From: Bacilli bacterium
Lineage (GTDB): Bacteria > Bacillota_I > Bacilli_A > RFN20 > CAG-826
DNA length: 64,000 bases
Assembly (NCBI GenBank): GCA_017502465.1
Contig: JAFVUY010000119.1
Location: 31,583-95,582 of the forward strand
Direction: 5' to 3'
Shown here in pieces: positions 1-64,000 of the stretch. Position numbers and translations under genes: made by a program. Each line of letters begins with the position of its first letter. The stretch's first letter is position 1. The notes below the pieces were generated by a model. The model had not been told where the DNA came from. It searched no databases and saw nothing but the letters and a program-made list of their open reading frames with translations.

Positions 1-827
1 GCAATATGAACTGCTTGTCCCACATAACACATACCATTTTCAAGGTTGGTGATTTTATAAATACCAGTCTTAACTTTATTTCCAATTACTCTACCAATTA
101 AGTCAGTATAAGGTTTTTCATAATAAACCTTCCATATAACTTTATTAATTGGTTCTTTGTTTCTAATTGTTTGAGTTGCCTGTCGCAGCAAACCGATTTC
201 CGCAATATCTTCATCTGTTAAGACAAGTTTATAGAAATCTTTTTGTGTGCGTTCTAATTCTGCTCGTTTATTTACTTCAACGGCAGCGGCAACTTTATTT
301 TTTAATTCATTTAAAACAAACGTAGACTAAGCAATTTTTTCTTGCTATTCGTCCGCTATATTCTAATAAACGGAAGTAAAGTCAGAAAGCATTATGAGAT
401 ATTCTCTCTCATAGTTTTCTTTCTCTTGGTTAAATTCATTACGAATTTTTTCCAAAGCATTATTTAATCTTTCACGAGCAAGATTCATATTTTCTTCATA
501 AAAAATATCTCCTGCCTATTTAGCCTAATTGCTTAAATCTTGAAGATTTTGTCTTTTTATTACTAATTCTTGATTTAAATTACCAACATCTATAATTAAT
601 TCTAGTTTATGGTCTTCTAAACCTTTTATTTCTTCTTCAATACTTTTTTTTAGATATTTATTTTCTCGCTCTTGTCTTTTATATTCTTGATTAACAATTT
701 CTAATTGTTTATTCTATTTGGCGATTTCTTCATTGTAGATGGTCTATTTTTTAATTGCGGGTCGGGCAAAACCATATCCACATAAACCACCAATGATAAC
801 ACCCGCTACTAAACATAAAAGTTCCAT
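1..827 (-). CDS. Membrane-anchored coiled-coil protein with a C-terminal GIY-YIG-like nuclease motif. The 3' end is cut by the window edge. It contains at least 6 in-frame TAG codons.
   Basis: Minus-strand frame from ATG at 827 reads MELLCLVAGVIIGGLCGYGF (TM) ... coiled coil ... GIYKITNLENGMCYVGQAVHIA. The frame is open except for TAGs (AAA TAG ACC, AAA TAG AAT, AAT TAG GCT AAA TAG GCA, and others). The six-frame track misses it because of the TAGs. Confidence 0.5.
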
Positions 828-841
828 AGTGATAAAAAAAC

Positions 842-866
842 AGGGGTAAATATTTAATTTACCCCT
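842..866 (-). terminator. Rho-independent terminator after the 892..1170 gene
   Basis: Hairpin aggggtaaatatttaatttacccct followed by a T-run on the minus strand (aaaaaaa at 834-840 on plus). Confidence 0.5.
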
Positions 867-891
867 TTATGAGTTTTTATATAAATATCTA

Positions 892-1170
892 TTATTCAGC
901 AGCTGCTTCTGCGTCAGCATCGGGGTCCAGAGCCAGACCAGTATCAGTCAGCTTCAGGAACTTAACTGCCTTATGAGTGTGGTCGTCCAGTTCAATTTCT
1001 GCGGGAACGCGAACACCATAGCCCTTACGCTGCAGAGCGGAAGTAAAGATACCATCAACCTGACGCTTTTCCAGGCCGCAAGCGGCAGCAACATCAGCAG
1101 CGGTAACATCTTCGCCGTGAACGCTCTTCAAATAATTTAATACCTTCTTAGAATTTTCCTTCATTGCCAT
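892..1170 (-). CDS. Small acidic, GC-rich hypothetical protein (92 aa)
   Basis: Intact ORF with a C-terminal acidic tail (DPDADAEAAAE). Local GC is clearly above the genome background. The ORF at 61832..62236 has similar composition. Confidence 0.5.
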   Translation of the reverse strand: MAMKENSKKVLNYLKSVHGEDVTAADVAAACGLEKRQVDGIFTSALQRKGYGVRVPAEIELDDHTHKAVKFLKLTDTGLALDPDADAEAAAE

Positions 1171-1267
1171 AACAATAAATCTCCTTTAATAAATAATAAT
1201 TTTAAATTTTTTCTTTTAAGCTTTAGCTTATGTAAATATAATATCAAAAAAATTTTTTAAAGTCAAA

Positions 1268-1456
1268 TTATTTTTCAAGAAGTTCTTGAATCATTTCATC
1301 AAGTATCATCATGTCCTCAAAGGTTTTTACACTTCCAGAAAGTTTTACAATCTAATTCTAGGCATCATGAATTTCTTGACTATCTTGACTTGTCTGAATC
1401 ACACGCTCGCACTCAGCAATCTTTTTGGCTAAGTTCTTGAGTTCTTTCTTCTTCAT
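1268..1456 (-). CDS. Small hypothetical protein (62 aa) with 2 in-frame TAG
   Basis: MKKKELKNLAKKIAECERVIQTSQDSQEIHDA-TAG-N-TAG-IVKLSGSV...LLEK, stop TAA. A conserved promoter lies directly upstream (1481-1520). Confidence 0.3.
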
Positions 1457-1480
1457 TTAAATTTTTTCTTTCCTAACTTT

Positions 1481-1522
1481 ACGAATATATTATACAAAAA
1501 TTTTTTCAAAAAGTCAAACCAA
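1481..1522 (-). promoter_or_regulatory. Conserved phage promoter (a copy with TTGACT as -35)
   Basis: Minus strand reads TTGACTTTTTGAAAAAATTTTTGTATAATATATTCG: -35 TTGACT, extended -10 TGTATAAT. Confidence 0.5.
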
Positions 1523-3460
1523 AGAATATTTAGTTAAGAACTCTTCTTCGGTTATGACTGGAACATTGAGTTTCTTAGCACTCATATTTTTCGCAGAAGT
1601 AGACTTATTATCATTATTGATTAGATAAGTTGTATTCTTGCTAACAGAACTTGATGTTTTACCACCATGAGAACGAATTAAGTCTTCTAACTGTCCTCTG
1701 TTCTTAAAATTAACTAATTTACCAGTAATTACTACTGTAATTCCATCAAGAGATTGCTCTAAATTATTGACTCTTTGAGGATTATTGATTTTTAGATGTT
1801 TATAAACATCGTCTGCTTCACTATAATTGAAGCATATTAAAGCATTATGCTTACTCTCGGCGAACCCATCATGTTGCCAGAAAGGATACTTATTATGTAC
1901 CTTCAATCGCAAATCTTCATAAGAATCAATAAATTTTAGCAACTCTTTTGCCATTGTACGTCCAATCAAAGGAATACCAATAGCAGAAATAAAAGATTCA
2001 AGGTCACAATCTCTTGCTTTTTCAATTGCGGTAAGTATATTCTTTACAGATTTTTCACCAAAACCTGGCTTTTCTTCCCATTCTTTTGCGTGGTCAGCCA
2101 AATTAAAAATATCAGTAAAATTATTTACCCAGTTCCATTCAATTAATTTTTCCAAAGTTGCTTTAGAAAGACCCTTAATATCTAAGCCCTTCTTACCGCA
2201 AAAATGGTCTAATCTATTGATTAGTTTTCCATCACAAATTGGGTTTCCGCACATTAATACCTGTGAATCATTTTCACAAACTATTTCTGTTAGTTCACCA
2301 CAACAGGGACAAGTTTGTTGAATATGAATAAAAGTATATTCTTTACCTTCTTCAATATTTTTATCAGCAGAATAGATTTGAGGAATAATTTGATTTGCTT
2401 TATATACTTCTATCTTCTGGCCAACATAAGGTCTTCCAAGTGTTTCTTTTAAAACACTAATATTATGTAGGCTAGCACGACTAACTTCTGCACCATCAAT
2501 TTCAATGGTGTCAAAAATAGCAATAGGAGTTAATTTACCAGTTCTTCCCATAGTATATTCAATACTTTTTAGAGTAGTAGGATATACCTCATCAAAGAAT
2601 TTATAAGCAATCGCATTTTTAAAATGATGAGCAGTTTGACCTTGTTTTTTACCATATTCAATATCATTGAATTTAAAAACAATACCATCAATAGGATAAT
2701 GATAATGGTCTGCTTGATTTAATAGGTATGTTTCATCATCATAAGTATAAGGTTCTTCCTCTTCATCAATAACTAAATGAGGGACTATTTCAAACCCTAA
2801 TTGACTTAAATGATACAGTCTATTAGCAAAAGAATTATTCTCTTCATATCCCTTAACCATATCCCACGCTACAAAGGTGAGTTTTCTTAATCCGCACTCA
2901 TTCGCATCTAAAAGCCGGATGCTACCGGCAGCAAAATTGCGGGGATTCTTATATTCTTCTTCAAACGTTTTGAAGTCATTATATTTACAGATGACTTCAC
3001 CATCAACTACTAACTCACCTTTATAGGAGATAGATTTAGGAATAGAAGGAATTACTACCGCATTATGGAGGATATTTTCACCAATTTTACCATCACCACG
3101 GGTCTCCGCAGACACCAGAACACCATTAAGATAACGCAATGAGCAAGTTAAACCATCAAGTTTTAACATTGCCACATATTGCTGATTATTCATAAATGAT
3201 TTTACTTCATCCATACTCTTGGTTTTATCCAAAGACAACATAGGATGATTATGTTCTACTTTTTCAAGAGAATTTACTACGTCATAGACGATTCGCTGAG
3301 TGGGGGAATGCGGAAGGGTAAATCCACTCTTTTTTTCCAATTCTTTTAACTCAAAAAAATATTCATCCCATTTTCTATCACTCATAATAGGCGTGCCTAG
3401 GTCATACATTTCCCATGCTTCTACCAATAAGTCAGTGAGATATTTAATCCTTTCTTCCAT
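1514..3460 (-). CDS. ligA: NAD+-dependent DNA ligase
   Basis: 648 aa. Adenylation motif around MLKLDGLTCSL (KxDG). Cys4 zinc finger CPCCGELTEIVCENDSQVLMCGNPICDGK, followed by HhH and BRCT-like C-terminus. No internal TAG. Confidence 0.9.
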   Translation of the reverse strand: MEERIKYLTDLLVEAWEMYDLGTPIMSDRKWDEYFFELKELEKKSGFTLPHSPTQRIVYDVVNSLEKVEHNHPMLSLDKTKSMDEVKSFMNNQQYVAMLKLDGLTCSLRYLNGVLVSAETRGDGKIGENILHNAVVIPSIPKSISYKGELVVDGEVICKYNDFKTFEEEYKNPRNFAAGSIRLLDANECGLRKLTFVAWDMVKGYEENNSFANRLYHLSQLGFEIVPHLVIDEEEEPYTYDDETYLLNQADHYHYPIDGIVFKFNDIEYGKKQGQTAHHFKNAIAYKFFDEVYPTTLKSIEYTMGRTGKLTPIAIFDTIEIDGAEVSRASLHNISVLKETLGRPYVGQKIEVYKANQIIPQIYSADKNIEEGKEYTFIHIQQTCPCCGELTEIVCENDSQVLMCGNPICDGKLINRLDHFCGKKGLDIKGLSKATLEKLIEWNWVNNFTDIFNLADHAKEWEEKPGFGEKSVKNILTAIEKARDCDLESFISAIGIPLIGRTMAKELLKFIDSYEDLRLKVHNKYPFWQHDGFAESKHNALICFNYSEADDVYKHLKINNPQRVNNLEQSLDGITVVITGKLVNFKNRGQLEDLIRSHGGKTSSSVSKNTTYLINNDNKSTSAKNMSAKKLNVPVITEEEFLTKYSLV

Positions 3461-3530
3461 AATACAAACCTTTCATCTTTTATATTTATATTATATCAAA
3501 AATTTTTTTAAAAATCAAATGATGGAGATT

Positions 3531-3827
3531 TTACTCTCCATCATTATTATACTCTGGGTTTTGTAGTTCCCAGTCTTCATAGCCAAATTGTTTTGGTACT
3601 TTTAAATTAGCCCAACTAATATATCTATATATTATTTTTTTTGGATGAGATAAAGTAGAATGTTCTAATAAATTAAAATATTGTTTTTCCCAAGCCATAT
3701 AATCCATTTCTTTTAGAAAAGGTTTTACTGTATTAAAATCAAAAGGATTTATTAAATTACTAATTTCTTCTTTGGTATATTTAGTATAAAAACTTCCATC
3801 TCTACATTTAAAATAAGTTTTATCCAT
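3531..3827 (-). CDS. Hypothetical protein (98 aa)
   Basis: Intact ORF immediately downstream of the topo II subunit gene. Confidence 0.45.
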   Translation of the reverse strand: MDKTYFKCRDGSFYTKYTKEEISNLINPFDFNTVKPFLKEMDYMAWEKQYFNLLEHSTLSHPKKIIYRYISWANLKVPKQFGYEDWELQNPEYNNDGE

Positions 3828-3828
3828 A

Positions 3829-6168
3829 TTACACCTTACTTACAGACATTACTTTGCTACCCTTAATCATTTGATTGCCAATGCTTGTTCTGCCAAGAGC
3901 AGGAATATCTGTTGCTGATACACAAATAGAAGTTTTATCACCTACAATAAGGACACTATCTTCATCGCTTACCATTGCGGCAGCAACTACTTTATCATCG
4001 CCCTTATAACAGTTTAGACCTCTACCGCCCCGTTTTTGAAGAACTGCTTCCTTGGGAAGAATCTTCTTTGCGACGCCACTTTCTGCGAAAATTGCCAAAG
4101 CATCTTCCGCATTGCGGACAGGCATTGCCGCAACAACATAGTCTCCATCAACCAGATTAATACCCTTTACACCAGAAGTCATACGAGAAGTTGCTCCAAC
4201 TTCCATAGAATTAAACTTCAATACATAACCCTTTGCGGTAATTAATGCGATAGGTTCATCTTTAATCAAAGTGACTGCGGCAAGAGCATCTCCATCTTTC
4301 AGATTAATTGCTCCAATACCAGTTTTCTTTTTAGTTCCAATATATTCTTCCAAAGCGGTCTTTTTAACAAGACCATTTTTGGTTACAAACATTACATATT
4401 TAGCATCTGTATCTCTATAAATAGAATACATTACCGCAGGTTGCTCGTTTCCTTCCATCGGAACTAGACCCTTGATAGCAGCACCCTTTGACGCATTTGT
4501 ACCAACAGGAATATCATCTACCAATAGTCTATACATCTTGCCCTGATTACTAAAAATCATTAGAGAATCAATTGTGTTAGTCCTAATAATTGCGTGAGTA
4601 ATATCTTCTTGTGTCTTGATACCTTTACCATTTCGCTTCTGGGTGCGGAAGGAAGTTGCTGGAATACGCTTGATAGTTCCACCTTCGGTCATCACAACAA
4701 CGCACTTTTCTGGTTCTACATACTGAATTTCTTTTTCTTCTTTTGTGCTATCCGCAATCTGTGTAATTTCAGTACGACGAGCATCGCCATACTTTTTTAC
4801 CAGTGCTTCTAATCTGGAACGCAATTCAGTTTCAGTATTCATCAAAATCCAATCATAGTGATTTACTGCTTCAATCAGTTCTTCCTTTTCCTGTTGGATT
4901 TCAATTTTTTCCAGATTTGCCAACTTACTCAGTTTCATATCAAGGATTGCTTTCGCCTGAGGTTCAGAGAACTTATACTTCTCCATTAAAGCAATTTTCG
5001 CCTTCGCAGAACTTTCACTTGCCTTGATAAGAGCAATAATATTGTCAATATCTTCTAATGCTCTCAATAGACCTTCAATAATTTCCAGTCTATCCATTGC
5101 TTTCTTTCTATCAAATTCAGTTTCTCTGCGGATACAATCTACATTATGTTCAATATAGATTTTAATACAATCTTTCAACCCCATTTCAGTAGGAGTCTTA
5201 TTAATCAGAGCAACTTGATTATATGAGATAGAAGTTTGAAGATTTGTTTCCTTAAACAGAAGATTAATAATAGACTTCATTGAAGAATTTTTATCACATT
5301 CAATTACAAGTCTAAAACCTTTCTTTCTATTACTTTCATTTCTAATATTAGTAATACCATTAATCTTTCCTTCATCAACGGCTTTACCAATTTCTTCCAT
5401 CAATGCTTCGGTAGCAACTCCATATGGAATTTCATAAAATACAATATTATTATCTTCAATATCATATTTGCCACGAAGTTTTACACTACCATGTCCAGTT
5501 CTAATAATATCAGCCAAATCTTTTTGATTGATAATTACGCCACCGGTTGGGAAATCGGGTCCCGGCAGAGTAGGTTCCTTACCATCCATATAGTCATAAA
5601 TAGCCTGTGCTACTTCACCCAAATTATGTGGTAACCAGTTACAAGCCATTGCTACACCGATACCTGTATTTGGATTACACAATAGATTGGGGAAGATAGA
5701 AGGAAGGGTTACAGGTTCCTTCTTGGTTTCAGAATAATTAGGAATAAAATCTACATTATTCTTTTTGATACCAGCCAAAAGACCTTCTTCTGTTAGTTTT
5801 GCCAATCTTGCTTCGGTATAACGATATGCGGCAGGTCCGTCGCCATCTCTATTACCATTAGAGCCATGGAAATCAATCAAAGGATAACGCATAACCCAAT
5901 CCTGGGACAGACGCACCAATGCGCCATAAATAGAGCTGTCGCCATGAGGATGCCATTCTGCCATAACATTACCAACAATATTTGCACACTTAACATGAGG
6001 TTTCGCAGAAGAGAATCCTTTATCAAAAGTTCCATACAGAATTCTCTTTGCTACTGGTTTCAACCCACTTTTTGCGTCAGGGATTGCTCGGTCTGTGTTA
6101 ACGGCGACCGCATATTCAATAAAATTTTGTCCTAATTCATTAATCAAATCATTAGTTTTCATATCCAA
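3829..6168 (-). CDS. DNA topoisomerase II subunit, GyrA-like (T4 gp52-like)
   Basis: 779 aa. N-terminus AVAVNTDRAIPDAKSGLKPVAKRILYG matches the GyrA/ParC signature. Catalytic-Tyr region ...AYRYTEARL. No internal TAG. Confidence 0.85.
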   Translation of the reverse strand: MDMKTNDLINELGQNFIEYAVAVNTDRAIPDAKSGLKPVAKRILYGTFDKGFSSAKPHVKCANIVGNVMAEWHPHGDSSIYGALVRLSQDWVMRYPLIDFHGSNGNRDGDGPAAYRYTEARLAKLTEEGLLAGIKKNNVDFIPNYSETKKEPVTLPSIFPNLLCNPNTGIGVAMACNWLPHNLGEVAQAIYDYMDGKEPTLPGPDFPTGGVIINQKDLADIIRTGHGSVKLRGKYDIEDNNIVFYEIPYGVATEALMEEIGKAVDEGKINGITNIRNESNRKKGFRLVIECDKNSSMKSIINLLFKETNLQTSISYNQVALINKTPTEMGLKDCIKIYIEHNVDCIRRETEFDRKKAMDRLEIIEGLLRALEDIDNIIALIKASESSAKAKIALMEKYKFSEPQAKAILDMKLSKLANLEKIEIQQEKEELIEAVNHYDWILMNTETELRSRLEALVKKYGDARRTEITQIADSTKEEKEIQYVEPEKCVVVMTEGGTIKRIPATSFRTQKRNGKGIKTQEDITHAIIRTNTIDSLMIFSNQGKMYRLLVDDIPVGTNASKGAAIKGLVPMEGNEQPAVMYSIYRDTDAKYVMFVTKNGLVKKTALEEYIGTKKKTGIGAINLKDGDALAAVTLIKDEPIALITAKGYVLKFNSMEVGATSRMTSGVKGINLVDGDYVVAAMPVRNAEDALAIFAESGVAKKILPKEAVLQKRGGRGLNCYKGDDKVVAAAMVSDEDSVLIVGDKTSICVSATDIPALGRTSIGNQMIKGSKVMSVSKV

Positions 6169-6373
6169 TCTCCCTTAATTTTTCTAATATAATACTATCT
6201 TGAAATTCAGGAAGTCCTGTTACACAATAAATTTTTTTTACTAAATATTTTTCATTATCTCTATTTGATAAAAATTTATTAAATAAAATAGCATTTTGTT
6301 CATACTTAAATTGAGGTTCAAAAATTTTACCTTCTTTTGTATGAACTTGGTAATATACATCATTATAGTACAT
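6152..6373 (-). CDS. Hypothetical protein (73 aa)
   Basis: Small ORF overlapping the topo II gene end by 17 nt. Confidence 0.35.
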   Translation of the reverse strand: MYYNDVYYQVHTKEGKIFEPQFKYEQNAILFNKFLSNRDNEKYLVKKIYCVTGLPEFQDSIILEKLREIGYEN

Positions 6374-6767
6374 TAACAGCCTCCGCGCTATGTTCTTTAA
6401 TAAATAACTTTCTAGGAGTAATTGCGGTTCCCATTAAGTCATCAAATAACTTATTTGCTTTATCAATATCTTCAACAGTAATCTGCTTTAAGATTCTATT
6501 ATCTGGGTCTGTTAGAGTTTCTTCTGTCTCTTCAACGGACATTTCACCCAGACCCTTCATTCGGTTAACTGTATAATTGCGACCTTGATGAGCCTGTCTA
6601 AATGCTTCCAGTTCTTCATCATTTTTAAGATACTTATATTCCTTACCAATAGTAATCTTATAAAGAGGAGGAACGCCCGCATATACATAACCATCAAGAA
6701 TTAACTGAGGACAGAAATTCCAAATGAAAGTATAAAATAAGTTTTTGATGTGAGCCATCATATCCAA
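6363..6767 (-). CDS. Topoisomerase II ATPase/Toprim subunit (GyrB-like), C-terminal segment
   Basis: ORF MDMMAHIKNLFYTFIWNF...VYAGVPPLYKI continues the GyrB motif DADVDG-S-HIRTLLLTFF that ends the upstream segment 7793..9307. Confidence 0.7.
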   Translation of the reverse strand: MDMMAHIKNLFYTFIWNFCPQLILDGYVYAGVPPLYKITIGKEYKYLKNDEELEAFRQAHQGRNYTVNRMKGLGEMSVEETEETLTDPDNRILKQITVEDIDKANKLFDDLMGTAITPRKLFIKEHSAEAVNVL

Positions 6768-7792
6768 TATTTCTATTGGGACTGACTATCTCTTACTGCG
6801 GGATGGAAAATTTTTCACCTTTATTTACTAAAAATTTTCCATCCCGCAGAATCCCATTTCGAAGTGCGTATCAATAACACCCCAACTCGCCCGATACGGC
6901 GATAGTCGATACAGGTTAATTGTTAATCCATTTTTTCTATTTTTTAGAATATATAGGTAAATTTTTATAACTACGCCCCCATAGCATAGCCTAAAAAGTC
7001 TAGAATTTCATTTTATCTTTATAATCTTCATAAATATTTTTTGCGGATTCATTGATATATCTAGTTCTAGCAGTCATAACTTCTTCATCTGTTAATTGAG
7101 CACTGGAACCATTACTACCAATACTATTCTCAAGACTATAATATTTTTTATTTTCTTCTGTAAAAACTTCTGGCATAATATGATTCCAAGACCTTCCTTG
7201 CCAAAGGTTTTGAAAATAACTAAAAGATACTTTATCCGCAAAATAATTATTATAAATATCTTTTTGTTTTTTATGCTACGCATAGCACTATCTAATAAAA
7301 TAAACTTCTTTTTCAGTTAATTTTACATTTGGATTATTTTCACCTATTAAATTAGAATTTCCACCTAAATTTTTATTATAACCATTTTCCATTGAGTTAT
7401 AATAAACAATCCAATAAGTTTCTCTTTCATTTAATTTTTCAATAGGACATTCTTCAATAACTTCACAAGTAAAATTATTTTTACCTAATTCTTTAATTAT
7501 CTTATCTAATGGAATTCGTGAAGATTTTCCTTTATAACAATGCTCTGAAAATCTTCTTTCTATATCATTTGACTATCCAATATAAATTTTTCCATTTATA
7601 AGATTTGTAATTTTATATATTCCAATCATAGTTTAACAATCCTTCCCACGGGATTCCCATGCCTTGCGGTTTAGGGTTCCCCGTTAGCATATTTTTTCTT
7701 TCTATTTTATATGAAAACCATATGGGTCTCATAAAAGATAGTTGTCCAAAATATACCCCTGTGATGAGCAGGAAAGGAGATTACAGGCACTT
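6768..7792 (-). mobile_element. About 1-kb intervening sequence splitting the GyrB-like gene; likely a group I intron or an endonuclease-mediated gene split, carrying a GIY-YIG endonuclease gene
   Basis: Upstream segment ends GAT GGT ATG TAA (..DADVDGM*). Downstream segment begins ..GAT ATG|ATG GCT CAC ATC (MAHIKNL). The 5' flank ends in U and the insertion ends in G, as group I splicing requires. There is a GC-rich structured stretch at 7640-7700 and a perfect 20-bp hairpin (ctgcgggatggaaaattttt / aaaaattttccatcccgcag) at 6790-6848. Confidence 0.5.
7008..7629 (-). CDS. GIY-YIG homing endonuclease inside the GyrB intervening sequence; 3 in-frame TAG
   Basis: MIGIYKITNLINGKIYIG-TAG-SNDIERRFSEHCYKG... 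is a GIY-YIG N-terminal module. A TAG replaces the Q/S position of the YIG(Q/S)S motif. Confidence 0.7.
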
Positions 7793-9307
7793 TTACATAC
7801 CATCCACGTCAGCATCACTCATAATAATAATCTTACCATATCGTAAATCTTTCTTATTATAAGTGATTTTCATTGTTTGTTTATCAATGGTTAATCCAAA
7901 TGCTTCAATCATTGTCATAATTTCTGCGTTCTTTTGGATTTTATCAAGAGTTGCCTTTTGAGTATTTAGAATTTTACCTCTTACTGGCATAACCGCCTGA
8001 AATTCATTGTCTCTTGCAGTTTTCAAATTGCCAGAAGCAGAGTCACCTTCTGTGATATAAATTTCACATTTATTGCGGTCTTTACTATAACAATCAGCTA
8101 ACTTACTATCAAATTTTAGAGCCTTTTCTTTCTTCTTTTCAATATTGCGAATAGATTCTTTTGCTTTCTTTGCGGCTTCTCTTGCTTTGCGAGCAAGCAG
8201 GGCCTTATCCGCAATCATTTTTACTTCCTTCTCATTATTATTCATCCAACGAGTAAGTTCTTCTACAAAAGCAGAAATAAAAGGTTTAGTTTCAATTGCG
8301 GTAATTCTTGACTTAACCTGTGCGTCATAAGATACGCTCGGCGCAGTCATATTGAATACAATATACAAACCTTCTTGAATATCATCACCAGTAAGGTTTT
8401 CATCCTTTTCCTTCAACCATTTCTTTTCTCTGAAAAACTTATTCATCTCTCTGGTTAAAGCGGTTTTTACCTGTGTAATATGAGGACCGGATTCAGTAAG
8501 GCCAGTATTTACATATGGAACAATAGTAAGACTATAATTAGAAGTATAAGTCATTACTAAATCCATTTTAAATTTACCATCTTGCCACTTAATATCAAAT
8601 CTATTTTTAATAAGTTCTTTACCCTTTACTGCTTCATCTACGAGGTCGTTAATACCATTTTTAGAATAATATTCAGTAATTTCACCTTTATTAGATAAAG
8701 TAATTTTTAATCCAGGGCATAAACAAGAAATGGTTTTAAAAAGAGTTTTTACTTCTTTAATATTTACCTCAATGTTTTTAAAGAATTCTTCACTTGGCAA
8801 CCAAGAAACAATGGTGCCCGCAGGCTCTTTGCTTTCACCGGACTGTCTAGCAAGAAACTCACCTTCTTTAAACTTAACTAATTCATACTTACCATCTCTA
8901 TAAGTACAAACATTAAGCCAGTGAGAAAGATAGTTAGTAATCTTACTACCGATACCAAAAGAACCAAGCGAAGTTCCTTCATATGTACCATCTTCTCTAT
9001 ACTTACCAGAAGTATTTAAAACGCTAAAAGCGGCTTCAAGAATACTTTTTCCATCTTCTCTAAAAGAATTAGGAATAAAACCTTGGCCGTAATCTCGCAG
9101 AGTAATAACTCCATTATTATCAATTTTTACATCAATCTCATTACCATGACCTAATCTAAATTCATCAACTGCATTAGAAAAAATTTCTACAAGCAATTGA
9201 GTAGAATAAGTCGTATCGCCGGCATAAACGCCTGGGCGCAAACGAGTAAATTCAAGTGGAGAGAGTGATTCAATACTGCTCTCATTATAAAGAGTTTTAT
9301 CGCTCAT
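7793..9307 (-). CDS. Topoisomerase II ATPase subunit (GyrB-like / T4 gp39-like), N-terminal segment
   Basis: 504 aa. GHKL ATPase region (LEFTRLRPGVYAG...). Ends ...IIIMSDADVDGM at the Toprim motif. Confidence 0.8.
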   Translation of the reverse strand: MSDKTLYNESSIESLSPLEFTRLRPGVYAGDTTYSTQLLVEIFSNAVDEFRLGHGNEIDVKIDNNGVITLRDYGQGFIPNSFREDGKSILEAAFSVLNTSGKYREDGTYEGTSLGSFGIGSKITNYLSHWLNVCTYRDGKYELVKFKEGEFLARQSGESKEPAGTIVSWLPSEEFFKNIEVNIKEVKTLFKTISCLCPGLKITLSNKGEITEYYSKNGINDLVDEAVKGKELIKNRFDIKWQDGKFKMDLVMTYTSNYSLTIVPYVNTGLTESGPHITQVKTALTREMNKFFREKKWLKEKDENLTGDDIQEGLYIVFNMTAPSVSYDAQVKSRITAIETKPFISAFVEELTRWMNNNEKEVKMIADKALLARKAREAAKKAKESIRNIEKKKEKALKFDSKLADCYSKDRNKCEIYITEGDSASGNLKTARDNEFQAVMPVRGKILNTQKATLDKIQKNAEIMTMIEAFGLTIDKQTMKITYNKKDLRYGKIIIMSDADVDGM

Positions 9308-9319
9308 TTACAATCTCCT

Positions 9320-9362
9320 TAATTATATTTTATAAAATATTATAACATTTTTTATTAAAAAT
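9320..9362 (-). promoter_or_regulatory. Conserved phage promoter copy
   Basis: TTGACATTTTTAATAAAAAATGTTATAATATTTTATAAAATATAATTAAGGAG on the minus strand; RBS and ATG of the GyrB-like gene follow. Confidence 0.55.
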
Positions 9363-9363
9363 G

Positions 9364-9831
9364 TCAACCATAAATTCTTTTTGCTTCTTCTGGTGTAATT
9401 TTACCAGTAGCAAGTTTATCGGCGAGTTCATTCCACTTATGACCCGCATGGCCTTTGATTTTTACCAGATGAATCATACTAGTATGTGCTTTTTCAAGAG
9501 CAAAATAAGCCTGAATTAAATCCAAATTTTCAGGAACTTTTTTATCACTCTTAACCCATCCATTGCGTTCCCAACCATACATCCAATTAGTAAAAGTTTG
9601 AACGCAATAATTAGAATCGCTATATACTGTTGGAGCAGTCCATTCATCGTGACCAAAACCATAAATTACCATACTATAAAGAATTGCTTTAATTTCTTCT
9701 CTATTATTAGTGGTATTTTCTGTTTGTTTACTATAACAATCAATTAAATTATCATCATCATCCACTACCACAACCCCAAAACCGCCTGGGCCTGGATTAG
9801 GATGAGCACTACCATCAGTAAAAATTTTCAT
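9364..9831 (-). CDS. rnhA: Ribonuclease H
   Basis: MKIFTDGSAHPNPGPGGFGVVVV... ...KIKGHAGHKWNELADKLA: the RNase H1 DEDD region. Confidence 0.85.
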   Translation of the reverse strand: MKIFTDGSAHPNPGPGGFGVVVVDDDDNLIDCYSKQTENTTNNREEIKAILYSMVIYGFGHDEWTAPTVYSDSNYCVQTFTNWMYGWERNGWVKSDKKVPENLDLIQAYFALEKAHTSMIHLVKIKGHAGHKWNELADKLATGKITPEEAKRIYG

Positions 9832-10613
9832 AATGAATTAATACCGTCTTTCTTTCTGGATGTTTTTCAATAACAGTAATATCTTTTACCATATAATTAT
9901 TGTTTGGTATAATAGTATTTTGTGGAAAAATATCTTTATAATATGCGACAATACTATTCATTTCATCAACATCAACACTGTCATCAAAAGTTAAAATAAT
10001 TCCATCTCCTGGTGCTACTTTTGCTACATCAATCTACACGAGTGTGGTCCTCCCAATATTCTCTATATTTATAATATCTATCTTCCAGATAATCATAATT
10101 AAAAATTTCATCAAAGAAATCTTCTTCATAGGTATAGTCCAGAGTAGAACAATAAATATCATTCATAAAATGCAAAACAACAGGATGCATAAAATTTCTA
10201 TGAACTTTGGCTTTCTTTTCCCACCAACCACGCTGATAGGTTAGACTCCAATCTTCTTTTTTATATGCCTTGCCGGCTGCAAACTGGTCACAAAGCATTT
10301 CAACACAATCTTCAAAAGGCATAATACGACCAACAATACCTTCATCAGTATTATCAAGCCAATACTGCCAGTGATGAGTATTTCTGCCTTTGTGATGCTG
10401 CCAAGCATTGCTTACTCCATTTACCTGCTTAGAAATCTCAATAGGTGAGCGTTCTCCTGTAAAATATTTAGCAGATTCAAAAAATTCTGTCGGAGAAAAT
10501 TTAGACAAGTCATGTTTAATACCTCGCCAAGGGATACCTGCTTTACAACAAAACTGGAAAACATATTTCTTATGAGTCATTACCAATTTAAAATGTTCCC
10601 AATATTTATTCAT
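9815..10613 (-). CDS. Hypothetical protein (~265 aa) with one in-frame TAG; overlaps the rnhA start
   Basis: ORF 10029..10613 ends at TAG. The same frame stays open (..QIDVAKVAPGDGIILTFDD...LIHYENFY*) to a TGA that overlaps the rnhA ATG. Confidence 0.5.
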
Positions 10614-10639
10614 AATTTATCCTTTCAAATTTGTCAAGA

Positions 10640-10690
10640 TTTTTTCTTTATATGAATATTATATCATATTTTTTAAAAAAAGTCAAAAAA
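10640..10690 (-). promoter_or_regulatory. Conserved phage promoter copy (TTGACT variant)
   Basis: Minus strand TTTTTTTGACTTTTTTTAAAAAATATGATATAATATTCATATAAAG. Confidence 0.55.
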
Positions 10691-10691
10691 A

Positions 10692-10730
10692 ATAACCCAA
10701 GACTATTTAAAATAGTCTTGGGTTAAAAAA
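10692..10730 (-). terminator. Terminator hairpin after the lysis genes
   Basis: aacccaagactatttaaaatagtcttgggtt with a flanking A/T run. Confidence 0.5.
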
Positions 10731-11030
10731 TTATCCAACAGGTTCATCAGAATTAGAAGTAAGTCACTTCATAACTGTTTCATATTTAATACCGCCTTCG
10801 GTATTTTCTTTTTTAGATTTTTCATAGTAGAAAGCCTAACTAACGCCATATGCGGCCCAGGGGAATCCGGCCATTACAGCAAGCCAGGGCAATTCCCCAA
10901 AATATTGACAAAACACACAAAAATATGCTAAAATTAACATAGCAATAGTGTTTATCCAAATTAAAATAGATTCCTAGACAAGAAGTTGTTTAGAGAATTC
11001 CAATTTGTCTTTTTTCTTTCTTCTTTTCAT
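10731..11030 (-). CDS. Putative holin or small membrane protein (~99 aa), 3 in-frame TAG
   Basis: MKRRKKKDKLEFSKQLLV-TAG-ESILIWINTIAMLILAYFCVFCQYFGELPWLAVMAGFPWAAYGVS-TAG-AFYYEK..: a basic N-terminus and two TM helices. Its start overlaps the endolysin stop (ATGA). Confidence 0.5.
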
Positions 11031-12447
11031 CAAACCTACTCCGTATATGCGAGATTAATCCATCCACGAGGATTTTCAATTTCGCCCCATTCGCCATCAC
11101 TATCAATAATTTTATGAATAGAATTTTTATAAACAATTCCAATAATAGGGTACGCACGACCCGCACCTAAACGCACATTTAGTCCATTAGCAGTCACTCT
11201 GACATTCGCATCTTTTTGCTATTGGATATTATCAATTTTTTGAATTGAAGCAACAGCCTTATCAATAGCAGTTAAAGTCACTGGGCCAGCAATACCATCC
11301 ACTTTTAAATCTTCGTTCTATTGGAATTTTTTAACAGCATTTACAGTAGCATTACCATAATCGCCATCAGCACCCCATATACCAAGATCGTAACCTAACG
11401 CAATTAAATCTTCTTGAAGTTCTTTTACTTCTGCTCCATTAGACCCATAGCGTAAAATTGTAACAGGGGTAGTATTTTCAGTTGTTGGAACCATAGGGGC
11501 ATTTCCACCAAAAGTAGAACGAGGAGATTGCTCATGTCCATACCAAAAAGCTTTATAATTTCTTGTATCAATATGAACAAAATTTTCTCCATTTTTTTCA
11601 TATAAGCCAATACCTTTAATGCCCATTGTTTCCGCTTTTCTTGCCACATCTACTGCTGGAACTGGTTCTTCTACAAACTAAATATCTGCGGCTTCACCAG
11701 TTGAGTGTTTAGAACCACGGGCTCCGCCAACAGCAGCATTATGGGAAGGACATCTGTATCCACTATTAATATTTATTGGTTTATCAAAATAATCTCTTAA
11801 TTCTTGTAAATAATCAACTAATTTAAGGTCAATTTTTACAGTAGAACATTTTCCACATTTACATTCAAATTCACGAGAGTTAAAATTTTTACTTAACTAA
11901 ACATTTTCTCCGCGAGTATATGTCTAAATTCCCATTGGTTTTTCAACTCCTTTCGCATATTTATTATAAAATTTCTAACTATATGATAATCTAATTGCTG
12001 ACTGCGCAGATGCATTAGCAGGATTTTCAAATTTATAAAGAACAGCATCTGATGCCTCTTGGAGAGAAGATGCATTTAATAAAACTTTATAAACGGAATT
12101 AGTATAGTTATTTTTTAATTCATTAACTAAAAATTTTAATTGAGTATCTAAATTTCCAATTGAAGTATTTAAATTTTTAGCAAAATTGTATAAATTTCTT
12201 TTGCGGGTGTGATAGGTCCATTGGGCTAATCCATAGCCCGCACAATCATTGATAAAATTATCATATGAACCATCATCTACTGCTTTGGTATATTCTTTAT
12301 CTGAATATCCTAATTTAGTATTATAAATATTTTCTAAATTCTCTGGCTATAAACCAGATTCTGCATATAAATTACCCATTAAACCAGCAACACCATAATC
12401 ATTAAAACCCGCTGATTTTAGATAATTCCAAATATATTTTTCCATTT
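11030..12447 (-). CDS. Multi-domain endolysin (~472 aa): lysozyme-like N-terminus, M15-type L-Ala-D-Glu/DD-peptidase, PG_binding_1 and SH3b; 6 in-frame TAG
   Basis: One continuous minus-strand frame from the ATG at 12447 (RBS GGAGGGAG). It reads MEKYIWNYLKSAGFNDYGVAGLMGNLYAESGL-TAG-..., then ..SGYRCPSHNAAVGGARGSKHSTGEAADI-TAG-.. (peptidase M15 motif), then ..FVHIDTRNY.., then VKELQEDLIALGYDLGIWGADGDYGNATVNAVKKFQ (PG-binding), then -TAG-..NGLNVRLGAGRAYPIIGIVYK...GEWGEIENPRGWINLAYT (SH3b). The ORF track shows only fragments (11318..11647). Confidence 0.7.
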
Positions 12448-12494
12448 TATCTCCTCCCTTTTGAGATAAAAAAAGTAAGCCAGAAAAATCTGGC

Positions 12495-13739
12495 TTACAT
12501 ATATTCTGCTATTTGAGCAATTTTTGAACGATGAATATTTTTTAATTCAATTTCACCATATATGTCGCTGCCTCTAAATACCTTAGAAACTCGCTTCATA
12601 CCATTGTTTTCCCCCGCAAACTCTACTAAATCCACCTGAGTTTTGTCATCACCATCAATAATACAAATACTATCTTCCCCAATGCGTTGTAGGGCAAGTT
12701 TCATTAATGTAATATCAAGGTTTTGCGCCTCGGAGATATAAATACCCGCTCTCATTCCAGTTGTATCATATCCTCTAATATCAGACATAGGTAGTAAGAT
12801 TAATTTTTCATCATTAATCATTTGTTCTACTGCAATTCTTCCACCAAATTTACTACTTAATAAATTACCGATTTGTGAGTCTAGTAATTTTTCATCGCGA
12901 GTACCAGGATAAAATCCTAATTTAGCAGAGTTTTTAGTTGCGACTGTATTACAGAATACAATGATTTTATCAATTTCTCCTTTTTCAAGTCGGTTTAATA
13001 AGAAACTTAAAGATAAAAATGTTTTTCCTGAACCGGCTGGGCCTTTCAGCATAGTGATTTTATTATTTACTAAACTGTCTGCCGCAAGAGATTGATAAAT
13101 ATCATTTTTTAATGGTTTAACTTTACCAAACCATTTAGAACTGAAATCAGAGTAACTTAAATAACGATAGCCATCCCCAGTCCAACAGAGTCTATCAAGA
13201 GGGTTTCCCGCAGTATCACAGATAACAATATATTCATTAATCATTAAGTCAAACATATTGAAGTTTTGACGACTATAAAAGTCTGCCATCTATTGGTCAT
13301 TAAGATTTACAATTTTATATCCACAATAACCATCATCTTCAATTTTTACTGATTCAATACTATCATTTCCAAAGAATAGATTAGCAATATTATATAAGGC
13401 TAAATCATTAGTTACAAAAATGGTATCATCAGGACATATTAACATATCATAATCAATAGCGCATGATAGAATTTTTAAATCATTATTAAAAGTCTCAAAT
13501 CCTTTTTCTTTAATAGGACCAAGCATATAATCTCTAAAAATCCATACATCATAATTATCTGTATTATCTGCGAGTTGAGATAATAATCTTCTTGCTTTAT
13601 ATTTAGTTTCAGGGTCTTTATGAGCAGAAGTTTTAATTCCCTCTAATTCTTCTAATGTAATAGAAGAAATAATAAATTTGCCTTCACTAAATAAATCATC
13701 TACTTTTAACAGTAGGCTACAAGTGTCATAAAATTTCAT
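12495..13739 (-). CDS. phoH: PhoH2-type protein: N-terminal PIN domain fused to a PhoH-like ATPase through an in-frame TAG
   Basis: ORF 13290..13739 (PIN-like) ends at TAG (plus-strand cta at 13290-13292). The next codon is the ATG of ORF 12495..13289 (Walker A LKGPAGSGKTF, PhoH family). The frame is continuous if TAG is a sense codon. Confidence 0.7.
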
Positions 13740-13984
13740 TCTTCTTCCTCCTCACTGTTTGCCGCAAAGCCAATAGTTCTTGTAGTTGGAGTATTTTGTA
13801 AAACTTTTTCAGTTTCTGCTTTTATTTTAGTAATTTCAAGACTTTGTTTTGAAACTACAATTTTAAAATATCCAACAATAATTTGAAAACCCTGCACAAT
13901 AACAGTTGCGATTTCTTCTAGTAGGGGAGAGACTATTGAAACGAAAATCATTCCAGCAATAAAGTAATTGAGTATAAGTCTCAC
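13736..13984 (-). CDS. Small membrane protein (82 aa)
   Basis: One hydrophobic helix. Confidence 0.4.
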   Translation of the reverse strand: MRLILNYFIAGMIFVSIVSPLLEEIATVIVQGFQIIVGYFKIVVSKQSLEITKIKAETEKVLQNTPTTRTIGFAANSEEEEE

Positions 13985-14022
13985 ATCCTCTCATAAAGAT
14001 ACTAATTTTTTAAATAGACTAA

Positions 14023-14463
14023 TTATTTTGAATTGGCCTTCTGGCGTCTTTCACGTATTTGTCTATAATAAGCATCTTTTTGAGTAAGATAGAGTTTCAA
14101 CCCTACACGTTCCTCGGCTAGCATTTCTTTAATTGTAGTTAAGTCATTTTTATATCTTTGAATCTGTCTGCGTAACATATAATTTTCATAGGTATTTTGA
14201 TTATAATGTTTACTATGGAACATACAACCCTGTAAATGCTCCAAGGCTGTCAGTGCAGGCTTAATTTCATTATCTCTAATATGACAAAGCACTTCAATCT
14301 TTGCTCTACGATAAGCAATTTCTTCACCCGTTCTGCGACTTTTCATATCTTCATCATCTGGATGGCACTCAGCAGAACCATAAAATAAATTACCTTTATA
14401 TTCAATTTCACATACAGTAGTTCCAAGATTTTCAATCCACTCAAATTTAGGTTCTTTATTCAT
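14023..14463 (-). CDS. Hypothetical protein (146 aa)
   Basis: Intact ORF; no recognisable motif. Confidence 0.45.
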   Translation of the reverse strand: MNKEPKFEWIENLGTTVCEIEYKGNLFYGSAECHPDDEDMKSRRTGEEIAYRRAKIEVLCHIRDNEIKPALTALEHLQGCMFHSKHYNQNTYENYMLRRQIQRYKNDLTTIKEMLAEERVGLKLYLTQKDAYYRQIRERRQKANSK

Positions 14464-14629
14464 AAAATAAACTCCTTTAATATATTATAATAATATTATA
14501 CCATAAAAATTATGAAAAATCAAATCTGGACAATTTTGGATAAAAAATACCCTATGCGATTTTTTGCCAAATTACGGCCGAGAGCGGGAACAAAAAAGAA
14601 AAAAGGCAAGGAAAATCCTCGCCTTTTAA

Positions 14630-15886
14630 TTAGATTTGAATATCGGTTACAGTAACAGTTTGTTCAACTGCAATTAATCTTTTAATGGTTTCTTCTAAAG
14701 AAGGAACCCGAATCATATTTAAGGATTCAGTAATTTCTTCATTTCCAATTACACCAGAGATATATTTACCAGAAATAAAATCAGATTTTTCAACACCATT
14801 GGAGGTGCCAGAAGCCAGCTTATTGACTTGACCACCCATAATATTAAGAATGGATTTGCCGTAAATACCAGTTACAGAAGCGTCTTCGGTTTCACCGCCA
14901 CCATATAGTCTTTCAATTAAACCACCATTGACAGTAATAATAGAAGAGCCAATAGAACCACGGTTTACACTTTGAACTACTGTAAATTTACCGCCATTAA
15001 TAACAACTTTTACAGCCCCGGTAGTACCATTAGAACCGCCTGCGGTAACCCATTTAATATCTCCTCCGTTGATTTCAATATCAGCAGACCCTAGTCTGCC
15101 CATGCCAGTTGCGCAACCTCCATATAAAGTCAATGCTTCACCGCCATTTACAACAACAGAACTATATCCAACAATATTGCCAGTAATATCATCATTGATA
15201 TGATTATTAGAACCGCCTGCTCCAATACCTTCGGAAATTTTTCCACCATTAAAAACAATAGAAGCAGAGCCAACATTACATCCACCTAAGCCACCGCCAA
15301 CAAGACTTTTAACTTTGCCACTATTCATTACAATAGAAGAACCTGCGTAGGAGCAAGGCTTTTTGCTTCCATCACCGCCGCCAAAAATTCTTGTATTATA
15401 AGGAACATGAATTTCCTCACGAGTATTAGCATCTAAATCATAAATGACAGTATTATCAGTGCCACTATCTTCAATAATAACGCCTACGCCATTACAATAT
15501 AAATTACCTTTTGATGCATCATAAACAGGTTTTAAAGGTTTCATGCCTAATAAATCTTCTATGATTTCATCTTTATCAGCATCAGTCCAGTAGTCAACAC
15601 CTTTCACGGGAGAATAGCCTGCTTCACCTTTTTCGCCAGGAATACCTTGTTCACCCTAGTCTCCTTTTTCACCCTTTTCGCCGGGTACACCCGTTCCTCC
15701 GCCGAGTGTGGAATCAAGTTTCCAATTGCCGTTTTTATCAATTTTATGCACTTCACCATTAGAAAGAATTAAAACAGTAGAACCTTCTGCTACTACTGGT
15801 AGTTCTGCAAAATCTTCTTTTGTATCGCAAAGGTATCTTTTTACAATACCATAGTCTAAGTCACCAGAAGAAATAATATTAATCAT
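14630..15886 (-). CDS. Collagen-like (Gly-X-Y) repeat protein with a C-terminal beta-helix (~418 aa); one in-frame TAG
   Basis: ORF 15656..15886 ends ..GVPGEKGEKGD-TAG-GEQGIPGEKGEAGYSPVKGVDYW.. and runs into ORF 14630..15607. Downstream are repeated xNGG motifs (VNGGEALTLYGG, INGGDIKWVTAGG, VINGGKFTVV) typical of a right-handed beta-helix. Confidence 0.6.
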
Positions 15887-15954
15887 AAAAAAACCCCTTT
15901 CTTTGATTTTTCTCTAAAGATATATCAAAGAAAGGGGATATAAATTATTTAATT

Positions 15955-17490
15955 TTAACCATTATTTTCGCTATTTACAGCGATCTTTGCTCCAAACAGG
16001 CTGGACAGCAGAGCCTTCATATCAATGCCCATGCCCTGTGCCATACCTTCGGAAATCTGAGTGGTAGTATCAATGATGTTGCCTGCCAGCTGGCCGGAGT
16101 CTCCACCATACATATACATCTTGTCAATGCCCTTGTAGCCTTCGCCAACAGCCTGTGCGATTGCGGGCAACTGTTCAAAGTACTTGCCGATGACCTGCAT
16201 CTGCATATCTGCCATTGCGGCTTCGCCGTACTGCTTCATTGCTTCTGCCTTCTTCATCAGACCTTCTGCTTCTGCTTCGGCCTTTGCTCGGATAGCTTCT
16301 GCTTCTGCCAGACCCTTGGCCTTTTCAGCCGCTGCGATTGCTTCGCCTTCTGCCTGAATTGCTTCGGCCAGAGCCTTCTGTGCTTCTGCGTCAGCCTTTG
16401 CCTTTGCTAGTTCTGCAGCCGCGTTCTTTTCAACTTCAATCTTCTTTGCTTCTGCCTGTCGTTCACGTTCAAACAGTTCTGCTTCCGCAGCCTTCTGTTT
16501 TGCATACAGCTTGGCATCAGCATTCTGCTGTTCTGCATACTTCTGAGCGTCCGCAGTCTTCTTGATTTCTGCTTCCAGCTTACGTTCAGTAATAGCAACT
16601 TCACGTTCCTTCAGCTCAATTTCCTTTTCCTGACGGGCCAGATTTGCATTTGCGACAGCAATTTCGTGCTGCTTACGCTGATTTTCAGCCTCAATCTTCT
16701 TTGCAGCATCAGCCTTTGCCTGTTCGGTATCAGCCTTTGCCTGCAATTCAGCCTTACGGATTTTCAGAGCAGTCTGCTTTTCAGCAATTTCAGTCATTGC
16801 CTTTACTTCTGCGTCCGCAGCCTTCTGGTCTGCTTCTGCCTTTGCAATAGCAACTTCTGCCAGAGTGTTTGCCGCAGCAATCTGAGCATCCTTCTTAATC
16901 TTTTCGGTATTTTCAATACCCAGGTCCTGGATTACACCATTCTTGTCAGAGAAGTTCTGAATGTTAAAAGTGGTCAGGTCAATACCCAAATCAGCCAGGT
17001 TAGGAGTTACGTTTTCCATAACCAGTTCAGAGAAAGCCTTCTTGTCGCCACGAATCAGGTCTTCAAAATTGGTCTGAGAAATAATTTCACGGATATTACC
17101 TTCCAGAACAGGAATTACAGTATCACGAATCTGTGCGATAGTATAGCCTGCGAACTTGCTTGCCGCAATCTTCTGACGAATGGGGTCAGTAGAAATAGAC
17201 ATATTAGCAACAGCATCTACCAGAATGTGAATTGCGTCCTTAGTAGGAATTTCATTTCGGCTTGTAAAGTCAACCTGAATATTTTCCAGGGTCATATACT
17301 GAACCTTTTGGATAATAGGAATTACAAACAAACCGCCGCCAGTCTTGGTACGAACCTCGCCCAGACCAGACACAATCAGCACTTCATTAGTGCCTGCGAC
17401 CTTCCAGCAGGATTTAATTACAATAATCGCTGCCAGTACAACCAGGGCGACAACCGCCACAACGCTCAGAATAGAAAATACGATTTCCAA
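15955..17490 (-). CDS. SPFH/Band-7 (flotillin-like) protein with a long Ala/Glu/Lys-rich coiled coil
   Basis: 511 aa. N-terminal TM helix, SPFH core (..VLIVSGLGEVRTKTGGGLFVIPIIQKVQYMTLENIQVDF..), then a roughly 250-aa AEAK-rich coiled coil. GC-rich; no TAG. Confidence 0.8.
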   Translation of the reverse strand: MEIVFSILSVVAVVALVVLAAIIVIKSCWKVAGTNEVLIVSGLGEVRTKTGGGLFVIPIIQKVQYMTLENIQVDFTSRNEIPTKDAIHILVDAVANMSISTDPIRQKIAASKFAGYTIAQIRDTVIPVLEGNIREIISQTNFEDLIRGDKKAFSELVMENVTPNLADLGIDLTTFNIQNFSDKNGVIQDLGIENTEKIKKDAQIAAANTLAEVAIAKAEADQKAADAEVKAMTEIAEKQTALKIRKAELQAKADTEQAKADAAKKIEAENQRKQHEIAVANANLARQEKEIELKEREVAITERKLEAEIKKTADAQKYAEQQNADAKLYAKQKAAEAELFERERQAEAKKIEVEKNAAAELAKAKADAEAQKALAEAIQAEGEAIAAAEKAKGLAEAEAIRAKAEAEAEGLMKKAEAMKQYGEAAMADMQMQVIGKYFEQLPAIAQAVGEGYKGIDKMYMYGGDSGQLAGNIIDTTTQISEGMAQGMGIDMKALLSSLFGAKIAVNSENNG

Positions 17491-17537
17491 TTTACTTTTG
17501 CTCCTTTTTCAATTTTCAAAGTTCAAATTTTTATTTA

Positions 17538-18164
17538 TTATATAAACGGATAGGTAGGATTTTCTGCCTTTTTCCATTCAATATACTTATGAAGTTCTTC
17601 TTTCATTTCTTCAATAATGTCGTCCAGTAGAACTGGATAACAATTATGAGAATCTACACCAACATGATACATTAGAGGGTTAAAATTTTCAAACCCAGGC
17701 ATCATATCATAAAAATTTTCAAACTGATGGGTATGCCCGAACAGATTTAAAGTGTTTTCTCGTAGATGCTCCTTTGTTGGCCCATTGTCTGTTACACAGG
17801 GAAAATGGGAAAGGAAAAAATTATACTTTTTATATTTCAAGTATTTAGCATCACAAAGTTCTACAATATTGGGTTGCTGTGCGTATAGTTTCATACGGGC
17901 ATCAGTGTCATGATTCCCACGAATTAGATGAATGCGTCCCCGCAGTCGCTGAATATATTTGATGTTAGATTGCTCACCCATCATAAAATCGCCCAGCACA
18001 TAAACATCATCATCCTCTTGGACTTTACTATTCCATCGTTCAACAATGGCTTCATTCATTTCTTCAACAGAGTCAAATTCTCTTGTTCCCCAAATGAAAT
18101 CTTTATCATGTCCAAAATGACAATCGCTAGTTAGCCAAATCAAAGGCATCATTCTCCTTTCCAA
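17538..18164 (-). CDS. Calcineurin-like metallophosphoesterase (1 of 3)
   Basis: WLTSDCHFGHD.. GDFMMGEQ.. RGNHD.. GHTH: the metallophosphatase motifs. Confidence 0.8.
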   Translation of the reverse strand: MERRMMPLIWLTSDCHFGHDKDFIWGTREFDSVEEMNEAIVERWNSKVQEDDDVYVLGDFMMGEQSNIKYIQRLRGRIHLIRGNHDTDARMKLYAQQPNIVELCDAKYLKYKKYNFFLSHFPCVTDNGPTKEHLRENTLNLFGHTHQFENFYDMMPGFENFNPLMYHVGVDSHNCYPVLLDDIIEEMKEELHKYIEWKKAENPTYPFI

Positions 18165-18640
18165 TAGTTAATAGTCAATTGACCAGAATATTCATAAGGA
18201 TCTGTATCAATAGGACTAGTTTTGTTAGAATACATCTGTTTAATTACATCATCAGGAACCAGTGCCCTGCCAGAACGCATTGCGTTTCTTTCAAGACACA
18301 GGCTCAAAGGTGTATCAAAATATACAGGAATAACTTTTACATTTTCCGCAATCTTCAATGCTCGCATAGTTTTCATGCGAGAGGCAGTATTAATATGAGT
18401 AGCATCTGCATACACAATTTCAATACCTTCGTCCAAAGCCTTTTGGATTTCATTTACGAAAGTGCGAAATACCTTTTTCTCATATTTAAAATAATCGTCG
18501 CCATCTTTCAACATTGCGAAACGAATTTCGTCGCGAGAAATATGTCTTGCGGAATCAAACTGGGTTGCATTAGATTTTACCCAGGTTGTCTTGCCCGAGC
18601 CCGCGGGCCCGCAGATAAGATATAGAGTCTGCTGCTTCAT
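18149..18640 (-). CDS. P-loop kinase (AAA_33 / polynucleotide-kinase-like)
   Basis: Walker A LICGPAGSGKTTW. It overlaps the downstream phosphoesterase gene by 16 nt, which suggests a kinase plus phosphatase pair of the Pnkp type. Confidence 0.55.
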   Translation of the reverse strand: MKQQTLYLICGPAGSGKTTWVKSNATQFDSARHISRDEIRFAMLKDGDDYFKYEKKVFRTFVNEIQKALDEGIEIVYADATHINTASRMKTMRALKIAENVKVIPVYFDTPLSLCLERNAMRSGRALVPDDVIKQMYSNKTSPIDTDPYEYSGQLTINYWKGE

Positions 18641-18869
18641 CCTTATACACCCCATTTTCAAAATTTTCCTTAAATTCAATTACATCATCATAGGTTTTAC
18701 ATTCAACATGATTAACTTCCTGCTGACACCAGGGACACCAGAGAGCCTTGCGGTGATTCTTCGCGTGAAGATGACCTCTATTGCGAGCAATCGGCAAACC
18801 TTCTCTACCACAATTCATACAGTAAAAACTATGACTGTAAAGATGTGTTTTTCTTTTCATCTTTATCAC
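18570..18869 (-). CDS. Small zinc-ribbon protein (99 aa)
   Basis: CMNCG..CPWC motifs. The consensus promoter and RBS AAGGTGA lie immediately upstream. Confidence 0.35.
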   Translation of the reverse strand: MIKMKRKTHLYSHSFYCMNCGREGLPIARNRGHLHAKNHRKALWCPWCQQEVNHVECKTYDDVIEFKENFENGVYKDEAADSISYLRARGLGQDNLGKI

Positions 18870-18905
18870 CTTATATAAATATTATAACATATTTTTTATA
18901 AAAAA
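18862..18905 (-). promoter_or_regulatory. Conserved phage promoter copy
   Basis: TTGATTTTTTATAAAAAATATGTTATAATATTTATATAAGGTGATAAAG ATG on the minus strand. Confidence 0.6.
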
Positions 18906-19622
18906 TCAATAAATAATTTCTTCGTCCAGTGTATCAAGATTAAGCAGAACAGTGTAATCGTTCCATACTGCTCCAACATCAAGATTTACTTTGTGATTGC
19001 CGCAGTACCAAAAAGCACCAGGTTCATCTTCTTTATATCCGTAGGCTTCCAATACAATTTCGTCCATTAGACCTATTGGTGTATGGCCGTGAACAATAAT
19101 AACATTATTAAAGTTTTCATTCCAAGTAGGCCAATTGTCATAAAAATGGTCTCTATTCCATAGGAAATCTACCTCGCCTCTATTTTCTAGACCAATACCT
19201 GGGGTAAAGCCCGCATGGGTCAAAACAAATTCAAGATTCAATACTTCGCTGCAATAAACATCAATTTTTGGGAGGTTGCGAATATAATTAATCCAACTTG
19301 TAAAATTTGGTTCTTTAATCATATCATTAAATGTATCTCGTCCGCCATTGCGTTCAAGGTCTCTACGATTGACAGAACCATCTCGCAGGCCTATATATTC
19401 TTCACCTGCTTTTACAAGCATATCTTCATGGTTGCCTTTTAGGTAAATAAACTGCGGGTCATTACAAATTGCTTTAATAGTTTCCCAAGACTGCGGGCCC
19501 CGGTCTCCCGCATCACCAAGGAAAAAGACTGCGTCATCGGGCTTAATAAAAGCCTTAATTTTTTCATACAAGTCATACCGGCCGTGAAGGTCGGCACACG
19601 CATATACTGCTATATTTATCAA
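18906..19622 (-). CDS. Ser/Thr phosphatase-like metallophosphoesterase (2 of 3; lambda-PPase/ApaH-like)
   Basis: CADLHGRYD.. GDAGDRGPQ.. GNHE.. GHTP motifs. Confidence 0.8.
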   Translation of the reverse strand: MINIAVYACADLHGRYDLYEKIKAFIKPDDAVFFLGDAGDRGPQSWETIKAICNDPQFIYLKGNHEDMLVKAGEEYIGLRDGSVNRRDLERNGGRDTFNDMIKEPNFTSWINYIRNLPKIDVYCSEVLNLEFVLTHAGFTPGIGLENRGEVDFLWNRDHFYDNWPTWNENFNNVIIVHGHTPIGLMDEIVLEAYGYKEDEPGAFWYCGNHKVNLDVGAVWNDYTVLLNLDTLDEEIIY

Positions 19623-19884
19623 ATCCTTTCTACGAGAGAATCAATCATACCAGTTAATTCATCATACTTAACCATAAGATTAGTAGCGTTAAGATAACCA
19701 CCATCGTGGAAATAAATTTCTTCCAAAATAAGAGCAATATAAAGTTTTAATTCTTGATAATCATAAGATTTAAAACCTCTTATGAATTCTTCGGCACTTT
19801 CTGGTGTATCAAATTCCAAAACACAATCATCATAACAAAGAGGTTCGTGGTGTATGTCAAAAATATAGAATTTACTTTCTTTCA
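19619..19884 (-). CDS. Hypothetical protein
   Basis: Start MKMKESKFYIFD. preceded by RBS AAGGAGG. Confidence 0.4.
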
Positions 19885-20090
19885 TTTTCATCCTCCTTAT
19901 TAACGGGAACAACATCAATATAACCATCTTTGTAAAGTCGGTACATTGCTTCTTCCATCGCCTGTTCAAAGTGAACAGATGTTGCTTTAAAAATCCAACC
20001 AATAGAAAAACCAGTTAGAATATAAGTAATATTGTCCATTCCTGCGCGAGCGCAGATAATCGCTACGGCAACTGCCATCAAAAGCGTCAT
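19872..20090 (-). CDS. Small membrane protein (72 aa)
   Basis: Intact ORF. Confidence 0.35.
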   Translation of the reverse strand: MTLLMAVAVAIICARAGMDNITYILTGFSIGWIFKATSVHFEQAMEEAMYRLYKDGYIDVVPVNKEDENERK

Positions 20091-20094
20091 AATA

Positions 20095-20340
20095 TCAAAC
20101 TCCTCTCTTTTTTCTTTCTTTGCGAAGCATTTTGCTTTCCTGTTTATTGGGAATATGTTCGCGAGTTGCTAAGACAGATTTAATTGTCGTTTGATATTCT
20201 TTTAACTTATTCCACTGATCGTCTTCCCAAAACCATTCACCCCAAGAACGAGTGTCGTTTAAATGATTAAGCAATTGACGAGTTTTTAATTGATTAAGTT
20301 CTTCTATTGTCATATATTCACAAATCATTTCATATTTCAT
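20095..20340 (-). CDS. Hypothetical protein (81 aa)
   Basis: Intact ORF. Confidence 0.35.
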   Translation of the reverse strand: MKYEMICEYMTIEELNQLKTRQLLNHLNDTRSWGEWFWEDDQWNKLKEYQTTIKSVLATREHIPNKQESKMLRKERKKRGV

Positions 20341-20518
20341 CTTTATATTCCTTTTCTATTTGAATTGTAATACAGTCTATGGCTATATTTTTATCATATG
20401 TAATAAAGGTGGAAGTAGCATTAATATGAGAATCAAAAGATATACGATAAGGAATTTCACACTCCATCAATACTTTCTCTAATTTTTCCCATTCTTTTTC
20501 TGTAATAAAATGTTTCAT
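20330..20518 (-). CDS. Hypothetical protein (62 aa)
   Basis: Intact ORF following the promoter at 20532-20578. Confidence 0.35.
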   Translation of the reverse strand: MKHFITEKEWEKLEKVLMECEIPYRISFDSHINATSTFITYDKNIAIDCITIQIEKEYKDEI

Positions 20519-20607
20519 AATATATCACTCCTTAACCTTATATAAATATTATAACATATTTTTTAATAAAAATCAAAAAAGGACTATTTTCATAGTCCTT
20601 TTAAAAA

Positions 20608-20995
20608 TTATTTAATTAAATAGCCAAGTTTATCCAGAAGAGCCGTACCACCAACAATTTCGGGACAAATAATACATAAAGCAATATTTTTAGCAAAAAA
20701 GAACAATCCAATACCAATGCCAATCCATAAGCCAATTTTTAAGAATTTAAGCAGGTTTTTTCCCTCTAATCCATCATCAGTTAAGAACCAGACAAAAGCA
20801 GTAATAAAAAGACTAATAAGAATAGCAACAGGAATATACCATATATTGTTAATTGTATTATACCAAGCAAAAATTGTTAAAAATTCTGGCATATTGTTCA
20901 TCACTGCGGTAGTAGTTGTGCCGAAAAAACTGGCAAGTTGCTGAACTACCGAAGCCAGCACCTATTCCAAAGTAGGAGTAATCATAGTTTCCATT
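20608..20995 (-). CDS. Membrane protein (~129 aa), one in-frame TAG
   Basis: METMITPTLE-TAG-VLASVVQQLASFFG.. then three hydrophobic helices. RBS AAGGTGA. Confidence 0.45.
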
Positions 20996-21158
20996 TATTT
21001 CACCTTATAATAATTATTTTTTAATATTTCAACTGCGATACAAGCAGTTCTCCAATTATCATTGGTTGGATTTTGAGAGTCTGCTAATTCCCAAACTTCT
21101 TTGGGAATTAGCAGTTTTAAATCCCGCACACAACGACATCTTTCCTTATAAGCATCGC

Positions 21159-21614
21159 TCATAGCATCTTACCAATCAGGCCCTGCGCAATCTTCATATC
21201 ACATCTATTTTGCTTCAAAATAGGCATTACAGTTTTCATAATTTGACCTTTATTTTTTGCAATCATTTCAATTCCACTGTTGGAACAAATATCAATGATT
21301 AACTTTTCAATTTCAGCAGGGTCGTTCATAATTTGAGGAGCATACTGCTTCACAATTTCCATGCGTGCCTTATATTCATCAAGGCGAGTTGCATATGCTT
21401 CGGTATTAGGACAGGTGTCAATCATTTCCTGAACGGTTTTCTGATACTTAATCAAAGCATTTTCCGCCATCTGGTCAGTGATTTCTACACGAGTTTTGCC
21501 AGCGGTTGCTCCTTTTTCAATGGAGGCAACCATATCTGCCAGAACCATTCTGGCAAATTTGTCATTATTTTTCAAAGCGTCATTCATATCACGCTTAATA
21601 TTTTCATAAATCAT
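21159..21614 (-). CDS. GatB/YqeY-domain protein
   Basis: MIYENIKRDMNDALKNNDKFARMVLADMVASIEK.. fits the YqeY pattern. RBS GGAGG lies 8 nt upstream of the ATG at 21614. Confidence 0.55.
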   Translation of the reverse strand: MIYENIKRDMNDALKNNDKFARMVLADMVASIEKGATAGKTRVEITDQMAENALIKYQKTVQEMIDTCPNTEAYATRLDEYKARMEIVKQYAPQIMNDPAEIEKLIIDICSNSGIEMIAKNKGQIMKTVMPILKQNRCDMKIAQGLIGKML

Positions 21615-21618
21615 TTGA

Positions 21619-64000: not shown

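What the first reader, a model, noticed from the sequence alone, without database searches (positions are those of the whole stretch)
6363..9307. GyrB-like topo II subunit interrupted by a 1-kb GIY-YIG-bearing insertion with a perfect 20-bp hairpin
The ATPase segment ends DADVDGM-TAA and the Toprim continuation starts (M)MAHIKNL, exactly inside the conserved DADVDG-S-HI motif. Flanks are compatible with group I splicing (U at the 5' exon end, G before ATGGCT). But the stop and start codons sit exactly at the junction, which also fits a T4-like split gene producing two polypeptides. The insertion holds a GIY-YIG gene with 3 TAGs and a 20-bp perfect stem (6790-6848).
Basis: partly seen in the sequence, partly recalled or inferred. 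Interest (0 to 1): 0.6.

Follow-up and report, generated by a model that had tools for sequence, protein, structure and literature searches.

The report
Self-splicing intron in phage gyrB gene
The 1-kb insertion in this phage's GyrB-like topoisomerase gene is a mobile group I self-splicing intron carrying its own homing endonuclease gene: a well-known kind of element, here sitting in the enzyme's metal-binding motif, with the endonuclease gene written in the phage's altered genetic code.

Summary
A GyrB/ParE-like gene on the minus strand is interrupted by 1043 nt (7798-6756) between the Gly and Ala codons of DADVDG|AHI.

The insertion is a group I intron, not a T4-style split gene.
- Joining 7799 to 6755 gives a 633-aa protein colinear with S. 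pneumoniae ParE. It is identical across the junction to about 80 uninterrupted homologues.
- The intron has P3-P9, a P3/P7 pseudoknot, P7.1/P7.2 and R/S-like core sequences.
- On 19 family members, 96% of cells pair and 30 of 52 pairs show compensatory changes.
- The guide sequence pairs with the 5' exon through a U·G wobble, and it changes with the exon at 8 different insertion sites.
- One relative has an ORF-less 282-nt copy at the same site.
- Relatives with the intron 7 nt upstream have no start codon for the downstream piece.

The I-TevI-like GIY-YIG ORF (7629-6916, in the P6 loop) has six in-frame TAGs, not three. They are sense codons (Gln). A tRNA-CUA lies in the window, and TAGs otherwise cluster in the endolysin and fibre-like genes.

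Splicing itself was not shown. This is a new member of a known kind, of moderate interest.

The parts
7799..9307 (-). Exon 1 of the gyrB/parE-like gene (503 codons: ATPase, transducer and the first part of Toprim, ending ...DADVDG). Unspliced, it reads on through ATG TAA (stop at 7795-7793).
6756..7798 (-). Group I intron, 1043 nt. It follows U7799 and ends with the terminal G at 6756.
7786..7790 (-). Internal guide sequence GUGCC. GCC pairs with exon GGU (U·G wobble at the splice site). GU pairs with intron nucleotides 1-2 (P1, 5 bp).
7773..7782 (-). P3 5' strand, AAUCUC-C-UUU.
   Evidence: helix 1; 4 of 5 pairs covary
7758..7772 (-). Hairpin between P3 and P4 (P3.1 by position): CCUG-CUCAUCA-CAGG.
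   Evidence: helix 2
7689..7754 (-). Second, long hairpin between P3 and J3/4 (P3.2 by position). Its closing stem is AUAUUUU/AAAAUAU.
7645..7688 (-). J3/4 and the P4-P5-P4' domain, followed by the P6 5' strand (GCUAAC GGGG AA CCC...GGG AA UCCCGU GGG). P5 has a GCAA tetraloop.
   Evidence: (helices 3, 4)
6916..7629 (-). I-TevI-like GIY-YIG homing endonuclease ORF in the P6 loop: 237 codons plus TAA, with six in-frame TAG (Gln) codons at 7575, 7290, 7278, 7002, 6993 and 6939.
6903..6915 (-). P6 3' strand (CCU, directly after the ORF stop), J6/7 (GUAUC) and P7 5' strand (GACUA). Together these form the R-like element.
   Evidence: (helices 4, 5)
6861..6902 (-). P7.1 (UCGCC-GUAU-CGGGCGA) and P7.2 (GGGGUG...CACUUC, with the family-invariant loop UAUUGAUAC).
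   Evidence: helices 6, 7
6850..6859 (-). P3 3' strand, AAA-U-GGGAUU.
6796..6849 (-). P8, extended to a perfect 20-bp stem with a 14-nt loop.
   Evidence: helix 8; all 6 counted pairs covary across the family
6764..6795 (-). J8/7 (UAAGAGA), P7 3' strand (UAGUC, the S-like element) and P9 (CCAAUA-GAAA-UAUUGG).
   Evidence: (helices 5, 9)
6363..6755 (-). Exon 2 (AHIKNL... to the stop): the rest of Toprim and the GyrB C-terminal domain.
48936..49010 (-). Suppressor tRNA with anticodon CUA. It is needed to read the six TAG codons of the intron ORF.

Best explanation
The insertion is a mobile group I intron of the phage IA-like type. It has P7.1/P7.2, no P2, and two hairpins between P3 and P4. It sits in the gyrB/parE-like gene of a TAG-recoded phage.

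Inferred mechanism:
1. The gene is transcribed as one pre-mRNA.
2. The intron folds, and its guide sequence (GUGCC, 7790-7786) pairs with the exon end GGU and the first two intron bases.
3. A free guanosine attacks after U7799.
4. The freed exon then attacks after the terminal G6756.
5. The ligated mRNA encodes a 633-aa GyrB/ParE-like subunit with an intact DADVDGAHI motif. This subunit works with the GyrA-like protein encoded downstream (6168-3829).

The P6 loop carries an I-TevI-like GIY-YIG endonuclease gene. By analogy with I-TevI, the enzyme would cut intron-less alleles in co-infecting relatives, and repair would copy the intron in.

The ORF's six in-frame TAGs are read as Gln by the phage's tRNA-CUA. 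The endonuclease can therefore be made only once suppression is active, probably late in infection.

Shown here: the anatomy, the covariation, the exon colinearity and the sense reading of TAG. Inferred: splicing, homing and timing.
For: 1. Exon colinearity. Joining 7799 to 6755 gives a protein that aligns without a gap to ParE 4juo_C (E 5e-112). It is 20/20 identical around the junction to uninterrupted homologues. The best 80 relatives in viral contigs (77-84% aa) are all uninterrupted.

2. Core structure.
- RNAalifold on 19 family members with the ORF removed found P3, P4, P5, P6, P7.1, P7.2, P8 and P9 on its own.
- With P7 added as a pseudoknot, 96.3% of cells pair and 30 of 52 pairs have changes on both sides. 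No shuffle out of 500 reached this, and slid controls pair at 37-48%.
- The Rfam Intron_gpI consensus aligns its R and S elements, P4-P6 and P8 to the ORF-less relative.

3. P1.
- A guide G at a fixed place, 2-4 nt before P3, pairs with the exon's last U in all 19 members.
- Exon-side pairing averages 4.05 bp with the cognate exon and 1.52 bp with non-cognate exons.
- At this site the guide's fourth base follows the synonymous Asp codon (GAC with GCCG, GAU with GCCA) in 5 of 6 loci.
- All 6 intron-bearing alleles at this site have GGT, against 29 of 72 intron-less alleles.

4. L145 has a 282-nt ORF-less copy at the same codon boundary.

5. Five relatives checked with the intron 7 nt upstream (phase 2) have no in-frame start codon before exon 2.

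6. Endonuclease.
- Pfam GIY-YIG E 3.6e-12; TIGR01453 'group I intron endonuclease' 78.1 bits against a cut-off of 56; I-TevI catalytic domain E 8e-13.
- Four of the six TAGs align to CAA (Gln) in homologues that have CAA (Gln) there. The protein stays conserved (57-65% identity) right through them to a shared C-terminus.
- A tRNA-CUA is present.

7. The ORF-deleted intron folds at -102 kcal/mol, z = -4.5.
Against: - No RNA data: splicing was not observed.
- Rfam RF00028 scores only 16.9 bits on the window's 3' half and 16.6 bits on the ORF-less relative, against a gathering score of 50. It finds nothing on the whole region.
- P1 in this copy is short: 3 exon-side plus 2 intron-side pairs. Its fourth position is a U-U mismatch, unlike its relatives.
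- P10 is weak.
- The stop right after the 5' junction and the two in-frame AUGs right before exon 2 would also allow two separate polypeptides from unspliced RNA.
- P7 and P4 are invariant, so they carry no covariation evidence.
- Part of the alignment's relatedness may inflate the shuffle control.
Confidence: 0.88

Rival explanations
1. Split gene in the manner of T4 genes 39/60 or Aeh1 nrdA. The insertion acts only as a homing-endonuclease cassette. The two ORFs (504 aa and about 130 aa) are translated separately and assemble into the enzyme without RNA splicing.
For: - A TAA lies one codon after the junction.
- TTG, ATG and ATG lie in frame just before exon 2.
- There is precedent in the same gene family: the T4 MobA cassette splits the Toprim domain (10.1101/2022.08.31.505936). 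MobE splits nrdA in Aeh1 (PMC3045599, listed).
Against: - A complete, covarying group I core with a matched guide sequence has no role in this model.
- There is no recognisable Shine-Dalgarno before the ATGs, whereas gyrB itself has AGGAG.
- There are no added terminal extensions such as the split T4 proteins always keep.
- The ORF-less copy at the same site (L145) and the phase-2 copies without any start codon cannot work as split genes.
- The stop next to the junction is absent from other introns at this site. The terminal AUG is the family's A-Y-G ending.
Confidence: 0.05
2. Both at once. The intron splices, but a fraction of unspliced pre-mRNA also yields an N-terminal ATPase fragment, and perhaps a C-terminal fragment, with some function or cost.
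For: - The in-frame stop and AUGs are present at the junctions.
- Early termination in unspliced RNA is expected for any intron that has a stop near its 5' end.
Against: - The junction codons are not conserved.
- The downstream AUGs lack a ribosome-binding site.
- They lie in the 8 nt directly after P9 at the intron's 3' end, which in group I introns generally is held in the folded ribozyme core.
Confidence: 0.1
3. Decayed element. The ribozyme or the endonuclease is no longer functional, and the gyrB gene of this phage is inactive or on its way to loss.
For: - In-frame TAGs could be read as nonsense mutations.
- P1 is weaker than in relatives.
- P7.1 is shortened.
Against: - Both exons are intact and highly conserved.
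- Every core helix pairs in this copy.
- The ORF is conserved at the protein level beyond each TAG.
- A tRNA-CUA and TAG-containing late genes (an endolysin with 9 TAGs) show that TAG is a sense codon in this genome.
Confidence: 0.03

Closest known systems
Phage T4 td intron with I-TevI (group IA2 intron carrying a GIY-YIG homing endonuclease)
   Same: - The endonuclease's catalytic domain matches I-TevI (PDB 1LN0/1MK0, E 8e-13) and TIGR01453.
- P7.1 and P7.2 lie between P7 and P3'.
- The host gene is an essential DNA-metabolism gene of a lytic phage.
- From my own knowledge of td: its ORF also sits in the P6 loop, a stop codon follows its 5' splice site, and the intron ends ...AUG.
   Different: - The host gene is gyrB/parE-like, not thymidylate synthase.
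- There is no P2 between P1 and P3. Instead two hairpins lie between the P3 5' strand and J3/4. P3.1 is a listed optional pairing (PMC3873408).
- P8 is extended to 20 bp.
- The ORF uses TAG as a sense codon.
T4 gene 39 / mobA / gene 60 cassette (split topoisomerase II large subunit with a 50-nt ribosomal bypass)
   Same: - Same enzyme family and the same Toprim metal-binding motif.
- In a T4-like phage the 50-nt coding gap follows GAT GGA of DADHDG and resumes at LGS (L203). That is the same codon boundary as this intron (DADVDG|AHI).
- Both are homing-endonuclease-driven insertions in the most conserved stretch of the gene.
   Different: - The T4 element is a free-standing HNH endonuclease (MobA). 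It truly splits the gene, adds terminal extensions and relies on ribosome hopping.
- Here there is a ribozyme, a GIY-YIG enzyme, no extensions and no take-off/landing codon pair.
Recoded group I intron endonuclease in an early gene of TGA-recoded 'Agate' gut phages (Borges et al., preprint 10.1101/2021.08.26.457843)
   Same: An intron-encoded endonuclease rich in the reassigned stop codon sits inside a standard-code early gene. The authors propose that this delays endonuclease production until late infection. The same pattern appears here: 6 TAGs in the ORF and none in the gyrB exons, gyrA, ligase or RNase H.
   Different: - The reassignment here is TAG to Gln rather than TGA to Trp.
- The host gene and the intron anatomy are worked out here. 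Orthologous endonuclease genes in relatives carry 0, 0, 2, 4 or 6 TAGs.
Intron-rich gut and Firmicutes phages (Jug phages, PMC12880540; Enterococcus phage VRE9_3)
   Same: - Many essential phage genes are interrupted by group I introns with or without endonuclease genes. Splicing was confirmed by metatranscriptomes in Jug phages.
- Enterococcus phage VRE9_3 carries a member of this same intron family around its annotated 'homing endonuclease' (L001).
   Different: No report was found of this family in a gyrB-like gene or at this motif. Only three literature searches were run, so the absence is weak evidence.

Membership tests
Group I intron | Core helices P3-P9, with the P3/P7 pseudoknot supported by covariation. 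| tested here: met
   52 pairs, 96.3% of cells paired, 30 pairs with changes on both sides, 0/500 shuffles as high. P4 and P7 are invariant and therefore uninformative.
Group I intron | Conserved core sequence elements (P/Q around P4, R/S around P7). | tested here: met
   the Rfam consensus GUUCAaAGACUA aligns to CUGUAUCGACUA and AAGAUAUAGUC aligns to AAAGAUAGUC. The same strings are in the window at 6912-6902 and 6791-6782.
Group I intron | The 5' exon ends in U, paired with a G of an internal guide sequence (P1). | tested here: met
   a U·G wobble in all 19 members. The guide changes with the exon at 8 sites. In this copy P1 is only 3+2 bp.
Group I intron | The intron ends in G, and exon ligation restores the reading frame. 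| tested here: met
Group I intron | The Rfam RF00028 covariance model is matched at its gathering score. | tested here: not met
   16.9 and 16.6 bits against 50. The low score fits the two IA-type hairpins (P7.1, P7.2) left unaligned as an insertion and the unmatched P3 5' strand seen in the alignment.
Group I intron | Guanosine-dependent self-splicing. | not testable with these tools
   No RNA data. Needs an in vitro splicing assay or RT-PCR.
Subgroup IA (IA2-like) | P7.1 and P7.2 lie between P7 and P3'. | tested here: met
   (helices 6 and 7, both covarying)
Subgroup IA (IA2-like) | A P2 hairpin lies between P1 and P3, as in T4 td. | tested here: not met
   Only 2-4 nt separate the guide sequence from P3. 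Two hairpins follow the P3 5' strand instead. Subgroup-specific models were not available.
GIY-YIG intron-encoded homing endonuclease (I-TevI type) | A GIY-YIG catalytic domain, encoded in a peripheral loop of the intron. | tested here: met
   The ORF lies between the P6 strands (7645 and 6915).
GIY-YIG intron-encoded homing endonuclease (I-TevI type) | Cleaves the intron-less allele and promotes homing. | not testable with these tools
   Indirect only: patchy presence among close relatives.
T4 gene 39/60-type split topoisomerase | A free-standing endonuclease cassette without a ribozyme, conserved added C- and N-terminal extensions, and a 50-nt bypass with matched take-off and landing codons. 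| tested here: not met
   a ribozyme is present. Exon 1 reads only one codon into the insert. There is no bypass cassette.
Intein | An in-frame insertion with a Hint domain. | tested here: not met
   A stop lies one codon into the insert. The only Pfam match for the insert's ORF is GIY-YIG.
TAG-to-Gln recoded phage (code 15) | A suppressor tRNA-CUA. In-frame TAGs at conserved Gln positions. TAGs concentrated in late genes. | tested here: met

The most novel reading that the evidence does not exclude
Homologous copies of one intron-plus-endonuclease unit occupy two sites 7 nt apart in the same motif (GACGU| and GAUGGU|). Each has a guide sequence re-matched to its own exon. The copy in this window is a mosaic: its P1-P3-P3.1 and P7.1 resemble the ORF-less intron found in the ATPase domain of a sister gyrB, while its P3.2 and endonuclease gene resemble the copies 7 nt upstream.

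This would mean that introns of this family move to new nearby sites by swapping or re-targeting the guide module (reverse splicing or intron-intron recombination), while the endonuclease keeps driving spread.

The same inter-codon position is used by the T4 gene 60 bypass element. The DxDxDG codons would then be a shared hotspot for unrelated 'harmless insertion' strategies.
Probability: 0.3. Interest if true: 0.55.

Novelty: new member of a known kind. Interest (0 to 1): 0.35.

Why it matters
For annotation:
- This gyrB should be called as one spliced gene of 633 codons, not as two fragments plus broken ORFs.
- The intron ORF must be translated with TAG as Gln.
- The intron family is widespread in viral metagenomes. 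A simple core pattern hit at least 120 contigs, of which 25 stretches carried the family's full set of core motifs. Rfam's group I model nonetheless scores two members 33 bits below threshold, so such introns may be under-called.

For biology:
- It adds a clean example of an endonuclease gene rich in a reassigned stop codon inside a standard-code replication gene.
- It shows the Toprim metal-binding codons as a repeated target of mobile elements: an intron at two sites 7 nt apart, and the T4 bypass gap at the same boundary.

Tried and rejected
- **Rfam on the whole region**: no match at E<=1. On the two ORF-less relatives searched whole: no match. Only sub-threshold Intron_gpI hits appeared when short stretches were scanned. 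The 5' half alone gave only chance miRNA-like hits.
- **blastn against GenBank phages**: only four short hits of about 75% identity. No close sequenced relative exists there.
- **First P1 test**: it allowed any G within 42 nt and did not discriminate (4.4 against 3.8 bp). It was replaced by a fixed-position test.
- **, window row**: the row for the window itself was computed in the wrong frame and is not used. Its junction codons were read directly.
- **Canonical P3 5' strand**: I looked for one directly before J3/4 and found none. Covariation places it upstream of the two hairpins.
- **Intein**: rejected because of the stop codons and the absence of a Hint domain.
- **Terminator reading of the 20-bp hairpin**: rejected. 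It sits at the P8 position, and a helix of different sequence is present there in every family member.
- **Other copies in the window**: motif search and the Rfam gathering scan found none.
- **A covariance model of my own**: not built, because the alignment has 416 columns and the limit is 400.
Full report
**What is there.** All features lie on the minus strand.
- An ORF at 9307-7793 encodes 504 aa ending ...IIIMSDADVDGM, followed by TAA.
- An ORF at 6767-6363 begins (TTG)M-D-M-M-AHIKNL.
- Removing 7798-6756 (1043 nt) joins ...GAT GGT to GCT CAC... and gives a 633-aa protein.
- That protein carries HATPase_c, DNA_gyraseB, Toprim and DNA_gyraseB_C domains.
- It aligns end to end, with no gap at the junction, to S. 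pneumoniae ParE (4juo_C, E 5e-112; 'iimsdadvdgahiknl' against 'IIMTDADTDGAHIQTL').
- A GyrA-like ORF of 779 aa follows at 6168-3829.

**Uninterrupted relatives.** A search of viral contigs with the C-terminal 232 aa of the joined protein found 205 relatives.
- The best 80 (77-84% aa identity) all have an uninterrupted gene.
- In eight of them printed out, the DNA is contiguous exactly where I place the junction, and the 20 residues around it are identical to the conceptual splice product except one Ala-to-Ser in L047.
- The insertion is therefore a sporadic gain in an otherwise conserved gene.

**The insertion is a group I intron.**

*Finding the family.*
- A core-like pattern taken from the 5' part (ACGGGGAACC...AATCCCGTG) hit at least 120 viral contigs.
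- Local comparison and a second search with the endonuclease protein sorted the relevant ones as follows.

| Location of the intron | Loci | ORF |
|---|---|---|
| Same gyrB site as here (GGT\|) | L204, L205, L206, L209 | endonuclease gene |
| Same gyrB site as here | L145 | none (282 nt) |
| gyrB, 7 nt upstream (GACGT\|) | L094, L101, L132, L193, L197, L207, L208, L211, L212 | endonuclease gene |
| gyrB ATPase domain (GSFGIG\|SKIT) | L105/L108 | none |
| Other genes, including Enterococcus phage VRE9_3 | L001 and others | mixed (some with an endonuclease gene) |

*Structure.*
- On 19 distinct members with the ORF removed (alignment A1), RNAalifold predicted P3, a hairpin after P3, P4, P5, P6, P7.1, P7.2, P8 and P9 unaided.
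- I added P7 as a pseudoknot and counted pairs: 96.3% of 984 cells pair, and 30 of 52 pairs show changes on both sides.
- No shuffle out of 500 reached any of the five measures. Sliding the partners by 1-3 columns drops pairing to 37-48%.
- P3 is especially clear: one column pair reads AU:5, CG:5, GC:5, UA:1, UG:1.
- P4 and P7 never vary, so they say nothing either way.
- The Rfam group I consensus aligns over its full length to the ORF-less L145 intron. It matches P4-P6, the R element (GUUCAaAGACUA to CUGUAUCGACUA), P8 and the S element (AAGAUAUAGUC to AAAGAUAGUC). It leaves P7.1/P7.2 as an insertion and fails to find a P3 5' strand in the usual place.
- The score is only 16.6 bits (16.9 on the window's 3' half) against a gathering score of 50. 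By Rfam's own criterion this is not a hit.

*Unusual layout.*
- The guide sequence is followed after 2-4 nt by the P3 5' strand.
- Two hairpins then lie between P3 and J3/4.
- P3.1 is a recognised optional pairing (PMC3873408).

Every family member has a helix there, of 5-20 bp and different sequence.

**Splice-site evidence.**
- In all 19 members the exon ends in U, opposite a G at a fixed position of the intron.
- Exon-side pairing averages 4.05 bp with the cognate exon and 1.52 bp with non-cognate exons.
- Guide and exon change together across sites:

| Locus or group | Exon end | Guide |
|---|---|---|
| gyrB, 7 nt upstream | ACGU | GCGU |
| L145 | UGGU | GCCA |
| L001 | GAGGU | GCCUC |
| L201 | AAUGGU | GCCAUU |
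| A second host gene (two variants) | UGUUC / UAUUC | GGACA / GGAUA |

- At this site the fourth guide base tracks the synonymous third base of the Asp codon in five of six loci. The window's own copy is the exception, with a U-U mismatch.
- All six intron-bearing alleles at this site use GGT for the Gly codon, against 29 of 72 intron-less alleles.
- All introns end in A-Y-G.
- In this copy P1 is short: GGU·AU with GUGCC.

**Against a split gene.**
- L145's ORF-less 282-nt insertion at the same boundary would simply break the gene if it were not spliced.
- The copies 7 nt upstream interrupt a codon (phase 2). The five checked have no ATG, GTG or TTG between the nearest upstream in-frame stop and exon 2.
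- Other introns at the window's site do not have a stop next to the 5' junction. One ends in ACG rather than AUG.
- The two AUGs before exon 2 lack a Shine-Dalgarno, unlike the gyrB start, which has AGGAG.
- The stop and start 'exactly at the junction' are therefore not a conserved design.

**The endonuclease and the genetic code.**
- The ORF at 7629-6916 lies between the two strands of P6. Its TAA abuts the P6 3' strand.
- It matches Pfam GIY-YIG (E 3.6e-12), PHROG homing-endonuclease families, TIGR01453 'group I intron endonuclease' (78.1 bits, cut-off 56.05) and the I-TevI catalytic domain (E 8e-13).
- It contains six in-frame TAGs. Four align to CAA (Gln) in homologues that have CAA (Gln) at those positions.
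- Protein conservation (57-65% identity) continues through all six to a shared ...KKWIN end.
- The window holds a tRNA with anticodon CUA.
- Read with TAG as sense, TAGs cluster in an endolysin (9), fibre-like ORFs and two other endonuclease genes. They are absent from ligase, gyrA, the gyrB exons, RNase H and RNA ligase.
- This fits the published model of stop-codon recoding as a late-gene switch. That work already describes a recoded intron endonuclease in an early gene of TGA-recoded phages (10.1101/2021.08.26.457843).
- Orthologous endonuclease genes carry 0, 0, 2, 4 and 6 TAGs.

**Comparison with T4.**
- In a T4-like phage, gene 60 reads ...ATG ACA GAC GCA GAT CAC GAT GGA | TAG..(50 nt)..| TTA GGT TCT (L203).
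- The bypass gap therefore follows the Gly codon of DADHDG, the same boundary as this intron.
- The T4 element is otherwise different: a free-standing HNH endonuclease, a truly split gene with added extensions, and ribosome hopping.

**Verdict.**
- This is a group I intron with an I-TevI-like homing endonuclease gene in a phage gyrB/parE-like gene.
- The anatomy and comparative evidence are strong (confidence 0.88). Splicing, homing and late-only endonuclease synthesis are inferred.
- It is a new member of a known kind.
- The more interesting side issues are the re-matched guide sequences at two sites 7 nt apart, the apparent mosaic make-up of this copy (a rough segment comparison only), the shared boundary with the T4 bypass, and the failure of Rfam's model to detect the family.

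Noticed in passing
window 56681-57355 (-) and 51543-51652 (-): A ROOL RNA (RF03087, 305 bits) and a drum RNA (RF02958, 79 bits) lie inside the phage's tRNA array.
   Followed up: no
window 45862-60337 (-): An array of at least 25 tRNA genes. It includes the suppressor tRNA-CUA (48936-49010) and an ARAGORN call with a four-base anticodon 'aaag' (53373-53446), which might be a frameshift-type tRNA or an artefact.
   Followed up: no
window 50750-50880 (-): An Rfam tRNA match (55 bits) with an insertion of about 59 nt in the anticodon loop. The insertion forms its own hairpin (CUAAGAU...AUCUUAG). ARAGORN does not call it, and it is too short for a group I intron.
   Followed up: partly
window 11030-12520 (-), 33312-35501 (-), 36188-36997 (+), 42462-44027 (+), 47347-47868 (-), 1-827 (-): In-frame TAGs are concentrated in an endolysin (9), fibre-like ORFs (3-4 each), an HNH endonuclease (2) and a second GIY-YIG ORF cut by the left edge of the window (7). 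Replication genes have none.
   Followed up: partly
L105/L108 (about 290-900), L094, L101, L132, L193, L197, L207, L208, L211, L212: Sister phages carry the same intron family at two further gyrB sites: an ORF-less copy in the ATPase domain (GSFGIG|SKIT), and an endonuclease-bearing copy 7 nt upstream of this window's site with a guide sequence matched to ACGU.
   Followed up: yes
L203 715-795 (Escherichia phage vB_Eco_F26, gene 60): The 50-nt translational bypass gap follows the Gly codon of DADHDG. This is the same inter-codon position as the intron in this window.
   Followed up: yes
window 7798-7758 and 6902-6887 versus 7754-7689: The intron looks mosaic. P1-P3-P3.1 and P7.1 are closest to the L105/L168-type introns (62-88% identity). 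P3.2 resembles only the gyrB copies 7 nt upstream (60-70%, at most 25% to the others).
   Followed up: partly
L001 about 2100-3200 (Enterococcus phage VRE9_3, PP680569.1): The annotated 'homing endonuclease', and the small 'hypothetical protein' CDS that overlaps its 3' end, lie within an unannotated member of this intron family. All core motifs are present.
   Followed up: partly
L090, L092, L111, L112, L138, L149, L169, L176, L194, L202: Another host gene (...KYVF|HDYIH...; not identified) carries the same intron family. Its P1 shows a G-C to A-U swap matching the exon (UGUUC/GGACA against UAUUC/GGAUA).
   Followed up: partly
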